This document shows positions 1-64,000 of a stretch of 64,000 nt of DNA, in pieces. The notes beneath the pieces are model-generated. The model was not told the origin of the DNA. It was given only the letters and a program-made list of their open reading frames with translations, and ran no database searches. The stretch lies in the NCBI GenBank assembly GCA_944390285.1, contig CALXPN010000001.1, positions 210,413 through 274,412 of the forward strand, written 5' to 3'. Source of the stretch: an uncultured Clostridia bacterium (GTDB lineage: Bacteria > Bacillota > Clostridia > TANB77 > CAG-508). Each line of letters begins with the position of its first letter. Within the stretch, counting starts at the first letter, position 1. Position numbers and translations under genes: made by a program.

Positions 1-57
1 TTGCATGAACTATTAATTATTGTAATAAAAATGATATATAAATTTTGTGAATAGATA

Positions 58-86
58 TTGATTTATTAAATATAATAATATATAAT
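58..86 (+). promoter_or_regulatory. candidate sigma-A-type promoter for tRNA-Asn
   Basis: TTGATT (58-63), 17-nt spacer, TATAAT (81-86), about 38 nt upstream of the tRNA. Chance matches are common in such AT-rich DNA. Confidence 0.4.
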
Positions 87-123
87 ATTTTTGTTGTTAG
101 AAATATATTTCTAACACTAATAT

Positions 124-199
124 TCCTCTTTAGCTCAGTTGGTAGAGCGCTCGGCTGTTAACCGATAGGTCGTTGGTTCGAGTCCAACAAGAGGAGCCA
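124..199 (+). tRNA. tRNA-Asn (anticodon GTT)
   Basis: 76-nt cloverleaf. Acceptor TCCTCTT/AAGAGGA, D-arm GCTC-AGTTGGTA-GAGC, anticodon loop CTGTTAA, T-arm GTTGG-TTCGAGT-CCAAC, discriminator G and encoded CCA. Confidence 0.95.
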
Positions 200-227
200 A
201 AAGCAATCTAAAAGGATTGCTTTTTTT
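200..227 (+). terminator. rho-independent terminator after tRNA-Asn
   Basis: Stem AAGCAATC/GATTGCTT with a 6-nt loop, followed by a T-run. Confidence 0.85.
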
Positions 228-299
228 ATGTAAAATTTTATTTTCATAACTACTTGTCTTATGTTATAATTATTATGATTTATAATAAGGAGAAATATC

Positions 300-2033
300 A
301 TGCAAGAAACTATAAGAAATATTAAAAAAGTATATCAATATGGTAGAGCTTATAAAAAGAACTTAATAATGCTAGTTATTGCTTGTATTAGTGGTACAAT
401 AGTTGGTGTAATAATTCCACTTCTTACAGCTAGACAAATCGTTTATTTTACATCAAATATGTGGATTCAACTTTTAAGTATGAGTTTAATCATTTTTTTA
501 GCAGAAGCTTATAAATCCTTTGCTGCATATTTTTTTACTAGAAAAAATAATCAACATTTTACTAGAAATACAATGAAAAATCTTCAAGTAGCATTAGGAG
601 ATGAAATTTTAAAAATTTCCCAAAAAGAATTAGATACTAATTCTTCTGGAATGTTTATTCAGAGAATCACAAATGACACTTTGAAAATGACTGCTTTTTT
701 CTGGGATTCTCTAAATTGTTTAATGAGAATTTTTACTAATATTGGTGCATTATTTGCAACATTCATTATAAATAAACCAGTATTTTTATATTATTTATTT
801 GTAACAATTGTATTAACTTACCTTCATTTAGTCAAAACAAAAAAATTTGGAAATAAGGATATTGAATTTAGAAATAAAACAGAAAAAGTATCTAGTTTAA
901 CAGGTGAACTTGTTAGAGGTGTTAGAGATATAAAAATGCTAAATGCTAAAAATAATTTTATGTCAATTTTAGAAGATAATATAGATACTCAAAATCAAAA
1001 AAGAATTGAAATGTCTGAAATCAATGGTAAATATACATTTGGGATAGAATTCTTAAGAGCTGTATTCGAATTTGGATTAGTTGTTCTTTTAATATTTTTA
1101 ATACAAAATCAAGGTTTACAAATGGCTCTTGCAATTGCTCTTTTCAACTATAAATCTGGTATTATGAATGTAATTATGGAAAAATTTTCTGCTTTTATGC
1201 AACTTATAAAAGATTTTAATATTTCTTGTAATAGAGTTTTTAGTATATTAGATAATACAACATTCGAAAAAGAAACATTTGGGAACAAAAATTTAGAAAC
1301 CTTAAAAGGCAACTTAGAATTTAAAAATGTTAACTTTGAATACATAAAAGACAATCCTGTTTTAAAAGATTTAAGTTTTAAAATACAAGCAGGAGAAATG
1401 ATTGGTTTTGTTGGAAAAAGTGGTGCTGGCAAAACAACTATATTTAATCTTATTTGCAAAATGTATAACATTAAATCTGGTAAAATTTTAATTGAAAATA
1501 TAGATATTAATGAATTAGATGAACCATCAATAAGAAAAAATATAACTATCATTAGTCAAAATCCATATATATTCAATTTGAGTATTCGTGATAATTTAAA
1601 ATTAGTAAAAGATGATCTAACTGATGAACAAATGCATGAAGCTTGCAGAATTGCTTGTTTGGAAGATTTTATAAATACTCTACCAAATAAATATGATACC
1701 ATTTTAGGTGAAGGTGGTGTCATTCTATCTGGCGGTCAAAAACAAAGACTTGCAATTGCAAGAGCTTTCGTTCAAAAAACTAAAATAATATTATTTGACG
1801 AATCTACAAGTAATTTGGATAATGAAACTCAAAGTGAAATTCAAAAAGCAATTAATAATTTAAAAGAAAAATCTACAATTTTAATCATAGCTCACAGATT
1901 ATCAACAATTATTAATTGTGATAAAATTTTATTGCTTGAAAATGGTAAAATTGTAGATCAAGGTACTCATGAAGAATTATTAAATAGAAATATTTCATAT
2001 CAAACTTTATATAAGACTGAAATACTTGAATAA
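300..2033 (+). CDS. ABC exporter, fused permease/ATP-binding protein (type 1, MsbA-like)
   Basis: N-terminal multi-TM domain. Walker A GKSGAGKTT, signature LSGGQKQR, Walker B ILFDEST. RBS AAGGAGA precedes the ATG. Confidence 0.9.
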   Translation: MQETIRNIKKVYQYGRAYKKNLIMLVIACISGTIVGVIIPLLTARQIVYFTSNMWIQLLSMSLIIFLAEAYKSFAAYFFTRKNNQHFTRNTMKNLQVALGDEILKISQKELDTNSSGMFIQRITNDTLKMTAFFWDSLNCLMRIFTNIGALFATFIINKPVFLYYLFVTIVLTYLHLVKTKKFGNKDIEFRNKTEKVSSLTGELVRGVRDIKMLNAKNNFMSILEDNIDTQNQKRIEMSEINGKYTFGIEFLRAVFEFGLVVLLIFLIQNQGLQMALAIALFNYKSGIMNVIMEKFSAFMQLIKDFNISCNRVFSILDNTTFEKETFGNKNLETLKGNLEFKNVNFEYIKDNPVLKDLSFKIQAGEMIGFVGKSGAGKTTIFNLICKMYNIKSGKILIENIDINELDEPSIRKNITIISQNPYIFNLSIRDNLKLVKDDLTDEQMHEACRIACLEDFINTLPNKYDTILGEGGVILSGGQKQRLAIARAFVQKTKIILFDESTSNLDNETQSEIQKAINNLKEKSTILIIAHRLSTIINCDKILLLENGKIVDQGTHEELLNRNISYQTLYKTEILE

Positions 2034-2921
2034 TTATATTAATTTTACTTTATCTATCCATGAGTCTATTAAACTTTTTTCAACTTTTATATTATTATTT
2101 CTACCTGTTCCTAAATTTATATCTGGCTTGTTTTTTGCATGATAATCACTTCCACCAGACATAAACTTATTGTATTTCTTACAAAATCTCATTGCCTTTT
2201 TTCTTTCTTCTTCACTAAATTCTGTATAAACACATTCCATTCCATCTATATTTGTAGTACTTAGAATTTCTTCAATAATTTTATCCTTATCGTCAAAAGG
2301 ATAAATATATCCATGGGCTAAAAAAGCCAAACCACCTGCTTCATGAATTCTAGAAATTGTTTCATCTATATCTATTGAAGCATAAGTTTCATCAACATAA
2401 AAAGGACTATTTTTATTACTTTGATGAACTCTATAAAAACTTGTTGGCACAAATTCTCCTATTTCTTTAATTTTTTTTAAATTCTCTTTATGTTTCAAAA
2501 GCTCTGTTCCAATAGTAAATGACCCAAATCTTTTTGTAGGATCATTTTCATCTATATAAACATTTTTTTCATCATATATTAAACCTAGATTCCTTGCAAC
2601 TTTTTTTAATTTTTCTAATACTTCTTTTTGAAGTTCTTTCATGTTTATTTTATGGATTCTTAATTTTTTATAATCTATTCCATAAGCTAAAATTTCTATT
2701 GGTACTCTATTCCAAACTGTTTTTAATTCTGCTCCTATTATAATCTTGCCACTATATAAATTTCTAAGTTTTTTATCTTTTTCAAGTTCAAAATATGAAC
2801 CTACTTCATCATGATCAGTAATAGAAATAACTTCTAATTGTTTATCCTCTGCTTTCTTTAAAAGTTCTTCTACTGAATCTGTTCCATCAGAATAAATTGT
2901 ATGAATATGTAAATCTATCAT
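2034..2921 (-). CDS. PHP-domain metal-dependent phosphoesterase
   Basis: N-terminal DLHIHTIYSDG motif typical of the PHP (polymerase/histidinol phosphatase) fold; further His/Asp residues near the C-terminus (GGSDYH). Confidence 0.75.
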   Translation of the reverse strand: MIDLHIHTIYSDGTDSVEELLKKAEDKQLEVISITDHDEVGSYFELEKDKKLRNLYSGKIIIGAELKTVWNRVPIEILAYGIDYKKLRIHKINMKELQKEVLEKLKKVARNLGLIYDEKNVYIDENDPTKRFGSFTIGTELLKHKENLKKIKEIGEFVPTSFYRVHQSNKNSPFYVDETYASIDIDETISRIHEAGGLAFLAHGYIYPFDDKDKIIEEILSTTNIDGMECVYTEFSEEERKKAMRFCKKYNKFMSGGSDYHAKNKPDINLGTGRNNNIKVEKSLIDSWIDKVKLI

Positions 2922-2929
2922 AATTTCTC

Positions 2930-4351
2930 CTATTTTTTATTTTTAGCATCTTCTTCTAGTAATTTATCAATCAAACCACAACATTCTCTACCTTCACCAC
3001 AGAATCTGTCTGTAACACAAGTTGAACCTAATCCCTTTCCTATAAGTGGTGCAACTTCTGATACTTGTTTTGCAATATCTTTTGCAATAAATCTTATTTG
3101 CCATTGTGCTTTATTACAACAACGCATTCTACATACCCATTGTATATTTCTAGCATTCATTGTTGTTACAACATTTAGCATTTGATTTCCTAAATAAAAA
3201 TATACTAAATCAGCTTCTTTAACACCTAACTTTTTAAATTTTTCTTTGACCTCTATATTTTTCTTAACTGCTTTCTCATATACATCATTTGCCTTAGCTT
3301 TTACTGTCACTGGTGTAATGTAATTATTCATATTCCACATAGGTAAAAATTCTGGTACTAATAATGCATGCATTCTGTGCCTTGTTAGATGTGTAAGAAT
3401 AGATAAAGAAATTGGAATTTGAAAACTAAAAGAAACTTGCTCAAGTTCTCTTCTAGATTCTTTATGCATAATTTCATACATCATCTTTTCTTTAGCTTTT
3501 TCATCTTTTTTTACTAATTTCTCTAAAATATTTTTAGCTGTTTCTTTTGAACATTGATAATGATACATTATCGCATTTTCAAGCACAACATCATCACTAT
3601 TTGGTGTATAACTTAATAATTTTGTTTTGTCTAAAATTTTTATCTCTGGTCTTGTGCTAACACTTTCTAAATATTCAAAACCAGAATTATAGTTTTCTTC
3701 TTGTTTTTTTATATTTGGAACTAAATATGGTACATTTTCTTTTACTATATTGTATAATTCTTCACCAACTTCTTTTAAATCCGGAATTTGACTTACAAAA
3801 CCATATTTTAGGTCTATAATCATTTTTTCAAGTCCTCTTGCATCTACACCCATAATAAAATTACTATGATAACTATATGGAAGTATAAATCTCGCATCTT
3901 CTATATCTACACCTTTATCTACAATTTCTCCATATGTATTAAATAACATTTTCATATGTTCTTTATATTCTTTTTTTAATTCTTCATTTTTTTCATGAAT
4001 TTCACCTGACTCATTTCTAAATTCCGGAACATAAAAACCAGCTTTTCTAAAATCTACTTCTCTTCTTGATTTTACTGTAAAAGAAGTTAATCTATATCCT
4101 ATTAATGTTTGTTCAACTATTGGTGTTACATCACACAAAGCAAAAACTAAATAATCATGTTCAATAATTGATTTATGTCCCATTTTTATAATTCTTTTAA
4201 TTAATTTTAAATTACTCTCATAATCGTTACAGCTTTCTAAAACTTCAATTACATTACCAGGAAATCTTGATAACTTTCCAGCAGCTGCTACATTTTGAAT
4301 TCTTTTTTCTAATTCATCTTTTTTACATCCACCTAATAATTCTATTTTCAT
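2930..4351 (-). CDS. tandem-domain ThyX (Thy1) family protein with Cys-rich C-terminus
   Basis: First half has GHKSIIEH...YRLTSFTVKSRR, a degenerate ThyX RHR..S..S.R motif. Second half has LTRHRMHALL. The 473-aa length fits two Thy1 domains. The tail contains CRMRCC and CGEGRECC clusters. Confidence 0.6.
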   Translation of the reverse strand: MKIELLGGCKKDELEKRIQNVAAAGKLSRFPGNVIEVLESCNDYESNLKLIKRIIKMGHKSIIEHDYLVFALCDVTPIVEQTLIGYRLTSFTVKSRREVDFRKAGFYVPEFRNESGEIHEKNEELKKEYKEHMKMLFNTYGEIVDKGVDIEDARFILPYSYHSNFIMGVDARGLEKMIIDLKYGFVSQIPDLKEVGEELYNIVKENVPYLVPNIKKQEENYNSGFEYLESVSTRPEIKILDKTKLLSYTPNSDDVVLENAIMYHYQCSKETAKNILEKLVKKDEKAKEKMMYEIMHKESRRELEQVSFSFQIPISLSILTHLTRHRMHALLVPEFLPMWNMNNYITPVTVKAKANDVYEKAVKKNIEVKEKFKKLGVKEADLVYFYLGNQMLNVVTTMNARNIQWVCRMRCCNKAQWQIRFIAKDIAKQVSEVAPLIGKGLGSTCVTDRFCGEGRECCGLIDKLLEEDAKNKK

Positions 4352-4483
4352 TTTATCTTTCCTTTCATATTTTTATTATCTTTTTATTTTATATCATAAT
4401 TAATTTGTTTCTTCAATAATTTTCATTTATTTGCTACAAAATTAATAAAAGACAACTTTTTTTTAAGTTGTCTTAATTTAAAA

Positions 4484-5077
4484 TTATTCATCTTCTTCTC
4501 CAAAATATTCATCTAAATCTTCTGTTTTTTCATTTACATCTTCTTTCTTGATTCTTCTATTTTTAGCTCTATTATTTAAAATAGGAGTTTTTATTTTAGT
4601 TTTTTTGTCTTTACTTTCTTCATTATTATTTTCAGTATTTGCTTTATCTTCAGAAGTATTTGATGTATTGTCAAGTGTTTTATCAACTATTACATTAGCT
4701 TTTTCCATTAAATCTGGTACATAATCCATAAGTTTATCTATTGCAGATGTATGTTCTATTGGTAATACTTTTATTGAGTCACGAGATACGACAACAAAAG
4801 CTACTGGATTAATAGAAATTCCAGCTCCACTACCACCACCAAAAGGCAATCTATATTGAACTTCTTCTTCTTTTTCTCTTCTTTTGTATTCATCTATTGT
4901 CTCACCTTTAAACTCACTTCCACCTGCTGCAAATCCAAAAGATACTTTTGAAATTGGTATAATAACCATTCCATTTTTAGTTTCTATTGGTTCTCCAATT
5001 ATAGTATTTACGTCAACCATGTCTTTAATACTATTCATAGCTGTTTCCATAAGGACTTCTATTGGATGTTCACTCAT
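4484..5077 (-). CDS. ytfJ: sporulation protein YtfJ / GerW family, with charged C-terminal extension
   Basis: N-terminal NTIIGEPIETKNGMVIIPISKVSFGFAAGGSEF is the characteristic GerW/YtfJ core. The last ~60 aa form a low-complexity K/E/N-rich tail. Confidence 0.8.
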   Translation of the reverse strand: MSEHPIEVLMETAMNSIKDMVDVNTIIGEPIETKNGMVIIPISKVSFGFAAGGSEFKGETIDEYKRREKEEEVQYRLPFGGGSGAGISINPVAFVVVSRDSIKVLPIEHTSAIDKLMDYVPDLMEKANVIVDKTLDNTSNTSEDKANTENNNEESKDKKTKIKTPILNNRAKNRRIKKEDVNEKTEDLDEYFGEEDE

Positions 5078-5149
5078 AATTTTTCCCTCTTTTCTTCAAA
5101 CTATTTTATAGTATTATCTCCAGTATATATCATATTATACAATTTTATT

Positions 5150-6787
5150 TTAATAAATTTTCCCAAAAACTTCATATTCTTTATTTTTAATAAATTTATT
5201 AATTATAATATTTACTAAAATTAAACATAAAAATAAAATAGATAAAAATATAATTTTATTTATCAATATTTTACTTATAATAAATAGTAAAATCCCAACT
5301 ATTAATGTATAAAAAAGCTCATACATTACATTAGTATTTTGTTTCATCATAGTATATTCTGTATCCCAATCTAATTTTGGCTTATTTAAATCTACAATCA
5401 ATTTAAATTTTTCTCCTATTAAATTCACAAAAAACAATTCTAAAAATATTATAAAACTAAATATTATACTAGATGTACACATATAATAAAAACAAACAAC
5501 AAAAAAACTTGCAATCATATTTATTAAGAATCCTATTAAAATTTTTAAATTAAATTGTTTATTAAGTGATATTGGAATATATTTTGTTATAATTGCATTA
5601 GTACTTTCTCTTGAAACAGAAATAATGGAACTAAAATTCATCATATAAAACACTTGCCCAACACCTATAAAAATAGCAAATCCATTTGTAGTCACAGATA
5701 TTTGATTTAATTTTTCCCATAAATTTAATCCCATAATTTCTGCAAATTTCACTAATCCTAAAACAATAATAAACATTGTTATAGGATAAACTACTGGCAT
5801 TATTATACATTCTATAAAAAATATTGGTGTTCTTATCATTGTCTTTAATTCTTTTTTTAAATATGCTTTATATTTATTTTGAATTTTAAAATCATTTAAA
5901 GTTAATTCTGCAGATGTTTTATTATTTTTTTTACTAGAATTAATTGATGCACCTATTGCTCCCTTTAAATATATTTTAGACATTATAAAAACACATATTA
6001 TATAACACAATAGATTTTCTAAAACATATATAACTAGATTTTCAAAACCTATTAAATTTTTGTAATTTAATAATATATTCATTATTGGTTTAATTAGTAT
6101 AAAATAATCTGCAATACTTTCTGCTAACCCATTTTCAATTAAAATAATCTCTCTGAAATTTAAACTAGAAATACTATTTTCATCACTAAAAAATGGCATA
6201 ATAATACTCATTAAAAATAATGCAATTATTATTGTTATATACATAGCTTTACTTTTGTTTTTAATAAAATTAGTAAATCTCATTATAACTGCTATTAAAA
6301 GTGATGTAATTAATATTGGAATAACTGGTATAAAAATTAAAATTACCAACATATATAAGTAAAATATATAATTTACTTTTGTTATTATTCCATATACTAT
6401 CATTGGAATAGCAAGCATTATTGTTTCCATTTGATATTCAGAAATAATCATATCTATAAACTTAGCATTTAAAATATCTTTACTTTTTATTGGCATTCTG
6501 AGCAAAACTCTTAAATCTTTTGAAAAATATAAAACATTCAAACTCTCAAAAATACTTTTTGTAAACAATATAAAAAAATTAATAAATAATAAAATATTTA
6601 CAAAGGCATATGTTTGATTAATTTCTATTAATCTTTTTGTAACTGTATAGCTAAAAAAAGACATCATACTTGTAAGAAATAAAAATACTATTGCAAAAGC
6701 TAAAATAGCCAAAACCTTTTCTCTTTTTGTTTTATATGTATCTAATCTTTTGGATTTTTTTAAAATTACATTTGTTAAAACATTCAT
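5150..6787 (-). CDS. polytopic membrane protein, putative ABC-2-type permease partner
   Basis: More than 10 hydrophobic segments. Lies 3 nt downstream of an ABC ATPase gene on the same strand. Confidence 0.6.
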   Translation of the reverse strand: MNVLTNVILKKSKRLDTYKTKREKVLAILAFAIVFLFLTSMMSFFSYTVTKRLIEINQTYAFVNILLFINFFILFTKSIFESLNVLYFSKDLRVLLRMPIKSKDILNAKFIDMIISEYQMETIMLAIPMIVYGIITKVNYIFYLYMLVILIFIPVIPILITSLLIAVIMRFTNFIKNKSKAMYITIIIALFLMSIIMPFFSDENSISSLNFREIILIENGLAESIADYFILIKPIMNILLNYKNLIGFENLVIYVLENLLCYIICVFIMSKIYLKGAIGASINSSKKNNKTSAELTLNDFKIQNKYKAYLKKELKTMIRTPIFFIECIIMPVVYPITMFIIVLGLVKFAEIMGLNLWEKLNQISVTTNGFAIFIGVGQVFYMMNFSSIISVSRESTNAIITKYIPISLNKQFNLKILIGFLINMIASFFVVCFYYMCTSSIIFSFIIFLELFFVNLIGEKFKLIVDLNKPKLDWDTEYTMMKQNTNVMYELFYTLIVGILLFIISKILINKIIFLSILFLCLILVNIIINKFIKNKEYEVFGKIY

Positions 6788-6790
6788 ATT

Positions 6791-7516
6791 TTATTTTCCT
6801 TCTATTATTTTTAAAAATGATTCTTCAAGAGAAGTATTAATCTTTACTTTTTCTTTTAATTCATCACATGTGCCTATAAAAATTATTTTTCCTTTATCTA
6901 TAACTGCTATTTTATCACAAATTTTTTCTGCAACTTCCAATACATGTGTAGAAAAGAAAACAGTATTTCCTTTTTTGCTATGCTCTTTCATGAGTTTTTT
7001 TAAAATATACGATGCCTTTGGATCAAGTCCTGTCATTGGTTCATCTAAAATCCAATTTTTGGGATTATGTAACAAAACACTTATTATAAGTAATTTTTGT
7101 TTCATTCCATGTGAATAACTTTGTATTCTATCTTTTAAGTTATCTATTATTCCAAATTCAGTTGCTAACTTCTTTACAATTTCTAATCTTTTTTCTGTAG
7201 GTACTTCATACATATCAGCAATAAAATTTAAATATTCTATACCTGTTAATTTTTCAAAAGCATCAGGAGTATCTGGTACAAATCCAAAATTCTTTTTCGC
7301 TTCTATTGGAGAATTTTTTATACTTTTTCCATCTATTAAAATATCCCCTTCATCTATATTTAAAATTCCAGTAATCATTTCTATTGTTGTAGTTTTTCCA
7401 GCTCCATTTGGTCCGATAAATCCAAATACTATTCCATCATCAATTTTTAAATTCATATTATCTATAGTTTTTACTTTATTCACATATGATTGACTAACAT
7501 TTTTTATTTCTATCAT
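6791..7516 (-). CDS. ABC transporter ATP-binding protein
   Basis: Walker A GPNGAGKTT, signature YSHGMKQKL, Walker B WILDEP. Confidence 0.9.
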   Translation of the reverse strand: MIEIKNVSQSYVNKVKTIDNMNLKIDDGIVFGFIGPNGAGKTTTIEMITGILNIDEGDILIDGKSIKNSPIEAKKNFGFVPDTPDAFEKLTGIEYLNFIADMYEVPTEKRLEIVKKLATEFGIIDNLKDRIQSYSHGMKQKLLIISVLLHNPKNWILDEPMTGLDPKASYILKKLMKEHSKKGNTVFFSTHVLEVAEKICDKIAVIDKGKIIFIGTCDELKEKVKINTSLEESFLKIIEGK

Positions 7517-7548
7517 ATATTTCTCACTATTCTCCTTTCTTATTTTAT

Positions 7549-8160
7549 TTATAAAATAAGATTTTTTAAATTTTTCAAAAAAATTATTAATTTTATTGTT
7601 TCAAATTCAAAATTTGTATCTAATTTTATATTAAATATGTTTCTTCCACTATATTCTGGTATTATTTTATAACTATACTTTTTTATATTATCATTATTTG
7701 TAGAATTTCTCAAGAAAAAAGTTATTATAGTAGAAATTAGTGGTATAGAAAAAATAGTTAGTACTTGGCTCATTGTTCCTAGTTTAAGAAATAAATTGCA
7801 CTTATTTACTTCCAATTTTAATGTTTGCATGTCTAATTTTCTTCTGTTTCTTAAAATTTTAAAAAATTTTTTATTTAAATTATTATAAGCATTTCTTGCA
7901 AATTTAAATTTTTTTATAAAACGATATTGTAATTTAAGTCCTAAAATCTGTAAATAATCTTTATAAAATTTAATTTTAACTATTTTTACTTTATTTAAAA
8001 CATATATATATATTAATATTTCCAAATCATTTACATATAATTTTTTATTATATGTAATATCAACCTTTTTTACATCAACATTGATTTTTGAAAATATTAA
8101 TCCAATTATAAATATTTGGATAAAAATAATAAATACTATAAAAATTAATAAAATAGCCAT
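7549..8160 (-). CDS. membrane-anchored hypothetical protein (possibly DUF2953/YtfI-like)
   Basis: N-terminal TM helix followed by a basic, K/N-rich body. The YtfI suggestion rests only on size, architecture and proximity to ytfJ. Confidence 0.3.
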   Translation of the reverse strand: MAILLIFIVFIIFIQIFIIGLIFSKINVDVKKVDITYNKKLYVNDLEILIYIYVLNKVKIVKIKFYKDYLQILGLKLQYRFIKKFKFARNAYNNLNKKFFKILRNRRKLDMQTLKLEVNKCNLFLKLGTMSQVLTIFSIPLISTIITFFLRNSTNNDNIKKYSYKIIPEYSGRNIFNIKLDTNFEFETIKLIIFLKNLKNLIL

Positions 8161-8242
8161 ACCCCTACCTACTAATTTATTATTATCTTTTTTTAGTAAA
8201 TTTATCCAAAAAAACTTATTATGTAAAAAACATAATAAGTTT

Positions 8243-9007
8243 TTAGTTATTATTTTCTTTTTTCTTTTTTGATATTATTATATCTCCAAAAATCTCTTTC
8301 TGCTCTGCTGTTATTTTATTTCTCCTACTCAATTCTAAAACTCCTGAAAAAGCTGTAACAACTTCTGCTTTTGGTTTTTCTTTTAGAGAAAATAATTTTC
8401 CAAAAACAAATCTCGGTTTTTTTACTAGTTCTCTAAAAATATCCTTAACTTTTTCTGATACAGAATATGTTTCATATACAGCTATTTTTTCAATATTTTT
8501 AGCGTTTTCGTTTTTCTTTTTCTCATTTTTTTCAATTAATAATTTATATCTTTCTACTATATCTTCTTTTGTAAAGTTTTTATCTAATTCTTGTTTTGGA
8601 AGCTCTATTTTATCTGGAAGTTTATACAGTCTTTTTGAGAATACTAGTATTCTTTCTTTAAACTGTTTACTAATTTCTTTATATTTTTTATATTCTAATA
8701 TCCTACGTAATAACTCTTCTTCTGTTATTTCTGCTTCATCTTCATTTTCTTTTGGCAGAAGGCCTTTTGATTTTACTAATAATAAAGTAGATGCCATCAC
8801 TAAAAATTCACTTGCTATTTCTAAATTTAATTCTTCATGTTTTTTCAGATAGTGTATATATTGGTCTGCAATATCTGAAATATTTACTTTATATATATCC
8901 ATCTTATTCTTATCAATCAAATAACATAATAAATCTAATGGTCCTTCAAAATTATCAAGTCTTAATTCATATTTTTTTGATTCTAGTGCTAATATTTTGT
9001 TATTCAT
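8243..9007 (-). CDS. scpA: segregation and condensation protein A
   Basis: LDNFEGPLDLLCYLIDKNKMDIYKVNISDIADQYIHYL is the conserved ScpA N-terminus; typical length. Confidence 0.85.
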   Translation of the reverse strand: MNNKILALESKKYELRLDNFEGPLDLLCYLIDKNKMDIYKVNISDIADQYIHYLKKHEELNLEIASEFLVMASTLLLVKSKGLLPKENEDEAEITEEELLRRILEYKKYKEISKQFKERILVFSKRLYKLPDKIELPKQELDKNFTKEDIVERYKLLIEKNEKKKNENAKNIEKIAVYETYSVSEKVKDIFRELVKKPRFVFGKLFSLKEKPKAEVVTAFSGVLELSRRNKITAEQKEIFGDIIISKKKKENNN

Positions 9008-9019
9008 ATTCTCCCTGCT

Positions 9020-9496
9020 TTACTTATCATTTATTTCATCAAAAGCTATATTTATTGTTTCTGTCATATATCCTTTTCTATACAAATAATTCTTTATTTC
9101 ATTTTCTTCTTGATTTTTTTGTTTTTTTAGTATAATAGCTTTTGCTGAAGCTATTTCATATTCTAACATATCACTTTTGTTTTTGCAAATATAATCATCT
9201 ATCAAATTTTTATTTATACCTTTTTGGCAAAGTTTGTACTCAACTTCTTTTATTGACATTTTTTTTAAAACTTTAAATTCTTTTATAGCTTTATTTATAT
9301 ATTCTTTATCATCTATATATTTCAATTCTTTAAAATATTCTATTGCATCTTCTACTTGATTTATATCTTCTAAAGAAAATTTTTGTCTTACTTCTTCTTC
9401 TGTTCTTTTTTTATACATAATATACTTTAAAATTTTATTTTTTAGTTTTTCAAATTTTTCAGCCTCTTCAAATTTTTCTTTACTCATGTATTCCAT
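9020..9496 (-). CDS. recX: recombination regulator RecX
   Basis: 158-aa helical-repeat protein directly downstream of recA; RecX-like repeats (YIDD..Y, YLYRKGY). Confidence 0.7.
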   Translation of the reverse strand: MEYMSKEKFEEAEKFEKLKNKILKYIMYKKRTEEEVRQKFSLEDINQVEDAIEYFKELKYIDDKEYINKAIKEFKVLKKMSIKEVEYKLCQKGINKNLIDDYICKNKSDMLEYEIASAKAIILKKQKNQEENEIKNYLYRKGYMTETINIAFDEINDK

Positions 9497-9583
9497 AAAA
9501 TCATTCCAATTCTTTATTTTTATTTTCTATAATAAAATTCTATTTCCATATTCCTTTCCTAGTTTTTTGAAAAATATTTTAAT

Positions 9584-9617
9584 AAAACATTAGACATTTA
9601 AAAATGCCTAATGTTTT
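9584..9617 (-). terminator. hairpin terminator downstream of recA
   Basis: AAAACATTAG/CTAATGTTTT stem followed by a T-rich tract on the minus strand. Confidence 0.65.
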
Positions 9618-9623
9618 ATCTTC

Positions 9624-10676
9624 TTACTCTTCTGGTTCTGTCTCTTCATCCTCTTCATCATTTTCTACCAAAGCATTTTCAAAAGCTTTATTAAAATTAT
9701 CCCTAACTTTCTTTTCTATTTCTTCCATAAATTGAGGATTTTCTAAAATATATCTTTTAACATTTTCACGTCCCTGTCCAATTTTGTTTCCATTATAACT
9801 AAACCATGAACCACTTTTTTCAATTATATCTAAATTAACTGCTAAATCTAACACACAACCTTCTTTAGATATTCCCTTTCCATATATTATATCAAATTCT
9901 GCTTCTCTAAATGGTGGTGCTACCTTATTTTTTACTACTTTTACTCTTGTCCTATTTCCAACTACTTCTCCATCTTGTTTTATAGACTCTATTCTTCTTA
10001 TATCCATTCTCACTGAAGCATAATACTTTAATGCTCTACCACCAGCTGTTGTTTCTGGATTTCCAAACATTACTCCAACTTTTTCTCTTAATTGGTTTAT
10101 AAAAATTATTGTTGCATTTGTTTTATTAATAGTTCCTGCTAATTTTCTCAACGCTTGTGACATTAATCTTGCTTGAAGTCCCACATGTGCATCTCCCATA
10201 TCACCATCGATTTCTGCCTTTGGAACTAAAGCTGCAACAGAATCCACAACCACAATATCTATTGCACCACTTCTTATTAAAGCCTCTGCTATTTCTAATG
10301 CTTGTTCTCCAGTATCTGGTTGAGAAACTATTAAATTATCTATATCTACTCCAATTTTTTTAGCATATGATGGATCTAAGGCATGTTCTGCATCTATAAA
10401 AGCTGCCTCTCCCCCTTTTTTTTGAGCTTCAGCTACTGCATGTAAAGCAAGTGTTGTTTTACCTGATGATTCTGGACCATATATTTCTATTATTCTTCCT
10501 CTTGGTATTCCACCTATTCCTAATGCTATATCCAAATTCAAAGCTCCTGTTGAAATTGCTTCTATATTCATTGACTTATAGTCTCCTAATTTCATAACAG
10601 AACCTTTTCCAAATTGTTTTTCTATTTGACTCATTGCAGCATCTAGTGCTTTTCTTTTTTCTTGATTGTCTCCCAT
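9624..10676 (-). CDS. recA: recombinase RecA
   Basis: Unambiguous RecA sequence: [22 protein letters not shown]2-region GNPETTAGG. Confidence 0.98.
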
Positions 10677-10776
10677 ATTTTCCTCCTAATTAAACGAATT
10701 TTTGTTTGCAAAACTTATGTTCTTATTATACCCTTAATTTTTATTTTGTCAATACTTTTTTTATTTTTTTGTATAG

Positions 10777-12360
10777 TTATCTTCTATACCATTTTTCAAT
10801 ATTATGAAAAATATTAAAACTATTTGCTGTTATATTTCCAACTAATCCCTGATTATAAACTATAGTATTTGTATTTCTATATAACCCTATATAAGGTGCT
10901 TCTTCTAAATATATATCATATAATCTATTATATTTTTCATATAAAACATTTTCATCTGTTGTATTTGAAATAACGCTCATTAATTCTCTTACTTCATCAT
11001 TACTATAATTTGCTAAATTTCCATCTCCAAAAAAAGTATTTAAATTTGGAGAATATCCAAGCTTTATACCTATTATTGCTGCATCAAAATTTCTATTTGC
11101 TATAACTTCATTGTAATTTTCTGGTGACAAATAATTTATTGTTACAGGAATTGCAAAACCTGCTAGTTGATCTCTAATATTTTCTGCTACTGCTACTCTT
11201 GCAGAATTATTAGTATTTACGGTTAAAGAAAACTCTAATCTTTCTATACCATCTTCTGTTCTTTTTTGCCAAGAATTACTAGTTCTCTCCCAACCATCAT
11301 TATTCAATATTTGAGCAGCAGCTTCTGTATCTATTGAAACATTTAAATCTTTAGTATAAAGCCAATTTCCCATGTCTAAACTAAAATTAGATGGTGTATA
11401 ACCTTTTCCTAAACAATTTGCTACAAGAGCATTTTTATCTATTGCTAAACTTATAGCTTTTCTAACTGCTTGATTACTCATTATACCATTTGCAGTATTT
11501 AAAGTTATAAAATCATAATCTCTTTCTTTATATTCGATTTTATTATATCCCAAATTTCCAATATAGTTTTCTATATCATTTATTTTTACTGTTAAAATAT
11601 CTATTTCTCCATTTTTAAATGCAGCATAACATTCACCAATATTATTATACAAATTTATACTTACTTGTGTTGCCATTGGTTTATTATTTGAATTCCAATA
11701 TGTTTCATTAGGAACAAGCTTTATAACATTAGTACCCATTTCCGAAATCTTAAACATTCCTGTACCTGTTGGTACTTTCGTACTTGTAGCAAAATCTTCA
11801 CCTTCATAATATTTTTGGCACATTATAGGAAATGTTAAATTATATTCAAAAAAAGCTACTGGTTCTGTTAGAACAATTCTTAAAGTTGTACTATCAACCA
11901 CTTCTGCATCCATTATATAACGTACATTTTCTGAATAAATTGGACTAATTCCACCCTTTATCAAATCAATTGTAAATTTAACATCATCTGCTGTAAAATT
12001 ATTATTATCTTGCCATAATACTCCTTTTCTTAATTTTATTACATATGTTACATCATCTGTTTTTGCAATTTCTTCTGCTAAACAGTATTCTAATTTATAA
12101 TTTTCATTTAATGTTACTAATGGATCATATATAATTTTTGTAACTTCTTGTACATTTCTATTATTTGTTAGTAAAGGATTTATTGTATCTAATTGTGAAA
12201 TAGATAGTCTTAAATCTGTTTGAATATTAGAAAGAGTTGAAGTATGATCTAAATTAACATCTGATGAATCTGTTTTGTTCTGAATTATTACATATATTGT
12301 ATATCCAACTAAAAATACTACTACAATAGCAAATATATACTTAAAAACATTATTATTCAT
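10777..12360 (-). CDS. ABC transporter substrate-binding protein, family 5 (peptide/nickel type), orphan
   Basis: N-terminal signal anchor followed by a ~500-aa SBP_bac_5-like body. No permease or ATPase genes adjacent. Confidence 0.7.
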   Translation of the reverse strand: MNNNVFKYIFAIVVVFLVGYTIYVIIQNKTDSSDVNLDHTSTLSNIQTDLRLSISQLDTINPLLTNNRNVQEVTKIIYDPLVTLNENYKLEYCLAEEIAKTDDVTYVIKLRKGVLWQDNNNFTADDVKFTIDLIKGGISPIYSENVRYIMDAEVVDSTTLRIVLTEPVAFFEYNLTFPIMCQKYYEGEDFATSTKVPTGTGMFKISEMGTNVIKLVPNETYWNSNNKPMATQVSINLYNNIGECYAAFKNGEIDILTVKINDIENYIGNLGYNKIEYKERDYDFITLNTANGIMSNQAVRKAISLAIDKNALVANCLGKGYTPSNFSLDMGNWLYTKDLNVSIDTEAAAQILNNDGWERTSNSWQKRTEDGIERLEFSLTVNTNNSARVAVAENIRDQLAGFAIPVTINYLSPENYNEVIANRNFDAAIIGIKLGYSPNLNTFFGDGNLANYSNDEVRELMSVISNTTDENVLYEKYNRLYDIYLEEAPYIGLYRNTNTIVYNQGLVGNITANSFNIFHNIEKWYRR

Positions 12361-12530
12361 TTCTTAATTACCTTTCTATGGAATAATAATATATTATTTT
12401 TTTATTATTTTCAATAAAAAAATAAAAAAAGATGTTAATTTAAATAAATAATTATTAAATAATTACTATTTTATTAACACCTTTTTAGTATATAAAATTC
12501 ATATTTATAAATTCAAATTATTAATTCATA

Positions 12531-12794
12531 TTACTTCCTTGATTCTATTATCAATTTAATACCAGTTCTATCTTCTCCTTCCACTTGCACTTCTGCAAAT
12601 GCAGGGATACAAACTAAATCTACACCAGCTGGTGCTACAAATCCTCTTGCTATTGCAACTGCTTTTATTGCTTGGTTTAAAGCTCCTGCTCCTATTGCTT
12701 GCATCTCTGCCCTTGTACTTTCTTTAACCAAACCTGCTATAGCTCCTGCAACTGAATTTGGGTTTGATTTTGATGAAATTTTTAAAACTTCCAT
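12531..12794 (-). CDS. spoVS: stage V sporulation protein S
   Basis: MEVLKISSKSNPNSVAGAIAG...AIGAGALNQAIKAVAIARGF is the highly conserved SpoVS sequence; 87 aa. Confidence 0.95.
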   Translation of the reverse strand: MEVLKISSKSNPNSVAGAIAGLVKESTRAEMQAIGAGALNQAIKAVAIARGFVAPAGVDLVCIPAFAEVQVEGEDRTGIKLIIESRK

Positions 12795-13046
12795 TTTTTC
12801 TTTCCTCCTATTAATTTTATTTTATCTTGTGTTTCGATGTGATTATTTTACAACAATAAAATTTTAAAGTCTATACTTTTTAGTTAATTCACTAAAGTTT
12901 CGTATGCCAGTTTTCTACAGTTTTTTCAAGCTTTTTGTCGGTTTATGTCTTAAGTTTTATAACTTGATTTTATTCACTATTTTTTTGAATTTTTCGACTA
13001 TTTTTTTACATAAATCTAAAAGACTTTTTAATATTAACATCAAACA

Positions 13047-13085
13047 AAAAAGTGAGACAATTTCACAGAAAATATCTCACTTTTT
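13047..13085 (-). terminator. terminator after the ymdB-like gene
   Basis: Stem AAAAAGTGAGA/TCTCACTTTTT with trailing T-rich sequence on the minus strand. Confidence 0.7.
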
Positions 13086-13101
13086 CCTTTATATTTAGGT
13101 T

Positions 13102-13875
13102 CTATTTATTTATTCTTTCTACTTTTTCAACTTTATTTGTTTTATCATTAATTTCAAACATACAAGAATTAAATTTTCCTTCAGAATCTGAAGATAATTT
13201 ATATCTTTCTGGTAATGATGTAGCAAATCTTTTTAAAGAAACTTCCACATCCATTCCTATAACAGATCTTTTAGGGCCTGTCATACCAATATCTGTAATA
13301 TATGCTGTTCCCTTTTCTAAAATTATCTCATCAGCTGTTTGAACATGTGTATGAGTTCCAAATACAATTGTAGCTCTTCCATCTAAATAATATCCTAATG
13401 CTATCTTTTCTGCAGTTGCTTCTGCATGAAAATCAACAATAATAATATCTGTAACATCTTTTATTTCATTTATAATTTCATCTACCACTAAAAATGGATT
13501 CTCAGAAAGTACTGTCATTGTTGTTCTTCCTATTAAATTTATTACTGCTATATTCTTTCCTTTACACTCATATATATTATATCCTTTTCCTGGATTATTT
13601 AATGGATAATTAGCCGGTCTTATTATTTGTTTGTGGTCTATAAAATTAAATATTTCTTTTTTTCCCCATGTATGGTTTCCCATTGTTACAACATTTACAC
13701 CTAAAGACAAAATTTCTCTATACATTTTCTCTGTAATTCCCATTCCATCTGCTGCATTTTCACCATTTACAATAATAAAATCTATATTTTTTTCTTTTAT
13801 TAAATTAGGTAATATACTTTTAAGTTTTTGAAGTCCTGTTTTTCCAACAATATCTCCTACTGCTAAAATTCTCAC
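13102..13875 (-). CDS. ymdB: YmdB-like metallophosphoesterase (2',3'-cyclic-nucleotide phosphodiesterase family)
   Basis: RILAVGDIVG, GENAADG and GNHTW metallophosphoesterase motifs. Start moved to GTG at 13875, which has AAGGAG 8 nt upstream; the track start at 13929 has no RBS. Confidence 0.85.
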   Translation of the reverse strand: MRILAVGDIVGKTGLQKLKSILPNLIKEKNIDFIIVNGENAADGMGITEKMYREILSLGVNVVTMGNHTWGKKEIFNFIDHKQIIRPANYPLNNPGKGYNIYECKGKNIAVINLIGRTTMTVLSENPFLVVDEIINEIKDVTDIIIVDFHAEATAEKIALGYYLDGRATIVFGTHTHVQTADEIILEKGTAYITDIGMTGPKRSVIGMDVEVSLKRFATSLPERYKLSSDSEGKFNSCMFEINDKTNKVEKVERINK

Positions 13876-13960
13876 TTTAAAATTCTCCTTATATACTAAT
13901 TTTGCATATATTTTAACACATAAAAACAATATTGTGAAGTTATTTTATTTACAATTATAA

Positions 13961-13990
13961 AAACAGTCACCTCCAGAGAGATGACTGTTT
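13961..13990 (-). terminator. terminator after the GH13 gene
   Basis: Stem AAACAGTCA/TGACTGTTT followed by TTTTTATAAT on the minus strand. Confidence 0.7.
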
Positions 13991-14008
13991 GCATAATTAA
14001 GACAATAT

Positions 14009-15934
14009 TCAGTTATTCAATTTTATTACTACTGCTTCTCCTCCAGGAATTATCTCTGGATTTTTTGTACTTTCATTATAGGAAAATACAATTTCACCAT
14101 TGCTATAGTATTTATTTTCTATAGCATAATCATTCCAATTTTTTATAATAACTAAGTTTTTCCATTTGTACATGATTACTTCTTTATCACAAAAAATTGG
14201 TTCAAAATTCCTAGAATCTGAGAAAATTTCTCTGTAATTCATTCTAAAAAGTCCTATCTGTACATAGAACTCAAGCATCTTTTCTCCATAGTCTTCTGAA
14301 TTTGAAAAAACAGATTTATACTCTTTAAGTGTTCCTTTTTGTACAAGCTCAATAAGCTTTTCAACAATCATATTATAACTTTCCCATGGAAAAGTTTTTC
14401 TGTTGAAAGGATCTATTAATCCATTCATAAAAACTTCATCACCCGCAAAAACAGATGGAACACCAGGAGAAGTATATTGCAAGAAAATCGCATCTCTTGC
14501 TAAATTAAATGCTTTTTCCTTATCTTCATCTGGAACACTATCAGCTCCTTTTTCATATGTTCTGAATTTAAGAGTATCCATATTTCCATCATACCATCTT
14601 GGATCTTTGTCTATATCACACATTTTTTCATACTCTACGCCATTTTCAACAGCATCCTTCATTAAAGGATTTGTCATCATATTTGGAAGTCTCGCTGTAT
14701 CATGACTTGTTAAAAAAATGGGTGACACATCAAGTGCCATTGGTGGATATAAAGTAAATACATTCTGGAAAACTTTAAGAAAATTTTCCACATTTCTAAA
14801 ACGAACATACCTGAGTATCATATTTCCAAACTGATAGTTCATTAATGCATGTGTTTTATTTCCTGTTAAATATTCTCTTCCATCATTGTTATTTACTCCA
14901 TTTTTCCAAACTTCTCCACAAATAAATGGAGTTCTTTTAAATATAAACTCCAATACCTTATCTGGTAGTTCATCCATCACATCTATCCTGACTCCGTCAC
15001 AATAGTGTGAATATAGTCTCAACCATTTTTCCCAATAGTCATAATATACATCACTATCTGTGTCAAATTTCCTAAGATGTGGATAATCCCACCAACATTC
15101 TGGTATGGTTTTTTCAGCATCCTTCCATTTATACATTTCTGGATGCTTTTGAATTAATGGATTATTAGGTCCAGAGTGATTTGGTACTATGTCGAGTATC
15201 AATTTCATTCCTCTTTTTTTGCACTCTTTGTGCAAAAGTTCCAGATCATCCCATGAACCAATAAATTTGCTTACCGCTTCATAATCATCAATGGAATATC
15301 CATCTTGATATTCTGATTTAAAGATTGGTGAAAGAAATATTACAGTTACTGAAAGAGCTTGCAAATAATCCAATTTGCTTATAATTCCTTTCAAGTTTCC
15401 ACCATATCTCTGATTATTCCGATATATTCCATCTGGATCTGGTTTCCATTTTGGAAAAGTATCCCAACTTACCACCTTTAAGTTTTCCGGTAAGTCTTCT
15501 GAACAAAAGGTATCTACATAAATATGATACCATATTCCTCCTTTCATATCATCTGGTGTTTCAAAATCTTTGAGATATACAAACATCTGCCAAAAATTAC
15601 CACCATTGTTTGAAATTATACCTTCATTATACAATTTACCACATTTAAGTTCAGTATAATTTCCATTCAAATTCAGTTTTATGAAAAATGTTCTGTATCC
15701 TGGCTGGCTAAAAACGGTTTCTCCAATAAAACTACTATAAGTTTCATTAGAATTTTCTTCACTATACGTTAAAAAAATCCTTTTTTCAGCACCAGGCTCT
15801 TCTCCTCTTCTGTTAAAGAGAACTTCTACATCTTCCACAAACCCTAATCGATTTGGCATCCGCAGATTAATCTCAAATCTTTCATCAGTTTTTACTGATG
15901 AATTAAAAGTAACATGAATTTTGCCCCCATGCAT
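14009..15934 (-). CDS. glycoside hydrolase family 13 (alpha-amylase superfamily; neopullulanase/cyclomaltodextrinase-like)
   Basis: GH13 regions I-IV: DIVPNHSG, GVRIDVMDE, GEVW, FLTSHD. No signal peptide. Confidence 0.85.
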   Translation of the reverse strand: MHGGKIHVTFNSSVKTDERFEINLRMPNRLGFVEDVEVLFNRRGEEPGAEKRIFLTYSEENSNETYSSFIGETVFSQPGYRTFFIKLNLNGNYTELKCGKLYNEGIISNNGGNFWQMFVYLKDFETPDDMKGGIWYHIYVDTFCSEDLPENLKVVSWDTFPKWKPDPDGIYRNNQRYGGNLKGIISKLDYLQALSVTVIFLSPIFKSEYQDGYSIDDYEAVSKFIGSWDDLELLHKECKKRGMKLILDIVPNHSGPNNPLIQKHPEMYKWKDAEKTIPECWWDYPHLRKFDTDSDVYYDYWEKWLRLYSHYCDGVRIDVMDELPDKVLEFIFKRTPFICGEVWKNGVNNNDGREYLTGNKTHALMNYQFGNMILRYVRFRNVENFLKVFQNVFTLYPPMALDVSPIFLTSHDTARLPNMMTNPLMKDAVENGVEYEKMCDIDKDPRWYDGNMDTLKFRTYEKGADSVPDEDKEKAFNLARDAIFLQYTSPGVPSVFAGDEVFMNGLIDPFNRKTFPWESYNMIVEKLIELVQKGTLKEYKSVFSNSEDYGEKMLEFYVQIGLFRMNYREIFSDSRNFEPIFCDKEVIMYKWKNLVIIKNWNDYAIENKYYSNGEIVFSYNESTKNPEIIPGGEAVVIKLNN

Positions 15935-16162
15935 AGTAAAAACCTCCTTAATCTAAGCAATGTTTTTAGTTTCATCTATATATAAAAAACGGCATCGTTT
16001 TCACTTACAATTTATTACCATTTTTCCTTTTTGTCAAGAAAATTCTAAAAATGTAATATTATATTTTCTATATTAAATATATAAAAAAATATTATAAATA
16101 TCGTTTGAAAATTTATTTAACCTTTTAGATATTTATAATATTTTTTTATATTTATTTAATTA

Positions 16163-17671
16163 TTATAATCCTGAATCATAATCTTTTAAAACAACATCAT
16201 GTGCTCCGCCTTCTTTTATACTTACACTAGATACCATTGTTAATCTTGCTTTTTTATGTAATTCTTTTATTGTTATAGAACCACAATTACACATAGTTGA
16301 CTTTATTTTTGCAACTGTTACATCTACATTTTCTTTTAAAGTTCCAGCATATGGTATGTAAGAATCGACACCTTCTTCAAATGTTAATTTATTTTTAGCT
16401 TCTCCTCCTAAGTCATATCTTTGCCAGTTTCTTGCTCTATTTGAGCCTTCACCCCAATATTCTTTCATAAATGTTCCATTTCTTTTTACTTTTCTTGATG
16501 GACTTTCATCAAATCTCGCAAAATATCTTCCCATCATAACAAAATCTGCGCCCATTGCAAGTGCAAGTGTTATATGATAATCATGTACAATTCCTCCATC
16601 AGAACAAATTGGAATATATATACCTGTTCTTTCAAAATATTCATCTCTTGCTGAAACTACATCCATTAAACTAGATGCTTGTCCTCTACCAATTCCTTTT
16701 GTTTCACGTGTTATGCAGATTGAACCTCCACCTACACCTACTTTTATAAAATCAGCTCCAGCTTCTGCTAAATAATAAAATCCTTCTTTATCAATAACAT
16801 TTCCTGCACCTATTTTTACAGAATCTCCATATTTTTCTCTTACCCAGTCTATTGTTTTTTTCTGCCATACAGAATAACCATCTGAAGAATCCATGCAAAG
16901 AATATCTACTCCGGCATCTACTAAAGCTGGTATTCTTTCTGCATAATCTCTTGTATTTATTCCTGCACCAACAAAAAATCTTTTATGTTCATCTAATAAA
17001 GAGTTTGGATTTTCTTTATCTGATTCATAATCTTTTCTAAATACTAAAGAATCTAAATTATCATTTTCATCTAAAATAGGTACACAACTAATTTTATGTT
17101 CCCATATTAAATCATTTGCATCATGAAGTGATATTCCTTTTCTTGCAAAAACAATTTTTTCTTTTGGAACCATATATTTACTTACAGGTTCATCTAAATT
17201 TACTCTTGAAATTCTAAAATCTTTATCTGTAACTAATCCAAGAAATTTTCCATTGGCTGTTCCATCTTCTGTTATCATAACAGTCGAATGTCCTGTTTTT
17301 TCAATTAATTTTCTTAATTCCCCTATTGTTGTATCACTTGTAACATTTGAATCACTAGTGATAAAACCTGCTTTATATTTTTTTACATTTCTTATCATTT
17401 GAGCTTGTTCTTCTATTGTTTGCGCTCCATATACGAAAGAACAACCTCCTTCTCTTGCAAGTGCAATCGCCATTTTTTCTCCTGAAACAGATTGCATGAT
17501 TGCAGAAACCATTGGTAAATTTGCACTATACTTTGGTTCTTCACCCTTTTTAAATTTTACAAGTGGTGTTTTTAAACTAACATTTGTAGGTATGCATCTT
17601 TCATCTGTTAAATTCGGCAATAGTAAAAATTCATTAAATGTTCTTGAAACATCTTTTAAAACTTCAGCCAT
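16163..17671 (-). CDS. guaB: IMP dehydrogenase family protein
   Basis: TIM-barrel IMPDH core with a CBS pair insert and catalytic loop [10 protein letters not shown]; ~500 aa. Confidence 0.8.
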
Positions 17672-17705
17672 TTTTGAAAACCTCCTATTTTTAAATTATT
17701 TTAAT

Positions 17706-17734
17706 ATTATATAAAAATTTTATATAAAAATCAA
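17706..17734 (-). promoter_or_regulatory. candidate promoter of the IMPDH gene
   Basis: On the minus strand: TTGATT (17734-17729), 17-nt spacer, TATAAT (17711-17706). Confidence 0.4.
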
Positions 17735-17823
17735 TACAAAATTAAGTGTTTTGTCGAAAATTGTTGAAAATTTAAACCCTAATTATTCAAACCTTTGTTT
17801 AATAATTAGGGTTTACTTAAATT

Positions 17824-19056
17824 TTAAAGTTCTTTTTTTATTCTTCTAATAGCTTCCATAGTATTTTCTTTAGTTCCAAAAGCAGTTAATCTAAAATATC
17901 CTTCTCCACTTGGTCCAAATCCCACTCCTGGAGTACCTACTACATTTGCTTTATTTAATAATTTATCAAAAAATTCCCATGAAGTTAGTCCTTCTGGTAC
18001 TTTAAGCCATATATATGGTGCATTAATTCCTCCATAAACTGTATATCCTGCTTCTTGCAAACCTTCTTTTATAATTTTAGCATTATTCATATAATATTCA
18101 ATGTTTTCTTTTATTTGTTTTTGTCCTTCTTCTGAATATACTGCTTCTGCTGCTCTTTGAACTGGATATGAAACTCCATTAAATTTTGTTCCATGCCTTC
18201 TATTCCATAAAGCATTTAATTCAATTTCTTTTCCATCTTTAGTATAACCTTTCAAGTTTTTAGGAACTACAGTATAAGCACATCTTATTCCTGTAAAACC
18301 TGCTGTTTTTGAAAAACTTCTAAATTCTATTGCAACATCTTTTGCTCCTTCTATTTCATAAATTGTATGAGGTACATCTTCCTCTGAAATGAATGCTTCA
18401 TATGCTGAATCAAACAATATAATAGATTTATTTTGTTTTGCATAATCAACCCATTTTTTTAAATCTTTTTTATTAAGTGTTGTACCTGTTGGATTATTTG
18501 GAAAACATAAATAAATCATATCTGGTACTTTTTTTGGGAATTCTGGAACAAAATTATTTTCAGCAGTTGCTGGAATATATATAATATTTTCATACATTCC
18601 TGTTTTTTCATTATATTCACCACTTCTTCCAGCCATAACATTTGTATCCAAATATACAGGATACACTGGGTCAGTAATTGCAACAACATTATCTATTCCA
18701 AAAATATCTCCTATATTTCCACAGTCACATTTTGCTCCATCTGATACAAAAATTTCATCTATATCAATATTTACACCTCTTTTTTTGTAATCATTTTCTG
18801 ATATTTTTTCTCTTAGAAATTCATATCCTTGTTCTGGTCCATATCCTCTAAATGTTTCTTGTTTTCCCATTTCTTCAACAGCCTTATGCATTGCTTCTAT
18901 AATTTTTGGTGCTATTGGACGAGTTACATCTCCTATTCCTAGTTTTATAATCCTTTTATCTGGATTATTTTTTTGAAATTCTGCTACCTTTTTTGCTATT
19001 GTAGAAAAAAGATAACTATCTTGTAAATTTAAAAAATTTTCATTTATATTAATCAT
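17824..19056 (-). CDS. dapL: LL-diaminopimelate aminotransferase
   Basis: N-terminal [23 protein letters not shown] and PLP-lysine context [10 protein letters not shown] are typical of DapL. Start set to ATG 19056, which is preceded by GGAGG. Confidence 0.85.
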
Positions 19057-19083
19057 ATTTTCCTCCATATGACTTTAATAAAA

Positions 19084-19118
19084 AAAGAAATAAATTATTA
19101 TTTCTAATTTATTTCTTT
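19084..19118 (-). terminator. terminator after holA
   Basis: 13-bp AT-rich stem AAAGAAATAAATT/AATTTATTTCTTT followed by a T-run on the minus strand. Confidence 0.6.
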
Positions 19119-19195
19119 ATATCATTTTACACAACTTTTTTCAAGAGAATTTATATTGATTGTATTAAATATTATTTTTTAAATCTTTATTTTAA

Positions 19196-20212
19196 CTAAC
19201 CACAATAATTACACAAAATACTTCTTAGTCCAACATCTATATCTATTTTTCCATTTTTAGAATTATAATCTAAATCTATGAAAGCTCTCAAGATTTGTTT
19301 AAGTTCTTCTTGTTTAAAATGTGAAGCTTGTTTCTTATATTTAGTTATTAAAAAAGTTTGATTAGGTCTTAAACTTAATGAATTTACTATATCCTTATTT
19401 AAACTAACAGCAATACTACATAAATATAGTTTTTTAAAATGATTATATAAAGTTATTAATATTTTTTGAAGTGGCTCTCTTTGATAAATTAAATTATCTA
19501 AAACATCCAAAGCTTTGTCAATTTTTCTAACAGCTAAGTTATCTGTTAATTCAAAAATTACACTTTCCATTTGCTTTACTGCCAAACTATTAACATCCTC
19601 AATAGTTATTGTACCATTTTCTCCAGCATATTCTATTAATTTTCTAATCTCATTAATCAAATTTTGTAAATTTGTTCCTGATATTTCTACTAAATAATTT
19701 AGAGTTTTTTCATCGCAATTTACTTTATATAGCACACATATTTGTTTTAATTTTTTTACTAATTGCACTTGTTTTAATTCTTCAATATTACAAATAATAC
19801 CATTTTTTTCTATTACTTCATATACAATATTTTTATCTACTTCTATTTCTGAGAAAATAAGTATTACAGAATCATTAATAATTTCCATATTATTTTTTAT
19901 AAATTCCGCAATTTTTTCTTGAATAGGTGAACCATTTTTTTTTCTTCCATCTTTTTTAAATAATCCGGAATTTTTTACAATTATTAATTTTTTATCATAT
20001 CCAAATGCAGGCATTTCAATACTTGGAATAATTTCTTCTATATTTGTATCATCTATTAAAATATAATTTATTCCAAGTATTTTTTCACCAAATTTCTTTT
20101 TTATTTTGTTTATTACTGTTTCTACTAAATATTGTTCTTCTCCATAAAACAAATATAGTGATTTGATTTCATTTTCTATACTCTTATTTAGGGTATCATA
20201 ATTTAAATTCAT
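19196..20212 (-). CDS. holA: DNA polymerase III delta subunit
   Basis: 338 aa; N-terminal YLFYGEEQYL and overall HolA-like helical organisation. Confidence 0.7.
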   Translation of the reverse strand: MNLNYDTLNKSIENEIKSLYLFYGEEQYLVETVINKIKKKFGEKILGINYILIDDTNIEEIIPSIEMPAFGYDKKLIIVKNSGLFKKDGRKKNGSPIQEKIAEFIKNNMEIINDSVILIFSEIEVDKNIVYEVIEKNGIICNIEELKQVQLVKKLKQICVLYKVNCDEKTLNYLVEISGTNLQNLINEIRKLIEYAGENGTITIEDVNSLAVKQMESVIFELTDNLAVRKIDKALDVLDNLIYQREPLQKILITLYNHFKKLYLCSIAVSLNKDIVNSLSLRPNQTFLITKYKKQASHFKQEELKQILRAFIDLDYNSKNGKIDIDVGLRSILCNYCG

Positions 20213-20296
20213 ATATTACCTCTTTAAATTATTTTTTATTAGTATATCATAAATTTTCTAATTATCAATATAAAACTTTTTATTTAAAACAGCAAA

Positions 20297-20332
20297 AATG
20301 CGGAAAAGCAAATCAAATTACTTTTCCGCATT
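20297..20332 (-). terminator. terminator after the MYG1 gene
   Basis: 12-bp stem AATGCGGAAAAG/CTTTTCCGCATT followed by TTTTGCTGTTTT on the minus strand. Confidence 0.8.
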
Positions 20333-20354
20333 CTCATGATTATTCAGTTATAAT

Positions 20355-21284
20355 TTACATATTCATTGCGAGCTCACACATTTTTATAACGGATTCTTTA
20401 GTTTTTGCTCTCACAAAAAAACGTCCATTGTGACAAAATGTTGCATCTTTTATACCAGATATTTCTGGCAAAGTTTTCTCATTTCCACCAGCCCATTCTC
20501 TCGGAAATGGAACAAGCTGTCCAAACTCATCTTCCATAGACGGTGGTACAGCTTGAGCTGCCCAACCACCTGTTGGATATGGGAACATAACAAATTTCAC
20601 TTCATTGTCATGACTTTTATTATGCTCCACCACAATTTCTGTCCACGTCATGTTCTGTGCAGGAATTTGCAGAATTCCATTTTCCACCTGAGAAAGTTTC
20701 CTTGTTAAGTCCGTTTTAATTTTTATCTTCATTCCCATGGACTTAATAGTAGCCTTTAAGATTTTAACAACCACATTTTCTACTATCTCAAAACATTCGT
20801 CAAAATCCGGCTCTTTTACAAGATATGAAGGCAGGAAATCCGGAATAAATGAAAATCTATGCTTATTCTTTCCTTCTCCATTATCTTCTAAATCAACAGG
20901 AAGAATTATTTCTATATCGATTTGAGCTTTAAGATTTTCAAGCTCATCTCTTGTCATAGAAACATTTTCTTCTGCCATAACATTTTTTATGGCTTCATCA
21001 GCAAATGTCCGCCATACGAGACCAGCACTTGCGTACTTTTCTCCAGTTGGGCGTCTGGTGTTGAAATTTGACATATGATGATCATATTCACCACCACCTA
21101 CGTCAATTACTAGATACAAATTTTTTAATATCTCTGTATCTCTTGTCCTCACCACATATTTTTCTGATATGTTCATATGCGCTAATTCCAAAATTGCAAT
21201 TCCTACGACTTCATCACAATGGAAAATCCCATTATGTGTGCCGAAGTTTACTGCTCCTTTCCGTGCATGTTTTACAACTCTCAT
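20355..21284 (-). CDS. MYG1 (UPF0160) family metal-dependent hydrolase
   Basis: GTHNGIFHCDEVVG and YDHH motifs of the MYG1 family. Start at the third ATG (21284), 9 nt after GGAGG. Confidence 0.75.
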   Translation of the reverse strand: MRVVKHARKGAVNFGTHNGIFHCDEVVGIAILELAHMNISEKYVVRTRDTEILKNLYLVIDVGGGEYDHHMSNFNTRRPTGEKYASAGLVWRTFADEAIKNVMAEENVSMTRDELENLKAQIDIEIILPVDLEDNGEGKNKHRFSFIPDFLPSYLVKEPDFDECFEIVENVVVKILKATIKSMGMKIKIKTDLTRKLSQVENGILQIPAQNMTWTEIVVEHNKSHDNEVKFVMFPYPTGGWAAQAVPPSMEDEFGQLVPFPREWAGGNEKTLPEISGIKDATFCHNGRFFVRAKTKESVIKMCELAMNM

Positions 21285-21409
21285 AATCATATACCTCCTT
21301 TTATTAGTTGCAAACTTTGTAATGTACTAGCCTAAAACGGAGAACTCACCTTCTTTCATTAGAAAAATAGGCTAATGACATAGCATTTATAAATTTCCAT
21401 GTCATATTT

Positions 21410-21438
21410 ATTTTAACATTTTTAAAATTTATTGTCAA
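21410..21438 (-). promoter_or_regulatory. strong sigma-A promoter upstream of the MYG1 gene
   Basis: On the minus strand: consensus TTGACA (21438-21433), 17-nt spacer ending in TGT (extended -10), TAAAAT (21415-21410). Leaves a leader of about 120 nt. Confidence 0.55.
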
Positions 21439-21454
21439 TTTTATGTAAACGGTA

Positions 21455-23347
21455 TTATTCTAGTTCAAAAGCACCTGTATATAATTGATAATAAGTTCCT
21501 TTTTGTGCAAGTAAATCTTCATGAGTTCCTCTCTCAATTATTCTACCATGATCTAAAACAATAATAGCTTTTGAATTTCTAACAGTTGATAATCTATGTG
21601 CTATTACAAATACTGTTCTTCCATCCATTAATTTATCCATACCATCTTGAACAATTTTTTCTGTTCTAGTATCAATACTAGAAGTTGCTTCATCAAGTAT
21701 CATAACTGGTGGATCATTTAATGCTGCTCTTGCAATAGAAAGTAATTGTCTTTGACCTTGTGAAAGACTTGCACCATTTCCTGTTAAAACTGTATCATAT
21801 CCATCTGGTAATCTCATAATAAAATCATGTGCATTAGCAAGTTTGGCTGCATTTATTACTTCTTCATCTGTTGCATCATCTTTTCCATATTTTATATTTT
21901 CTTTAATTGTTCCAGTAAAAAGATTGGTATCTTGAAGCACCATTCCTAAAGATAATCTTAAATCATCTTTTTTAATTTTTTTAATATTTATTCCATCATA
22001 TCTAATTTTTCCATCTTCTATATCATAAAAACGATTTAAAAGATTTGTTATTGTTGTTTTACCAGCTCCTGTTGCTCCTACAAAAGCTATTTTTTGTCCA
22101 GGTTTTGCATATAAACTTATATCATGTAAAACTAAATTATCTTCTTCATAACCAAAATCAACATCATATAACTCAATATGTCCTTTTAACTCAATATAAT
22201 CTAAAGTACCATCATGATGTGGATGCTTCCATGCCCATAATCCTGTCCTTTTATCTGTTTCTGTTAAAACACCATCAACATATTCAGCATTAACTAAAGT
22301 TACATAACCATTGTCTTTTTCTGGTTCTTCATCCATAAGTTCAAAAATTCTTTTTGCTCCTGCCATTGCCATTGCAACAGAATTTAATTGTTGAGAGATT
22401 TGACTTATTGGTCTTATAAAAGTTTTGCTTAATTGTAAAAACGATATTATTAAACCAACTGTAATATTTCCTATTCCATTTACTGCTAAAATTCCACCAA
22501 CAATTGCTAAAATAATATATTGAAGATTTCCTAATGCTCCAAGTGTTGGCATTAAAATATTTGCGAATTTATTTGCTTTATACATCTGATCACATAGTTC
22601 TTCATTTATTTTATCAAATTCTTCTTTTGCTTTTTCTTCATGACAAAATACTTTTACAACTTTTTGTCCATTAATCATCTCTTCTATATAACCATTAACT
22701 TTACCAATTGCTTCTTGCTGGCGAATAAAATATTTTGAGCTTCTTGAAGCTATTGATTTTGTAACTCTTAACATAATAAGTAATGAACAAAATACTACAA
22801 GTGTTAAATAAAGATTTGTTACTATCATAGCTACAAATACTGCAACAATTGTAATAATTGATGAAAACATCTGAGGAATACTTTGTGAAATCATTTGACT
22901 TAAAGTATCTGTATCCGCAGTATAACGACTCATTATATCTCCATGTGTATGTGTATCAAAATATTTTATAGGTAATCTCTGCATTTTAACGAACATATCA
23001 TCACGAATTGTCTTTAAAATTCCTTCTGAAATATCTACCATTATTCTACTATATATTAAACTTGTAATAATTCCAACAGCATAAATAATTGCCATGACAC
23101 CTATTGCTTGCATAAAGCTTGTAAGCACTGGATTTTGAACTCCAATTAAAGGTGTTATATAATCATCTATTAAAACTTCTAAATATAATGAACCTGCAAC
23201 TGTTGATACTGTTGATAAAATAATACATATAAATACTATAGTAAATTTTAATTTATAATTAGATGTTATGTATTTTAATAATCTTTTTAATATATCTTTA
23301 TCAATTTTAGGTCTAGGAGTATTATTGTTTTGATTCTTCATTATCAT
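21455..23347 (-). CDS. ABC exporter permease/ATP-binding protein (heterodimer half)
   Basis: 6-TM domain plus GATGAGKTT, LSQGQRQLL, MILDEATS. Confidence 0.9.
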   Translation of the reverse strand: MIMKNQNNNTPRPKIDKDILKRLLKYITSNYKLKFTIVFICIILSTVSTVAGSLYLEVLIDDYITPLIGVQNPVLTSFMQAIGVMAIIYAVGIITSLIYSRIMVDISEGILKTIRDDMFVKMQRLPIKYFDTHTHGDIMSRYTADTDTLSQMISQSIPQMFSSIITIVAVFVAMIVTNLYLTLVVFCSLLIMLRVTKSIASRSSKYFIRQQEAIGKVNGYIEEMINGQKVVKVFCHEEKAKEEFDKINEELCDQMYKANKFANILMPTLGALGNLQYIILAIVGGILAVNGIGNITVGLIISFLQLSKTFIRPISQISQQLNSVAMAMAGAKRIFELMDEEPEKDNGYVTLVNAEYVDGVLTETDKRTGLWAWKHPHHDGTLDYIELKGHIELYDVDFGYEEDNLVLHDISLYAKPGQKIAFVGATGAGKTTITNLLNRFYDIEDGKIRYDGINIKKIKKDDLRLSLGMVLQDTNLFTGTIKENIKYGKDDATDEEVINAAKLANAHDFIMRLPDGYDTVLTGNGASLSQGQRQLLSIARAALNDPPVMILDEATSSIDTRTEKIVQDGMDKLMDGRTVFVIAHRLSTVRNSKAIIVLDHGRIIERGTHEDLLAQKGTYYQLYTGAFELE

Positions 23348-25067
23348 TACCTCCTTTCACTTGTGATGAATAAACTTCTTCATATATTTTATTAGTTTTT
23401 AATAATTCTTCATGAGTTCCAATTCCATTTATTTCTCCACCATCTAAAACAATTATTCTATCACAATCTTCTACTGAAGAAATTCTTTGAGCAATAATTA
23501 TTTGGGTAGTATTTGGAATTTCATCTTTAAATGCTTTTCTGATTAAACTATCTGTTTTTGTATCTACAGCACTTGTAGAATCGTCTAATATTAATATTTT
23601 AGGTTTTTTAAGTAATGCTCTTGCAATACACAACCTTTGTTTTTGTCCACCTGATACATTTGTACCACCTTGTTCTATATATGTATCATATCCATCTGGG
23701 AATCCACTAACAAATTCATCAGCTTGAGCTTGTTTACAAGCTTTTATTATTTCTTCATCTGTTGCATTTTCATTTCCCCAACGTAAATTTTCTTTTATTG
23801 TACCTGAAAATAATACATTTTTTTGAAGAACCATTGCAACTTCATTTCTTAAAGTTTTTAAATCATAATCTTTAACATTTACATTTCCAACTAGTACTTC
23901 ACCTTCTGTTGCATCATATAATCTTGGAATTAATTGAACAAAAGTAGATTTTGAACTTCCTGTTCCTCCTATTATGCCTATTGTTTCTCCAGATTTTATA
24001 TCTATATTAACATTTTTTAAACATAATTTATCTTTATTATCTACATAACTAAAGCTAACATTTTTAAATGTTATTGAACCATCTTTTACTTCTTTTACAG
24101 GATTTTCATTATTATGAATAGTACTTTTCTCTTCTAATATTTCTACAATTCTTTCTGCAGATGCTCTAGACATCATAATCATTACTAAAATCATAGACAA
24201 CATCATTAAAGAAGTTAAAATTTGCATAGCGTAAGAAATCAGACTTGTAAGTTCTCCTGTAGTTAAAGAAGTTCCAATTATTAATTTACCACCTACTAAT
24301 GAAATTAATACTATTACAACACTCATTGCAAATTGCATTAATGGATTATTTAATGCAACTAGTTTTTCTGCTTTTGCAAATCCAGCATAAATGTCACCAG
24401 AAATTTTGTAAAATTTATTTATTTCTTTATCTTCAGTTACATAAGATTTTACAACTCTAATTCCTTGTACATTTTCTTGAACTATATTATTTAGTTTATC
24501 ATATGTAGTAAATGTTTTTTCAAATATTGGATGTGCTTTTGTTGCAATAAAATATAATCCAATTCCTAAAATAGGAATTGCAACTAAAAATATAAGTGCA
24601 AGTTTTATATTAACTAAAAATGCCATTATTAGTGAGAATACTAACATTAATGGTGCTCTAACTGCTACTCTAATTATCATTTGAAATGCCATTTGAACAA
24701 ATGCAATATCTGTAGTATGTCTTGTTACAATACTTGCTGTTGAAAATTTATCAATATTTGTAAAAGAAAAATTTTGAACATTATAATACATATCTTTTCT
24801 TAAATTTTTAGCAAATCCTGCTGATGCTTTAGCAGCAGCTCTTCCTGATAAAATTCCAAAAACTAAAGAAATAATTGCAGCAATGCAAAGTAATATACCA
24901 ATTACTAAAATTGTTTTCTCATCACCTTTATTAATTCCATTGTCTATTAAATATGCCATAAAAAATGGAATTAATACTTCTATAATTGTTTCTACTGAAA
25001 CAAAAATAGGTGTCAAAATTGTTTGTTTTTTGTACTCTTTGATACTTTTTATTAAGCTTTTAATCAT
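23322..25067 (-). CDS. ABC exporter permease/ATP-binding protein (heterodimer half)
   Basis: 6-TM domain plus GGTGSSKST, VSGGQKQRL, LILDDSTS. Overlaps the downstream partner gene by 26 nt. Confidence 0.9.
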   Translation of the reverse strand: MIKSLIKSIKEYKKQTILTPIFVSVETIIEVLIPFFMAYLIDNGINKGDEKTILVIGILLCIAAIISLVFGILSGRAAAKASAGFAKNLRKDMYYNVQNFSFTNIDKFSTASIVTRHTTDIAFVQMAFQMIIRVAVRAPLMLVFSLIMAFLVNIKLALIFLVAIPILGIGLYFIATKAHPIFEKTFTTYDKLNNIVQENVQGIRVVKSYVTEDKEINKFYKISGDIYAGFAKAEKLVALNNPLMQFAMSVVIVLISLVGGKLIIGTSLTTGELTSLISYAMQILTSLMMLSMILVMIMMSRASAERIVEILEEKSTIHNNENPVKEVKDGSITFKNVSFSYVDNKDKLCLKNVNIDIKSGETIGIIGGTGSSKSTFVQLIPRLYDATEGEVLVGNVNVKDYDLKTLRNEVAMVLQKNVLFSGTIKENLRWGNENATDEEIIKACKQAQADEFVSGFPDGYDTYIEQGGTNVSGGQKQRLCIARALLKKPKILILDDSTSAVDTKTDSLIRKAFKDEIPNTTQIIIAQRISSVEDCDRIIVLDGGEINGIGTHEELLKTNKIYEEVYSSQVKGGNDNEESKQ

Positions 25068-25202
25068 CTTTTTTACCTCCTTAGTTTTTTATAAATTGTC
25101 CAAAACTACTCTCCCTTTCATTAGAGCAATAGATATTTTAACAATTTCTTACAGTATTGTCAAGATATTGAAAAATCAAAAAATGTATAAAAATAAATTT
25201 AT

Positions 25203-25242
25203 AAAAGACAGTATTTTTACAATAAATAATCTACTGTCTTTT
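25203..25242 (-). terminator. terminator after xth
   Basis: Stem AAAAGACAGTA/TACTGTCTTTT with flanking T-rich sequence. Confidence 0.7.
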
Positions 25243-25261
25243 ATTTATATTTTATAATAAT

Positions 25262-26041
25262 TTAATATTTCAAATCTATATCTAATTCAACAGGACAATG
25301 ATCACTTCCTAATATATTACTATGAATTTTTGCATCTTCTATTTTTTCTTTTATTCTATTAGATACAATAAAGTAATCTATTCTCCATCCTATATTTTTT
25401 TCTCTTGCTCTTCCCATATAAGACCACCAAGTATATGCATCATCTTTTTCTGGATATTTATATCTAAATGTATCTACGAAGCCACTTTTTAATAATTCAG
25501 TCATTTTATCTCTTTCTTCATATGTAAAACCACTATTTCCAATATTCGCTTTATCATTTTTTAAATCTATTTCTTTATGAGCAACATTTAAATCTCCACA
25601 ATATATAACTGGTTTTATTTTATCTAAGGAAATTAAATATTTTCTTACTTCATCTTCCCAAATCATCCTATATGGTAGTCTTTCTAGTTCTCTTTTTGAA
25701 TTAGGTGTATAACAATTTACAATATAAAAATTATCATATTCTAAAGTTATTAACCTTCCCTCTTTATCATGTTCTTCTATTCCCAAACCATATTTTACAC
25801 TTATTGGTTCCTTTTTAGTAAATATTGCTGTTCCTGAATATCCTTTTTTTTCTGCACTGTTCCAATACTGATGATATCCTTGAAAAATAGATTCAATAAT
25901 AATATTTAATTGTTCAACTTGCATTTTAGTTTCTTGAATACAAAAAACATCTGCCTGGATTTCTTCAAAAAATTCCTTAAATCCTTTATTTACTGATGCT
26001 CTCAAACCATTTACATTCCAAGAAATTAATTTCATTTTCAT
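25262..26041 (-). CDS. xth: exodeoxyribonuclease III
   Basis: MKLISWNVNGLRA N-terminus and C-terminal SDHCPV are typical of the ExoIII/EEP family. Confidence 0.9.
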   Translation of the reverse strand: MKMKLISWNVNGLRASVNKGFKEFFEEIQADVFCIQETKMQVEQLNIIIESIFQGYHQYWNSAEKKGYSGTAIFTKKEPISVKYGLGIEEHDKEGRLITLEYDNFYIVNCYTPNSKRELERLPYRMIWEDEVRKYLISLDKIKPVIYCGDLNVAHKEIDLKNDKANIGNSGFTYEERDKMTELLKSGFVDTFRYKYPEKDDAYTWWSYMGRAREKNIGWRIDYFIVSNRIKEKIEDAKIHSNILGSDHCPVELDIDLKY

Positions 26042-26068
26042 GTTCTCCCTTACATTATTTTTCCAAAA

Positions 26069-29000
26069 CTATTCTACACTTTTTAAAGATTCTATCATAT
26101 CTATTTTCTTTAATGAAAAATATGTTATAAAATTCACTATTAAAGTAAATGCAATTGTAATAAGCATTGAATATATATAACTTGGTATAGTTATTACTCT
26201 TTTGAATCTAAGTATTCCAATTTCACAAGTTTTTAATATAAAAGAATCCAAAAATGTTCCAAATATTAACCCAAATATTATTCCTATAATAGTAAGCAAT
26301 ATAATTTCTCTTGTTACATAATCATATACTTCTTTATCATAAAATCCTAAAACTTTAATTGTGGCAAGCTCTCTAATTCTTTCACTTATATTAATGTTAG
26401 CTAAATTGTAAAGAACAATAAATGCTAGCAATCCTGCTGATATAATTAAAACATATACAACTAAATTCATTGCACTTAAAGTATCGTCCATTGTTTGCAT
26501 CAAACTTGTTGTTAATGTAATAGAAGCAACTTTTGAATTTGATAAAATATCTTCAGATAACTTGTTTTCCTCTTCTTCTGAAATCTCATTACTATATTGT
26601 GCAAACAATACATTTGTTGAAACTGATTCTTTAAATACTTTTTCATAAAGATTTTTAGATATATAAACATAATGTGATATATAATGTTCTGTTATTCCTC
26701 CTACTTTTACTTTATATTCATTGTTATCTGAATCTACTAATGAAATTTCACTTCCAACATTTGCTCCTATAAGTTCTGCTAATTTTTCTGTTAATATTAT
26801 CTCATTATCATTTAAGTTCAGTTTTTCACCTGTTTTATAATCTTTTAATCTTATAACACTTTCCAAGTTTTCTGGATTATCTGTTACAACTATTTGTGCA
26901 TCTTCTTGTATATTATTATTTTTCACACTTTCAGAATTTATATAAACTTCTACACACTTACTAATCTCTTCTTTATTTTCTAATTCTGAAATTAAAGAAC
27001 TTTTTTCTTCATCAGTTAAAGTATCTTTTAATCCTATTAACATATCATAATCATATATATCTATATATTGATAATCCATTATTTTAGAAATAGAATCTTT
27101 TAAACCAAAACCTGTTAAAATCAAAGCTGTACAACCACAAATTCCTATTACTGTCATAAAAAATCTTTGTTTATATCTAAACATATTTCTTATAGTAACT
27201 TTTTGGGTAAAATTTAATCTTTTCCATATAAAAGGTATCTTTTCTAGAAGAACTCTTTTTCCTGCCTTAGGTGCTTTAGGTCTCATAAGTTCTGCTGGTG
27301 TACTTTTTAATTCCTTCATAGCAGTATAAATTGTTGCGCCTACTATACATAAAACCATTATAGCTATTCCAGTAAATGCATAATATTCATTAAATTCTGT
27401 TATAGTATTTGTTATATTATACATCATTTGATACATTGAAATAATTACTGTTGGGAAAAATTGTAATCCAAAAATTGATCCTAAAACTCCTCCTATTAAA
27501 GATGCAAGTAGTGAATATATTATATATTTAGAAATAATTTGATGCCTACTATATCCTAATGCTTTTAATGTACCTATCTGAACTCTTTCTTCTTCTACCA
27601 TTCTTGACATTGATGTTAAACTTATTAAAGTTGCTATTATGAAAAACACTATTGGAAAAGCTTCTCCTAACTTTTCTATGTTTTCTGTATCCTGAGAAAA
27701 ACTATTAAATCCTTCATTATCTGTTCTACTAAAAATATACCATTTAGGATTTTCTATATCATTTACTTTTTCTCTTGCTTCTATTAATTTTGCTTCTGCA
27801 TCTGCTATTTCTGTATTAAATTTTTCTTTTTCTTCTTCTAGTTTTTTTTCTCCTTCTTCTAACTCTTTTTTAGCATTTGAAATTTCTTTTTTTCCATTTT
27901 CTATCTCTTTTTCTGCTTCTTGAAACTTTGTTTCAGTTTCTGCTTTACTAGATTCAAGCTGTGCTTTAGAAATTTCGATTTCTGCTCTACCTGAATCTAT
28001 TTGAGCTTGACCAGAATTTAATTGATTTTCTGCATTTACAAGTTCAGAATTTATTGTATTCAATTGGACTTGTAAATCATTTTTTTGCTTATTACATTCT
28101 TCTATTCCTGAATTTATTAAATTAATTGTTTCTTCACTAATTCCTAATGATTCTAATTGTTTTTTTTGCTCTTCTAATGTTATTAATTGAAATTTTGTTT
28201 CTTCTATTTTTTGTTTAATTTCATCTGTATTTTCTGGATTCTCTTCTAATTCTTTTTCATATTGTTTAATTAACAGATTCAAATTATTTATATTTGTATT
28301 TATTTGTTCTAAGCTATTTAAAACTGTTTCTGCAGAAGCCTTTTGTGAATTTAATTCCTCTAACTTTGAATTTATTGTATCTATTCCCGAATTTATTTGA
28401 TTTATCCCCTCTTGTGCTTCTTGTTTTTTAGTATTTAATAACTCCCTTGATTGATTTAGCTCTGCTTGAGAAATATTTAATTTATTTTCCCCTTCTTGAA
28501 TTTGATTTTCTGCTAAGCTAAACTGCTCATTTGCTTCTTCTTTACCTGATTGTAATTCTTTTTCAGCGTTTTCTAATTCTTTTTCATTACTTTCAATTTC
28601 TTCTTTTCCATCTTCTATTTCTTGTTCTGCTTCTTTAATTTTATCTTCTGCTTCTTTTTTCTGTTCATCAAATTCTTTCTGGCTATCTGCAAGTTTTGTA
28701 TTTGCTTCATTAATTAATTCTTCATATCTTGCTGTTTGCCTTTTTTCTTTTATTGTTTCTAATTCATTTTGAACATCTTCTACTTTTTCATCATATTCTT
28801 CGCTTATTGATAATTCTTCTTTTGCACCATCTACAATAATATCTATTTCTGTATAAATATCTGATATAATATTAGATTTATTTACATATACATAATATGC
28901 AATTTTTCCAGATCCTAGATTAGTAGTTCCTCTATCTCTTGAAATATATAATGGGCTTTTTACAATACCTACTACTTTTAATTTAGTATTTTTAAAATTC

Positions 29001-29479
29001 GCTTCTTCATCTTCAGATAAATTTTCTTCAATTTCTATGTAATCTCCTATTTTTACATTTCTTGCTGTTTTCATAGTTTCATCAATAACACATTCATCTT
29101 CATTTTCAGGCAACTTTCCTTCTAGTATTTCTAATTCATTTATATCATTTTCTAATGAATAAACTTTTACTACAGTTTCTTCTTCATCAAATGAAACAAA
29201 TACATCTTCATTATAGGTTCCTATTACTTTTTGAATTCCATTTAATTTTGAAATTTCTAAAATATCTTCATCTGTTAATCCAAGTGTGGAAACTAATCTA
29301 ATATCATAAACATTTTTCTCATCTAAGTATTTATCAAGTGTTAATTTCATGTCAGGACTAGTAGCTCTTACTCCTGCAAAAAATCCAACACCTAAAAAAG
29401 CCATAAGTAAGATTGATATAAATCTTTTATATGATTTTTTTATTTCTTTAAAACAATCTTTTCTTAAAGCTTTTTTCAC
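26069..29479 (-). CDS. FtsX/MacB-type ABC permease with a ~330-aa coiled-coil insert
   Basis: Two FtsX-like 4-TM modules (around residues 600-720 and 1010-1130). A long E/K/Q/N heptad-rich segment spans residues ~230-570. Confidence 0.8.
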   Translation of the reverse strand: MKKALRKDCFKEIKKSYKRFISILLMAFLGVGFFAGVRATSPDMKLTLDKYLDEKNVYDIRLVSTLGLTDEDILEISKLNGIQKVIGTYNEDVFVSFDEEETVVKVYSLENDINELEILEGKLPENEDECVIDETMKTARNVKIGDYIEIEENLSEDEEANFKNTKLKVVGIVKSPLYISRDRGTTNLGSGKIAYYVYVNKSNIISDIYTEIDIIVDGAKEELSISEEYDEKVEDVQNELETIKEKRQTARYEELINEANTKLADSQKEFDEQKKEAEDKIKEAEQEIEDGKEEIESNEKELENAEKELQSGKEEANEQFSLAENQIQEGENKLNISQAELNQSRELLNTKKQEAQEGINQINSGIDTINSKLEELNSQKASAETVLNSLEQINTNINNLNLLIKQYEKELEENPENTDEIKQKIEETKFQLITLEEQKKQLESLGISEETINLINSGIEECNKQKNDLQVQLNTINSELVNAENQLNSGQAQIDSGRAEIEISKAQLESSKAETETKFQEAEKEIENGKKEISNAKKELEEGEKKLEEEKEKFNTEIADAEAKLIEAREKVNDIENPKWYIFSRTDNEGFNSFSQDTENIEKLGEAFPIVFFIIATLISLTSMSRMVEEERVQIGTLKALGYSRHQIISKYIIYSLLASLIGGVLGSIFGLQFFPTVIISMYQMMYNITNTITEFNEYYAFTGIAIMVLCIVGATIYTAMKELKSTPAELMRPKAPKAGKRVLLEKIPFIWKRLNFTQKVTIRNMFRYKQRFFMTVIGICGCTALILTGFGLKDSISKIMDYQYIDIYDYDMLIGLKDTLTDEEKSSLISELENKEEISKCVEVYINSESVKNNNIQEDAQIVVTDNPENLESVIRLKDYKTGEKLNLNDNEIILTEKLAELIGANVGSEISLVDSDNNEYKVKVGGITEHYISHYVYISKNLYEKVFKESVSTNVLFAQYSNEISEEEENKLSEDILSNSKVASITLTTSLMQTMDDTLSAMNLVVYVLIISAGLLAFIVLYNLANINISERIRELATIKVLGFYDKEVYDYVTREIILLTIIGIIFGLIFGTFLDSFILKTCEIGILRFKRVITIPSYIYSMLITIAFTLIVNFITYFSLKKIDMIESLKSVE

Positions 29480-29583
29480 TACTCCAAAACTCCTTCCATT
29501 ATTACTATTCTACTTTTTGTTTACATTTAATTATATCTATTTTTTCAAAATTAGTAAATAGAAAAACTAAATTTTTCCACCTA

Positions 29584-29614
29584 AATAAGAGCAATATAAA
29601 ATATTGCTCTTATT
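29584..29614 (-). terminator. hairpin between the GntR operon and the FtsX gene
   Basis: 14-bp perfect stem AATAAGAGCAATAT/ATATTGCTCTTATT; the U-tract is weak. Confidence 0.5.
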
Positions 29615-29619
29615 ACTTT

Positions 29620-29967
29620 TTAAATTCTTTTTAAAACTTCTTCTTTTGTTAGACCTAATTTTTCTAACTCCACTATATTATCTTTAATTTGTTTCACAAT
29701 ACTGTCTATTTTAGATTTTTTAACTTTATCTATATTATCACTTACAAAAGTTCCTTTTGTTGATACAGTAATTATTACTCCTTTATTTTCTAGTTCAGTA
29801 TAAGCTTTTTTTACTGTATTTGGATTTATGCCTAAGTTTTCTGCCATTTCTCTTATAGACATTAGTTGCTGTTTGGGTTTTAAAATTCCTAGTGAAACAT
29901 ATCTTTCTATTTCAAAAATAATTTGTTCATATATTGGAGTTCTACTTTGATAATCCAAATTTATCAT
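29620..29967 (-). CDS. GntR-family transcriptional regulator (YtrA-like, short)
   Basis: wHTH SIREMAENLGINPNTVKKAYTELENKG. The 115-aa size is typical of the YtrA subfamily linked to ABC operons. Confidence 0.85.
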   Translation of the reverse strand: MINLDYQSRTPIYEQIIFEIERYVSLGILKPKQQLMSIREMAENLGINPNTVKKAYTELENKGVIITVSTKGTFVSDNIDKVKKSKIDSIVKQIKDNIVELEKLGLTKEEVLKRI

Positions 29968-29978
29968 TTTCTCTCCTC

Positions 29979-31949
29979 CTAATTTATAAACATTTTTTCC
30001 TCTTCATCCTTTTGTTTAATTTCTTTTTCTAATATCTGATTTAACTCTTTAGTTTTATTTGAGAATAAATAATAAGTATTTTCGTAATTTGAAACACAAA
30101 TAATATAATATTGTTTAGAAGAATCTAATTTTTCATTTTTATTTTCTTCTATGAATTTCTTAATATCATTTTGTGCTATTCCAAAATAATATTCTGAATT
30201 ATTATAATAATCAAAATAATATTCTTCTAAATCATTACTAGCAGTTAAATTATCTTTATCAATATAAATCGAATAACTTATTCCATATCCAGAATTTTCT
30301 AGTTTTTCTAAATCAATCTGACTGGTTCTTTCATTTTCAAAATCAGCAATTTCCTTTAAAATATTTTCATTTATATTTACAGGCATTCTTTTATATGTTA
30401 ATTTATGATTTTTATAATAATATTTATCTATACTTAAATTATAATTTTCTGAGTTTATATAAAAAATTTCAATTAATTTTCTTTTTTCTAATTCCTTATT
30501 TATTTCTTCTTGTATTTTCTCTGAATCATTTATTAAATGAGTAATATTATTTCTGCCTATACTAATATATCCATTTGACATATATTCTTTTTTTACTCTA
30601 TCTACATAATCTTCATCTTTTTCTAATATATCAAAAAGCTTATAAAAATCATCTTGCATTATTGAAATATGAAAATCGTATATTTTACCATATTTATCTT
30701 TTCCATTTAAACTTATTACTGTTGAACTTATATTTTCTCCTTGCGTTTTTGGCCATTCCTCATTTATTTTTTCTGCTGAATCAAAAATTAAATTTATGGC
30801 TTCTTCATTATTTGTATAAACATTTGAACTTTCTCTATCAGTATTTTCATAATCTATTGATATTTCTTTAATATTTTCTTTATTTAATTTTTCTCTTATA
30901 TTAGTTCCCGGAAAATTTTTCATCCCAAATACTATTCCCTGGCTGATTATTAAAATAAATAATAAAGCAAAAATTGATTTAATAAATTTAATCTTTTTCC
31001 TTACAATATAATCATATACAAAATAATATACTATTATAATTCCAACTGCTAATATATTAAATGTCGATTCTGCGTCTATTACATTTAAAAGTAAAATTGC
31101 TGGAAAAATTGTTAAACTTTTCACAACTAAATGAATTTTTTCATTTGCAAAGGATTCGTCTATATTTTCCATTTTTCTTTTTTGAAATAAGTAAATCCCA
31201 AGTAAAAATGCTATTATTCCAATTATTACCATTTTTACAAGAGTAATATTTGAGTACTCATAACTTCCTTTTGAAATTACATCATATGGTAATACATAAT
31301 GCTTTTCTTCATTTACTGCTATTACACTATCATAAGTGCTATTACTATTTAATCTTTCCTCTACATAACTATCATTAAAAATTGCTATACTCATTTGTGT
31401 TACAAATGGAATTAAAAAAACAAATAAAATAGTTAAAACAATTTGTGTAAAATTTGTTCCACTTAATGTCATTGCTAAATTAGTTATAAAAAACACAAAT
31501 ACATATGCAATCCACATCATAAAAAATGAATCTATTATACTTAAAGGTATAATTTCTAAATTCGTTTTTGCCATGCTTATTACAAAAATTCCTAGCATTG
31601 TTAATAATTGAATAATTGTAATTATTAAAATACCTGCAATTGAATTAGTAATAAAAATTGATTTTCTGTTTATAGGCATTGAATTTATAAAATCTACACT
31701 TGATTTTTTGTAAACATATCCAAATAAAGAAAATGATAGTCCAATTGGAATTATGTACATACCTATTAAATTTACAAAAATTATATTTTTCATATTTAAT
31801 AATTCTATATTATTTTTATTATTATACATAAGTGCTAATGTTAATATTGTAAAAAATGGAACTACTAAAATTAAAAGTAAAAGTACTCCTTTAGATTTTT
31901 TTATATTTTCTTTTAAATAATTAAAATTAAAATACTTGGTTAAATTCAT
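29979..31949 (-). CDS. ABC-2-like membrane protein with large C-terminal soluble domain
   Basis: About 9 TM segments in the first 340 aa. Overlaps the upstream ATPase gene by 23 nt. Confidence 0.55.
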   Translation of the reverse strand: MNLTKYFNFNYLKENIKKSKGVLLLLILVVPFFTILTLALMYNNKNNIELLNMKNIIFVNLIGMYIIPIGLSFSLFGYVYKKSSVDFINSMPINRKSIFITNSIAGILIITIIQLLTMLGIFVISMAKTNLEIIPLSIIDSFFMMWIAYVFVFFITNLAMTLSGTNFTQIVLTILFVFLIPFVTQMSIAIFNDSYVEERLNSNSTYDSVIAVNEEKHYVLPYDVISKGSYEYSNITLVKMVIIGIIAFLLGIYLFQKRKMENIDESFANEKIHLVVKSLTIFPAILLLNVIDAESTFNILAVGIIIVYYFVYDYIVRKKIKFIKSIFALLFILIISQGIVFGMKNFPGTNIREKLNKENIKEISIDYENTDRESSNVYTNNEEAINLIFDSAEKINEEWPKTQGENISSTVISLNGKDKYGKIYDFHISIMQDDFYKLFDILEKDEDYVDRVKKEYMSNGYISIGRNNITHLINDSEKIQEEINKELEKRKLIEIFYINSENYNLSIDKYYYKNHKLTYKRMPVNINENILKEIADFENERTSQIDLEKLENSGYGISYSIYIDKDNLTASNDLEEYYFDYYNNSEYYFGIAQNDIKKFIEENKNEKLDSSKQYYIICVSNYENTYYLFSNKTKELNQILEKEIKQKDEEEKMFIN

Positions 31950-32823
31950 ATCCTAGCACCTCCATTTCATAAATGAACATTTCTTCTAAAGTAATTGGTA
32001 AAAAATCTAAAATTATTGGATTTAAATTTTCTAGTTTTTCTTTTACTTTTTCTTTTTCACCCTTTAAAATCAATGTTGCAACACTTCCAACTTTTTTGAA
32101 ATTTAATAAATTATATTCTTTAAATGTATCTTTATCAAATTCTTCTTTTAAAGATATTTGAACTTTAAACATATTTGTTTTAAGATTATTTACTTCGCTT
32201 TCAAATAATACCCCACCTTTATAAATAAGTGCTAAATTATCACATATATCTTCTAGCTCTCGCAAATTATGACTTGTCATTACTATTGTAGTTTCTTTTT
32301 TCTCCATTTGTTTTGCTATAATCTTTTTTAATAATCCTCTAATTACAGGATCAACACCATCAAATGTCTCATCAAAAAACATATAATCTGCATTTGTAGA
32401 AATTGCACAAATTAAGGCACATTGTCTTTTCATTCCTTTTGAAAAATTCTGAACTTTGGTATTTATATCAAGTTTCAAAATTTCTGCTAATTTCTTTAAA
32501 TACTCCATATCAAAATTTTTATACATTGAATTATAAAAATTTGCCATGTCTTTTAAAGTATAATTTGGAAAAAAATATAAATCATCTGGAACAAAAACAA
32601 GTTTTTGTTTAAGTTCTTGATTATCTAAAATAGTTTTTCCATCAATTTCAATGTTTCCAGAATCTGGTTTAAAAACATCATTAATTAGTCTTAAAAGTGT
32701 AGATTTCCCAGCACCATTTGCTCCAACAAACCCATATATAGAATTAGTATTAATAGTGCAATTTAAATTTTCTAATACTTTTTTATTTCCATATGATTTG
32801 TTTAAATTACTAATTTTAATCAT
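31927..32823 (-). CDS. ABC transporter ATP-binding protein
   Basis: GANGAGKST, FSKGMKRQ, MFFDETFDGVD. Confidence 0.9.
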   Translation of the reverse strand: MIKISNLNKSYGNKKVLENLNCTINTNSIYGFVGANGAGKSTLLRLINDVFKPDSGNIEIDGKTILDNQELKQKLVFVPDDLYFFPNYTLKDMANFYNSMYKNFDMEYLKKLAEILKLDINTKVQNFSKGMKRQCALICAISTNADYMFFDETFDGVDPVIRGLLKKIIAKQMEKKETTIVMTSHNLRELEDICDNLALIYKGGVLFESEVNNLKTNMFKVQISLKEEFDKDTFKEYNLLNFKKVGSVATLILKGEKEKVKEKLENLNPIILDFLPITLEEMFIYEMEVLGYEFNQVF

Positions 32824-32968
32824 AAAATCCCCTTTCTATAAATAGATCTACCTATTTATAATCTAAAACTTTTATTAAGTAAAAAATACAATTGTACTAT
32901 TTGTACTAGTACAATTGTATTTAAAAATATTATTTTTGTCAATATCATTTTTAATATTTTTATTTAAA

Positions 32969-34039
32969 CTAATCACATTTTTTACATATTTCTTTTTTAT
33001 AAGTCAATTCTCCCATTTCTCCAGTTGATACATACCCAGACTTTGATGAAAGCACATCAGGTATTCTATTTACTATACTTGCACAAGTAAGTTCAACAGT
33101 ATTTGGTTTTTCAACTGTTATAGTAGTTGTGGGCTCTCCTTCTACTGTCCATATATTTTTATCATATTCATCTGGAGCATATACTTTTCCTATACATTCT
33201 GTCTCTAATATTATTCCTTCTTCCGTTTCTGTTGTAACAACTGCACTCATTCCTGTAGCATCTCCTGATTTTATTGTCATTTGTAAAGTTGATGAATAAA
33301 TATCTTCTTTATATGTTTGAGGTACACATTTTTGACTCTGTCTTTTTACATGTAAATTTAATTTTTCGCATAACCATCCATTTACATTCCACATATATGA
33401 AGGTAAATATTCACCTTTTTCTATAATTTTTTGTCTTTCTTCATCTGGAATTTTATCAGCAGATGCTATTTTTTTATCAAATTCTGAAAGTGTAAGTCCT
33501 GCTCCATGTGCTTCTGCTAAGGCTATTCCATACTCTTCTACATTATAACTTGAACTACCTTTTATTTTTTTTATAGTTTGAGTAGATCCTGCAATAGATG
33601 TTACAAGTTGTCCCCAATAAATATCCTGATAACCACTTCCTGTGATAGTACAATTATTTTCTTTTGCAAGTTCATCAATTTTTTTAGTTAAAATAGGATT
33701 TGAATTCATTGGAAAAAATGCTTCTTCACAAGTTGTAATTGCATTTATTCCCATACTTGCACATAATATAAGAGGTTTTTCTAATTCTCCTATTAAACTT
33801 CTAGTTGTAACAACACATATGTCTGGTTTTTTCTCTTCTAGCAAAGATTTTGCATCTTTTGCATCAGTCACTTCTATTCCCATTTTTTCTTTTCCTAGAA
33901 TTTCTCCTATATCCTTTCCAACAATTTCTGGATTCACATCGATTGCACCAACTATTTCAATTCCTTTTTCTAACATATAGCGCATTGTATAAATTGCCAT
34001 TTTACCTACACCATACTGAATAGCTTTTACTTTTTTCAT
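32969..34039 (-). CDS. DapB-N-like NAD(P)-binding oxidoreductase (amine dehydrogenase / 2,4-diaminopentanoate dehydrogenase-like family)
   Basis: N-terminal Rossmann segment KVKAIQYGVGKMAIY. Size and layout resemble the DapB-related amine dehydrogenase family. Start set to ATG 34039, after AAGGAGAG. Confidence 0.5.
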   Translation of the reverse strand: MKKVKAIQYGVGKMAIYTMRYMLEKGIEIVGAIDVNPEIVGKDIGEILGKEKMGIEVTDAKDAKSLLEEKKPDICVVTTRSLIGELEKPLILCASMGINAITTCEEAFFPMNSNPILTKKIDELAKENNCTITGSGYQDIYWGQLVTSIAGSTQTIKKIKGSSSYNVEEYGIALAEAHGAGLTLSEFDKKIASADKIPDEERQKIIEKGEYLPSYMWNVNGWLCEKLNLHVKRQSQKCVPQTYKEDIYSSTLQMTIKSGDATGMSAVVTTETEEGIILETECIGKVYAPDEYDKNIWTVEGEPTTTITVEKPNTVELTCASIVNRIPDVLSSKSGYVSTGEMGELTYKKEICKKCD

Positions 34040-34112
34040 AATAATCTCTCCTTTCTTTTTTATTATATCCATAAATTATTTTTATATAAAAAGAACTTTA
34101 AGAAATAAATTC

Positions 34113-36524
34113 TTAAAGTTCTTTTTTAGACTTTGCACCTAATTTAACAAATTTTTTTAATTTTTCATGAACTAAATAATTTACTGTTCCTAATGGAAAA
34201 TTACCATTTCTATCTTTTTTTCCTGCTGGTACACCTGTTAGAATTTCTATTCCCTCATCTATTGAACTTATAGCATAAATATGAAATTTTGATTTTCTAA
34301 CAGAATCTATAATTTCATCATTTAAATGAAGATTTCTAACATTTTGTTTAGGTATAATAACTCCTTGTTCTCCATTAAAACCTCTTAATTTACATATTTG
34401 ATAAAATCCTTCTATTTTTTCATTAACTCCACCTATAGGTTGTATTTCACCTTTTTGATTTACTGAACCTGTAACTGCAATAGACTGATTAATTGGAATT
34501 TCAGACAAACTAGAAAGAAGAGCATATGCTTCTGTACTTGAAGCACTATCTCCATCAACTCCACCATACAATTGTTCAAAACATATATTAGCTGTTAATG
34601 TAAGTGGTATATCTTGGGCAAATTGTTGTCCTAAATATCCTGTTAATATAAGAACACCTTTAGAATGAGAAGAACCAGACATATCAACTTCTCTTTCTAT
34701 ATTTATTATCCCATCTTTTCCCATATATGTGCTTGCTGTAATTCTAGCTGGCTTTCCAAAAGAATAATCTCCAATTTTTATTACAGTTAAACCATTTATT
34801 TGTCCTACTTTAAAGCCTTCTGTATCTATTAAAAGAGCTTCCTCTTTTATCATTTGTAAATATCTTGTATCATATTTTTTTATTCTATCAATTCTTTCAT
34901 CTAATGCTTTTTGAATATACTCTTTAGAAATAATCTTCTTTTTATCTTTTTTTGCCCAAACAGAAGCTTCTCCTACTATTTCTCCTATTGCACTAAATTG
35001 TGTAGATAATTTTTCTTTATCACCTGCCATATTCGAAGTAATTTCTACAACTTTTGCCATTGCTTCTTTATCTAAATCCAATAAATTTTCTTGTGTGCAA
35101 AAGCTTCTAACAAATTTACTTAATCTTTCTATATTTTCTACTGTTTTTGGAGCATCCTCTTCAAATTCAACTTTTATTTTAAATAATTTTCTAAAATCCT
35201 CATCCATTGAAAGTAATGTATGATAAATATTAGAATTTCCTATTAACAAAACTTTCGCATTAAGTGGAATTGGTTCTGGTTTTAATGAAACTAATAACAT
35301 TCCACCTCTTTGTTCTGTCATATTTTCAATAGATAATTCTTTTATTAATAAAGCTTTTTTCAATGCTTCATAGCATACTGAATTTGCTAATATATCTTTT
35401 GCTTGAAAAATAATATATCCACCATTTGCTTGATGTAATAAACCTGGTTTTATCATCATATAATCTGTTTTTAAAGCACCATATTGATTCTCATATTCTA
35501 GTCCACCAAATATATTATAATATGAATAATTTGTATCCATTATAACTGGTGCACCTTCTAATTTACTATTATCTATAAATAAATTTACTCTATAATTAAG
35601 CCAAGGTTCTTTTTGTTCTGGTTTTTGACCTGCTTGATTTTGAGTAGTTTGAGTTTTTGGATCTTGCTCTGGAGCCAAAAAAGCATTTATATTTCTTAAA
35701 ATATCTTTTTTAATATTATCTAGATATGTTCCTATTTTTTTATTTCTTTTATAATTTGCTTTTATAGAATTAATATGAACATTTATTGTCATTAAAGCAA
35801 TATTTGATTGCCATTCATCTATTTTTTTCTCCGCTGCTTTTTCTATAAGTTTTATCTCAGATAATGCTTGGAAAATTTGCTCTTGTACTAAAGCAGACCT
35901 TTCTTCAAATTCCCTTTTTACATTTTCATCTAATTCTTCAAATTCATCTTCTGCTAGAGTTTTACCATCTAATACTGGCATCATATATACACCATTATCT
36001 GTAGAACTTACTTGAAATCCTTGTATCATTGTTTTTTGATTTAATTTTTTTAATAGATTTTCTCTTTTTTCTTCATATTCTTGTTTAATTATTTGTTTTT
36101 CTTTTTCAAAATCATCATTATTAAAAGTTTTTCTTAAATCTTTTCTAACATCTTTTACAAAACTTTCCATAGTAGATTTAAAAACTTTTCCTTGTCCTGC
36201 TGGAAAAGAAACTGCAACAGGTTCATTTGGATTTTCAAAATTATATATATATACCCAATCATTTGGAACCTTTTCTTTTTCAGCCTTTTTAGTTAAGAAT
36301 TTTTTAGTATACATAGTTTTTCCTACACCTGAAGGACCTTCTAGATATAAATTATAGCCTTTTATATCTATTTCTGTTCCAAATTCTAATGCTTTTATTC
36401 CTCTTTCTTGTCCATATATTAAATCATTTGTATCTACAAGTTCTTTTGTTGTTTCAAATTTAAATAAATTAGGGTTGCATACATCTTTTAAATCTTTTGG
36501 TGTTAGTTCATTTCTTTTTCTCAT
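34113..36524 (-). CDS. Lon-like ATP-dependent protease (AAA+ N-terminal, S16 Lon C-terminal)
   Basis: Walker A GPSGVGKT. C-terminal GGVDGDSASS (catalytic Ser) and VTGSVNQKGEIQPIGGVNEKIEGF. Confidence 0.8.
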   Translation of the reverse strand: MRKRNELTPKDLKDVCNPNLFKFETTKELVDTNDLIYGQERGIKALEFGTEIDIKGYNLYLEGPSGVGKTMYTKKFLTKKAEKEKVPNDWVYIYNFENPNEPVAVSFPAGQGKVFKSTMESFVKDVRKDLRKTFNNDDFEKEKQIIKQEYEEKRENLLKKLNQKTMIQGFQVSSTDNGVYMMPVLDGKTLAEDEFEELDENVKREFEERSALVQEQIFQALSEIKLIEKAAEKKIDEWQSNIALMTINVHINSIKANYKRNKKIGTYLDNIKKDILRNINAFLAPEQDPKTQTTQNQAGQKPEQKEPWLNYRVNLFIDNSKLEGAPVIMDTNYSYYNIFGGLEYENQYGALKTDYMMIKPGLLHQANGGYIIFQAKDILANSVCYEALKKALLIKELSIENMTEQRGGMLLVSLKPEPIPLNAKVLLIGNSNIYHTLLSMDEDFRKLFKIKVEFEEDAPKTVENIERLSKFVRSFCTQENLLDLDKEAMAKVVEITSNMAGDKEKLSTQFSAIGEIVGEASVWAKKDKKKIISKEYIQKALDERIDRIKKYDTRYLQMIKEEALLIDTEGFKVGQINGLTVIKIGDYSFGKPARITASTYMGKDGIINIEREVDMSGSSHSKGVLILTGYLGQQFAQDIPLTLTANICFEQLYGGVDGDSASSTEAYALLSSLSEIPINQSIAVTGSVNQKGEIQPIGGVNEKIEGFYQICKLRGFNGEQGVIIPKQNVRNLHLNDEIIDSVRKSKFHIYAISSIDEGIEILTGVPAGKKDRNGNFPLGTVNYLVHEKLKKFVKLGAKSKKEL

Positions 36525-36637
36525 TCGTATTTTTTCCTCCGCATAAATCTTCTATTCAAATTGATTTTATATCAAACATAAAAATAATGCAATTATTATT
36601 TTCAAAAAAATATATTTACTTTGACATAAATTTATTT

Positions 36638-37072
36638 TTAAAATTTTTTTCTCATAATAATTGCATTATCTATACCATTATAATATTTCTTTCTAAAACC
36701 TATTTTTTCAAATCCAAATTTTTCATATAAACTAATTGCAATAATATTTTTTTCATTTACTTCTAAACTTATATATTCTTTTTCTATTTTTCTTGATATT
36801 TCTATTATTTTATCTAAAAGTAATTTTCCTATACCTTTTTTTCTTTCTATTTTTTTAGTAACAATATTCATAATTTCTATATCATCAGGAAATACTTTTA
36901 TTCCTGCAAAACCTACTATTTCTTCATCTTTTTTTGCTACTATATATATAGAATCTTTACTTTCTAATTCACTTTTTAATATAGATGGTTTCCAAAAATC
37001 GTCAAAATCTTTTTGTAAATTTTCTTTTATTTTTTCAAAATCTTCTAAATTCATTTTCTTTATTTTTATCAT
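36638..37072 (-). CDS. rimI: ribosomal-protein-alanine N-acetyltransferase (GNAT)
   Basis: GNAT acetyl-CoA motif RKKGIGKLLL; position directly downstream of tsaB. Confidence 0.75.
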   Translation of the reverse strand: MIKIKKMNLEDFEKIKENLQKDFDDFWKPSILKSELESKDSIYIVAKKDEEIVGFAGIKVFPDDIEIMNIVTKKIERKKGIGKLLLDKIIEISRKIEKEYISLEVNEKNIIAISLYEKFGFEKIGFRKKYYNGIDNAIIMRKKF

Positions 37073-37081
37073 TTTATTTAC

Positions 37082-37759
37082 CTATTTATTTTTCATTCTT
37101 TCTGCTTGAGATTTTCTTAAATATATTGGAACTAATGTATCTGCTGTATATAAATTATCTTCTAAAAATTTTTTATACCCTATTTTTCCAACATTTTCTG
37201 CTGTTTGATTATTATTTTCTACAAATTTTACATAATTTAATTCTTTATTTAATAATTCTTTATGTAATAAAGCTCCATTTCCTACACAAATTATTTTTTC
37301 ATATTTTTTTATATCATTAATTATTACATTTATATCATCTGCAAAATATTCTTCTTTTTTATTATAATTATTATCAAATATCCCACAATATACTTGATTA
37401 TTTCTCGCATCTATTAAAGATACTATACTTTCAGAATCTTCGATTTTTTCTACATTTTTTGCAAGTGTTTCAAGTGAAGTTACAGAAGCTATTTTTATAT
37501 TTAATATTTCTGCAATTGGTTTAATAGTTGCAACACCTATTCTTATTCCTGTAAAAGAACCGGGGCCAGTACAACAAGCAAGCATATCTATATTTTTTAT
37601 ATCACATGAATTTCTTTTTAATAATTCATCTAATAAAGGCATAAGGTTTTCTGAATGTGTTTTCCCATCATTTATTTCGTTTTTATCTATTAATTTATCA
37701 TTTTCAAGTAATGCTACTGAACATATCGCACTTGAAGTATCTATTGCTAAAATCTTCAT
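37082..37759 (-). CDS. tsaB: tRNA t6A biosynthesis protein TsaB
   Basis: MKILAIDTSS, CTGPGSFTGIRIG. Confidence 0.85.
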   Translation of the reverse strand: MKILAIDTSSAICSVALLENDKLIDKNEINDGKTHSENLMPLLDELLKRNSCDIKNIDMLACCTGPGSFTGIRIGVATIKPIAEILNIKIASVTSLETLAKNVEKIEDSESIVSLIDARNNQVYCGIFDNNYNKKEEYFADDINVIINDIKKYEKIICVGNGALLHKELLNKELNYVKFVENNNQTAENVGKIGYKKFLEDNLYTADTLVPIYLRKSQAERMKNK

Positions 37760-37945
37760 AAAATTTATTCCTTTCGTGATTTATCACTATTATTCTACAA
37801 CATATGTTTTATTTTGTAAATGTTTAAATAATTTGTTTTTTATATTAAAATTGACCTTTTTCAAAAATTATGTTAATATATTATTGTAATTAGGTGTATG
37901 ATACACTCAAAACTCATAAAAAAACAACAAGGAGGGTTCAAAAAA

Positions 37946-38527
37946 ATGAGTGAATTTATTTTATTTCCTTCAGAAACTATGGAGGAAAAATTACGGAAAG
38001 TAGAAGAATATCAGGAATTTCTTCTAACTCTTGAAGAAGCAAAAAACATGGACGATTTAAGAAAGATGGAAGATTTAGCTTCAAAGACTAACAAAGAAAT
38101 CATCTTTCTTACGGATTTCTATTTATTAAATGATTTTCTTAAAGAGAAGTTCGGCATGAATATGAATGATTTTTTTGAGGAATATACATTCCTTTATCTA
38201 GATGAAAAGCTTCCTCTTTTTCAGGCGTCCAGAAGAGTCATTTGTCTGTTTGAAGAACAAAAAACTGATAGCAATGCCATCTCCGAACTAAAAAGAAAGC
38301 TCTTGAATTTTCACGAGAGCAAAATCGATATAATAAATTATGGTCCTTTGCATATACACAATAGTGATATAAGTTATTTCATATTGCGTAAAGCAAATTT
38401 CAATATAAGTAAAAATAAGTTGCCAAAGGGCTTTACATTTTCAAAAAATCGATTTAACTTTTTTGTTTCTTCAAGCAGTCAGTGTGATTTGACTGTTGTT
38501 TATGAAGAAAAGGATAAAGAGCCCTGA
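37946..38527 (+). CDS. hypothetical protein inserted in the tsaE-tsaB-rimI operon
   Basis: ATG at 37946 preceded by GGAGGG and followed by its own terminator. No recognisable motifs. Visibly less AT-rich than flanking genes. Confidence 0.6.
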   Translation: MSEFILFPSETMEEKLRKVEEYQEFLLTLEEAKNMDDLRKMEDLASKTNKEIIFLTDFYLLNDFLKEKFGMNMNDFFEEYTFLYLDEKLPLFQASRRVICLFEEQKTDSNAISELKRKLLNFHESKIDIINYGPLHIHNSDISYFILRKANFNISKNKLPKGFTFSKNRFNFFVSSSSQCDLTVVYEEKDKEP

Positions 38528-38547
38528 CCGGCTCTTTGTCTTTTTTT
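38516..38547 (+). terminator. rho-independent terminator of the inserted ORF
   Basis: Stem AAAGAGCC/GGCTCTTT enclosing the stop codon, followed by T7. Confidence 0.8.
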
Positions 38548-38549
38548 AC

Positions 38550-38975
38550 TTATTTTTTTAATATTTTTATATTTCTCTTATTCTCATCTTCTAAATTCCT
38601 TGAAAATTCAATTTTTATATAATCTTGTGGTAAAATCTCTTCAATCATTTCTCCCCATTCTATTATACAAACACCTTTTTCAAAATATTCTTCTCCACCT
38701 ATTGCTTCAAACTCATCAATATCATTTAATCTATATAAATCAAAATGATAAATATTAAGTTTTTCTGTTATATATTCATTTACAATAGTAAAAGTTGGAC
38801 TAGAAATTTCATCTTGTAAATTAAAAAAACTTAAAATTCCCTCTGTTAATTTCGTTTTTCCAGAACCCAAATCTCCAGATAGAATAATTATATCACCTTT
38901 TTTTAAATTTTTAGCAATTTTTTTCCCAAGTTCAATTGTTTCATTTTCCGAATTCGAAATTATATTTATTTCCAT
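38550..38975 (-). CDS. tsaE: tRNA t6A biosynthesis ATPase TsaE
   Basis: GDLGSGKTKLT Walker A, SPTFTIVNEY, HFDLYRL. Confidence 0.9.
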   Translation of the reverse strand: MEINIISNSENETIELGKKIAKNLKKGDIIILSGDLGSGKTKLTEGILSFFNLQDEISSPTFTIVNEYITEKLNIYHFDLYRLNDIDEFEAIGGEEYFEKGVCIIEWGEMIEEILPQDYIKIEFSRNLEDENKRNIKILKK

Positions 38976-39117
38976 TTTACTTCCTTTTCATATATAAATC
39001 TATTATATTTGAATTATATAATACTTCTTTTTTATTTTCAATTATAGTATAGTATTTTTTTATAAAATATAGTATTATTTATATAATTAATATAATAAAA
39101 TTAAATTGGAGAATAAA

Positions 39118-39741
39118 ATGCTTATAAGTCAAGATTTACAAAAATATCTAGAAGAAAATATTTTGCCACAATATACTAGTTTTCAAAATGGTCATGATTT
39201 AGAACATATCAAATATGTAATTAATAGAAGCTTAAAATTCGCAAAAACAATTCCTAATATTAATTATGATATGGTATATACAATTGCAGTATATCACGAT
39301 TTAGGATATGTTGTTGATAAAAAAACACATGAACTAATTTCTGCTAAAATTCTATTAAAAGATAATAATCTTGAAAATTTTTTTAATAAATCTCAAATTA
39401 AAATAATGGCTGAAGCTATTGAAGATCACAGAGCTTCTTCTAATCACGAACCAAGAACTATTTATGGAAAAATTGTATCTAGTGCAGATAGAAATAATAC
39501 TGTTCTTCAATGTTTACATAGAACTCATGCTTTTTATAAGAGTAGTAATCCAAATGCCTCAAATATGGAATCATGTGAAAATTCTTATGATGTTTTAAAA
39601 AGAAAATTTGGTTTTAATGGTTATGCTAAATTTTATTTTAAAGATGAAGAATATGAAAATTTTCTTTCTGAAATAAGAAAATTACTTAATAACAAGAATG
39701 AATTTATAAAACGATTTTTTAAAGAAAATAATCTTAAATAA
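39118..39741 (+). CDS. HD-domain phosphohydrolase
   Basis: HD signature AVYHDLGY plus EDHR. ATG 39118 follows GGAG. Confidence 0.7.
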   Translation: MLISQDLQKYLEENILPQYTSFQNGHDLEHIKYVINRSLKFAKTIPNINYDMVYTIAVYHDLGYVVDKKTHELISAKILLKDNNLENFFNKSQIKIMAEAIEDHRASSNHEPRTIYGKIVSSADRNNTVLQCLHRTHAFYKSSNPNASNMESCENSYDVLKRKFGFNGYAKFYFKDEEYENFLSEIRKLLNNKNEFIKRFFKENNLK

Positions 39742-39751
39742 ATAAGAAATC

Positions 39752-40222
39752 TTATTTATTTAAGATTATTTCTAAAACCTCTTTTGGAACATATTTTGAA
39801 ATATCTTTTCCATATTTTAATAATTCCATAACAGAACTGGAACTTATATTTCCGAACTTTCCAGCTCTAACATATACCGTATCTAGACCTGATATATCTT
39901 CATTAATTAAAGCTAGATTTTCTTCATATTCATAATCCATTCCATTTCTTATTCCTCTTACTAAAAAAGTGCAATTATTTTCTTTTGCTACATCTGTAGA
40001 TAGTTTATCATATATTAAAATATTATAATTTGTTATATTTTCTCTATTCAAAACTTTTTCAATTGCAGTTTTCATTAAATCTCTATCGAATCTATTTTCC
40101 TTTTTATCATTTATACCTATTCCTATTACAATCTTATCAAATAATTCAGATGCTTTTTTTATAACATGTAAATGACCATTTGTAAATGGATCAAAACTAC
40201 CAGCATAAAAACCTATTTTCAT
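39752..40222 (-). CDS. coaD: phosphopantetheine adenylyltransferase
   Basis: GSFDPFTNGHL, RGIRN and ISSS motifs. Confidence 0.9.
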   Translation of the reverse strand: MKIGFYAGSFDPFTNGHLHVIKKASELFDKIVIGIGINDKKENRFDRDLMKTAIEKVLNRENITNYNILIYDKLSTDVAKENNCTFLVRGIRNGMDYEYEENLALINEDISGLDTVYVRAGKFGNISSSSVMELLKYGKDISKYVPKEVLEIILNK

Positions 40223-40230
40223 ATTTTCTC

Positions 40231-40491
40231 TTATTTTAATATTTCTGAAAGAACTGGTCTTACAATATCCTTATTAGTTTCAACATAAATATTATCATCA
40301 TCTGAAATCTTTAATAATAGTAATTTAGATTTATCTGTTATAACTGTCTGTTTACCTACTTCTTTAAATGGTGCGACTAAAATATATTGTTCATTATCTT
40401 TCACAGTTTCACCAATTACTATAACTGTATCCATTACTTTATTATCAAATTTTAAAATACTTCCTTTTTCATATTTCTCGCTCTTAGCCAT
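40231..40491 (-). CDS. hypothetical 86-aa protein
   Basis: ORF tightly packed between coaD and the upstream paralog gene; no recognised motif. Confidence 0.5.
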   Translation of the reverse strand: MAKSEKYEKGSILKFDNKVMDTVIVIGETVKDNEQYILVAPFKEVGKQTVITDKSKLLLLKISDDDNIYVETNKDIVRPVLSEILK

Positions 40492-40496
40492 ATTAA

Positions 40497-40976
40497 TTAT
40501 CCTTTCTTAAAAAATATTGATTTTATTTTATTAATAATTTTAGAAATAAAGCTCTCTTTTTCTATTTCTATTAAAGCTTCTTGAGTTTCTGATGATAAAT
40601 TATTTTCAATTTTTTGAGATTTTAAATTGTTATTTTCAAACAATTTTTCATAAGAATATTTTTCATTTAATTCTTTTTCTTGCTGTTTTAATTTTTGTTC
40701 ATATTTGCTTATATTTTCTTTTATTTTTTCTCTTTCTTCTGGTGATGCAATAGAATAATAAACATAAACTATAAAATCTTTTGTTTTTTGAGAAATTTTT
40801 TGATTATTTAAATCTTTTGTTTTATCATATACAAATTCATATTTTCCATTATATGATTCCACTAAATCTTTTATTTTATCTGGAATTTTATTATAAATAT
40901 TTCTATCTAATAATTTAAATATTTCTTTTGCTTCCATAAGCATTCTATCTTCTTCTTGAGTAACTTGATATACCAT
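40497..40976 (-). CDS. hypothetical helical protein, paralog of 42471-42917
   Basis: Start at ATG 40976, after GGAGGAAAG. Shares the pattern YNKIP.KI....E......F.YD..K.L..Q..S.....I......Y.......E..KI and YxxxxLFxN with the ORF at 42471. Confidence 0.6.
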   Translation of the reverse strand: MVYQVTQEEDRMLMEAKEIFKLLDRNIYNKIPDKIKDLVESYNGKYEFVYDKTKDLNNQKISQKTKDFIVYVYYSIASPEEREKIKENISKYEQKLKQQEKELNEKYSYEKLFENNNLKSQKIENNLSSETQEALIEIEKESFISKIINKIKSIFFKKG

Positions 40977-40995
40977 TTTTTCTTTCCTCCGTATT

Positions 40996-42363
40996 TTAGT
41001 CTTCTCTACCAGAATCTTCTTTATCATTCTCATATATAGTCTTACCAAAAATCGAAACTTCTTCTATATCTTTTCCTTGTGTCCAACATTCTACAAATTT
41101 TCCAATTCCAAATATATTTTTAGATGTAGTTTCTATTTCAGTAATTTCGTCTGCAGTAATAGCAGTTATTCCAGAACCTACTTGATGTCCTTCTTGTAAT
41201 TGTAAATCTGTATCATAATCCACAGATATATAAAATTTATCTGATTTTTCCCAAAATTTTACAGGTTTTCCAAAAATTTCTGTTTCTATAACATAATCTT
41301 TAACTGTTGTTCCTTCAGCTGGAGAAGTTTCTTCAAATAACATTTCTGGATTATCAAGCACTCCAAGTATTGATCTTAAAGAACTTTCATCTCTTTCTAG
41401 ATTTGATATTGCTATCATATATTCTGAATTTTCTAATCCTGCAACATCTGTTTCAAATTCACTTCTTTCATCTCCACCATCTTTATTAAATGCATCTACA
41501 GACTTTTGACTGTACTGTTTATATAAATCATAATTTGTTGTATATATACTTATTTCTTCTGATTTAGCTGATTTTATTGTTTGTATAGCTTCATATTTTT
41601 GAGAATCAGTAGCATTCGAATCTTCTAAAATCTTTTGGGCTTCATGTATAATCTTTTGTTGTTCATCAAATGATTTTGTTATTTCTTCAATTTTTTCCTC
41701 TTCTGCTATTCTCGATTCATCTGTTGAATTTTCTAAATATTCATTAACACCTTCACGTGTTCCATTATTTTCTGCAATATATTCTGCTCTTTGATGTTTT
41801 ATAAGAATACCTGGATTTGGAATTACTGATGATGGTATCATCACTTCTCCGTCTTTAAAGCTAGTTAAAATGATATCTGAAACTTCATCTGTCGCTTTAT
41901 AGTCACTAGGAGTTACAATTTCATCTGTAGTTACTACTTTAGTTGTTGCTATAGCAGATAATATTAATCCTGCAGCTATAACTGCTGATCCAATTTTTAC
42001 AGCTTTACCTATCCATGGTGGAAGTATTTTAGTTTTTTTATCATCTTTTTTTTCTTCATCATTTTTTATTTCATCATTCTCTGTTGGCTCACTTATTGGC
42101 TTTTCAGATTCAGTAGTTATTATTGGAACATAATCCACTTCTCCAGTATGTCTACCTTCATCACCGCCATTTTGTGGTTTTTCTTCTATTATATGTTCTT
42201 CTGGCTCTTCATTAATAGGAGTATGTATAATTTCTTCTCCATTTTCTATAACCATTGCCTCTATGTCATCTATAGTTTTACCTCTTGGAATTTCACCAGA
42301 AATAATAAATCTTATACCTTTCTGCTTTTTTTTAGTATCTTTTAATATATACCCTTTTTTCAT
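40996..42363 (-). CDS. single-pass membrane protein of unknown function
   Basis: Acidic N-terminal ~125 aa, one TM helix (VKIGSAVIAAGLILSAIATT), then a ~310-aa C-terminal domain. Confidence 0.6.
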   Translation of the reverse strand: MKKGYILKDTKKKQKGIRFIISGEIPRGKTIDDIEAMVIENGEEIIHTPINEEPEEHIIEEKPQNGGDEGRHTGEVDYVPIITTESEKPISEPTENDEIKNDEEKKDDKKTKILPPWIGKAVKIGSAVIAAGLILSAIATTKVVTTDEIVTPSDYKATDEVSDIILTSFKDGEVMIPSSVIPNPGILIKHQRAEYIAENNGTREGVNEYLENSTDESRIAEEEKIEEITKSFDEQQKIIHEAQKILEDSNATDSQKYEAIQTIKSAKSEEISIYTTNYDLYKQYSQKSVDAFNKDGGDERSEFETDVAGLENSEYMIAISNLERDESSLRSILGVLDNPEMLFEETSPAEGTTVKDYVIETEIFGKPVKFWEKSDKFYISVDYDTDLQLQEGHQVGSGITAITADEITEIETTSKNIFGIGKFVECWTQGKDIEEVSIFGKTIYENDKEDSGRED

Positions 42364-42470
42364 ATCTTTTTTTCTCCTATGTTTTTAATAAATTTATTAT
42401 ACCATAAAAATTATTTTTTCAATAGTTTTTTAATAATTAAATTATTCTAATTTCATCAGCTTAGAAATAA

Positions 42471-42917
42471 TTAATTATGAAAAAATTTTTTTAATAATTT
42501 TAATATTTTTTCATGAAATTTTTCTTTTTTAGTTTCTATTAAAGCTTTTTCTTTAATTGTTTCAGAAATATTTTCAGTTGAAGAATCTTTAAAGAGATTA
42601 TCTGGATTATATTTCTTTAATTTTTCTTCTTCTAATTTTCTCCTTTCATAATTTTGCATATTAATAATCTTTTGTCTTTGAGTTTCTGTTGCCCAATAAT
42701 CTCTAAATAATATTGCTATAATACCTTTTGCAATTTTTGATACATTTTGTTCATTTAATGTTTTATTTGGATCATAATTAAAAATATAGTCTTTATTTGC
42801 ATTAGTTTCAAATAATTCTATTTTATCTTTGGGTATTTTATTATAGTCTTCTATTGGAATATATTTTAATATTTCTAATACCTCTTTATACGCTATTCCA
42901 TATTCTAATTTTATCAT
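42471..42917 (-). CDS. hypothetical helical protein, paralog of 40497-40976
   Basis: See the paralog entry; 148 aa. Confidence 0.6.
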   Translation of the reverse strand: MIKLEYGIAYKEVLEILKYIPIEDYNKIPKDKIELFETNANKDYIFNYDPNKTLNEQNVSKIAKGIIAILFRDYWATETQRQKIINMQNYERRKLEEEKLKKYNPDNLFKDSSTENISETIKEKALIETKKEKFHEKILKLLKKFFHN

Positions 42918-42933
42918 AAAAAACTCCTTACCC

Positions 42934-44499
42934 TTAAAATAATCCTTTTTCGTTTAAATCTTTATTACCTTCTTTTTTCTTTTTTCCTTCTTTTTCTATA
43001 TTAGCAATTAACTCAACATCTGGTTGTTCTTCTGAAGTTTCTCTGCATAAGTCCTCTACTGATTTTGTTCTACTTCTTTCTAGTCCTGTATATAAACCAG
43101 CATATCTACTATTAGCAATTTCTCTTTTCAAACCTTTTTGATAAGTCGCTGTATTAGTTCTTTCCAAATTATGATCTAATTTGTCACTAACAGACCAATA
43201 TGTTATTCCTTCTATTTGAATTTCTGTTTCATTAATCGCGTCCGAAATTTCTTTAATTTTTTGTTCTTTATAATTATATATAAATTCTGGACTATATTTT
43301 TTACTAATTCTTCCTTTTTCATCAAATAAAAATTTTTCCGGCAAACACATATCAAATTCTGTTATTTGAATTCCTATTCCTGCTTTTTCTAATTTTTTTA
43401 AATCGTAAAAACATTTTTTAATTTCCCCTATATCTTGTGTCATTACAATATGCATTTGACTACCTAATGTATCTATCAAAGGTATATGTTCATTTATTTC
43501 TTCTAATTGATCTATTACTGCTTTTCTTCTTTCATGATTTTCTAAAAATGGTTCATTATATAAATACTTAACACCATCTGGTTTATTATCATAAGCATAC
43601 CCAAAAACTTCTACTAATTCTTGTGTTGATATACCATACAATTCTTGCCACATATTCCTATATGGCTCATCAAAAGAAATTATCTCATTAAATAAATCCA
43701 CAGAATTTATTATCCCTTTTCCATTTATTTTATGTTCTTCATTATATTTAGAAATAAAGTCTATAGATTGTTTTACATATTCTTTTAACTCTTTTAAAAT
43801 TTCTTGTTTTGACTTTCCTTTGAAATGATCTTCTAATGTTTGCTTATCTAATAAAGTATGATATCTTACATTCATTCCATTTCTATAACAGAAATCTAAT
43901 GCTCTTTTCGGATAATAAAAATCATATTTTTCCATATTAGGTATATTTTCATTATATAATTTTTTTGTTACATCATAAAATCTACCAGAAGCTACTAAAA
44001 CTGTATTATGATTATGTAAGTTTTCATTCAAGCCTAGTAGTTCTTCATAAGTTACGCTTTTAATTTGATCTCTCTCAGATGCAATAAATCTATGTGATTT
44101 TTCTGCAACAGAATTATATTGTTCTGGATTTTCTTCTTGTAATCTTGAAACAAAACCTTCATAACCACCTTTTAAAAATAGTTTTATATATTTTTTATCA
44201 TATATTCCAGAATGTTCTAAGACAGATCTAACTACACTATTTCTATCCATTATTTTTTGTTTTAATGGGATTAAAGTTTTTTTATATTGCTCTACTAATC
44301 TTCTTTTTATATTTTCTATATCATTTTCTCTCCAATTTATCATATCTGCTTCTGAAACATTAAATTGTGAACATTCTAACACAAACTTCTGTAATTCTTC
44401 TATATTTTTACATTGAATTATACTTAATAAATCAATAGTTTCTGAATTAAGATAAATTCCATTTACTGGAGAATCTATTCTTAATGAAAATTGCTTCAT
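42934..44499 (-). CDS. GH10-like (beta/alpha)8 glycoside hydrolase-fold protein, cytoplasmic
   Basis: RYHTLLDKQ (cf. GHTLVW), DLFNEIISFD (cf. WDVVNE acid/base), LGSQMH (cf. GIG.Q.H), IQITEFDM (cf. ITELD nucleophile). No signal peptide. ~190-aa N-terminal extension and K/E-rich tail. Confidence 0.45.
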   Translation of the reverse strand: MKQFSLRIDSPVNGIYLNSETIDLLSIIQCKNIEELQKFVLECSQFNVSEADMINWRENDIENIKRRLVEQYKKTLIPLKQKIMDRNSVVRSVLEHSGIYDKKYIKLFLKGGYEGFVSRLQEENPEQYNSVAEKSHRFIASERDQIKSVTYEELLGLNENLHNHNTVLVASGRFYDVTKKLYNENIPNMEKYDFYYPKRALDFCYRNGMNVRYHTLLDKQTLEDHFKGKSKQEILKELKEYVKQSIDFISKYNEEHKINGKGIINSVDLFNEIISFDEPYRNMWQELYGISTQELVEVFGYAYDNKPDGVKYLYNEPFLENHERRKAVIDQLEEINEHIPLIDTLGSQMHIVMTQDIGEIKKCFYDLKKLEKAGIGIQITEFDMCLPEKFLFDEKGRISKKYSPEFIYNYKEQKIKEISDAINETEIQIEGITYWSVSDKLDHNLERTNTATYQKGLKREIANSRYAGLYTGLERSRTKSVEDLCRETSEEQPDVELIANIEKEGKKKKEGNKDLNEKGLF

Positions 44500-44675
44500 T
44501 TTATCACCCTATTATAAAACTAGATTTTATAGTATTTATAATTATTATAACAATAACTTTTTATATTTACAATCTAATTAATTGATATTATTTTTCAAAA
44601 TTTAAATTCAATTTTAATTTTTTATGATATAATTATTATAATTTATTTTATAATAATAAATAGGGAGATTAAATT

Positions 44676-45230
44676 ATGAATTTAAAAAAAGAAATTGAAA
44701 ATTATGTTCCATTTAATGAACAAGAAGAAAACGATAAAAAACAATTTTTAAAATTTATAAACACTTTTGATGATATATTGACTAGAAAAAATACATTTGG
44801 GCACTTCTCTTCATCTGCATTTGTAGTTAATAAAGAAAGAAATAAAATGCTTGGAGTATATCATCTAATATATAATGGTTGGATTTATCCAGGTGGACAT
44901 GCAGATGGTGAAAACGATCTCCTTTCTGTTGCAATTCGTGAAATTAAAGAAGAATCTGGTCTTACACCTAAAATATTGGATGATTCTATTTTCTCAATTC
45001 AATCTGTAGCTGTAAAAGGACATATGAAAAGAGGTGAATACGTTTTACCACATATTCATTTTGATACTATATATTTAATGGAAGCAGATGACAAGATACC
45101 TTTAGCATATAAAAAAGATGAATCCAAAGGAATAAAATGGATTTCTTTTGAAAATATAGCTGATGAAAATATTTGTGATTTTGGTAGACCAATTCATGAA
45201 AAATTAGTAAAAAAACTTTTCTCAAAATAA
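44676..45230 (+). CDS. NUDIX hydrolase
   Basis: Nudix box GGHADGENDLLSVAIREIKEESGL. Confidence 0.85.
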   Translation: MNLKKEIENYVPFNEQEENDKKQFLKFINTFDDILTRKNTFGHFSSSAFVVNKERNKMLGVYHLIYNGWIYPGGHADGENDLLSVAIREIKEESGLTPKILDDSIFSIQSVAVKGHMKRGEYVLPHIHFDTIYLMEADDKIPLAYKKDESKGIKWISFENIADENICDFGRPIHEKLVKKLFSK

Positions 45231-45243
45231 AATAATTTTTATA

Positions 45244-46287
45244 TTATCTATCATCAGGATATTCATCATGATCAATCTGTGATATATCATTTGGATATGT
45301 ATTAAAGTATTCATCATTCATTATAAATTCTTCCATCTTTCCGTCTAATATAGCTTGACTTGCTCTTTTCAAAAACTCTGGTAACTCTTCTACAGCTTTT
45401 TTATATTCTTCATCTTCTTTATACTCTATATGAATCATTTCTCCATCTTGAAAACCTAAATGATCTCCTTGATGAGTTGCAAATTCATATTCTCTTTTCT
45501 CCATTAATTCAAAAAACTCATCAATATTTCCACATTTAATTTCAATTCCTCCATTTAAAACTAAAGCACTTATTGAGCTATCACTTAAATTTCCTAATGA
45601 TTGAGCTTTTCTTTTTTCTACATCTGAGTTTATATCTGATATATAACCATCTGCACCAACAAATACCATTGGTCCTACTAATAAAATATTTGGATTTACA
45701 TTATTATAATAATATCCTAATGCTTCAAACTCTTTATGTGGTGTTTTTGTATTAATAGCTCTTCCATTTTCTATTAATCTATTACTAACTCTTTGAAAAC
45801 CTATACTATGCTCATTATACATATGTCTTGACATATTGTTTTTTACATCATTCATAGATAATGGATGTAAATTAGGATTTTTTGAATCTTTTTGTTGGTT
45901 ATTACCATAAATTCTTTGTATGCTTTTATCATGGAAATCATCTGAACTAATTCCTACTTGATAGTCTTCTCCAAAAAATTCGTCTAATAATTTATATATT
46001 CTCTCATCATAAATTGTTCCATTTATAAGCATACTACATGATTCGATTTTTACTTCTTTTTCTTTTGCAATTTCTAACAACATTTTTAAATGTTCATATG
46101 CCAAAAATACTTCTCCACCAGATAAATCTAATGTTCCTACATATTTCACTTCATCAAAAACTTTTTCTATAATTTCTCTTGATATATCTTTATTTCTAGC
46201 TTCTCCTCTAAAACAATGTCTACAATTTAAATTACATCTTTGTGTTAATTCAATTCCTAAATGTGGAGTTATAATTGCTTTTTTCAT
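45244..46287 (-). CDS. radical SAM protein, function unknown
   Basis: CNLNCRHCF (CxxxCxxC) near the N-terminus and GGE motif (LSGGEVF). No C-terminal SPASM-type Cys cluster visible. Confidence 0.75.
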   Translation of the reverse strand: MKKAIITPHLGIELTQRCNLNCRHCFRGEARNKDISREIIEKVFDEVKYVGTLDLSGGEVFLAYEHLKMLLEIAKEKEVKIESCSMLINGTIYDERIYKLLDEFFGEDYQVGISSDDFHDKSIQRIYGNNQQKDSKNPNLHPLSMNDVKNNMSRHMYNEHSIGFQRVSNRLIENGRAINTKTPHKEFEALGYYYNNVNPNILLVGPMVFVGADGYISDINSDVEKRKAQSLGNLSDSSISALVLNGGIEIKCGNIDEFFELMEKREYEFATHQGDHLGFQDGEMIHIEYKEDEEYKKAVEELPEFLKRASQAILDGKMEEFIMNDEYFNTYPNDISQIDHDEYPDDR

Positions 46288-46311
46288 TTACATTTCCTTT
46301 CTTATTTTTAA

Positions 46312-46351
46312 GCCCTGTGTGTTTGTATATCATTAAATCAACACACAGGGC
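46312..46351. terminator. G+C-rich hairpin between the radical SAM gene and the upstream small ORF
   Basis: 12-bp perfect stem GCCCTGTGTGTT/AACACACAGGGC; the U-tract is poor on both strands. Confidence 0.5.
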
Positions 46352-46363
46352 CTTTCTGGTTTA

Positions 46364-46675
46364 TCATCTTCTCCACATTGTTCTTTGAGCTTCTGCCATA
46401 TCTTCAGGCATAATAACTACGAAGAAATCTCCATCAGATTCATATCTGACTGTCTCTTCAATAACTTGCAAACTTTTTGCATAGTCCTTTAAAAAAGATA
46501 TGCAAATTTCCTTTGTTTCTTCACTCCCAAATAGTTGAAGTTTGATGATATTGCCTGTACTAGGCTCAACCAGTTTTACAGGATTTTCTTGTTCCTTTTT
46601 CCGTCTGTATGAGTTTTCTTTTGCAAGGTTTCTTCCTGCATTAAAACTCTCCTTGATGTTTTTAAAAAATCCCAT
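46364..46675 (-). CDS. hypothetical 103-aa protein
   Basis: ORF preceded by AAAGGAGGAAC. Visibly higher G+C than neighbours. No motif recognised. Confidence 0.55.
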   Translation of the reverse strand: MGFFKNIKESFNAGRNLAKENSYRRKKEQENPVKLVEPSTGNIIKLQLFGSEETKEICISFLKDYAKSLQVIEETVRYESDGDFFVVIMPEDMAEAQRTMWRR

Positions 46676-46762
46676 GCTTTGTTCCTCCTTTTTAATTGTA
46701 TAGGATTTATAATTATTTGTAACTATTTGTTATTTTAACATATTTTACATAATATTTCAATT

Positions 46763-47260
46763 CTATTTACTTCTTACTATAATTTTATCAATAGAACTTC
46801 TAATACCATTATATTCAAATTCTACATAATAATTATTCTCTTGTTTTATAGAATTTTTAAAATTATTTAAATTCGAAATATAATTTTCTTTATCATTATA
46901 ATACGATAATTCTGTTCCATTTAAATTTATATCAAGCTTTGTGAAAGCTGTACTTTCAATATCTTCTAATAATATATCTATTAGTTTATTCATTGAATCT
47001 GAATTTAAGTCTCCTTCATATAATAGAATCCTATCATCTAAAGTAAATGAATCATATTCTTTACTTTGGGCAGAACTATTTTTTTCATTATCTGAAACTT
47101 TATTTTTAGAAGTAGCTCTTTCTCCACTAGTATCTACAACAACCTCTTTTTTATTTTGTTTGTATTTTATGTATTCTGGCCTTATTACTGCAAACACAAT
47201 TAATAAAATAAAAAGTAACAATATTATTATAAAAATAATTTTAAATATATTTTTTAGCAT
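46763..47260 (-). CDS. membrane-anchored hypothetical protein
   Basis: N-terminal TM helix IIFIIILLLFILLIVFAVI followed by a soluble domain. Confidence 0.55.
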   Translation of the reverse strand: MLKNIFKIIFIIILLLFILLIVFAVIRPEYIKYKQNKKEVVVDTSGERATSKNKVSDNEKNSSAQSKEYDSFTLDDRILLYEGDLNSDSMNKLIDILLEDIESTAFTKLDINLNGTELSYYNDKENYISNLNNFKNSIKQENNYYVEFEYNGIRSSIDKIIVRSK

Positions 47261-47401
47261 AAATACTCCTTAATTTTTATATTAATTCTATTTAATAATA
47301 TTACTTATTTTCTATTTTGTAAATACAAAAACATATATCATTAATATTTTTTATAATTTTTGACAAATTTTAGTTTCTTTACAAATTTATTGAAGTTTAT
47401 T

Positions 47402-48376
47402 CTATTGCTGTACTTCTGAATAATTTAATATTATATCTTTATAAATATCTAACGGATCTTTTATTTCTTTTTCATTAAAATGATCTTGAACATAATCATA
47501 GCTATAAGTTATTTGTATTCCACCATCAAATTCAGTCATCAAAGCATAATTTGTTATCAATCCATCTTCACTTAGAATAATTCTACATTTTGCTTTGTTA
47601 AAATTATTTATATAAATAGTATTTTCTTTTATTGAAACTTGATACATAGGATTTATAGATGCAAATAAAATACTCTTTAAATTAGAAGGTATAAAATTAA
47701 AAGTATTATCTTTTATTATTCTTCCTGTGCCTATTATTATTTCCCATGCCTCTTCATCTAAATAATTATCAATATTATTCATATAATAATAAGCCTTATT
47801 TTCTTTATCATATATAAGTGTATATGCAAGTTTTCTATCATAATCATAAAAGTCTATATAATGCGGAATCTCATTACCATTTTTATCTGTTGGCATATCA
47901 TCTGAATTATAATCTCCATAAGAATAGTTTATCACTTTATTTCCTATCTTTTCTACCGTATAATCAACTGTAGCATTTTCCCTATAAGAATAGCACGATT
48001 CATTCATCCAAAATTTTTCTTCCGAAAAACTATCAGCTATTTTGTAATATCTAAATAGAGCTATAAATTTATATACTGACCAAATAAAATATACTATAAA
48101 TATAATAAGTAATATTTTCAATATAGTATGTTTGTTTTTCATAGTCTTAGTTTGAAAAGATTTTTTTTCCAACTCGTCCATTTCATCATTTAATAAATAT
48201 TCAAAACTAACATCAAAATATTTAGAAATTTCTTTAATTTTCTCAATATCTGGTTTAGTTGTACCTGCTTCCCATTTTGATACAGCCTGCCTTGAAACAT
48301 TTATTTCATTTCCAAATTCTTCTTGTGAAAGACCTCTTTCTTTTCTTAATTTCATTAATTTTTCATTTAATTTCAT
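47402..48376 (-). CDS. XRE-family HTH protein with TM helix and C-terminal domain
   Basis: HTH LSQEEFGNEINVSRQAVSKWEAG and a TM segment around residue 95. Start set to ATG 48376, after GAGGAG. Confidence 0.8.
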   Translation of the reverse strand: MKLNEKLMKLRKERGLSQEEFGNEINVSRQAVSKWEAGTTKPDIEKIKEISKYFDVSFEYLLNDEMDELEKKSFQTKTMKNKHTILKILLIIFIVYFIWSVYKFIALFRYYKIADSFSEEKFWMNESCYSYRENATVDYTVEKIGNKVINYSYGDYNSDDMPTDKNGNEIPHYIDFYDYDRKLAYTLIYDKENKAYYYMNNIDNYLDEEAWEIIIGTGRIIKDNTFNFIPSNLKSILFASINPMYQVSIKENTIYINNFNKAKCRIILSEDGLITNYALMTEFDGGIQITYSYDYVQDHFNEKEIKDPLDIYKDIILNYSEVQQ

Positions 48377-48657
48377 TTGTACATCACTCCTCATAATTTT
48401 ATTATAAAAAAATAGTCAAAATACTTCAACCATTTTGTATAATCAATTTGTCAACTACACATAACATTGTATTTAAAGGCTTACAAATTCACTATTACAC
48501 TAATTAAATTTTTTTATTAAATTTTGTCATATCATTAATTTTATTTTCAAATTTAATTATTTTTTTGTCATGTTTCTAAAATAAACTTTTAATTATGTAG
48601 AATATATTATTACTAAATGATATAATAAATTAAATAAAATATGGAAAGGATTAATTT

Positions 48658-49533
48658 ATGGAATTAATACAAGTTGGAGAAAAAACTTATTATATAAAAA
48701 ATGCTACTAATATTGGTATATACAAAATAAATGATAATAATGTTTATTTAATTGATAGTGGAAATGATAAAGATGCTGGAAAGAAAATTTTAAAAATTAT
48801 TGAAAGTAACAATTGGAAAGTAAAAGGAATTATAAACACTCATTCCAATGCAGATCATATTGGAGGAAATAAAATTATTCAAGATAGAACTAATTGTGAT
48901 ATCTATTCTAAAGGCATCGAAAAAACTTTTACAGAATTTCCTATATTAGAATCTTCTTTTTTATATGGAGGATATCCTTTTAAAAATCTTAAAAATAAAT
49001 TTTTACTTGCGAAATCTTCAAATGTTATACAAATACAAGATAATTTACCTGAAGGTTTAGAATATTTCTCACTAAAAGGTCATTTTTTTGATATGATAGG
49101 AATTAAAACAAGTGATAATATATATTTTTTAGCTGATTCATTATTTAGTAGAGAAACTATTACAAAATATCATTTATTTTTTATTTATGATATAAAAGAA
49201 TATCTTAAAACTTTAGATTTTTTAAGTACTCTAAATGGTAATTTATACATACCTTCTCATTGTGAAGCAACTCACGATATTTCTTCTTTAATAGAAATTA
49301 ATAAGAATAAAATTGAAGAAATATCAAATAAAATTTATAATGTCTGTGAAAATGAAAAAACTTTTGAAGAAATACTAAAATATATTTTTGATGAATATAA
49401 TTTAAATATGAACGAAAATCAATATGTACTTGTAGGAAGCACAATTAAATCTTATTTATCATATTTAAATGATGAAAATAAATTAAACTATAAATTTAAT
49501 AATAATAAAATGTTATGGAAAAAAATTACTTAA
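48658..49533 (+). CDS. MBL-fold metallo-hydrolase
   Basis: NTHSNADHIGG (HxHxDH-type motif). Confidence 0.75.
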   Translation: MELIQVGEKTYYIKNATNIGIYKINDNNVYLIDSGNDKDAGKKILKIIESNNWKVKGIINTHSNADHIGGNKIIQDRTNCDIYSKGIEKTFTEFPILESSFLYGGYPFKNLKNKFLLAKSSNVIQIQDNLPEGLEYFSLKGHFFDMIGIKTSDNIYFLADSLFSRETITKYHLFFIYDIKEYLKTLDFLSTLNGNLYIPSHCEATHDISSLIEINKNKIEEISNKIYNVCENEKTFEEILKYIFDEYNLNMNENQYVLVGSTIKSYLSYLNDENKLNYKFNNNKMLWKKIT

Positions 49534-49605
49534 TAATTATAAAATAACTTTATTGCCAAATATTATAAAAAATTAGTCTAATTAAATTTTAGAAAGGAGA
49601 AAATT

Positions 49606-49794
49606 ATGGAAAAAAAATTAAAAATAATACTAGAAAATTGCCCTCAAAATCACAAATGTCCAGCTGTAAATGTTTGTCCAGTTGGAGCTCTTTCTCAAAA
49701 AAATTTTGAAGCTCCAACAATAGACCATGATAAATGCATAAAATGTGGAAAATGTTCAAACTTCTGTCCTAAAAAAGCTTTAATTTTAGAATAA
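49606..49794 (+). CDS. 4Fe-4S ferredoxin
   Basis: CIKCGKCSNFCP plus a second Cys cluster CPQNHKCPAVNVCP; 62 aa. Confidence 0.8.
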   Translation: MEKKLKIILENCPQNHKCPAVNVCPVGALSQKNFEAPTIDHDKCIKCGKCSNFCPKKALILE

Positions 49795-49846
49795 GCTAAT
49801 TACATATATAATTAAATATTCAATAATTATGAAAGGAAAGAGTAAT

Positions 49847-50308
49847 ATGAGAGATTTTGAAAAAATTAGTTTTGAACAATTTTGTAAAGATGTAAAAAAA
49901 GATAAAACACTTTATGACACATATAAGTTACCTACAAGAGATTCTAAATCAACAGCTGGATATGATATATATCTATTAGAAAATTTAGAATTGAAACCAA
50001 AAGAAATTGTTAAACTACCTACAGGGATAAAATCATACTTTCAAAATGATGAAGTATTACTGATTGTCATAAGAAGTTCAATGGGATTTAAATATAATAT
50101 TAGATTAGTAAATCAAATAGGAATAATTGATGCAGATTATTATAATAACAAAGATAATGAAGGACATATTTTCATAAAAATTCAAAATGAAGGGCCAGAA
50201 ACAGTAAATTTTAAATCTGGTGAAGCAATAGCTCAAGGTATCTTTTTAAAATATTTAACTACTAAAAGCGATTCCAATTTGAGGTTAGATAGAAGATCTG
50301 ATTACTAA
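49847..50308 (+). CDS. dut: dUTP diphosphatase (trimeric dUTPase family)
   Basis: AGYDIY and GIIDADYY motifs. Confidence 0.75.
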   Translation: MRDFEKISFEQFCKDVKKDKTLYDTYKLPTRDSKSTAGYDIYLLENLELKPKEIVKLPTGIKSYFQNDEVLLIVIRSSMGFKYNIRLVNQIGIIDADYYNNKDNEGHIFIKIQNEGPETVNFKSGEAIAQGIFLKYLTTKSDSNLRLDRRSDY

Positions 50309-50378
50309 ATATAAATTAAAATAGAAAAAGTTAAGATTATAAATTTTAATCTTAACTTTTTTATTTTATTATTCAATT

Positions 50379-50573
50379 TTATTTATCAATTTTAGAATAA
50401 ATTCCTATTGAAATTAAACCACTAATTCCAACTAATGAATATACTATTCTGCTTAATAAACTCATCTCTCCAAATAATGTAGCAACCAAATCAAAACTAA
50501 AAAGCCCTATTAAAAGCCAATTTATAGCTCCTACAATTACTAAAGTTAATGCTATATAATATAATATTTTCAT
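50379..50573 (-). CDS. DUF378 small membrane protein
   Basis: VGAINWLLIGLFSFDLVATLFG is the DUF378 signature. Start at ATG 50573, after GGAGG. Confidence 0.75.
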   Translation of the reverse strand: MKILYYIALTLVIVGAINWLLIGLFSFDLVATLFGEMSLLSRIVYSLVGISGLISIGIYSKIDK

Positions 50574-50901
50574 AATATTTAAACCTCCATTATTCTGGTT
50601 CTTATAAATATTATGCTTATATATAGTAAAATTATGCAAAATATTTATTCAAAATTTTTAGTTAATATTATTCCACGAACTTATATCAAATTGCTTTAAA
50701 GTCACAATGGAAACATGTTAATTAATTTTTACTTTATGTAAGATTTCAAAAATATATCATTTTGCTTGTTTGACCTACAAAAAAATTATATAATAAATCT
50801 ATAAAAAGAGTGGAAAAAATTGAATAATCAAGTTTGGATTTAAATTAAATATAAAATATATAAATTTAATAAATTTTATAACCAAAACATGGAGGAATTA
50901 T

Positions 50902-51495
50902 ATGAAGAAAAAAATTATTTCAATTATATTAGGTATATTCTTTTTGCTTACATTAGTATTGTTTGGATTAGAATTATATTTTCAATTTGGTAATCCATTA
51001 TTTATAATTGGACTAGATTTTTTCATATTTGGAATTATCTCAATTAAATACTTTACTTATGGCTATTTAATAACAATAGTTGGTTTATATATATTACTAT
51101 ATACTTTAGATATATGGAAAATAGACCAACATGTCTTTCAATATATAATGGTTATATTTTTTCCAATTGTTCCTGGATTTGTGCTTTTTTCAGAAAAAAA
51201 TGATAAAAGGAGATTCATTAAAAATGGTTATTCTGAAGTAGAAGCAATATGTAAAGGCACTGATTTTTATAATGGATATAAATTCGAATATTACTTAAAT
51301 AAAAAAAAATATGTAGGAATTTCATATAAGACAGGATATTTTAACTATCATAAAAACGAAAAAGTAAAAATATATGTATCTAGTAAAAATCCAGAAAAAA
51401 TATTTGTTAGCATGCCAAAAAAACAAATAGAATTAGTAAAAAAAATAACCATTTTTTTATCAATATTTGCTATATTCATTATAATTTTAATGTAA
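50902..51495 (+). CDS. membrane protein of unknown function
   Basis: Four N-terminal TM segments, a soluble segment and a C-terminal TM. RBS GGAGG. Confidence 0.6.
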   Translation: MKKKIISIILGIFFLLTLVLFGLELYFQFGNPLFIIGLDFFIFGIISIKYFTYGYLITIVGLYILLYTLDIWKIDQHVFQYIMVIFFPIVPGFVLFSEKNDKRRFIKNGYSEVEAICKGTDFYNGYKFEYYLNKKKYVGISYKTGYFNYHKNEKVKIYVSSKNPEKIFVSMPKKQIELVKKITIFLSIFAIFIIILM

Positions 51496-51583
51496 AATCG
51501 TTTAACAAATATTTCATCAACTTGTAGCCTTTAATAACTTAAAGCATTTACATAACCAGCATTAGTCTCTAGAATTCAAACAT

Positions 51584-51621
51584 AAAAAATGTCCTCATTT
51601 TTAGAAAGAGGACATTTTTTT
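51584..51621. terminator. bidirectional terminator at the left border of the defence island
   Basis: AAAAAATGTCCTC/GAGGACATTTTTT stem flanked by an A-run and a T-run. Sits between convergent genes. Confidence 0.85.
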
Positions 51622-51637
51622 AGTAAAGTAATGGAAA

Positions 51638-53548
51638 TTAATTTATATAATTCAATTTTTCAATTAAATTGTCTTTTAATAATTGAAAATTATATTTCTG
51701 TGTACATCTATTCTCTTCTCTTATTAAATCATCTAATTTATTAATTAATAACTCAACTTGTTTTACTTCTTCTAAAAAAATATCTCTGTTCAATATAATA
51801 TATCTGAAATTACATATATCTTTTGTTTTTGATTTTTTAAATACCAGTATTAAATTTTCTATATCTATTTCTAAAAATAATTTAAATTTATTTACAGAAA
51901 TATTGTTCAAATATGAATTTAAATTATCACTCCATCCACTATCCCAATTTATAATAGTATTAATATCTTCTGTTATTCTAGTATTAATTGTAATTTCTAA
52001 AATATTTTCCAGTTCTTTTATTTTTTCTTTATATTCTTCTAAAACCTCTCTACTCTGAATATTAAAACCTTTATAAAATACCTCATTTTTTAAAGTATCT
52101 TTATTGTTACTAATGTTATTTTGCATTAAATTAAAATATTTGTCAAAATTAAAATCTTTTAATTCTAATTTTTTTATATTTAACAGCACATATATAATTT
52201 TAGGATAAGAAGAAATATCGTACTCTTGATTTTCTAATTTTTCATATATTTTTTGCGTATACTGTTTTATTTCATTATCTTCAAATTCCCAATAGTAATT
52301 TTTTAATATAAATACAGGATCTTTCGCATTAGATTCAATTTGCGATTTTATTTCTTTAGAATATTCTTCCAAACATTTATCAACTTTTTCATAATTTATT
52401 TTTTCTGTTAATATCATATCATCAACAAATCTAAACTTGGCTTGAGCACTATATTTTAAATCATATTCAGCATTTCCATTCCATTCATATATCTTGTCTT
52501 CTTTCTTTTTTAAAATATAAGCTTTTAATAAATATAAGAGTATAGCTGTAAATATTTTTTCATAATCTTTATCTTTTTTTATATTATATTGTTCTAATCC
52601 TATCATAATTTCTTCAAACTTTTCTATAACCAATTTTAAAGTTCTAATATTATTATGTTTTTCATTCATCATTATTTTAGAAATTTCTTCTGCATTATCA
52701 TTTAATATTTTTTTACAGCAGTCATTACTTGAATTTTTACTTAACTCCTTACATATTTGTTCTACATTAGGTAAATAATATATTTCTTTTCCTATTACTT
52801 TTTCTTTAATTTCCTTATACATAATATCTTCGGAAAATAATTCCAACACTCTCTTATCTAATATTGATTTTTCTATATTATCTTCTTGTATATTTTTATA
52901 TTTGTTCAATATATTATGGTATTGAAATTTATCTTTCTCGCGCTGTGAACAAATTTGTTTATTATATGGTCTTACTGCTAAATATTTTAATTCTAAATTA
53001 TTCATTTTTTTACTTTTTGAAATTTCTTTTTGATTAGCAACTATAATAACTTTGTTATTTTTATTTTCTACATATTCATTAATATAACCTAATATAACAT
53101 TAATTTCTAAATTACATCTTTCTAAATCATCAAATATTATAATATGATTATCTATATCTTGCAATTTAGATAATAAATTTTTTACATCTATATTTCCAAT
53201 GACTTCTTGAACAGGTTTAGGAATAACTTTACTAGCCAAATCACTGATAGTATTTATATTATTAAATGTAACAGCTAATAATTTTCCAAACTTTGGATGT
53301 GCTTTTTCTAAAATGCTTTCTGTTATTTTGTCATCAATTTCCTTTTTGGATGTAACTCCATATAAAGAAATTTTGGAAAATTCAATTTCATTTTCTTCTA
53401 AATATTTAATAAATACATGATTAATAAAATATGTTTTTCCTGATCCCCATTCTCCATCAATCAAAACTGCATATTCTGTTTTTTTATTCATATCTATATA
53501 TTTCTCCAAAATTTCCATTATTTCATCATCTTTTAAATATTTTTCCAT
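51638..53548 (-). CDS. KAP-family P-loop NTPase (soluble)
   Basis: LIDGEWGSGKTYF Walker A, IIIFDDLER Walker B, long helical C-terminal region. No TM insert. Confidence 0.75.
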   Translation of the reverse strand: MEKYLKDDEIMEILEKYIDMNKKTEYAVLIDGEWGSGKTYFINHVFIKYLEENEIEFSKISLYGVTSKKEIDDKITESILEKAHPKFGKLLAVTFNNINTISDLASKVIPKPVQEVIGNIDVKNLLSKLQDIDNHIIIFDDLERCNLEINVILGYINEYVENKNNKVIIVANQKEISKSKKMNNLELKYLAVRPYNKQICSQREKDKFQYHNILNKYKNIQEDNIEKSILDKRVLELFSEDIMYKEIKEKVIGKEIYYLPNVEQICKELSKNSSNDCCKKILNDNAEEISKIMMNEKHNNIRTLKLVIEKFEEIMIGLEQYNIKKDKDYEKIFTAILLYLLKAYILKKKEDKIYEWNGNAEYDLKYSAQAKFRFVDDMILTEKINYEKVDKCLEEYSKEIKSQIESNAKDPVFILKNYYWEFEDNEIKQYTQKIYEKLENQEYDISSYPKIIYVLLNIKKLELKDFNFDKYFNLMQNNISNNKDTLKNEVFYKGFNIQSREVLEEYKEKIKELENILEITINTRITEDINTIINWDSGWSDNLNSYLNNISVNKFKLFLEIDIENLILVFKKSKTKDICNFRYIILNRDIFLEEVKQVELLINKLDDLIREENRCTQKYNFQLLKDNLIEKLNYIN

Positions 53549-53574
53549 AATTACTCTCCTTATATTTTAAACTA

Positions 53575-53607
53575 TCAAAAAAGAGTAGAATCAATAAATC
53601 TACTCTT
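53575..53607 (-). terminator. terminator after the R-M operon
   Basis: AAGAGTAGA/TCTACTCTT stem followed by TTTTGAT on the minus strand. Confidence 0.75.
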
Positions 53608-53615
53608 CATTTGTA

Positions 53616-54479
53616 TTACTTCAATATTTCTTTAATAATTCCATTTTTTATATCATTTATGTTGTATATATCTTCCATTGTATCAAAAGTTTCTTTTAAA
53701 TTATTTTTTGCCGAATACCAACCATAGCCATCAGTAAACCAAACAAACTTAAATCCATATACATTTTTAGATTCTTCAGCTAACATTTTATAGCTTCTAG
53801 CCGTTTCATTTAATTTAGAACCACTTGAAGCATAAAAATTAGTTTCAATTCCGTAAATACAATTATCTGTCTTTACAACAAAATCAAATCTTTTAGTTGT
53901 TTGATTTTGATTACTTATAAAAGACATATCTAATTTCCATTTTTCTTCAATTTTTTGTAAATACATTTCTTTAAAATATGTTTCATCTTTCTTAAAACCA
54001 GACTTAATTAAAAAATTTTCAATTAAATCTTCCATTAAATGTCCACCACGATTTTTTCTTGCATTTGAATTTAAACCAGATTCAACGCCTAAAACATAAT
54101 CATATAAATTATTTACTAAATGATTTTGGATTAAATCAAATAACCCTGTTTCTCTCATAAATGTTTTATATTGTTCTAATGTATAATTCATCTTTTTAAA
54201 ATCATATATAAAGTTATTTCCATCTTTATCAAGTACAAGTATTTCACTTTGTCTAACTGCTAAAAGAATTGGAATACATTTTAGTACTTCTGGATATTTA
54301 GCAATTATATTTTCAAAATCACTTTCAATATTTTTACTTCCAATTAAAGAATTTAATATATTTAATTCTACTTTTAATTTTTCAGCATTTTTATATACAG
54401 TTTCAAAATCTATGTAATATTTATAATTTGCAATACTATCTGTAAATGTTAATAGCCATTCGGAAAAATTTCTTGTCAT
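53616..54479 (-). CDS. dpnB: type II restriction endonuclease, DpnII/MboI family (GATC)
   Basis: Collinear similarity, from memory, to S. pneumoniae DpnII: TRNF.EWL, LNI.NSLIGSKNIE, NRGG, KRFDFV, NFY.SGSKLNETARSYK, WFTDG.GW, LKETFD, YNINDI. Confidence 0.85.
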   Translation of the reverse strand: MTRNFSEWLLTFTDSIANYKYYIDFETVYKNAEKLKVELNILNSLIGSKNIESDFENIIAKYPEVLKCIPILLAVRQSEILVLDKDGNNFIYDFKKMNYTLEQYKTFMRETGLFDLIQNHLVNNLYDYVLGVESGLNSNARKNRGGHLMEDLIENFLIKSGFKKDETYFKEMYLQKIEEKWKLDMSFISNQNQTTKRFDFVVKTDNCIYGIETNFYASSGSKLNETARSYKMLAEESKNVYGFKFVWFTDGYGWYSAKNNLKETFDTMEDIYNINDIKNGIIKEILK

Positions 54480-54489
54480 TTTCTACCTC

Positions 54490-55380
54490 CTATATATTTT
54501 CGAAAAAGTCTAAATCTAATTTTTTTATTTTATATTCTGTTTCTGTATAGCATCCAACATTATATTTAATCATTAGTTTTACTAATTTTTCTCCATCTAT
54601 TAAAATAATATTTTGATTTTCGGCATATTGAATCGCTGGTTTTCCAAAATAACTTGTTGTAATAAATACTCCTTTTTTTATATTTTTACCAGCCATTGCT
54701 CCCACGAATCTTTGAAGTTCAGGTCTAGAAATTCCACTATCTTTATCAAATCTTTTTGTTTGAATATATATCGTATTTATTCCTAACTCATCTTCTAATA
54801 CAATTCCATCAATTCCTTCATCATTAGTCTTAGGAGTTACAGTAGCATTTTCTATTTTTCCATATCCCATTGCTGTTATTAATTTTACTGCCAAATTTTC
54901 CAAAAAGTCAGATGTTTGATTCAATATTTCTTGTAGCAATTCACTTTCTAATTCAGAATTTAGCTTCGTAATAGCATTATCGATTTCTTCTTGAGGTGTA
55001 TATTTATCATCTTCATTATCTATGTTTTCTTTTTTATTATGTATTTCTCCTTTAAATTTTAAAAAAGACTCAAATTTTGATAATTCATTATTATCTATTT
55101 TTATATTTTTTTTTAATAATTCAAGTCCATCTTTTGTAATAGAAAATATTCCTCTTTTAGAACTAGATATAACTCCAGCTTTTTTCAAATAAGTAGCTGT
55201 CCAACCTACTCTATTAGTAAATAAATTTCTTCCACTGTTCAATGTTTCTTTTTGCTCTAATTCACTAATATTGTATACTTTTATAATATAGTTTCTTATT
55301 TCTTGAATTGTATGTTCTTTCTTGTCTTTCAAAACATTTAACATATCATTATACATTTCATCATATTTAGGTATTGGCAT
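54490..55380 (-). CDS. mrr: Mrr-like restriction endonuclease (Mrr_N wHTH plus Mrr catalytic domain)
   Basis: N-terminal LFTNRVGWTATYLKKAGVISS wHTH. C-terminal IDGIV...IYIQTKRF, a PD-(D/E)xK variant (D...QxK) as in Mrr. Confidence 0.75.
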   Translation of the reverse strand: MPIPKYDEMYNDMLNVLKDKKEHTIQEIRNYIIKVYNISELEQKETLNSGRNLFTNRVGWTATYLKKAGVISSSKRGIFSITKDGLELLKKNIKIDNNELSKFESFLKFKGEIHNKKENIDNEDDKYTPQEEIDNAITKLNSELESELLQEILNQTSDFLENLAVKLITAMGYGKIENATVTPKTNDEGIDGIVLEDELGINTIYIQTKRFDKDSGISRPELQRFVGAMAGKNIKKGVFITTSYFGKPAIQYAENQNIILIDGEKLVKLMIKYNVGCYTETEYKIKKLDLDFFENI

Positions 55381-56155
55381 TTTCTTTCTCCTTTATTTCT
55401 TTATATCTTTTTATAGATAAATCTAAATATTCTTTTTCATTGTCTATTCCTATGTATTTTCTATTTAATTTATTAGCCACAATTCCTGTGGTACTGCTAC
55501 CACAAAACGGATCTAATATTAAATTATTTTCATGTGTTGAAGCTAAAATTATTTTTTCAAGTATTTCTAGTGGTTTTTGCGTTGGATGTTTTCCTTGTTT
55601 CTTTTCAGATGGTTTTGTAAGACTAGTTGTCCAAACATCTTTCATTTGTTTATTATCATTTAATTTTTTCATCAAATCGTAGTTAAATGTATATTTTACT
55701 TTTGGTAAATTTTTCTTTGCCCAAAGTATAGTTTCTGTTGAGTGTGTAAAAGTTTTACAAGCCAAATTTGGAGGTGGATTAGTTTTTTGCCAAGTTATAT
55801 TATTTATAATTTTAAATCCATTTTCTTCAAGTGCCATACCTATTGAGTAAATATTATGCAAAGTACCACTAATCCATATTGTTCCATTATCTTTTAAAAC
55901 TCTATGGCATTCTTTAATCCATTTTTTATTGAAATCGTGTTTATCTTTTAAAGAATCACATTTATCCCAATTTCCTTTATTAACACTAACCATTTTTCCA
56001 GACTTACAAGTAATTCCATTATTAGAAAGAAAATATGGTGGGTCTGCAAAAATTACATCTATACTTTTTTCTTCGAATTTTTTTAGTATTTTTAGAGAAT
56101 CTCCATTTATTAAATTAAAATCATTTTCTTGAAAGTAAAACTTCCCTTTATACAT
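55367..56155 (-). CDS. dpnA: N6-adenine DNA methyltransferase, DpnA-like (beta class)
   Basis: IFADPPYFLSNNG catalytic motif followed by C-terminal AdoMet motif ILDPFCGSSTTG. Position after dam, as in the DpnII cassette. Confidence 0.85.
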   Translation of the reverse strand: MYKGKFYFQENDFNLINGDSLKILKKFEEKSIDVIFADPPYFLSNNGITCKSGKMVSVNKGNWDKCDSLKDKHDFNKKWIKECHRVLKDNGTIWISGTLHNIYSIGMALEENGFKIINNITWQKTNPPPNLACKTFTHSTETILWAKKNLPKVKYTFNYDLMKKLNDNKQMKDVWTTSLTKPSEKKQGKHPTQKPLEILEKIILASTHENNLILDPFCGSSTTGIVANKLNRKYIGIDNEKEYLDLSIKRYKEIKEKENANT

Positions 56156-56167
56156 TTATTTCTCCAA

Positions 56168-57061
56168 TTAATAATTTGTTATTAGTAATTCTGAAATGGC
56201 TTTTCTTCCATTTCCTTTTGAATTAATATTTCTATTTGCTAATACTTCATTCAACTTAAATCCATCATATAGATCTACAAAAAAGTTATCATCTTTATTT
56301 GTGTTTTTAGGATTTGAATTACTTAACATTAACTTTGCTCCTTTTAAAGATAGTTCTTTATAAAATTTTCCTAATTTTCTTTGATCATCATCATTAAATT
56401 CTTCTTTAGTATATGAAGTAAATCCAGAAGTTGTATTTAAAGGTCTATATGGTGGATCAAAATAGATAAATGTATCTTTATTTGTATATTTTTCTGATTT
56501 TTTATAATCTCCACAATAAAAATCAACATCTTGAATAAGTTTTGACAAGTTTCTCAAATTCGTAGAATCACAAATTGTTGGATTTTTTGCATTATTAAAA
56601 GGAACATTAAATTTATTATTACTATTTACTCTATATAAACCATTAAAACAAGTTTTATTTAAAAATATAAATTCTGATGCTCTTTTAACATTAATTATTT
56701 TATCTTGTAACTCATAAGAATTATATTCAGTTCTTATTTCATAAAAATATTCTTTTCTTTTAGCATTTTCTAGACTTTTATATTTCTTTTCTTTTTCATC
56801 TAATTTAGTAATAAGTTCTTCAACATTATTTTTAGCAACTAAATAACAATTAATCAAATCAGCATTAATATCAAAAGCAATAGCATTTTCGATATTGTAC
56901 TTTTGAAGCACTTCTATTAGCATAGCACCACCACCAACAAATGGTTCTATATATGTTTTTATTTTTCCATCTGTTAATTCTGTTGGTAAATATTTATTTA
57001 TTTGTCCTATAAGTTGAGATTTTCCCCCAGCCCATTTTACAAAAGGTCTTATTTTCTCCAC
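56168..57061 (-). CDS. dpnM: Dam-family N6-adenine methyltransferase (GATC), DpnM-like
   Basis: VKWAGGKS, EPFVGGGA, FDPPY. GTG start 6 nt after GGAGG. Confidence 0.9.
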   Translation of the reverse strand: MEKIRPFVKWAGGKSQLIGQINKYLPTELTDGKIKTYIEPFVGGGAMLIEVLQKYNIENAIAFDINADLINCYLVAKNNVEELITKLDEKEKKYKSLENAKRKEYFYEIRTEYNSYELQDKIINVKRASEFIFLNKTCFNGLYRVNSNNKFNVPFNNAKNPTICDSTNLRNLSKLIQDVDFYCGDYKKSEKYTNKDTFIYFDPPYRPLNTTSGFTSYTKEEFNDDDQRKLGKFYKELSLKGAKLMLSNSNPKNTNKDDNFFVDLYDGFKLNEVLANRNINSKGNGRKAISELLITNY

Positions 57062-57205
57062 TTTCTTCCTCCATTAATACTAATTGAATAATTTATTTAT
57101 AGCATATTTATATCATACTTTTGTTTATATTTAAATACTATATATAAATAATTCTGACAATTTAAAATATTATTACAATTGATATAAGGTAAAAAGAAAC
57201 TCGTA

Positions 57206-57724
57206 CTAAAAAATTTGATCTTCTTTATTTTCTACTTTTTTTCCATCTACATATTTTACAATTTTAACTTCTTCTCTCTCTTTTCCTATTATTATGTGTA
57301 AACCCAATTTATATTTAAAATTAGCATTTGGATCTGTTAGTTTTTTCAATTTAATTATATCTCTTTTCAATTCTCTTGTGTTTATATTGTCATACATTTT
57401 AAATTCTATTACTAAAATATTCTTATTACTATCTTTTCCTCTTTTATGTAAAATAAAATCAGGATAAATATTTTTTTCATTTTCACTATCGTCTAAGATA
57501 TTTTTCTTATCAAAACCATCTCTATCATATTCACAATCAATGCACAAATCATCATATGTTTTAGAATATTTTTTATCAAAAAAAATATAAAAATATTTTG
57601 AAAAATGAAAAACTATATTTCTTTCTGTAGAATTATTTTGTATCAAATATTTATCTTTTTCGTACAATTTGTTCAACGACATATCAACTAATTCTAATAC
57701 TTCTTTAATTATTTTTTCTTTCAA
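57206..57724 (-). CDS. hypothetical protein with PD-(D/E)xK nuclease-like motif
   Basis: ERNIV..., IYPDFILH and ILVIEFK spaced as in E...PD...(D/E)xK restriction-endonuclease-fold proteins; 172 aa. Confidence 0.4.
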   Translation of the reverse strand: MKEKIIKEVLELVDMSLNKLYEKDKYLIQNNSTERNIVFHFSKYFYIFFDKKYSKTYDDLCIDCEYDRDGFDKKNILDDSENEKNIYPDFILHKRGKDSNKNILVIEFKMYDNINTRELKRDIIKLKKLTDPNANFKYKLGLHIIIGKEREEVKIVKYVDGKKVENKEDQIF

Positions 57725-57791
57725 TTTAATTTCTCCTATTTTTTATTTAATATATTGTTAAGATACATATGCTGATAATATTAAATAAATT

Positions 57792-58736
57792 TTATAAACT
57801 ACTTTTATTATTTATAATCTCAACAATTTTTTGTCCATGAATCTTTATTTTAATATCTGATAGAATTTTTAAATTCTTAAGTTCTGTAATATTTTTAGGT
57901 CTATATTTTACTAATTTTTCTAATTCATCATTATTAAAAATATAATATGCTGGTATATTCTTTTCTTTTGAAGTTTCTCTTCTAAAATCTTTTAACTCTT
58001 TTTTTAATATTTCTTCTCTATTTTCTTTACAGCTATCAGCAATTTTATTTAATGAATTTTCTAATGATATACTATTTTGTAACCATTTTCTTAATTCTTG
58101 TTCATAATCTCTATCTATAATCTCATTGTAATTATTCATAATTCCAAATGCATTTTCTTTCATTTCCTTTGCTGTATATCTCATATCTTTATCTGTATTA
58201 TTTACATCATTTTGTAAATATTTTACTAAATTATCTGAACGAACTATTTTATTTTTAATTTCTTTAGGTGCAGATTTTATATCTAATATACTTTTTGGAT
58301 TAGTCATTACAACTATGTATTTACACCATTTATCAAAATTTCTCATTTGTAACTTATTAATTAGTTTTGTATTTTTACTATTCCAAATTTTCTTGAATAT
58401 TTCTATATGTCTTTCAACTTGTCTTATTGGAGAATAAATTCCCTCTCTTACTTTTTTTCTATTATATGTATATTCTCTAATAAATTCGCCTCTACTATTA
58501 ACACTTATATTTCCTACCAGATTTTTACATTCTATAAAATACATACTTGCTGGGGTAATAACTATATAGTCTATTTGTGCCGTTAAATCTTCATATTTCA
58601 TATTAATATCATGTAATACATACATTCCAATATTTGCATTTTTCAATTCAAATTCAATTTCTTTTTCACCTTTTAATCCTAATTCACATAATTTCAACTT
58701 TTGTCCGAATTTTATCATTACTTGGAAATTCAGCAT
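57792..58736 (-). CDS. NERD-domain protein with HRDC-like C-terminus (5' end apparently frameshifted)
   Basis: GEKEIEFELKN...LTAQIDYIVITP...FIECKN NERD core. C-terminal IPAYYIFNNDELEKLVKYRPKNITELKNLK is HRDC/HhH-like. Confidence 0.7.
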   Translation of the reverse strand: MLNFQVMIKFGQKLKLCELGLKGEKEIEFELKNANIGMYVLHDINMKYEDLTAQIDYIVITPASMYFIECKNLVGNISVNSRGEFIREYTYNRKKVREGIYSPIRQVERHIEIFKKIWNSKNTKLINKLQMRNFDKWCKYIVVMTNPKSILDIKSAPKEIKNKIVRSDNLVKYLQNDVNNTDKDMRYTAKEMKENAFGIMNNYNEIIDRDYEQELRKWLQNSISLENSLNKIADSCKENREEILKKELKDFRRETSKEKNIPAYYIFNNDELEKLVKYRPKNITELKNLKILSDIKIKIHGQKIVEIINNKSSL

Positions 58737-58824
58737 TTATTTTCTTTAAGGCTTTAATTTGATATTCTAATTCACTATCTTGCTTATAAAAAATTGTTTT
58801 ATCGAATTTTTTAAATAATTCCAT
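58684..58824 (-). pseudogene. detached N-terminal reading frame of the NERD gene
   Basis: ATG 58824 lies 8 nt after GGGAG. The 46 codons (MELFKKFDKTIFYKQDSELEYQIKALKKINAEF...) end at TGA 58684-58686. They overlap the NERD ORF in a frame offset by one nucleotide. Confidence 0.5.
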
Positions 58825-58891
58825 AAAGTTTTCTCCCATTATTTAATACATAATTTATATCATAAAATTTTTAAAGTCTCAATAAGTATAA

Positions 58892-58919
58892 CAAAAGACA
58901 CTTTAAAAAGTGTCTTTGT
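58892..58919 (-). terminator. hairpin with U-tract on the minus strand (possible end of an RT read-through transcript)
   Basis: AAAGACAC/GTGTCTTT stem (58894-58901 / 58910-58917). On the minus strand it is followed by TTTTGTTATACTT. Confidence 0.45.
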
Positions 58920-58923
58920 GGAA

Positions 58924-59282
58924 GCGGGTATTCATTGTTTTTGGCTTTGTAGCCGTATTTTGAGCATTTTTTGTTTCCCAATACGTTGACCAATTGAAAT
59001 AATAACAAATAATTTTGAATAATGTTATATAGCTTTATTCGGAATTTCCGAATTTTCCTTTCCTAAAAATTGTGCATTTGCACGTTTTTTAGGAATATCA
59101 AAAAACTTTTGTCGGTTTTTCCGGTAAAAGTTTTCGAGCTGTCGCAAAATTTGCGACAGTTAATTTTCAAATTTTCTTGTGTAATTCTTGTGTAGTTCAT
59201 TTTAAATTTTTGTAAATTTATGCATTTTTTTAATAAATTATAAAATCCATTTTAAATTTTTGGGGGTACCCGCATTTTTTTT
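58924..59282 (+). ncRNA. candidate structured ncRNA: inverted-repeat-bounded multi-hairpin element downstream of and antisense to the RT
   Basis: Closing helix GCGGGTATTC (58924-58933) / GGGTACCCGC (59264-59273), then A+T8. Hairpins at 58943-58954, 58954-58985, 59037-59053, 59060-59095, 59102-59134 and 59137-59161. All wobble pairs are G-U on the plus strand. No ORF. Confidence 0.45.
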
Positions 59283-59317
59283 AAATGGATTTACATTTTT
59301 ATTTTCTGTTAAATTTG

Positions 59318-60280
59318 CTATTTCTGTAAATTAACACTATTTTTTAATTGTTTCTTTAACCCTTGATAAGCATTTTTTACAGACAATTCCGAAAAATTAG
59401 CTAAACCTACTAGAGAATTTTTCAAAGAATTATCTATTTCTTTAATGTTTTTTACTTGAGCTAACTTTCTTTTTATTTTTAATCTTGTTTTATTTCCAAC
59501 AACTAATTGGTGCTCTGGTGAAATTACAAATCCAGTTATCTTCTTATAATCACTAGTGCTATATCTTATAGTTTTATTTTTGCTTATTTTTTGACCATAT
59601 TTTTTTACAATACCTTTTAGTTGTTTTTCTTCTTCAAAACTTATTTTTCTATTCGTAGACAAAGTTATATCATCTACATATATAGAACAAATTAACCCAT
59701 GGCATTTACAATAACCATAAACTTCATCAAACATATCTAAATTAGCTAAATATGATAGTATTTGACTTGTTGGTGTTCCTGATGGTAAATGATTTCTAAT
59801 TTTTATATGTTTTAATTTCATGTACTCAAATACATCATCATCAATATTTACATTATCAGAATCATAATTAATTGTTGTAATATCTGTACATAACTTTGCT
59901 ACATCAGCAGACATTTTTAATTTTCTATAAAAAAAATTATATACTTTATCTCTATGCGTATTCGGAAAAAACTTACTCATATCTAACTTTAACATACATT
60001 CAGAATTTATATGTGTTAAAGCATTATCATAAGCTGACCTTCCTTTTATTCCTGAAAAAACATATTCTGGAAATTGTATCTGATAAAGCTTATTTAAAAT
60101 TCTTTTTTGTAGTAGTTTTAATTTAAAATTAGGTTTTTCTAATAATCTTTTTTCTTCACTTATACAAACTTTGTATTTATTTAAAATAAGACCTACTTCC
60201 TCTGGAGTAGAGCTTATTAAATGATATAAATCTCTTTTTCTTTTTAAATTATATAACTGACAATTTTCAAAATTTATCAT
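59318..60280 (-). CDS. retron-type reverse transcriptase
   Basis: RT motifs KRLLEKPNFKLKLLQKRI (1), SGIKGRSAYDNALTH (2), LKLDMSKFFPN (3/A), LPSGTPTSQILS (4/B), IYVDDITLS (5/C), KKITGFVIS (retron VTG-like box). 320 aa with no extra domain. ATG 60280 follows AAGGAG. Confidence 0.8.
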   Translation of the reverse strand: MINFENCQLYNLKRKRDLYHLISSTPEEVGLILNKYKVCISEEKRLLEKPNFKLKLLQKRILNKLYQIQFPEYVFSGIKGRSAYDNALTHINSECMLKLDMSKFFPNTHRDKVYNFFYRKLKMSADVAKLCTDITTINYDSDNVNIDDDVFEYMKLKHIKIRNHLPSGTPTSQILSYLANLDMFDEVYGYCKCHGLICSIYVDDITLSTNRKISFEEEKQLKGIVKKYGQKISKNKTIRYSTSDYKKITGFVISPEHQLVVGNKTRLKIKRKLAQVKNIKEIDNSLKNSLVGLANFSELSVKNAYQGLKKQLKNSVNLQK

Positions 60281-60344
60281 AAATTCTCCTTTTCCTTTTA
60301 TAAGCAAATTAAAATTTAATTTACTTATAAAAAGAAAAGGTTAA

Positions 60345-60548
60345 TTAGTTTTTAGTGAAAAATTCAACAGCAATTTCAATTACTATCTTTGCTGTTTTGA
60401 TAACAAACTTAGTACTTATCAAAATCTCAAAACCGATAAGCGTTTTTACTAATTTCATTATCTTTTCTTCACTATAACCACAAGCTTTCCCCACTATCAT
60501 TATGCCAAATATCAAATAAACTATTGTGTTTGAGATTTCCATAATCAT
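60345..60548 (-). CDS. 67-aa membrane peptide upstream of the RT
   Basis: Strong RBS AGGAGGTG 5 nt before the ATG. One clear TM helix (TIVYLIFGIMIVGKACG) plus an amphipathic C-terminal half. 64 nt upstream of the RT gene on the same strand. Confidence 0.6.
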   Translation of the reverse strand: MIMEISNTIVYLIFGIMIVGKACGYSEEKIMKLVKTLIGFEILISTKFVIKTAKIVIEIAVEFFTKN

Positions 60549-60582
60549 TTACACCTCCTTTTTTTAGATTAGACTTATCAAA

Positions 60583-60960
60583 TTACATTAGTGCACTTAA
60601 TGTAATAAGTAAGGCCCCTTCAATTCTAATCTTAGAAAGTGTACAGCTTGCGAGTGGTTCCTAATTAACTTTACCTCAGAAGTCCCTTCAAGAAATAAGA
60701 TAACAGTTCTACAAGAACCATTAAGATTATTTCTAAAGCCATGGCCAACTTTACAAAAAGAATTTTGAAAGTCAAACATTATCTACACCTAATTTAGTTA
60801 GTGTTTTTAGTTGATGTAGGCCATGCTGTTAAGAACTTCTATATATGTATATAGTACTTTATTAAATAAATTTTCTACATACAAAATATGCAGGATATAT
60901 AAATATCCTTCGCTATTTCTAGCCAAACAAGGGGACTTATAATCGAGCCTCGTGAGGAGT
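60583..60960 (-). ncRNA. candidate retron msr-msd-like ncRNA upstream of the membrane-peptide/RT genes
   Basis: Promoter-proximal inverted repeat TAAGTCCCCTT (60939-60929) / AAGGGGCCTTA (60620-60610), 10 of 11 complementary, with a G immediately 3' of the left arm. Internal stems at 60892-60909, 60748-60772 and 60691-60734. Terminal hairpin at 60583-60605. Confidence 0.4.
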
Positions 60961-60966
60961 GCTTTT

Positions 60967-60995
60967 ATTATATGACCATACCAAAGAAAAATCAA
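60967..60995 (-). promoter_or_regulatory. sigma-A promoter driving the candidate ncRNA / RT operon
   Basis: On the minus strand: TTGATT (60995-60990), 17-nt spacer, TATAAT (60972-60967). Confidence 0.5.
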
Positions 60996-61102
60996 GAACA
61001 TTTTTTTATTTCTTATAAAACTTCATGTACATTTCATAAATCTATAGCAATTTTTGTCTAAATATAGTATAATTAGCACATAAAAATTATATGGAGGCTA
61101 AA

Positions 61103-61843
61103 ATGAATAAATTAGAAAAATTTGTACAAGAAGCAAAAGAATTTTCACAAAAAGACATAACTTCTCGAGACCCAGCATTTATTGCTTGGAATAATTCTTT
61201 AATTAGATTTTTAGAAAAAAAATATGGAACTAACTCTTCGACAACAAAAAATTTTAAAAAAAGAACTTATTCTTTAGGAGCATACGCTCTTGGAACACCT
61301 GAAAGTAGTTTTATAAAAGTTTATAAAAGAGATATGCAAGTAACGTTACGTGAGTTAGAAATACTATTAGAAGAAGAATTAACAACTGAGGAAATTGAAA
61401 AACAACCTACATCTAATGAAAAAATAACTACCAAAAAAGTATTTATCGTTCATGGACGTGATGATAGTAAAAAATATGAACTTTCAGGATTTTTATATGA
61501 ACAAGGTTTAACTCCTATAATTTTGCATGAACAAGTAAATAATGGTCAAACAATCATTGAAAAAATTGAAAATAATAGTGATGTAGCCTGTGCTATTATT
61601 CTATTAACACCAGACGACGAAGGTAGATTAAAATCATCAACTAATGAATTAAAAACTAGAGCTCGCCAGAATGTAATTTTTGAAGCAGGATATTTTATGG
61701 GTAAATTAGGTAGAAACAGAACAATATTATTAAGCGGAGTAGAAGAAAAAATGTCAGATATCGATGGCATTGTATACCTTGATATCAATAATTATAAATC
61801 ATCTTTATTACAAGAACTAAAATCTTTAAATCTAATAAATTAA
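61103..61843 (+). CDS. TIR-like (COG4271/CAP12-type) nucleotide-binding domain protein with unknown N-terminal domain
   Basis: C-terminal KKVFIVHGRDDS...PIILHEQ...GQTIIEKIE...ACAIILLTPDD...ARQNVIFEAGYFMGKLGR matches the bacterial TIR-like/SLOG-type pattern. ATG 61103 follows GGAGG. Confidence 0.65.
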   Translation: MNKLEKFVQEAKEFSQKDITSRDPAFIAWNNSLIRFLEKKYGTNSSTTKNFKKRTYSLGAYALGTPESSFIKVYKRDMQVTLRELEILLEEELTTEEIEKQPTSNEKITTKKVFIVHGRDDSKKYELSGFLYEQGLTPIILHEQVNNGQTIIEKIENNSDVACAIILLTPDDEGRLKSSTNELKTRARQNVIFEAGYFMGKLGRNRTILLSGVEEKMSDIDGIVYLDINNYKSSLLQELKSLNLIN

Positions 61844-61858
61844 AAAAGGGGATAAAAT

Positions 61859-62155
61859 ATGGATAACAATATAAAAATAATGTCTATACAAGAAGATATG
61901 AAAGAAATTGAAGCAGTATTAAATAATAATATCACTGATATCGATATCCAAATCTTAAAAAAATTGCACAGAAAAATAGATAGTAAATACCAAGCTTGCA
62001 TAAAAGACTGGAGCAAAAGCTTATATTGTTGGATACCAGATTTTGGATTTAGTTACGATCTTTTAGACACAACTTCTTTAATTGAAAATTTAGAATCTAT
62101 GTTATGTAAACTTTCTTCGTATTCTATGGGATTTAATGATATTAAAAACAAATAA
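61859..62155 (+). CDS. hypothetical 98-aa protein co-transcribed with the TIR-like gene
   Basis: Starts 16 nt after the TIR-like stop and is preceded by AAGGGGA. No motif recognised. Confidence 0.5.
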   Translation: MDNNIKIMSIQEDMKEIEAVLNNNITDIDIQILKKLHRKIDSKYQACIKDWSKSLYCWIPDFGFSYDLLDTTSLIENLESMLCKLSSYSMGFNDIKNK

Positions 62156-62188
62156 ACGGGAGGTTTTTATCCCGTTTATTTGTTTTTT
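62150..62188. terminator. bidirectional terminator shared by the TIR-like operon and the Fic gene
   Basis: 12-bp stem AAATAAACGGGA/TCCCGTTTATTT covering both stop codons; T6 follows on the plus strand. Confidence 0.8.
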
Positions 62189-63150
62189 AAAATTTTCCAA
62201 GTTCCTGTTTTAGGAGAACCTATTCTTTTAATAATTTTCTTATCTTTTAAATTTTTTATATTATAAGAAATTCCATCTCTAGTTAAACCTAATTTTTCAG
62301 CCATTTCATTTTGTGTAATATTAGGATTCATCTTTATTAAATTTATAATTTTTTCTTCTGTAGTTTCTTTTGTTGAATTCTGCTCTATAATTATTTTATC
62401 TATTGTTTCATAAATCATTTTCAACATAAATTCTATAAACTCAGTTGATTCACCAATTTTATTACAATTATCTATAATTTTATAATACTCTTCTTGATAT
62501 TGTTTTATTAAACTTTCAATAGGTACATATTCGAAAATCTCTTTCCATTTAGAAAGTAAAGCTGATTGCCAAAGTCTAGCCATCCTACCATTACCATCTC
62601 CAAAAGGATGTATAAAAACAAATTCATAATGAAATACAGAAGAAAGTATTAAAGGATGAACTATATCCTTAGATTCTTTCATCCAAGAAAATAAATTTTC
62701 CATTAATTCTGGAACTAATTTTTCTGATGGTGCAACAAATATACATTTATCTCCATCATAAACACCTTCACCATGACTTCTAAATCTTCCGCTCTCTTCT
62801 TCTACTAAAAATGTCATTATTCCATGAACTAATTTTAAATCTTCTATAGAATATGGATTTATTTGAGAAATTTTATTGTATGCTTCATATGCATTTTTTA
62901 CTTCTTGAATATCCTTTTTATCTCCAATTACCATTCGACCATTTATTACATCTTCAACTTGAAATAAAGACAATTGATTATTTTCAATAGCTAGAGAAGA
63001 ATGTATAGAATTAATTCTATTTTGTTTTCTTAATTCTGGCTTTTTATTTAAATTTATATAACTATTTATTTCTCCAACTTTTTCCATTATTTTTGAAACA
63101 TAGTCTAACATCTTATCAGTTATTTTATATGGTGGTATATATTTATCCAT
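62176..63150 (-). CDS. Fic-family protein with C-terminal wHTH
   Basis: Fic motif HPFGDGNGRMARL. C-terminal ITQNEMAEKLGLTRDGISYNIKNLKDKKIIKR is a wHTH. Confidence 0.85.
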   Translation of the reverse strand: MDKYIPPYKITDKMLDYVSKIMEKVGEINSYINLNKKPELRKQNRINSIHSSLAIENNQLSLFQVEDVINGRMVIGDKKDIQEVKNAYEAYNKISQINPYSIEDLKLVHGIMTFLVEEESGRFRSHGEGVYDGDKCIFVAPSEKLVPELMENLFSWMKESKDIVHPLILSSVFHYEFVFIHPFGDGNGRMARLWQSALLSKWKEIFEYVPIESLIKQYQEEYYKIIDNCNKIGESTEFIEFMLKMIYETIDKIIIEQNSTKETTEEKIINLIKMNPNITQNEMAEKLGLTRDGISYNIKNLKDKKIIKRIGSPKTGTWKILKNK

Positions 63151-63220
63151 TTTTCCTCCTTCAGTAGTTTTATCTACACCTTTATTATACTACATTTAAC
63201 AGATTATATCAATATTTATT

Positions 63221-63256
63221 GTGTAGTTTATTATGTAGTTTATTGTGTAGTATTTA
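63221..63256. repeat. three tandem 12-nt repeats upstream of the Fic gene
   Basis: GTGTAGTTTATT / ATGTAGTTTATT / GTGTAGTATTTA. The last unit forms an 8-bp hairpin with TACTACAC (63257-63264). A further inverted copy TACTACA lies at 63188-63194. Confidence 0.7.
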
Positions 63257-63258
63257 TA

Positions 63259-63639
63259 CTACACTTTTATTCTCTCAACTATAAACAAATCTGCAGGTGC
63301 AAATTGAAAGTTATCTAATTCGTTTTTAGAAACCCACTTATAATCTTCATGTTCTAATAATCTAATTTCTCCATTTATCTTTTTACATTCTAAAGCAATT
63401 AAATTAATATTTTTTTCTGGATAATTAAATACTTTTTCTGACAAATAAGATTTTACTTCTATATCAATATCTAATTCTTCTTTTATTTCTCTTACAATTG
63501 CATTCTCACGTGTTTCATTAGGTTCTATTTTTCCTCCTGGAAATTCCCATAAACCACCTTGAGCTTTCTTTAAATTTCTTTGAGTTATTAATATTTTTCC
63601 ATTTTCATCTTTTATTACTGCAGCTACTACATTAATCAT
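63259..63639 (-). CDS. mutT: NUDIX hydrolase, MutT-like (8-oxo-dGTP diphosphatase family)
   Basis: Nudix box GGKIEPNETRENAIVREIKEELDI; 126 aa. Confidence 0.8.
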   Translation of the reverse strand: MINVVAAVIKDENGKILITQRNLKKAQGGLWEFPGGKIEPNETRENAIVREIKEELDIDIEVKSYLSEKVFNYPEKNINLIALECKKINGEIRLLEHEDYKWVSKNELDNFQFAPADLFIVERIKV

Positions 63640-63648
63640 AATTTTCTC

Positions 63649-64000
63649 CTATAAAACATTTTTATTTGCTTCTGAAATAAATTTCCCTGGTATTGCATTT
63701 TTTAATTTCCAAACAAAACTTACTGGTTTATTTCCTTCATGACTTACATGTATACATTCACCTAAATATATATATGGACTTGCTTTTCCATCTACACTTT
63801 TATATTCTCTAACAAACAAAGAAACTTTTCCTTTACTTTCAATGTATCTTTTTACATTTTTACTTTCTTGTGTATCTTTGTGTTGACTTTGCCAGTGAAA
63901 TAAATTTTCACTAATAGCATAATCTTCATATAAAGTTGCTTCTGAAAAATCTTTATCAGATTTATTTAATGTTACAAAGAATATATCTAAATCTTTATCT
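63649..64000 (-). CDS. 3' end of a DUF3427-domain (helicase-associated) protein, truncated by the window edge
   Basis: My translation of the minus strand gives ...FVTLNKSDKDFSEATLYEDYAISENLFHWQSQHKDTQESKNVKRYI...LFVREYK...YIYLGECIHVSHEGNKPVSFVWKL, ending at TAG 63649-63651. This pattern matches the DUF3427 C-terminal domain found on PLD/helicase proteins. Confidence 0.55.
   Translation of the reverse strand, partial: DKDLDIFFVTLNKSDKDFSEATLYEDYAISENLFHWQSQHKDTQESKNVKRYIESKGKVSLFVREYKSVDGKASPYIYLGECIHVSHEGNKPVSFVWKLKNAIPGKFISEANKNVL

What the first reader, a model, noticed from the sequence alone, without database searches (positions are those of the whole stretch)
58890..59300. 350-nt inverted-repeat-bounded element with four tandem near-perfect hairpins, downstream of and apparently antisense to the reverse transcriptase
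Between the RT stop (59318) and the NERD gene lie about 480 nt without an ORF, visibly richer in G+C than ordinary intergenic DNA here. A 10-bp helix joins GCGGGTATTC (58924-58933) to GGGTACCCGC (59264-59273). It encloses four consecutive, sequence-unrelated hairpins separated by only 2-6 nt. These are 59037-59053 (7 bp), 59060-59095 (15 bp with one mismatch), 59102-59134 (14 bp) and 59137-59161 (11 bp). Smaller stems lie at 58943-58954 (GGCT/AGCC) and 58954-58985 (CGTATT/AATACG). There is also a tandem TTCTTGTGTA x2 (59174-59194) and an exact 15-nt direct repeat CATTTTAAATTTTTG (59198-59212 and 59248-59262). All six non-Watson-Crick pairs I found are G-U when read on the plus strand: two in the closing helix, one in the second hairpin, two in the third and one in the fourth. 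They would be A-C mismatches on the minus strand. The right arm is followed by A plus T8 (59274-59282), which is terminator-like on the plus strand. This points to a plus-strand RNA convergent with the RT gene. In conflict with that, hairpin 58894-58917 has its U-tract on the minus strand, so an RT read-through transcript would also cover the element in antisense. Retron msr-msd RNAs are bounded by a1/a2 inverted repeats, but they normally sit upstream of the RT on the same strand and are shorter. This could therefore be a non-canonical RT template or partner RNA, an antisense regulator, or an independent ncRNA class.
Basis: partly seen in the sequence, partly recalled or inferred. Interest (0 to 1): 0.85.

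Follow-up and report, generated by a model that had tools for sequence, protein, structure and literature searches.

The report
Retron-independent hairpin-rich non-coding island cassette
The hairpin-dense stretch behind the reverse transcriptase is real, but it is a separate non-coding cassette that also occurs without any reverse transcriptase, while the retron keeps its own template RNA upstream, so it is probably an ordinary small-RNA or terminator module.

Summary
Hairpins, repeats, inverted repeat and T-run sit at the stated coordinates and exceed chance: plus-strand fold z = -6.9, and GCGGGTAY occurs twice in 64 kb against 0.07 expected.

The retron reading does not hold.
- The RT is a type VI retron RT (PADLOC RT_VI, 4e-64).
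- Its promoter, structured RNA and small-protein gene lie upstream (60345-60995, minus strand). They are conserved down to RTs of 57% identity, with compensatory pairs and a sequestered ribosome-binding site.
- The downstream element follows only RTs of at least 90% identity. It is absent from about 80 other RT loci.
- It occurs with the same ends and no RT nearby in 9 contigs (L091, L093-L100), between unrelated defence genes.
- The closing helix is lost in two variants.
- Covariation over six variants is not significant.
- Substitutions accumulate about as fast as at RT third codon positions, with many indels.

Best reading (confidence 0.4): a self-contained cassette of a defence island (window about 58918-59293). 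It is most likely a plus-strand small transcription unit: a conserved sigma-70-like promoter, two to four stable hairpins, 1-4 copies of an 11-nt repeat, and one or two canonical intrinsic terminators. It may also insulate the convergent retron operon. Transcription, strand and function remain inferred.

The parts
58894..58917 (-). Intrinsic terminator on the RT strand, lying just outside the cassette's left boundary. It is flank sequence. Four different contexts each carry a different hairpin plus U-run at this position.
   Evidence: 10 pairs, tail TGTTATACTT. One search finds a different terminator at the same place in L091 (3419-3401). Searches give the L001 and L098 versions.
58918..58933 (+). 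Left boundary of the cassette (TGGAAGCGGGTATTC), including the left arm GCGGGTATTC (58924-58933) of the long-range inverted repeat.
   Evidence: Homology with L001, L002, L090, L091 and L098 starts here. GCGGGTAY occurs twice in the window against 0.07 expected. The arm is absent in L088.
58943..58985 (+). Two small stems: GGCT/AGCC (58943-58954) and CGTATT/AATACG (58955-58985). They are weakly conserved and partly broken in L088, L090 and L091.
   Evidence: Per-pair counts: helix 2 is 87.5% paired, helix 3 is 97.9%, and neither has a change on both sides.
58986..59023 (+). Conserved sigma-70-like promoter candidates pointing towards the hairpins: TTGACC-16-AATAAT (58986-59013) and TTGAAA-18-AATAAT (58994-59023). 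An extended -10 candidate on the other strand (TGTTATTAT, 59007-58999) overlaps them.
   Evidence: It is the only promoter-like site in 700 nt of L001. Alignment A6 columns 155-195 are among the best conserved. These are consensus matches only.
59002..59028 (+). Hairpin H0 (ATAACA / TGTTAT with a 15-nt loop). One pair changes on both sides between variants: U-A, C-G, with U-G in L091.
   Evidence: helix 4, pair 173/197: CG 3, UA 2, UG 1.
59037..59095 (+). Hairpins H1 (59037-59053) and H2 (59060-59095). They are present only in this window and in its duplicate L092. They are probably a diverged tandem duplicate of H3-H4.
   Evidence: They are absent from L001, L002, L088, L090 and L091. Paralogy score.
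59102..59161 (+). Hairpins H3 (59102-59134) and H4 (59137-59161). This is the conserved core, present in every copy of the cassette.
   Evidence: helices 5 and 7 are 96-99% paired. The H4-H3 pattern retrieved the RT-less locus L091.
59174..59198 (+). Tandem 11-nt repeat TTCTTGTGTAA, 2.3 copies here. Copy number is 1 in L088, 2 in L002, 3 in L091 and 4 in L001.
   Evidence: A related 12-nt tandem motif lies upstream of the fic gene.
59198..59233 (+). First 50-nt terminator unit. It is degenerate here (TGTAAATTTATGCA + T7) but canonical in L001 and L088 (GTGCAGATTTCTGCAC + T6-7).
   Evidence: duplication of the unit.
59243..59293 (+). Second terminator unit and right boundary. The right arm GGGGGTACCCGC (59262-73) is followed by A + T8. 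It is enclosed by the long AU hairpin AAATCCATTTTAAA / TTTAAATGGATTT. That hairpin is the only candidate stop for the convergent RT operon (an inference; see the report).
   Evidence: L091: TGCGGGTACCCGCA + CTTTTTT; L001: TGCGGGTATCCGCA + T7. Homology to L091 ends at ...AAATGGATTTA.
59318..60280 (-). Type VI retron reverse transcriptase (320 aa from the ATG at 60280). Given as context; not part of the cassette.
   Evidence: PADLOC RT_VI 4.2e-64. Pfam RVT_1. YVDD, NALTH and ITG motifs in the translation. Homologues are 316-320 aa.
60345..60995 (-). The retron's own promoter (60995-60967), structured non-coding RNA (about 60550-60965) and small hydrophobic protein gene (60345-60548). Given as context; not part of the cassette.
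   Evidence: One search shows 8 pairs with compensatory changes and the AGGAGGUG ribosome-binding site paired to a conserved CACUUUCU.

Best explanation
Window 58918-59293 is a self-contained non-coding cassette of a defence island. It is not a component of the retron beside it.

The retron is a type VI system. Its own promoter, structured template RNA and small toxin-like gene lie upstream of the RT.

The cassette is most likely a small transcription unit read on the plus strand.
- A conserved sigma-70-like promoter (58986-59023) fires towards the RT gene.
- The RNA would be about 260 nt here and about 150 nt in the RT-less form.
- It consists of two to four very stable hairpins, 1-4 copies of a U/G-rich 11-nt repeat that would stay single-stranded, and one or two canonical intrinsic terminators.
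- Those terminators, and the long AU hairpin around the last one, would keep this transcription out of the RT gene and stop the convergent RT operon.
- I take the repeat tract to be the interaction surface of a trans-acting RNA, for base-pairing or protein binding. The hairpins would mainly confer stability.

Shown: the anatomy, the independence from the RT, the modular ends, and the presence and orientation of terminator and promoter motifs.

Inferred: that the cassette is transcribed, from which strand, and any function beyond termination.
For: Independence from the RT:
- The cassette is present only behind RTs of at least 90% identity (L001-L003, L088, L090).
- It is absent behind RTs of 82%, 73% and 57-59% identity, where other genes start 11-90 nt after the stop or unrelated DNA follows.
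- A profile search of 100 loci (664 kb) plus the window finds no further copy.
- An H4-H3 pattern scan found L091. The NUDIX-anchored look-up then found L093-L100. All carry the cassette with the same ends and no RT in up to 20 kb. It sits there between a ToxN-like gene and a small-peptide gene in the same NUDIX-flanked island.

The retron is complete without it.

Plus-strand unit:
- Canonical plus-oriented terminators are present: L091 TGCGGGTACCCGCA + T6, and L001 TGCAGATTTCTGCA + T7 and TGCGGGTATCCGCA + T7. On the other strand these hairpins sit between A-runs.
- A conserved plus-oriented promoter-like motif is the only such site in L001.
- The plus strand folds better in 4 of 5 variants.
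- Most wobble pairs are G-U on the plus strand.
- No conserved small ORF was seen on either strand, by my own reading of frames across variants (sequences; ORF list).
Against: - No transcript data exist. Promoter-like sites are as frequent as in shuffles in this AT-rich DNA (18 found, 18.0 expected).
- Covariation over six variants is not significant. Between 135 and 139 of 500 shuffles reach the observed values for percentage paired, pairs changed on both sides and covariation score (22 of 500 for cells changed on both sides).
- Several substitutions give G-U on the minus strand instead: the H4 outer pair, H4 in L090, and H3 in L088.
- Substitution identity in the cassette (89-90%) is about that of RT third codon positions (88%) and lower than that of the upstream retron RNA (92-96%). 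About a quarter of the columns are indels.
- The 100 nt upstream of the proposed promoter are as conserved as the proposed RNA itself, which the model does not explain.
- H0 would straddle the proposed start site.
Confidence: 0.4

Rival explanations
1. Terminator and hairpin pile-up at a recombination-prone junction of a defence island. The hairpins would be intrinsic terminators and their tandem duplicates. They persist by descent and act at most as a transcriptional insulator between neighbouring cassettes. No dedicated RNA product is implied.
For: - The substitution rate is near-synonymous and indels are frequent.
- There is no significant covariation.
- The element grows and shrinks by whole units: H1-H2 only here, 1-4 repeat copies, 1-2 terminator units, and ends truncated in L088 and L090.
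- Terminator-like sites are strongly enriched: 4 against 0.6 expected in the window, 7 against 0.3 in L001, and 5 against 0.4 in L091.
- Neighbours differ on both sides. Junctions cluster at the two ends.
Against: - The same roughly 260-nt core, with the same two ends, is kept in at least four different neighbourhoods. Junk would not obviously behave this way.
- H0 and H3 each show one both-sided change, and H4's outer pair shows a two-step C-G, U-G, U-A change on the RT strand.
- H1 is still a perfect palindrome despite diverging from H3.
- A promoter-like motif is conserved inside the element.
Confidence: 0.3
2. A DNA-level element rather than an RNA. The 11-12-nt direct repeats and the palindromes would be protein-binding sites (operator array, iteron-like or recombination/transfer site). 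The ends would be preferred recombination points that let island cargo be exchanged.
For: - The repeat period is 11 nt. The core (A/T)(C/T)TACACAAGAA resembles three tandem ACTACA(C/T)AATAA units just upstream of the fic-wHTH promoter at 63216-63251. The shared pattern has 7 hits against 1.1 expected, 5 of them in these two clusters.
- H1 and H4 are near-perfect palindromes of operator type.
- Wobble positions favour neither strand consistently.
- An integrase plus Mob_Pre element abuts the left boundary in L098. Four different flanks join within about 30 nt of that boundary.
Against: - No recombinase, Rep or relaxase gene travels with the cassette.
- L091-type islands carry the repeats but have no fic gene between NUDIX and the cassette.
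- There is no similarity to plasmid or phage DNA beyond one weak 67-nt hit.
- No target-site duplication is seen at the ends.
- Four different palindromes would need four different binding proteins.
Confidence: 0.15
3. A structured 3' untranslated region of the RT operon, read on the minus strand. The hairpins would protect the retron mRNA from 3' exonucleases. Transcription would end at 58917-58894.
For: - In every context, a canonical terminator oriented with the RT follows the cassette: the window, L001, L091 and L098 each have a different stem plus a U-run.
- The minus strand also folds well (z -5.4).
- Some substitutions are G-U only on this strand.
Against: - In L091-L100 no RT or other co-oriented gene lies upstream of the cassette to be stabilised.
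- RTs of 57-82% identity do without it.
- On this strand the two GC hairpins at the RT-proximal end lie between A-runs, whereas on the plus strand they are canonical terminators.
Confidence: 0.1
4. One reading: a non-canonical retron RNA bounded by a1/a2-like repeats. It would be a second template or partner for the type VI RT, encoded downstream and convergent.
For: - The 7-10-bp closing helix is present in the window, L001, L002 and L091, and its sequence is otherwise absent from the window.
- A multi-hairpin body lies between the arms.
- In five contigs the cassette travels with the retron, including into a different genomic neighbourhood in L001/L002.
Against: - The retron's own ncRNA is upstream and covaries.
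- The element is absent from all RT loci below 90% identity.
- It occurs without an RT in nine contigs.
- One arm is missing in L088 and the other in L090.
- The right arm is itself the palindromic stem of a terminator, so complementarity to a copy of its own half is expected.
- No Rfam retron or other family matches.
Confidence: 0.05

Closest known systems
Retron msr-msd RNA, specifically the type VI 'hybrid RNA' (Retron-Vpa2, Retron-Sen3)
   Same: A several-hundred-nucleotide multi-hairpin non-coding stretch next to a retron RT, with a long-range inverted repeat that could close the structure.
   Different: - Type VI RNAs lie upstream of the RT on the same strand, contain the small-protein gene and sequester its ribosome-binding site (bioRxiv 10.1101/2025.10.22.683967; 10.64898/2026.04.27.721009).
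- That RNA exists in this window at 60345-60965.
- The element under study is downstream and probably on the opposite strand. It is not co-inherited with the RT and is found without one.
Bacterial trans-encoded small RNA genes (own promoter, stable hairpins, single-stranded seed region, rho-independent terminator)
   Same: Compact size, a promoter-like motif, stable stem-loops, a U-rich single-stranded repeat tract, canonical terminator(s), no ORF, and location in a horizontally exchanged island.
   Different: There is no transcript evidence, no identified target and no Rfam family. The sequence evolves almost neutrally. The region upstream of the putative promoter is equally conserved.
Clusters of intrinsic terminators and repetitive extragenic palindromes (REP/BIME-type intergenic hairpin arrays)
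   Same: Several adjacent GC-cored hairpins followed by T-runs between convergent or tandem operons. The number of units varies between strains and they duplicate in tandem.
   Different: REP elements are one sequence family scattered in many copies per genome. Here the hairpins differ from one another, and no other copy is found in 64 kb or in 664 kb of related loci.
Miniature inverted-repeat transposable elements (MITEs)
   Same: A 260-375-bp non-coding unit with short inverted repeats near its ends, found in different neighbourhoods.
   Different: The inverted repeat is only 7-10 bp and not terminal. No target-site duplication is seen. There is a single copy per locus, and one or the other arm is missing in two variants.

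Membership tests
Retron msr-msd / type VI hybrid RNA (for the element 58918-59293) | Encoded next to the RT on the same strand, upstream of it (in type VI together with the small-protein gene). | tested here: not met
   The element lies downstream of the RT stop. Its terminators and most wobble pairs favour the opposite strand. The upstream position is occupied by another conserved RNA.
Retron msr-msd / type VI hybrid RNA (for the element 58918-59293) | Co-inherited with the RT across homologous retrons. | tested here: not met
   It is present only with RTs of at least 90% identity. It is absent in about 80 other RT loci. It is present without an RT in L091 and L093-L100.
Retron msr-msd / type VI hybrid RNA (for the element 58918-59293) | Terminal a1/a2 inverted repeats that close the RNA and position the priming guanosine. 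| tested here: inconclusive
   A 7-10-bp helix is present in the window, L001, L002 and L091. The left arm is missing in L088 and the right arm in L090. No pair changes on both sides. No G directly follows the arm on either strand.
Retron msr-msd / type VI hybrid RNA (for the element 58918-59293) | RT-dependent synthesis of single-stranded DNA from the msd part. | not testable with these tools
   This needs msDNA gels or cDNA sequencing with wild-type and YVDD-mutant RT.
Type VI retron (for the neighbouring locus 59318-60995) | RT belongs to the type VI clade. | tested here: met
   PADLOC RT_VI 4.2e-64. The next best profile is RT_III-A at 9.6e-33.
Type VI retron (for the neighbouring locus 59318-60995) | Small accessory protein gene upstream of the RT, inside a structured RNA that occludes its ribosome-binding site. 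| tested here: met
   A 65-67-aa hydrophobic ORF lies at 60345-60548 with an AGGAGGTG site. A 64-65-aa gene sits in the same place in homologues. The site pairs with a conserved CACUUUCU, and 8 pairs carry compensatory changes.
Type VI retron (for the neighbouring locus 59318-60995) | Cro/C1-type HTH protein between the small protein and the RT (present in about 78% of type VI entries according to 10.64898/2026.04.27.721009). | tested here: not met
   Only 64 nt separate the small-protein stop (60345) from the RT start (60280). No HTH hit appears in Pfam, PADLOC or NCBIfam for the small ORFs.
Intrinsic (rho-independent) terminators | GC-containing stem-loop followed directly by a U-run on the transcribed strand. 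| tested here: met
   Plus strand: 59262-59282 here, and canonical versions in L091 and L001. Minus strand: 58917-58894.
Trans-encoded small RNA gene | A discrete transcript with its own start site and 3' end. | not testable with these tools
   Only consensus motifs are available. No expression data could be reached.
Any curated RNA family (Rfam 15) | Match to a covariance model at or near the gathering score. | tested here: not met
   There is no hit inside the element at E <= 10 in the window, and no meaningful hit at E <= 1 in L091.
MITE / IS-derived element | Terminal inverted repeats, target-site duplication, multiple dispersed copies. | tested here: not met
   The inverted repeat is short and sub-terminal. 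No duplication is seen at the junctions. There is no second copy in the window or in 100 loci.

The most novel reading that the evidence does not exclude
The cassette may be a new class of portable, protein-free RNA module of defence islands. On this reading it is a stable plus-strand RNA of about 150-260 nt. Its repeat tract would regulate or sense neighbouring immune systems: the convergent type VI retron here, and a type I toxin-antitoxin-like pair in the RT-less islands. It would be exchanged between island slots as a unit.
Probability: 0.1. Interest if true: 0.6.

Novelty: new member of a known kind. Interest (0 to 1): 0.3.

Why it matters
The finding was attractive because type VI retrons were long thought to lack a recognisable template RNA. 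A downstream antisense RNA would have been a new retron architecture. The evidence removes that possibility for this locus. The retron is a standard type VI system without the HTH gene, from a gut Clostridia lineage, and its RNA sits where recent work places it.

What remains is an uncharacterised non-coding cassette that moves between slots of a defence island. If it proves to be a functional RNA, it would be a small addition to the list of island-borne regulators. If it does not, it illustrates how terminator hairpins accumulate and duplicate at cargo junctions and can mimic a structured RNA.

Tried and rejected
- Rfam at permissive thresholds on the window and on L091: nothing relevant.
- BLAST of the element against phage and plasmid collections: nothing except one weak 67-nt Alistipes hit.
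- First metagenome and viral pattern scans, using the promoter-region motif: no hit. The second pattern found nothing in viral contigs.
- Complementarity between the element and the retron's upstream RNA or RT gene: only AT-rich 8-10-mers at chance level. An RNAduplex shuffle test timed out.
- Small conserved ORFs on either strand: frames are not conserved between variants and no ribosome-binding site is present. This rests on reading the sequences.
- A strand call from G-U asymmetry: rejected as decisive. Relatives show wobbles on both strands, and the plus strand is T-rich here.
- The closing helix as a defining feature: rejected. It is lost in L088 and L090, and its right arm is a palindromic terminator stem.
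- Similarity to the oriT or att regions of the integrase/Mob_Pre element next to the cassette in L098: nothing evident.
- Literature search for retrons with an ncRNA downstream of the RT: none found for type VI.
Full report
**Observation**

The region between the RT stop (59318) and the NERD-HRDC gene (start 58839) is 478 nt without a credible ORF.
- Hairpins lie at 59037-59053, 59060-59095, 59102-59134 and 59137-59161.
- The 11-nt tandem repeat spans 59174-59198.
- The exact 15-nt direct repeat is present.
- The right arm is followed by A + T8.
- A minus-strand terminator lies at 58917-58894.
- The stretch folds far better than shuffles on both strands: plus -109.4 kcal/mol, z -6.9; minus -90.7, z -5.4.
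- The arm sequence GCGGGTAY occurs only twice in 64 kb, both here and inverted (expected 0.07).
- G+C is only slightly raised.
- No Rfam family matches.

**What the RT is, and where its RNA lies**

The RT matches the PADLOC type VI retron profile at 4e-64. It carries YVDD, NALTH and ITG motifs.

Two recent preprints place the type VI template RNA upstream of the RT. There it forms one transcript with a small toxic protein gene whose ribosome-binding site is buried in structure (10.1101/2025.10.22.683967; 10.64898/2026.04.27.721009).

This window has exactly that arrangement.
- A 10-of-12 promoter lies at 60995-60967.
- About 400 nt of non-coding sequence follow.
- Then comes a 65-67-aa hydrophobic ORF with an AGGAGGTG site, directly before the RT.
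- This upstream block is conserved at the DNA level down to RTs of 57% identity.
- Its consensus fold has closing helices and a ribosome-binding-site-sequestering helix, with 8 pairs changed on both sides.

The retron is therefore complete without the downstream element. It lacks the HTH gene that most type VI systems have.

**Distribution of the downstream element**

I collected 307 RT homologues, 80 genome loci and contigs for the closest proteins.
- The element follows only RTs of at least 90% identity: L001-L003, L088 and L090.
- Behind RTs of 82% and 73% identity another gene starts 11-90 nt after the stop. Behind RTs of 57-72% identity the intergenic DNA is unrelated.
- The last few RT codons change together with the downstream DNA, so the junction lies at the very end of the gene.
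- A profile of the core, searched with nhmmer over 100 loci (664 kb) plus the window, finds no other copy.

A pattern taken from the H4-H3 core then retrieved a JGI contig, L091, with the element but no RT.
- L091 shares the flanking NUDIX gene at 96% identity with the window, so it is the same island in a close relative with different cargo.
- The look-up anchored on that NUDIX protein returned eight more contigs, L093-L100. They carry the identical or 97%-identical element. It sits between a ToxN-like gene and a small-peptide gene, or, in L098, next to an integrase plus Mob_Pre element.
- The two ends of the homologous segment are the same in all contexts...TGGAGCGGGTATTC on the left and ...AAATGGATTTA on the right.
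- The element is thus a discrete cassette, about 375 nt here and about 262 nt in L091, and independent of the RT.
- Caveat: only up to 20 kb around each RT-less copy was seen. A retron elsewhere in those genomes cannot be excluded.

**Anatomy and variation**

The common core has these parts.
- The left arm.
- Two weak stems.
- A well-conserved segment with promoter-like hexamers, inside which a 6-7-bp hairpin (H0) forms.
- H3 and H4.
- The 11-nt repeat, in 1-4 copies.
- One or two 50-nt units, each a GC hairpin followed by T6-8.

H1 and H2 exist only in this window. They look like a diverged tandem copy of H3-H4. The two terminator units are also duplicates. L088 lacks the left arm. L090 lacks the whole RT-proximal third, including the right arm. 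The closing helix is therefore not a conserved requirement. Its right arm is itself the palindromic stem of a terminator, which by itself explains complementarity to a copy of its own half.

**Is the structure selected, and on which strand?**

RNAalifold recovers H0, H3, H4 and the small stems on both strands.
- H0 and H3 each have one both-sided change on the plus-strand fold. H4's outer pair goes C-G, U-G, U-A on the RT strand.
- On six variants none of the measures exceeds the shuffle control: 135-139 of 500 shuffles reach the observed values for three measures and 22 of 500 for cells changed on both sides.
- The plus strand folds better in four of five variants, and most wobbles are G-U on the plus strand. 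However, H4 in L001, L090 and L091, and H3 in L088, wobble on the minus strand.
- The plus strand is T-rich here, so a mutational bias could mimic the asymmetry.
- Aligned positions are 89-90% identical between the window and L001 or L088. That compares with 88% at RT third codon positions and 92-96% in the upstream retron RNA. About a quarter of the columns are indels.

The sequence is therefore under weak constraint at best.

**Transcription signals**

- On the plus strand the hairpins at the RT-proximal end are canonical intrinsic terminators. On the RT strand they lie between A-runs.
- No standard RT-strand terminator lies between the RT stop and the left boundary. My reading, not a scan result, is that the long AU hairpin AAATCCATTTTAAA/TTTAAATGGATTT, which is followed by a U-rich tract on the RT strand, is the only candidate stop there.
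- A plus-oriented TTGACC-16-AATAAT motif, or the overlapping TTGAAA-18-AATAAT, is kept in all variants. It is the only promoter-like site in 700 nt of L001.
- Just outside the left boundary, every context supplies a different terminator oriented with the RT. So leftward transcription is also stopped there.
- I found no conserved ORF on either strand.

**Conclusion**

The best-supported reading is a retron-independent, self-contained non-coding cassette. Most likely it is a plus-strand small transcription unit that also stops convergent transcription (confidence 0.4).

The rivals are:
- a functionless or merely insulating pile of duplicated terminators (0.3);
- a DNA-level protein-binding or recombination element (0.15), hinted at by the related tandem motif upstream of fic and by junction clustering;
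- a minus-strand 3' UTR (0.1);
- the retron-partner RNA (0.05).

Strand-specific transcript mapping would decide among the first four. RT-dependent cDNA mapping would settle the last.

Noticed in passing
window 63216-63251 (minus strand), upstream of the fic-wHTH gene 62176-63150: Three tandem 12-nt units ACTACA(C/T)AATAA lie directly upstream of a TTGATA...TATAAT promoter, with inverted GTGTAGT/ACTACAC copies nearby. The core resembles the cassette's 11-nt repeat. The shared pattern WYTACAYAAKAA has 7 hits in 64 kb against 1.1 expected, 5 of them in these two clusters. This may be an operator array for the wHTH domain.
   Followed up: partly
L091 3774-4096: A type I toxin-antitoxin-like pair lies beside the RT-less copy of the cassette. 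One side has a promoter, a GGAGGTG site, a hydrophobic peptide of about 29 aa (LSSYELIWRLIVLLLLSNNNQEDSQNSQD) and a terminator on one strand. The other side has a perfect convergent promoter (TTGACA-17-TATAAT with TG) plus a terminator, giving an RNA of about 65 nt.
   Followed up: partly
L091 2613-3265: A weak ToxN-family hit (E 7e-4, below the Pfam cut-off) is preceded by two 32-nt direct repeats AAATATGTGTCGCTCTTGGGTGGTGCGACTAA. This is the layout of a type III toxin-antitoxin system.
   Followed up: no
L098 9650-12470: An integrase plus Mob_Pre relaxase element abuts the cassette's left boundary (junction right after ...GCTCCAATA) and replaces the ToxN-like neighbour. The left end of the cassette may be an integration hot spot.
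   Followed up: partly
window 60345-60995 (minus strand) and homologous loci: This is a type VI retron without the usual HTH gene. The small hydrophobic protein gene sits directly before the RT. The upstream RNA has conserved 5' and 3' modules around a variable centre, and it sequesters the ribosome-binding site.
   Followed up: yes
L008 about 2300-2400: A tRNA 3' end (GGTTCGAGTCCC...CACCA) replaces the 5' half of the retron's upstream RNA in this 73%-identity relative, suggesting a truncated retron or one inserted at a tRNA gene.
   Followed up: no
window 57792-58839 (minus strand): The NERD-HRDC gene is split. A 51-aa ORF (58684-58839) overlaps the 314-aa ORF (57792-58736). The same split is called in the independent contig L092, so it is not a local sequencing error.
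   Followed up: no
window 53616-63639: This is a dense defence island. It holds a DpnII endonuclease, Mrr, two DNA methyltransferases, a PD-Lambda-3_A-like protein, NERD-HRDC, the retron, a PDC-S35 TIR protein and Fic-wHTH, ending at a NUDIX gene that anchors the island in relatives.
   Followed up: partly
L004 and L008-L009, downstream of the RT: In the 73%-identity RT clade, a Bro-N domain gene starts 86-87 nt after the RT stop and is followed by a 374-aa gene. They may be accessory genes of that retron lineage.
   Followed up: no

Follow-up and report, generated by a model that had tools for sequence, protein, structure and literature searches.

A self-contained two-gene retron of the Type VI lineage with a putative small hydrophobic toxin inside its RNA and no HTH gene

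We identified a self-contained two-gene retron of the Type VI lineage in a 64,000-nt stretch of DNA from an uncultured Clostridia bacterium (the whole stretch is hereafter called the window). Both genes lie on the minus strand within 2.1 kb: a small hydrophobic ORF (SP) comes first and the retron reverse transcriptase (RT) follows after a gap of 64 nt (Table 1). We read this cassette as a Type VI hybrid-RNA retron whose SP would be a toxin released by msDNA and which operates without the HTH regulator, and we put the probability of this reading at about 70%. Set against what is known, it is an HTH-less lineage of the already described Type VI retrons.

To our knowledge, a mechanism had been lacking for Type VI longer than for any other retron type until two preprints appeared, and these give differing answers. 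The layout they describe is ncRNA-SP-HTH-RT, with a toxic SP located within a hybrid RNA, its RBS sequestered and inverted repeats flanking its coding sequence (bioRxiv 10.1101/2025.10.22.683967; 10.64898/2026.04.27.721009). A conserved 7-nt repeat pair occurs in the msd and in the riboregulator (Zhang et al., bioRxiv 10.1101/2025.10.22.683967). In Retron-Vpa2 control is translational and runs via msDNA, which is needed for translation of the SP; the HTH represses reverse transcription and its mutation is toxic (bioRxiv 10.1101/2025.10.22.683967). In Retron-Sen3 the ssDNA and the SP are constitutive and the HTH acts post-translationally as an antitoxin (bioRxiv 10.64898/2026.04.27.721009). In both systems the HTH is needed for viability and is physically associated with the RT (bioRxiv 10.1101/2025.10.22.683967; 10.64898/2026.04.27.721009). 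A Cro/C1-type HTH (cluster 2_1) accompanies approximately 78% of Type VI entries (Mestre et al. 2020), and the SP clusters described so far are cl2075, cl2760, cl3272, cl3897 and a heterogeneous 'Large' set. We compared Retron-Vpa2 and Retron-Sen3 by their published description and used canonical plasmid Type VI loci as sequence stand-ins.

Table 1. Positions in the window of the retron features and of the neighbouring TIR-domain gene.
Feature	Position	Strand	Remarks
Cassette	61005-58894	-	self-contained two-gene retron, Type VI lineage
Promoter, sigma-70-type	60967..60995	-	TTGATT, 17-nt spacer, TATAAT
5' non-coding part of hybrid RNA (msr-msd-like arm and riboregulator arm)	60549..60962	-	fold, pairing conservation
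Closing stem, 5' strands	60931..60957	-	CCTCA (60957-60953), nearly invariant ACGAGGCTCGA (60953-60943), a1-like AAGTCCCC (60938-60931)
UUUGG, then hairpin GCUA-GAAA-UAGC (GNRA loop)	60912..60927	-	conserved
Three msr-like hairpins	60839..60908	-	GGATAT/ATATCC; CTGCAT/ATGTAG; CTATATA/TATATAG
Long variable hairpin, candidate msd template for msDNA stem-loop	60737..60827	-	AGCATGGCC...GGCCATGGCT; in MFE fold
Direct repeat 1 (DR1)	60674..60691	-	TTGAAGGG at 60691-60684; overlaps closing stem 3' strands
Closing stem, 3' strands	60686-60680, 60678-60674	-	GGGACTT, TGAGG
IR1	60661..60672	-	AAAGTTAATTAG; 5' strand of long-range helix closing on SP stop codon
Anti-RBS strand	60625..60642	-	ACACTTTCT (60642-60634) and AGATTAGA (60632-60625)
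Direct repeat 2 (DR2)	60616..60623	-	TTGAAGGG, inside riboregulator hairpin
Anti-RBS helix, 3' strand	60551..60573	-	TCTAATCT (60573-60566) and SP Shine-Dalgarno AGGAGGTGT (60559-60551)
SP, small hydrophobic protein, putative toxic effector	60345..60548	-	67 aa; 65 aa from conserved ATG at 60542
IR2	60336..60348	-	CTAATTAACCTTT; overlaps SP stop codon, pairs with IR1
Intercistronic hairpin	60288..60340	-	3' arm overlaps RT Shine-Dalgarno (AAGGAG, 60291-60286)
Retron RT, Type VI lineage	59318..60280	-	320 aa; RT_VI profile, motifs
3' non-coding tail	58894..59317	-	ends with terminator-like hairpin (58917-58894)
TIR-domain gene with 98-aa ORF	61091-61843	divergent to RT	PDC-S35, CAP12/Pycsar TIR matches

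The RT was called as an open reading frame from a TTG (59318..60307); the ATG at 60280, which agrees with the start of all homologues, gives the 320-aa protein. Its translation contains the YVDD box, the retron-type NAxxH motif (DNALTH) and a K-ITG-F element, an I-for-V variant of VTG of which the T and the G are invariant across 22 homologues. RVT_1 is the sole Pfam domain, so that, as in retron RTs generally, no other enzymatic domain is present. The initial annotation had recognised a 320-aa retron-type RT with YVDD and ITG and without an extra domain, and in this it was right. Profile HMMs, which it had proposed for classification, point clearly to one type: among the PADLOC models RT_VI scores best (214.5 bits, 4.2e-64, profile positions 21-266 of 279) and RT_III-A second (111.7 bits). 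The best 25 PADLOC models listed for this protein are all retron RT models and do not include RT_IV; RT-TIR_XII models reach 78 bits. The profile score places the protein in the described Type VI RT clade; because the canonical, HTH-bearing Type VI RTs of our comparison loci attain 263-329 bits on RT_VI, it would be a divergent branch. At E <= 1e-10 we found 307 homologues, the closer ones being full-length.

The ORF upstream of the RT requires more caution. It is preceded by a very strong Shine-Dalgarno sequence (AGGAGGTG, 60559-60552) and has two possible start codons, the second of which is the only one present in all relatives; the peptide is therefore more likely to be 65 aa long. Relatives carry a conserved ORF of 64-68 aa with an invariant Shine-Dalgarno, and the position of the ORF is maintained in the 30 loci that were fetched. 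A search with the single sequence returned 2 close relatives only, a search with a profile 85 database clusters of approximately 64 aa. The SP matched nothing in PADLOC and NCBIfam and no Pfam family above cut-off, the sub-threshold match there being DUF7070 (17.8 bits, cut-off 27). At the second position of its codons T accounts for 49%, a bias towards hydrophobic residues, and residues 3-21 (65-aa numbering) have a mean Kyte-Doolittle value of 1.72 over 19 residues. AlphaFold2 gave a moderately confident model (overall pLDDT 66.7) with predicted helices at residues 5-20 and 25-37 (pLDDT ~82) and an uncertain C-terminal half (~52). The 'one clear TM helix' of the initial annotation is thus roughly right.

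Selection on the SP at the protein level is not cleanly demonstrated, because dN/dS against relatives ranges from 0.4 to 1.1, with synonymous sites constrained by RNA helices, and because the most conserved peptide motifs, YSEE and FFTKN, coincide with strands of those helices. These values, and the lack of an above-threshold domain match in any library, would also suit a small ORF that is not translated at all, in a region of structured RNA that is open by chance, with the real effector unlinked or absent. We consider this improbable. Shine-Dalgarno and ATG are invariant and correctly spaced in 17/17 sequences, and even in this A+T-rich context 2000 shuffles of the 725 nt produced an ATG-ORF of 64 codons or more on the SP strand just 53 times (2.7%), the other two frames across the ORF containing 14 and 7 stops. 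Indels are mostly whole codons; the exceptions are L083/P0216 and P0210, which are frameshifted at the C-terminus. The slot is held by three unrelated hydrophobic ORF families, and what Vpa2 and Sen3 encode at the homologous position is a proven toxin. We therefore continue with a translated SP, which is the most plausible effector of the RT; that it would be toxic and act at the membrane is suggested by the two preprints and by the anatomy of the locus. The earlier proposal of the small ORF as a possible effector fits this well, whereas its companion statement, that no classical retron effector is recognisable, is outdated, as the effector of Type VI has meanwhile been shown to be a small protein whose ORF lies within the RNA of the retron.

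Our comparison set comprised 103 related loci (approximately 100 of them from Firmicutes, mostly from gut and rumen samples), and pairing statistics were taken from 17 aligned sequences. Across the 103 loci the RT has no conserved neighbours other than small ORFs on the same strand, at median distances of 40-77 nt upstream. The neighbourhood check that the initial annotation had suggested hence came out in favour of its small ORF 64 nt upstream on the RT strand: such an ORF recurs in about 90 of the 103 loci and is the only conserved partner. Three unrelated families of small ORF, all hydrophobic, fill this one slot, and in all three the same elements follow each other at fixed offsets: repeat complement, DR1, IR1, anti-RBS, DR2, RBS, SP, and IR2 at the stop codon. 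At the equivalent offset the inverted repeat is TGTGCTGGTG in 44/44 loci of SP family A and AATTGTTAATTA in 7/7 of family C; the direct repeat occurs twice as GGGAAGTC in the former and as TATGGGGCA in the latter. An exact-match scan for repeats and complements was clear for these two families; in the A+T-rich family B it was noisy (competing 7-mers, an anti-RBS that uses G-U pairs) and we relied on the alignment. The RTs paired with families A and C also have RT_VI as top model (245 and 225 bits, respectively).

Homology to the nearest relatives (L096-L098) spans 61005 to 58915. The promoter is the best match of the region (10/12), and its -35 and -10 hexamers are kept at identical alignment columns in 16 relatives. 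Genomic contexts differ from locus to locus (integrase, Bro-N, housekeeping genes), and the cassette therefore moves as a unit. In one relative (L001) a tRNA-Leu gene has replaced the msr-msd part.

Beyond 61005 lies a gene that could be mistaken for part of the system. The initial annotation had considered that the effector might be encoded divergently, which would mean that the retron senses and the TIR protein kills. The TIR gene does adjoin the retron in divergent orientation, each promoter facing the region upstream of the other gene, and its product matches the defence families PDC-S35 (3e-74) and CAP12/Pycsar TIR (7e-37). However, tblastn found neither the TIR protein nor the 98-aa ORF in any of the 103 related loci, the homology to the nearest relatives stops short of the gene, PDC-S35 is a single-gene candidate system, and no RT-TIR fusion is present. 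We reject this proposal as hardly credible: the TIR gene is a separate defence gene, since it never co-occurs with relatives of the RT. Fic, NERD and PD-Lambda-3-like genes are likewise absent from the related loci, apart from a weak, unrelated Fic-like match in L035.

The region 60270-60962 (minus strand) folds with an MFE of -183.6 kcal/mol (z = -6.1 against shuffles). Over the 17 sequences 76.6% of cells pair, versus 40-48% with partners slid; in 52 pairs both partners change, and 0/500 shuffles attain the observed values. Scanned against Rfam (E <= 1), 56-64 kb gave chance matches only and no retron ncRNA family, and the exact ncRNA signature had no match in viral contigs. The first arm nonetheless has the parts of a retron ncRNA, namely an a1/a2-like stem (with approximate limits of a1 and a2), msr-like hairpins and an msd-like stem-loop. 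By duplex folding, the 5' strands of the closing stem pair with 60686-60674 in nearly all relatives, and the stem covaries between sub-clades (GUCCC:GGGAC versus GCCCC:GGGGC). The GNRA hairpin is 98.8% paired, with the loops GAAA, GUGA, GCGA, GAGA and GCAA in relatives, and (U/A)UGG followed by a GAAA-looped hairpin also occurs in most of the inspected loci of SP families A and C. The priming (branch) guanosine may lie in the GG at 60924-60923. All three msr-like hairpins are in the MFE fold, the first being 87% paired, with both partners altered in 4 of its pairs. The long hairpin varies in length and sequence among relatives and its flanks are conserved.

The second arm would serve as the riboregulator. 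DR1 and DR2 (60691-84 and 60623-16) form the direct repeat pair of approximately 7 nt known from Type VI, and the two change in step between sub-clades (GAAGGGRC, GAGGGGC, AAGGGGC). In the window DR1 is not in a loop but paired with the a1-like strand, and it is the identity of the priming stem that would decide whether DR1 is reverse transcribed. The RBS of the SP is sequestered in the anti-RBS helices (94% and 100% paired), its Shine-Dalgarno AGGAGGTGT being invariant in 17/17 sequences, and the IR1-IR2 helix that flanks the SP is 98.7% paired with one pair changed on both sides; both give little covariation because they are nearly invariant. Within the coding sequence, a helix between the YSEE and FFT codons is 99.4% paired and shows a compensatory change in L083. 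The intercistronic hairpin (24 pairs) is 93.5% paired with 5 pairs changed on both sides, and no U-run follows it. The SP thus sits between the ncRNA and the downstream gene, as in the hybrid RNA of Type VI, and the single promoter and the long-range helices suggest that ncRNA and SP are co-transcribed.

What the cassette does not have is the HTH gene upstream of, or overlapping, the RT that is a mark of Type VI. HTH_VI matched none of seven ORFs within approximately 3 kb (in the tail, the scan covered ORFs from ~60 aa upwards), and the SP-RT gap is occupied by the conserved hairpin. Like this locus, 101 of the 103 relatives lack a Cro/C1-type HTH. The other two, L014 and L015, have an XRE-type HTH approximately 700 nt upstream; we rejected it as a displaced Type VI HTH, as it scores 32 bits on HTH_VI versus 100-120 bits for canonical HTHs and occurs in 2/103 loci only.

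With the defining HTH of Type VI (Mestre et al. 2020) missing, and the msr-msd part lost in L001, one may ask whether the locus has simply decayed and no longer functions. This seems very improbable to us. The RT is full-length with all motifs present, and promoter, RNA helices, SP and RT are kept over approximately 100 loci, in many contexts and at 34-94% identity; where a whole lineage lacks the HTH but retains all other parts, this is not decay. The initial annotation had allowed for a described retron type from which the effector is missing: it is the HTH regulator, throughout the lineage, and not the effector, that is gone.

How the toxin would then be restrained is the central question. 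As no HTH is encoded, repression must rest on RNA structure (perhaps RT-bound) and on host turnover of msDNA, and control of the SP would probably be at the RNA level only. Alternatively, the logic of Retron-Sen3 could apply without its HTH: a constitutive SP would be neutralised after translation by the RT or by a host membrane or chaperone factor, infection would release it, and the level of msDNA would not be the switch. Retron-Sen3 does control a constitutive toxin after translation, the RT and HTH bind in both studied systems, which makes a contact between RT and SP conceivable, and the Shine-Dalgarno of the SP is very strong. Yet 101/103 loci have no antitoxin gene, nothing points to an RT-SP interaction, and the conserved anti-RBS helix and IR1-IR2 clamp favour translational control. 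We regard post-translational neutralisation as unlikely.

In the reading that we prefer, that of an RNA switch opened by msDNA, one promoter would drive a hybrid RNA of approximately 680 nt that holds the template and the SP coding sequence, with the RT gene after it. At rest the SP would not be made, its Shine-Dalgarno being locked in the anti-RBS helix and its coding region clamped by IR1-IR2. Upon phage infection, msDNA made by the RT would accumulate, for instance stabilised by phage recombination proteins or nuclease inhibitors. Its 5' end, complementary to the G-rich repeat, could invade DR2 in the riboregulator and free the RBS; the SP would be translated, insert into the membrane and stop the cell (abortive infection). 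For the synthesis of msDNA by the RT, the trigger, derepression by msDNA and the role in defence, this scheme leans on the two preprints and on the anatomy described above. A system without the HTH may also work differently, because the HTH is needed for viability in both Type VI retrons studied.

The wider picture is a tentative one. It may well be, although we would not quite bet on it, that this large Firmicute lineage of Type VI is a minimal two-gene system in which the hybrid RNA and the RT silence a membrane toxin and msDNA releases it, and that the RNA chassis, made up of closing stem, direct repeats, IR clamp and anti-RBS, has accepted at least three unrelated small membrane-peptide toxins. 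If so, the toxin ORF is an exchangeable module inside a conserved riboregulator. As a widespread natural lineage that has kept the hybrid RNA, the repeats and a small putative toxin but not the HTH, it lends itself directly to testing which parts suffice, and if the cassette defends, an RNA switch alone can restrain a toxin. Such loci are abundant in Clostridia and Bacilli of gut and rumen and may be overlooked by pipelines that require both RT and HTH; the SP families are unannotated, as none of Pfam, PADLOC and NCBIfam has a model for them. A Gram-positive cassette with a putative msDNA-responsive riboregulator could also be a useful part in retron engineering.

Among known systems, the closest in design is Retron-Vpa2 of Vibrio parahaemolyticus (with Retron-Eco12, the 'Large' lineage). 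It likewise belongs to the RT_VI family with the RT gene last, carries an msr-msd-like template and a toxin ORF on one transcript with the SP RBS in a stem, has inverted repeats tying the 3' end of the SP to the ncRNA, and possesses a short G-rich repeat pair near the msd end and in the riboregulator. Retron-Vpa2 has the HTH, whereas here a conserved hairpin at the RT RBS takes its place. The SP of 65-67 aa is more hydrophobic and has an N-terminal TM-like helix, whereas that of Vpa2 is unrelated, 55 aa long and has a C-terminal hydrophobic core; the host here, unlike that of Retron-Vpa2, is a low-G+C Firmicute. Retron-Sen3 (cl2075 lineage) likewise has a structured ncRNA in the ~300-400 nt that precede the SP, keeps the SP RBS in a basal stem and possesses a long-range IR1-IR2 helix flanking the SP. 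Both Retron-Sen3 and Retron-Vpa2 have a variable long stem-loop, matched here by the candidate template hairpin at 60737..60827. The HTH antitoxin of Retron-Sen3 binds the RT and neutralises a constitutive SP, in contrast to the present locus with neither an HTH nor another candidate antitoxin, and by description its SP family is unrelated to ours.

Canonical loci for which we had sequence give a similar picture. On a Staphylococcus plasmid (L106, NZ_CP118062.1), the RT is 32% identical to ours over 96% of its length and the order is likewise ncRNA, small ORF and RT; GAGGGG can be seen by eye twice upstream of the SP, with a CCCC-containing complement further upstream, while the scan listed no repeat of >= 7 nt. 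Unlike our retron, L106 has a 99-aa HTH directly before the RT (100 bits on HTH_VI), and its SP of 47 aa has a largely hydrophilic N-terminus. A second canonical Type VI locus (L105) holds ATTGGGGCGA twice, an exact repeat by scan and G-rich like DR1 and DR2.

Two further comparisons concern systems outside Type VI. Type I toxin-antitoxin systems (hok/sok, fst) work alike, with a hydrophobic membrane peptide, RBS sequestration and long-range 5'-3' pairing. The cassette is not a member of them: no antisense RNA antitoxin is evident here, activation is proposed to come from ssDNA made by reverse transcription, and the putative toxin goes together with an RT. Type IV, the sister type (Retron-Eco6/Ec48), falls into the same broad clade of RTs (clade 3 of Mestre et al.). 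Its effector is likewise directed at the membrane and is a much larger 2-TM protein encoded by a separate gene outside the ncRNA, whereas the SP described here is encoded inside the hybrid RNA.

The locus is a genuine, well-conserved system of a known kind, the Type VI retron. The 320-aa reverse transcriptase (RT) described in the initial annotation is confirmed: read from the ATG at 60280, the point at which all homologues begin, it carries YVDD, the retron-type NAxxH (DNALTH) and K-ITG-F, with RVT_1 as the sole Pfam domain. Both this gene and the small hydrophobic protein (SP) ORF just upstream lie on the minus strand as annotated, and only their start sites needed small corrections, to 60280 for the RT and to 60542 for SP. 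This second SP ATG is the only one present in all relatives, making 65 aa the likelier product. Profile classification, which had been suggested as a check, placed the PADLOC model RT_VI clearly on top (4.2e-64, 214.5 bits, vs 111.7 bits for the second, RT_III-A); the retron RT matches in NCBIfam were all below threshold. For calibration we used three canonical Type VI plasmid loci (Azospirillum, Aeromonas, Staphylococcus), in each of which a helix-turn-helix (HTH) gene is annotated right next to the RT. On RT_VI the RTs of these loci reach 263-329 bits, and on HTH_VI their HTH proteins reach 100-120 bits; the window RT is 30-32% identical to the three RTs across about 90-96% of its length. 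Given that RT_VI is the best model but the score falls below the canonical ones, and given this identity, the RT is, judged by profile scores and pairwise comparison, a divergent branch within the Type VI family.

Features of the retron and its surroundings, and RNA elements placed relative to the SP ribosome-binding site (RBS)
Feature	Position	Strand	Remark
Defence island around the retron	54490-63639
Mrr_N+Mrr_cat endonuclease	54490-55380	minus
N6_N4 DNA methylase	55367-56155	minus
D12 Dam-type methylase	56168-57061	minus
PD-Lambda-3_A-like protein	57206-57724	minus
NERD+HRDC protein	57792-58736	minus
RT ORF	59318-60307	minus	from TTG start (ORF listing)
SP ORF	60345-60548	minus	preceded by AGGAGGTG; end lies 64 nt before RT ATG
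Long hairpin of variable length	60827-60737	minus	candidate msd
PDC-S35/CAP12-type TIR protein	61091-61843	plus
98-aa ORF beside TIR gene	61859-62155	plus
SoFic (Fic + winged HTH)	62176-63150	minus
NUDIX protein	63259-63639	minus
Repeat complement	about -300 from SP RBS		families A, C
DR1	about -105 to -130 from SP RBS		families A, C
IR1	directly after DR1		complementary to SP stop-codon region; 44/44 family A, 7/7 family C sequences
Anti-RBS strand	about -55 to -85 from SP RBS		families A, C
DR2	about -35 to -63 from SP RBS		families A, C

Type VI was defined by a Cro/C1 HTH protein, plus small accessory proteins in some loci, and its ncRNA was not found (Mestre et al., 2020, PMC7736814). In Retron-Vpa2 the msr-msd and a small toxic SP share one 'hybrid RNA'; SP translation requires msDNA, for which the proposed route is a conserved pair of 7-nt direct repeats (Zhang et al., bioRxiv 10.1101/2025.10.22.683967). 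Retron-Sen3 comprises an SP toxin, an HTH antitoxin, a conserved ncRNA, and an IR1-IR2 helix that flanks the SP coding sequence; of the Type VI entries, about 78% have the HTH (Garcia-Rodriguez et al., bioRxiv 10.64898/2026.04.27.721009). The initial annotation had recognised no classical retron effector here. Since the published Type VI effector is a small toxic SP, the one thought to be missing is SP itself, as expected from the Vpa2 and Sen3 work.

RT relatives at 34-94% identity were fetched from 80 genome loci, 15 metagenome loci and 8 further contigs, nearly all from uncultured Clostridia, Bacilli, Oscillospiraceae or Faecalibacterium of gut or rumen samples. When every ORF up to 2.5 kb from the RT was included in a clustering across these 103 loci, the sole conserved neighbours were three unrelated small-ORF families (A in 53 loci, B, that of the window, in 30, and C in 7), on the RT strand and a median 40-77 nt upstream; no conserved gene was found downstream. 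The small ORF as RT partner is therefore borne out by co-conserved small ORFs at the same position. Hydrophobicity is common to all three families: a strong TM helix occupies the centre of family A (KD19 2.95), and a TM-like segment the N-terminus of the window SP (KD19 1.72). Family B amounts to 85 database clusters, nearly all of 64 aa and all unannotated, and AlphaFold2 (41 sequences) predicts helices at 5-20 and 25-37 with pLDDT about 82, the C-terminal half being uncertain.

Chance is an unlikely explanation for the open frame: an SP-like ORF arises in 2.7% of shuffles, 7 and 14 stops interrupt the two alternative frames, and T fills 49% of second codon positions. The best-conserved peptide motifs (VGKACG, YSEE, FFTKN) fall on conserved RNA helix strands, so that coding and structure seem to constrain these nucleotides at once. 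Given this overlap and a dN/dS of 0.4-1.1, the argument that SP is probably translated rests on four other points, namely the invariance of SD and ATG, indels that mostly comprise whole codons, the occupation of one position by three independent hydrophobic ORF families, and experimental precedent. Helices lie inside the SP coding sequence, one of them joining the YSEE codons to the FFT codons, and GAAAGCTTGTG forms base pairs with CAAGCTG of the ncRNA. A few family B SPs (L083, SP at 3814-4002; database proteins P0210 and P0216) have a frameshifted C-terminus, ...KRVYHKIIR or ...KRVYYQNFH, in place of the FFTKN end; in L083 a compensatory change preserves the helix involving these codons.

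A good promoter (TTGATT, 17 nt, TATAAT) lies 5' of SP, and the ~410 nt that follow are conserved in blocks. The fold of 60270-60962 (minus strand) has z = -6.1. Across 17 sequences 76.6% of cells pair, vs 40-48% with slid partners, 52 pairs are altered on both sides, and the observed values were reached by 0/500 shuffles. The closing stem (CCTCA and AAGTCCCC with GGGACTT and TGAGG), whose 3' strand holds the direct repeat DR1, covaries by sub-clade (GUCCC:GGGAC vs GCCCC:GGGGC). Further elements are the nearly invariant ACGAGGCTCGA, msr-like hairpins with compensatory changes, and a conserved UUUGG ahead of a GCUA-GNRA-UAGC hairpin, in which all loop variants are GNRA (GAAA, GUGA, GCGA, GAGA, GCAA); the long hairpin is likely the msd. 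IR1 (AAAGTTAATTAG) and IR2 form a helix over the SP stop codon (98.7% paired), and the anti-RBS strand (ACACTTTCT and AGATTAGA) pairs with TCTAATCT and AGGAGGTGT (94-100%) in a riboregulator hairpin that contains DR2. Between SP and RT, a 24-bp hairpin with compensatory changes in 5 pairs overlaps the RT Shine-Dalgarno. These elements match the hallmarks described for the Vpa2 and Sen3 RNAs.

In L001 (3285-3737) SP and RT are intact, a tRNA-Leu(caa) gene takes the place of the msr-msd part, and the ncRNA is reduced to the final ~40 nt ahead of the SP RBS; the copy may be decayed, or may reflect an insertion beside a tRNA. In the window, the RT stop is followed by a non-coding tail some 400 nt long (58918-59317, minus strand) with several short palindromes, no Rfam match and a terminator-like hairpin at its end (58917-58894), kept in the nearest relatives alone (L096-L098, with a deletion in L097).

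Families A and C differ in primary sequence and keep the same element order at near-fixed offsets. Within each family DR1 is identical to DR2 and to the complement of the a1-like strand (GGGAAGTC with GACTTC, TATGGGGCA with GCCCCA, GAGGGGC with GCCCC), a three-way co-variation between families. Similar G-rich repeats are present in canonical Type VI loci: ATTGGGGCGA occurs twice upstream of SP in Aeromonas (scan), as does GAGGGG in Staphylococcus (by eye).

Could the effector instead be encoded divergently, in the TIR operon? Homology to the nearest relatives (89-94% nucleotide identity) spans 61005 to 58915 and ends there, and this proposal is rejected: the TIR protein (PDC-S35 3e-74; CAP12/Pycsar TIR 7e-37), the 98-aa ORF, SoFic, NERD-HRDC and the PD-Lambda-3-like gene lie beside no RT relative in the 103 loci, except for a weak, unrelated Fic-like match in L035. 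The relatives' surroundings vary (integrase and resolvase with RelB/YoeB; Bro-N; polysaccharide genes), and the cassette is a mobile unit within a defence island with an Mrr-type endonuclease and two DNA methyltransferases. In a sub-branch whose RT is 68% identical to that of the window, a 255-aa ORF begins 12 nt past the RT stop (L102:5258-6025, L103:4389-5156), with no Pfam, PADLOC or NCBIfam match; this ORF may be an additional part of the system or cargo with no connection to it, and the cassette there adjoins resolvase, integrase and RelB/YoeB.

With the RNA elements and gene content observed, a Vpa2-like working is, by homology of parts, the most likely, and we infer all of its dynamics. 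The hybrid RNA would be made constitutively, and SP would be kept translationally silent by the anti-RBS helix together with the IR1-IR2 clamp, the RT meanwhile making little or unstable msDNA. Upon infection msDNA would accumulate, its repeat-complementary 5' end would invade DR2 and open the RBS, and the SP produced would damage the membrane. In a canonical reading of priming, the branch G would lie in the conserved UUUGG and DR1 would be the a2 strand, whereas the Vpa2 model requires DR1 within the msd.

No HTH gene lies between SP and RT, where the 64 nt are filled by the conserved hairpin, and none of seven larger ORFs scanned around the cassette matched HTH_VI. Two family C loci, L014 (3059-3298) and L015 (3066-3305), carry a 79-aa XRE-type HTH gene ahead of the ncRNA, about 700 nt upstream of SP, scoring 32 bits on HTH_VI vs 100-120 for canonical proteins and about equally on capH; one possibility is a regulator that has been displaced or recruited. 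A jackhmmer search seeded with it found no further XRE HTH within 2.5 kb in the 103 loci. The lack of the HTH therefore characterises the lineage and does not reflect decay of the window copy, and with SP present a decayed Type VI locus that has simply lost its effector is rejected. The main rival is a Sen3-like post-translational scheme, in which another partner would replace the HTH; we prefer RNA-only control standing in for its repressor/antitoxin role. Unlike Type VI as defined, this lineage departs in one defining feature, the HTH. The tiny effector is no longer the surprise; the surprise now is that the HTH, needed for viability in both published systems, is dispensable here.

Follow-up and report, generated by a model that had tools for sequence, protein, structure and literature searches.

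Background

Type VI is the sole retron type in which the reverse-transcribed DNA has been proposed to switch a toxin on rather than to hold it off, and only two Type VI systems have been studied, both proteobacterial and both HTH-dependent. [quoted passage not shown] 2025). In Retron-Sen3, the RBS lies in a basal stem, IR1 and IR2 flank the small protein (SP) gene, and structure extends into the SP coding sequence (10.64898/2026.04.27.721009, Garcia-Rodriguez et al. 2026). Both systems yield msDNA of two sizes, with only the long form active in Vpa2, and in both the HTH protein serves as repressor or antitoxin (10.1101/2025.10.22.683967; 10.64898/2026.04.27.721009). Among Type VI entries, ~78% have a Cro/C1-type HTH gene just upstream of, or overlapping, the reverse transcriptase (RT) gene.

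Here we analyse positions 60583-60995 of the window, the whole 64,000-nt stretch of DNA from an uncultured Clostridia bacterium that was examined. An earlier note on this DNA had read the region as a retron non-coding RNA upstream of the RT; the kind of element was right, while its boundaries and several details were not. The sequence features that the note lists do lie where it places them. In our reading, to which we give a probability of about 80%, the region is the non-coding 5' part of a ~670-nt hyRNA of a Type VI-like retron. The locus is an HTH-less variant of a known retron kind, in a gut-Clostridia lineage. The features discussed below are collected in Table 1.

Table 1. Features of the retron locus, in the order of transcription (positions are those of the window)
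Feature	Position	Strand	Remarks
Promoter	60967..60995	(-)	-35 TTGATT (60995-60990), 17-nt spacer, -10 TATAAT (60972-60967)
Leader L (TCCTCAC)	60952..60958	(-)	predicted extreme 5' end of transcript; pairs with L' (GTGGGGA, 60494-60488) within SP
Conserved motif GAGGCTCGA	60943..60951	(-)	GCTC common to all clades
a1 (TAAGTCCCCTT)	60929..60939	(-)	core GYCCC(C); complementary to both DR1 and DR2
msr-like hairpin SL1 (GGCTAGAAATAGC)	60912..60924	(-)	RNAalifold prediction
msr-like hairpin SL2 (GGATATTTATATATCC)	60893..60908	(-)	stem 60892-60909 of the earlier note
Variable msd-like region	60690..60892	(-)	two hairpin domains, from folds; putative template
DR1 (GAAGGGACTTCT)	60678..60689	(-)	upstream copy of G-rich direct repeat
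IR1 (GTTAATTAG)	60661..60669	(-)	pairs with IR2 (CTAATTAAC, 60348-60340), overlapping SP stop codon
X (AACCACTCGC)	60650..60659	(-)	pairs with X' (GCTTGTGGTT, 60485-60476), SP codons 19-22
Anti-SD (TACACTTTCT)	60634..60643	(-)	pairs with SD region AGGAGGTGTA (60559-60550)
Helix P, 5' strand (AGATTAGA)	60625..60632	(-)	pairs with TCTAATCT (60573-60566)
DR2 (GAAGGGGCCTTA)	60610..60621	(-)	downstream copy of G-rich direct repeat; a2 of the earlier note
Apical hairpin of riboregulator	60582..60606	(-)	hairpin 60583-60605 of the earlier note
P 3' strand, A-rich spacer, SD	60550..60573	(-)	P 3' strand 60573-60566; SD AGGAGGTGTA 60559-60550
SP	60345..60542	(-)	65-aa hydrophobic small protein, putative toxin; contains L' (60494-60488) and X' (60485-60476)
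IR2 and terminal hairpin	60288..60348	(-)	IR2 60348-60340; 25-bp hairpin 60340-60288; part of the RT RBS falls in its 3' strand
Retron RT, 320 aa	59318..60280	(-)	PADLOC RT_VI, Pfam RVT_1

A Type VI reverse transcriptase without an HTH gene

The best profile match of the RT is PADLOC RT_VI (5.7e-64, 214 bits, 266 of 279 profile positions), followed by RT_III-A at 4.5e-33, and by this profile score the enzyme belongs to the Type VI clade. Its homologues at E <= 1e-20 number 302. Its NALTH and ITG sequences correspond to the NAxxH (region X) and (V/I)TG (region Y) motifs that define retron RTs (PMC7736814), its YVDD corresponds to YxDD, and the residues N86, A87, H90, Y201-D204, T249 and G250 are invariant across 20 RT homologues. 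Neither the neighbouring ORFs nor a tblastn comparison of the clade-B HTH with the window revealed an HTH gene in or beside the operon. No ORF lies between SP and RT, the 64-nt gap between them being occupied by a hairpin, and among the related loci an HTH gene was found in only four, all of clade B, where it stands upstream of the promoter. The neighbouring TIR gene was considered as a retron effector and set aside, as only the window and L056, the closest relative with an upstream flank, have it next to the retron.

[quoted passage not shown]

Related loci number approximately 45 and fall into three clades (A, B and C) with RT identities of 43-93%. All share one layout, consisting of a promoter, 270-420 nt of non-coding RNA, a hydrophobic SP of 61-68 aa, a long hairpin and the RT. 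Within the hyRNA, the leader and a1 come first, followed by a pair of msr-like hairpins, the variable msd-like region with its two hairpins and DR1 at its end, a conserved 68-nt block, the SP coding sequence and a terminal hairpin directly before the RT gene; the non-coding part thus comprises a1, the msr-like pair, the msd-like region and a conserved riboregulator. A structured RNA with a1, SL1, SL2, two variable hairpins and two a1-complementary repeats, as expected of a retron, adjoins the RT, and its single-sequence fold is stabler than shuffles (z = -3.6). A permissive Rfam scan of 57500-62500 returned chance matches only, and a pattern scan of the sequence collection retrieved no contigs beyond the set already known. 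RTs on viral contigs were only ~24% identical and were left out of the analysis. One relative, L001, keeps SP and RT while the non-coding part is missing, an odd situation if the non-coding part must restrain a toxin.

The lack of coding capacity claimed for the gap by the earlier note was confirmed. Each of the six frames contains at least three stops in each of 23 relatives, the length of the non-coding region ranges from 266 to 418 nt among relatives with differences that are not multiples of three, and the minus-strand ORFs of 60 and 64 aa in the window are, as had been held, not genes. These two ORFs, along with a partly similar 52-aa ORF in L005, are what could be taken to indicate a decayed protein-coding gene or mobile-element remnant whose stems arose by chance in AT-rich DNA. 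Such an origin is extremely improbable given the stops and length differences, the absence of any DNA match in phage and plasmid collections, and the observation that conservation tracks the helices, with their compensatory changes.

The promoter is the best promoter-like site within 58700-61200. Since the number of such sites in that interval is at chance level (16 found, 16.8 expected), we judge it real on the grounds of its conservation: in 45/45 related loci with a locatable msr SL1, a -35/-10 pair is present and its distance to the conserved RNA is the same. The near-consensus promoter described earlier is thus upheld, as is the wider description of a promoter-driven, structured, non-coding RNA of a retron RT operon, and transcription is predicted to start near 60959.

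A riboregulator over the SP ribosome-binding site

The conserved riboregulator encloses the SP RBS through the anti-SD:SD pairing and helix P. It was predicted by RNAalifold independently in clades A+C and in clade B, and the anti-SD:SD arrangement recurs in clades B and C with different sequences. Paired cells make up 97.2% of the alignment at these helices, a figure that falls to 38-48% with slid partners; both sides of four pairs have changed, and shuffling matched the observed values in 0-1 of 500 trials. Sequestration of the SP RBS by the non-coding RNA, together with a direct repeat common to the msd and the riboregulator, is a Type VI characteristic that the locus displays. The apical hairpin had been proposed as an attenuator of read-through into the ORFs. 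The hairpin itself exists and covaries within clade A (A-i and A-ii), but it is the variable tip of the conserved helix that sequesters the SP RBS; A-iii, L018, C and B have a shorter hairpin instead. The attenuator reading was rejected on this position inside the helix, on the absence of the hairpin from A-iii and L018, and on the absence of a T-run after it.

The SP that this RNA would control is a 61-68-aa ORF conserved beside the RT in all loci that include the RT-upstream region, with an alternative start at 60548 that is specific to the window. Searches of Pfam, NCBIfam and PADLOC gave nothing above threshold for SP, the weak DUF7070 and TrbC matches being inconsistent between homologues. 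By analogy with Vpa2 and Sen3, SP is presumably toxic. As in Type VI retrons, it stands between the non-coding RNA and the RT, embedded in a structured transcript.

Long-range helices tie the RNA to the SP gene

Three further helices tie the non-coding part to the SP gene. In 31/32 sequences, the best helix of the leader against the whole SP coding sequence falls at homologous codons (L:L', 60958-60952 with SP codons 16-18), spanning 7-10 bp in clade A and more in C (11-14 bp) and B (11-16 bp). In the alignment, 97.7% of its cells are paired, compared with 43-61% for slid partners, and two pairs have changed on both sides. The X:X' helix, which in the window consists of 6 + 2 bp, has 92.7% of cells paired (28-42% slid) and 5/10 pairs changed on both sides; when single sequences were compared with shuffles, none was significant (p = 0.04-0.4) in such AT-rich sequence, so that only the alignment-based test carries weight for this helix. 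IR1:IR2 has 97.5% of cells paired (6-55% slid) and 3/9 pairs changed on both sides, and it was predicted by RNAalifold in a reduced alignment of the conserved segments only. The terminal hairpin shows compensatory changes at 11/22 predicted pairs across the three clades. Because L:L' crosses both X:X' and IR1:IR2, these helices form either a pseudoknot or alternative states.

With the leader paired to SP codons 16-18, X to codons 19-22 and IR1 to the stop codon, the putative toxin message is part of the RNA scaffold, and the RNA is expected to run through SP to the hairpin at 60340-60288. The three covarying long-range helices thereby argue for a unit of ~670 nt, a hyRNA like those of Retron-Vpa2 and Retron-Sen3, and against the earlier proposal of a 330-nt RNA closed by a1 and a2.

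In type I toxin-antitoxin mRNAs such as hok, tisB and similar ones, the RBS of a small hydrophobic toxin is hidden by long-range folding of the mRNA that includes pairing of the 5' end. The features best supported here, RBS sequestration and pairing of the 5' end with the coding sequence, are of the same sort, and cDNA synthesis is a prediction; the region might accordingly act as a translational-control leader only, which the RT neither copies nor needs. We regard this as quite improbable, since the RNA occurs only beside this RT lineage, since a1, the two msr-like hairpins and the variable hairpin region reproduce a retron layout, and since homologous systems make RT-dependent DNA from the corresponding region.

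The msr-like module and the variable msd-like region

The 5' module supports the assignment to a retron hyRNA. SL1 and SL2 follow a1 in every clade, which bears out the msr-like arrangement of a1 and subsequent hairpins that the earlier note had recognised. The clade B counterpart of SL1 (GUCAA-GAAA-UUGAC) occupies the equivalent position, and a covarying hairpin with many different stem sequences is found at the SL2 position in most relatives of every clade. GGCT of the GAGGCTCGA motif could in addition form a small hairpin with AGTC of a1, a pairing made by eye only. Retron msDNA is RT-dependent and multicopy, and its synthesis is primed by the 2'-OH of a branching G. The G60928 proposed for this role is confined to clade A; in clades B and C, no G precedes the initial GG of SL1 in the stretch after a1. 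A suggested kinship with an element at 58937-58954 did not hold: the letters do match (GTTTTTGGCTTTGTAGCC on the plus strand), yet the similarity is trivial. When the whole window was scanned with a covariance model of the 5' module, the only match was 60887-60963 (82 bits; next 11.7), and with the repeat search in agreement that there is no second copy, the link was dropped.

The msd-like region that follows is unalignable in sequence between subclades, with fold stability z-scores of -2 to -6.4. Of the 23 representatives, nearly all, though not L002 and L075, have MFE folds with a first hairpin domain and then a hairpin closed by DR1. In the window, hairpin 1 spans about 60886-60838, and hairpin 2 is closed by AGAAGTTC (60840-60833) pairing with the 3' half of DR1. 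The stems previously noted at 60748-60772 and 60691-60734 and the CATGGCC/GGCCATG pair (60825-60819 with 60746-60740) do exist, and they belong to this lineage-variable part.

Two repeats complementary to a1

The complementarity of a1 to AAGGGGCCTTA (60620-60610) at 10/11 positions stands as the earlier note has it, and both arms are conserved in every relative; the presumed a2, on the other hand, is the DR2 copy of a direct repeat and not an RNA end. Pairs of 10/11 quality are not rare in such an AT-rich stretch (3 observed versus 2.0 +/- 2.2 in shuffles), and those with at least five G:C pairs occur in 4% of shuffles. DR1, which lies 68 nt upstream of DR2 in the window and 64-72 nt upstream across all clades, forms with a1 a perfect 7-bp duplex (AAGTCCC:GGGACTT) at least as good as that with DR2, or else pairs with the 5' strand of hairpin 2. 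DR2 is single-stranded within the riboregulator, where it falls in the internal loop separating helix P from the apical hairpin. The a1:DR1 duplex covaries, with T:A, T.G and C:G occurring and C:A never, and in L075 all three elements change in concert (GTCCC / GGGAC / GGGAC). Because the core of a1, DR1 and DR2 (GCCCC/GGGGC) is almost invariant, covariation does not reveal on which repeat priming occurs. When sequences are folded singly, a1 does not bind either repeat (pairing probability 0.00-0.07), and DR1 favours the hairpin-2 strand.

Two other candidate pairings were examined and discarded. An a2 directly downstream of DR1, with a partner sought by eye in the leader or the GAGGCTCGA region, gave CCTCA:TGAGG, CTCG:CGAG and AGCTC:GAGCT, which shift between subclades; IR2 and the terminal hairpin, as a permuted a1/msr, have no conserved G after IR2.

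These data also bear on a canonical ~330-nt msr-msd, in which a1 (60939-60929) would pair with a2 (60620-60610), G60928 would be the branch point, and reverse transcription, starting just 5' of 60621, would pass through the conserved block into the hairpins. The unusual GC-rich 10/11 duplex of the window, the conservation of both arms with the concerted change of DR2 and a1 in L075, and the availability of DR2 for pairing in its loop are all in its favour; copying from DR2 would, moreover, unwind or replace the anti-SD strand, which fits derepression by reverse transcription, and a start at DR2 fits the reports of two DNA sizes in Vpa2 and Sen3. However, a1:DR2 shrinks to 5-6 bp outside the subclade of the window, and in the window's own group a T of a1 faces C in DR2 but A in DR1. 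Although a1 could pair with DR2, the duplex would run across two covarying helices, anti-SD:SD and P; G60928 is missing from clades B and C, and the RNA continues past a2, structurally tied to the SP gene. Both the pairing scheme and the path of reverse transcription that it implies appear somewhat unlikely, and we retain the ~670-nt hyRNA as the preferred reading.

Proposed mechanism and its significance

By analogy with Retron-Vpa2, translation of SP from the hyRNA would be repressed at rest. The RT would copy the msd region into single-stranded DNA that may accumulate upon phage infection, and a segment of this DNA, or a1 freed from DR1, could then pair with DR2 and the riboregulator. This would free the RBS, allowing SP to be made and the infected cell to be arrested.

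A more speculative extension, which we think unlikely as it stands, is that in the HTH-less lineage the toxin is controlled wholly by RNA and DNA through a three-way a1/DR1/DR2 switch. In such a switch, a1 could prime on either repeat. Priming on DR1 would give a short, inert cDNA. From DR2, the RT would have to traverse helix P and the anti-SD strand; the product would be a long msDNA with an anti-anti-SD at its 5' end, through which it could open other copies. If true, the switch would explain both the constant 64-72-nt spacing of the repeats and the two msDNA sizes of Vpa2 and Sen3.

This family of loci indicates that the hybrid-RNA design, with its sequestered RBS, a repeat common to template and riboregulator, and an inverted repeat around the toxin gene, is conserved beyond Proteobacteria in gut Firmicutes-type lineages. 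That this design is possible without an HTH protein provides a natural minimal system (RNA, SP and RT) for separating RNA-level from protein-level control. Compensatory changes in three divergent clades further define helices not described before, in which the 5' end and block X pair with codons 16-22 of the putative toxin and a1 is complementary to each of the two repeats; they give testable predictions on the priming site and on the release of translation.

Comparison with known systems

The resemblance to type I toxin-antitoxin mRNAs lies in an SP RBS hidden by folding of its own mRNA, including 5'-end pairing; the window differs from them in having no antisense RNA and in a release proposed to occur via reverse-transcribed DNA. 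With the canonical msr-msd (Retron-Eco1/Ec86; Mestre et al. 2020, PMC7736814), it shares the succession of a1, G, msr hairpins, msd hairpin(s) and an a1-complementary segment, as well as an RT with NAxxH and VTG-type motifs. Unlike the canonical form, the RNA continues past a2, offers two alternative a2-like repeats and contains the effector gene, and conservation of the proposed branch G does not extend to the whole family.

The Retron-Sen3/cl2075 lineage is closer. There too, the non-coding RNA lies within ~300-400 nt upstream of SP, a conserved stem contains the SP RBS, SP is bracketed by IR1 and IR2, selection on RNA structure acts on the SP coding sequence, a long stem-loop has a variable central part, and a conserved stem-loop stands just upstream of the 5' repeat, which in our set is clear in clade B. 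The position of IR1 distinguishes the two, as it follows the msd region in the window and lies inside SL3 in Sen3. Sen3 also combines an HTH protein antitoxin with constitutive SP, whereas the window has no HTH, and any restraint on SP must therefore be RNA-based or come from elsewhere.

Relative to Retron-Vpa2, the window locus has no HTH gene between SP and RT, an SP that is unrelated in sequence as far as the comparison reached, and a longer hyRNA (~670 nt versus ~470 nt). The partner of its leader lies within the SP coding sequence, and its upstream repeat, stem-paired in MFE folds, is complementary to a1 as well. Its hosts are not Proteobacteria but uncultured Clostridia and Bacilli of the gut. 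The two systems nevertheless agree in their essential design: one transcript carrying the msr-msd and then a small-protein toxin gene (putative in the window), an RBS sequestered in a riboregulator, inverted repeats that link the arms with one of them beyond the SP stop codon, a short direct repeat present once at the msd 3' side and once in the riboregulator loop, and an RT of the Type VI clade.

Reverse transcriptase and organization of the retron locus

The retron locus occupies the minus strand, and its features are collected in the table below. The reverse transcriptase (RT) matched the PADLOC Type VI retron RT profile at 5.7e-64 (next retron type, 4.5e-33) as well as Pfam RVT_1, and it carries the retron signatures NAxxH (as NALTH), YVDD and a VTG-type triplet (as ITG) (motif definitions from PMC7736814), all at positions invariant across 20 homologues. 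Upstream of it lies a small hydrophobic protein (SP), whose start common to all relatives is the ATG at 60542; a window-specific upstream ATG at 60548, an ACG-to-ATG change, adds two residues (MI). No Rfam family was found for the non-coding region between promoter and SP.

The earlier note had tentatively placed in this region (60583-60995) an msr-msd RNA closed by two arms, a1 and a2. All the sequences that it quoted were found at the positions it gave, and its promoter is the best promoter-like match nearby, in a region not enriched for such matches. Folded as a single sequence, 60560-60965 is stabler than shuffles (z = -3.6). The a1/a2 pair is present, but shuffles contain pairs this good about as often, and it is only modestly unusual alone (at least five G:C pairs in 4% of shuffles). 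Because promoter and arms are each only modest by themselves, the case for an RNA rests on relatives.

Features of the retron locus and its predicted RNA
Feature	Position	Strand	Remark
Promoter	60995-60967	minus	start site predicted
Stretch without coding capacity	~417 nt between promoter and SP	minus	
Leader L, TCCTCAC	60958-52	minus	conserved 5' block
GAGGCTCGA	60951-43	minus	conserved 5' block
a1, TAAGTCCCCTT	60939-29	minus	conserved 5' block
SL1 hairpin, GGCTAGAAATAGC	60924-12	minus	predicted by RNAalifold
SL2 hairpin	60908-893	minus	conserved 5' block
Variable middle	60892-60690	minus	unalignable between subclades
DR1, GAAGGGACTTCT	60689-78	minus	conserved 3' block
IR1, GTTAATTAG	60669-61	minus	conserved 3' block
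X, AACCACTCGC	60659-50	minus	conserved 3' block
Anti-SD, TACACTTTCT	60643-34	minus	conserved 3' block
P 5' strand, AGATTAGA	60632-25	minus	conserved 3' block
DR2 (a2), GAAGGGGCCTTA	60621-10	minus	conserved 3' block
Apical hairpin	60606-582	minus	conserved 3' block
P 3' strand, TCTAATCT	60573-66	minus	conserved 3' block
SD, AGGAGGTGTA	60559-50	minus	conserved 3' block
SP, 65-aa hydrophobic ORF	60542-60345	minus	
Hairpin, 25 bp	60340-60288	minus	between SP and RT
Reverse transcriptase, 320 aa	60280-59318	minus	
L:L'	5' leader with SP codons 16-18 (GTGGGGA, 60494-88)		97.7% of cells paired, 43-61% when slid; 2/8 pairs changed on both sides
X:X'	60659-50 with SP codons 19-22 (60485-76)		92.7% of cells paired, 28-42% when slid; 5/10 pairs changed on both sides
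IR1:IR2	60669-61 with CTAATTAAC (60348-40), over SP stop codon		97.5% of cells paired, 6-55% when slid; 3/9 pairs changed on both sides

Conservation of the layout among relatives

RT homologues numbered 302 at E <= 1e-20, mostly from gut metagenomes, and their DNA context was taken from genome and metagenome collections and an exact-protein look-up. They form three groups: clade A (RT 55-93% identical; uncultured Clostridia in three subclades, the window belonging to A-i), clade C (~50%; L076 and L078) and clade B (41-46%; uncultured Bacilli or Tenericutes). Every locus with upstream DNA has the order promoter, non-coding part (266-418 nt), SP (61-68 aa), long hairpin and RT, with the -35/-10 promoter at a fixed distance and no ORF between SP and RT in any locus. 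That the stretch lacks coding capacity, as the earlier note had held, is borne out in 23/23 representatives by at least three stops in each of the six frames; these stops, together with length differences between relatives that are not multiples of three, rule out a decayed gene.

In the MAG contig of locus L001 (2285-2738), the entire non-coding part as far as the P 3' strand has given way to a tRNA-Leu(CAA) gene and unrelated sequence, with SP and RT intact. This locus is either an assembly chimera or a natural equivalent of the nc-hyRNA deletion that is toxic in Retron-Vpa2.

An msr-like 5' block and a variable middle

The order a1, SL1, SL2 in the 5' block is the retron msr layout. SL1 has a counterpart in clade B (GUCAA-GAAA-UUGAC), and at SL2 most members of each clade form a hairpin, on stems of many different sequences. 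When the window was scanned with a covariance model of the 5' module, only 60887-60963 was recovered (82 bits; next 11.7 bits, E = 0.57). In the variable middle, nearly all of the 23 representatives form one hairpin domain and, after it, a second hairpin that DR1 closes, with fold z-scores of -2 to -6.4; the minimum free energy folds of L002 and L075 deviate from this pattern. Between the closing strand of the second hairpin, AGAAGTTC (60840-33), and the 3' half of DR1 the pairing covaries. The stems described earlier at 60748-60772, 60691-60734 and 60825-19 with 60746-40 do exist but are lineage-specific, lying within this variable middle.

A predicted riboregulator over the SP ribosome-binding site

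The anti-SD:SD helix and helix P were predicted by RNAalifold from 19 clade A and C sequences, and an independent run on clade B (n = 13) returned the identical architecture built from other sequences, AUAUCUCC:GGAGGUAU and AUAAUUAU:AUAAUUAU. Pairing holds for 97.2% of cells in the A+C alignment, versus 38-48% with the partner slid by 1-3 columns; four pairs are changed on both sides, and the observed values were reached by 0-1/500 shuffles. Covariation counts here and below draw on 19-28 related sequences, perhaps six independent lineages. DR2 occupies the internal loop that separates P from the apical hairpin. The latter, previously read as an attenuator (60583-60605), is part of the riboregulator and is followed by no T-run; it covaries in A-i and A-ii, and a shorter hairpin takes its place in A-iii, L018 and clades C and B.

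Long-range helices into the SP gene

Covariation further supports three long-range helices (table; the counts come from an alignment that a script assembled by joining the conserved segments), by which the RNA is predicted to continue through the SP gene. When the first 20 nt were matched to the SP coding sequence along its full length, the longest helix fell on homologous codons in 31/32 sequences; L:L' spans 7-10 bp (clade A), 11-14 bp (clade C) or 11-16 bp (clade B). Its variants covary with synonymous changes (TCCTCAC:GTGGGGA, TTCTCAAC:GTTGGGAA, TTTCTAC:GTAGGAA, TTCCTTACTA:TAGTAGGGAA and TTTCCAG:TTGGAAA). Variants of X:X', which has only 6 + 2 bp in the window, include AATCATAAAC:GTTTATGGTT, GACCGCGAAC:GTTTGCGGTT and TGCAAACA:TGTTTGCA, and IR1:IR2 was also found unguided by RNAalifold on a reduced alignment of conserved segments only. 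L:L' crosses both X:X' and IR1:IR2, and the helices are therefore either parts of a pseudoknot or alternative states; L' and X' are neighbours on the coding strand, which may allow coaxial stacking.

Of the 22 predicted pairs in the terminal hairpin between SP and RT, 11 carry compensatory changes across all three clades, and part of the RT ribosome-binding site lies in its 3' strand. In clade B (L007-L046), the SP-RT hairpin is followed by a T-run, looks like an intrinsic terminator and stands ahead of the RT ribosome-binding site; the clade A hairpin lacks the T-run and overlaps that site.

The a1, DR1 and DR2 triad

DR1 and DR2 are direct repeats (core GGGGC) separated by 64-72 nt in every sequence, whatever the clade, and both are complementary to a1 (core GYCCC). 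For the window itself, a1:DR1 (AAGTCCC:GGGACTT) forms seven perfect pairs, or 9/10 with one bulge, and a1:DR2 forms 9/10 with a T.C mismatch (10/11 as counted in the earlier note). Across the family, the T/C position of a1 faces DR1 as T:A, T.G or C:G and never as C:A, and in L075, which sits within a C:G subclade, all three elements have changed together (GTCCC / GGGAC / GGGAC). These patterns point to a real triad under joint constraint. Beyond the window's group, a1:DR2 is reduced to 5-6 bp, and forming it would mean crossing the riboregulator helices; ensembles computed from single sequences show a1 paired with neither repeat (probability 0.00-0.07). We regard a1:DR1 as the better candidate for closing the msr-msd domain, with a1:DR2 as a viable alternative, perhaps one that forms in another functional state. 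The branching G proposed at 60928 is confined to clade A; clades B and C have no G after a1 until the GG that opens SL1.

Flanking region and defence island

Of all relatives, just the three closest (L054, L055 and L056) keep the 400 nt downstream of the RT (59318-58915). This tail (58894-59318, minus strand) is non-coding, with several hairpins and a perfect 15-nt direct repeat (59198-59212 / 59248-59262), and ends in a terminator-like hairpin at 58917-58894. The suggested kinship of the downstream GTTTTTGGCTTTGTAGCC element with the SL1 region did not hold: the element lies on the plus strand (58937-54) and has in common with SL1 only a 4-bp GGCT stem, and no repeat linking the two was found.

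The retron lies in a defence island (53616-57724 and 62176-63639) with profile-supported PD-Lambda-3_A (57206-57724) and SoFic (62176-63150). Restriction-enzyme-like, Mrr-like and two DNA methyltransferase-like ORFs were recognized by eye from translations, and a 126-aa ORF (63259-63639) is NUDIX-like by eye only. A NERD-HRDC gene (57792-58736, minus strand) is preceded by an overlapping 51-aa ORF (58684-58839) resembling its missing N-terminus, which looks like a frameshift or pseudogene. The divergent plus-strand gene at 61091-61843 encodes, by profile searches, a PDC-S35 / CAP12-type (CAP12-PCTIR) TIR protein, and its partner, a 98-aa ORF (61859-62155, plus strand), matched no family. Both adjoin the retron only in the window and L056 (RT 90% identical), and the TIR gene is probably a separate candidate defence gene in the same island.

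Proposed mechanism and comparison with Type VI retrons

At the level of sequence comparison, the family has a conserved promoter, an msr-like module and a variable hairpin module, together with predicted sequestration of the ribosome-binding site, repeats common to the putative template and the riboregulator, and an RNA coupled to a putative-toxin coding sequence. By analogy with Retron-Vpa2, we propose that this RNA would be the template for the RT and that SP would be a toxin held untranslated; upon infection, cDNA would accumulate and open the riboregulator via DR2. A ribosome translating SP would then melt L:L', X:X' and IR1:IR2, reinforcing the open state. More speculatively, DR1 and DR2 may be alternative priming sites, and an RT that started at DR2 would have to run through the anti-SD strand.

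Retron-Vpa2 produces a ~470-nt hybrid RNA of msr-msd and SP coding sequence, with a sequestered ribosome-binding site and with arms linked by inverted repeats; upon triggering, msDNA accumulates and derepresses SP translation, also when supplied in trans (Zhang et al. 2025, 10.1101/2025.10.22.683967). In Retron-Sen3, the ncRNA lies within ~280 nt of SP, the ribosome-binding site is in a basal stem, IR1-IR2 flank SP, covariation extends within the SP coding sequence and a stem-loop directly upstream of the 5' repeat is required (Garcia-Rodriguez et al. 2026, 10.64898/2026.04.27.721009). An HTH protein is encoded in ~78% of Type VI entries (10.64898/2026.04.27.721009), whereas none was found in the window by ORF reading, PADLOC/Pfam profile searches or a clade-B HTH query. 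Among all loci, only four of clade B (L012 2059-2298, L013 2066-2305, L042 and L043) carry a 79-aa Cro/C1-type HTH_3 ORF, immediately upstream of the hyRNA promoter, in what would be a different location for the HTH partner of Type VI systems. Because the architecture matches but the HTH is missing, we class this retron, on the RT profile score (rather than a phylogeny) and the RNA design, as a Type VI-like, HTH-less variant and not as a full Type VI member in the original Mestre sense; compared with Vpa2 and Sen3, the present family lacks the HTH but shares the hybrid-RNA architecture feature by feature.
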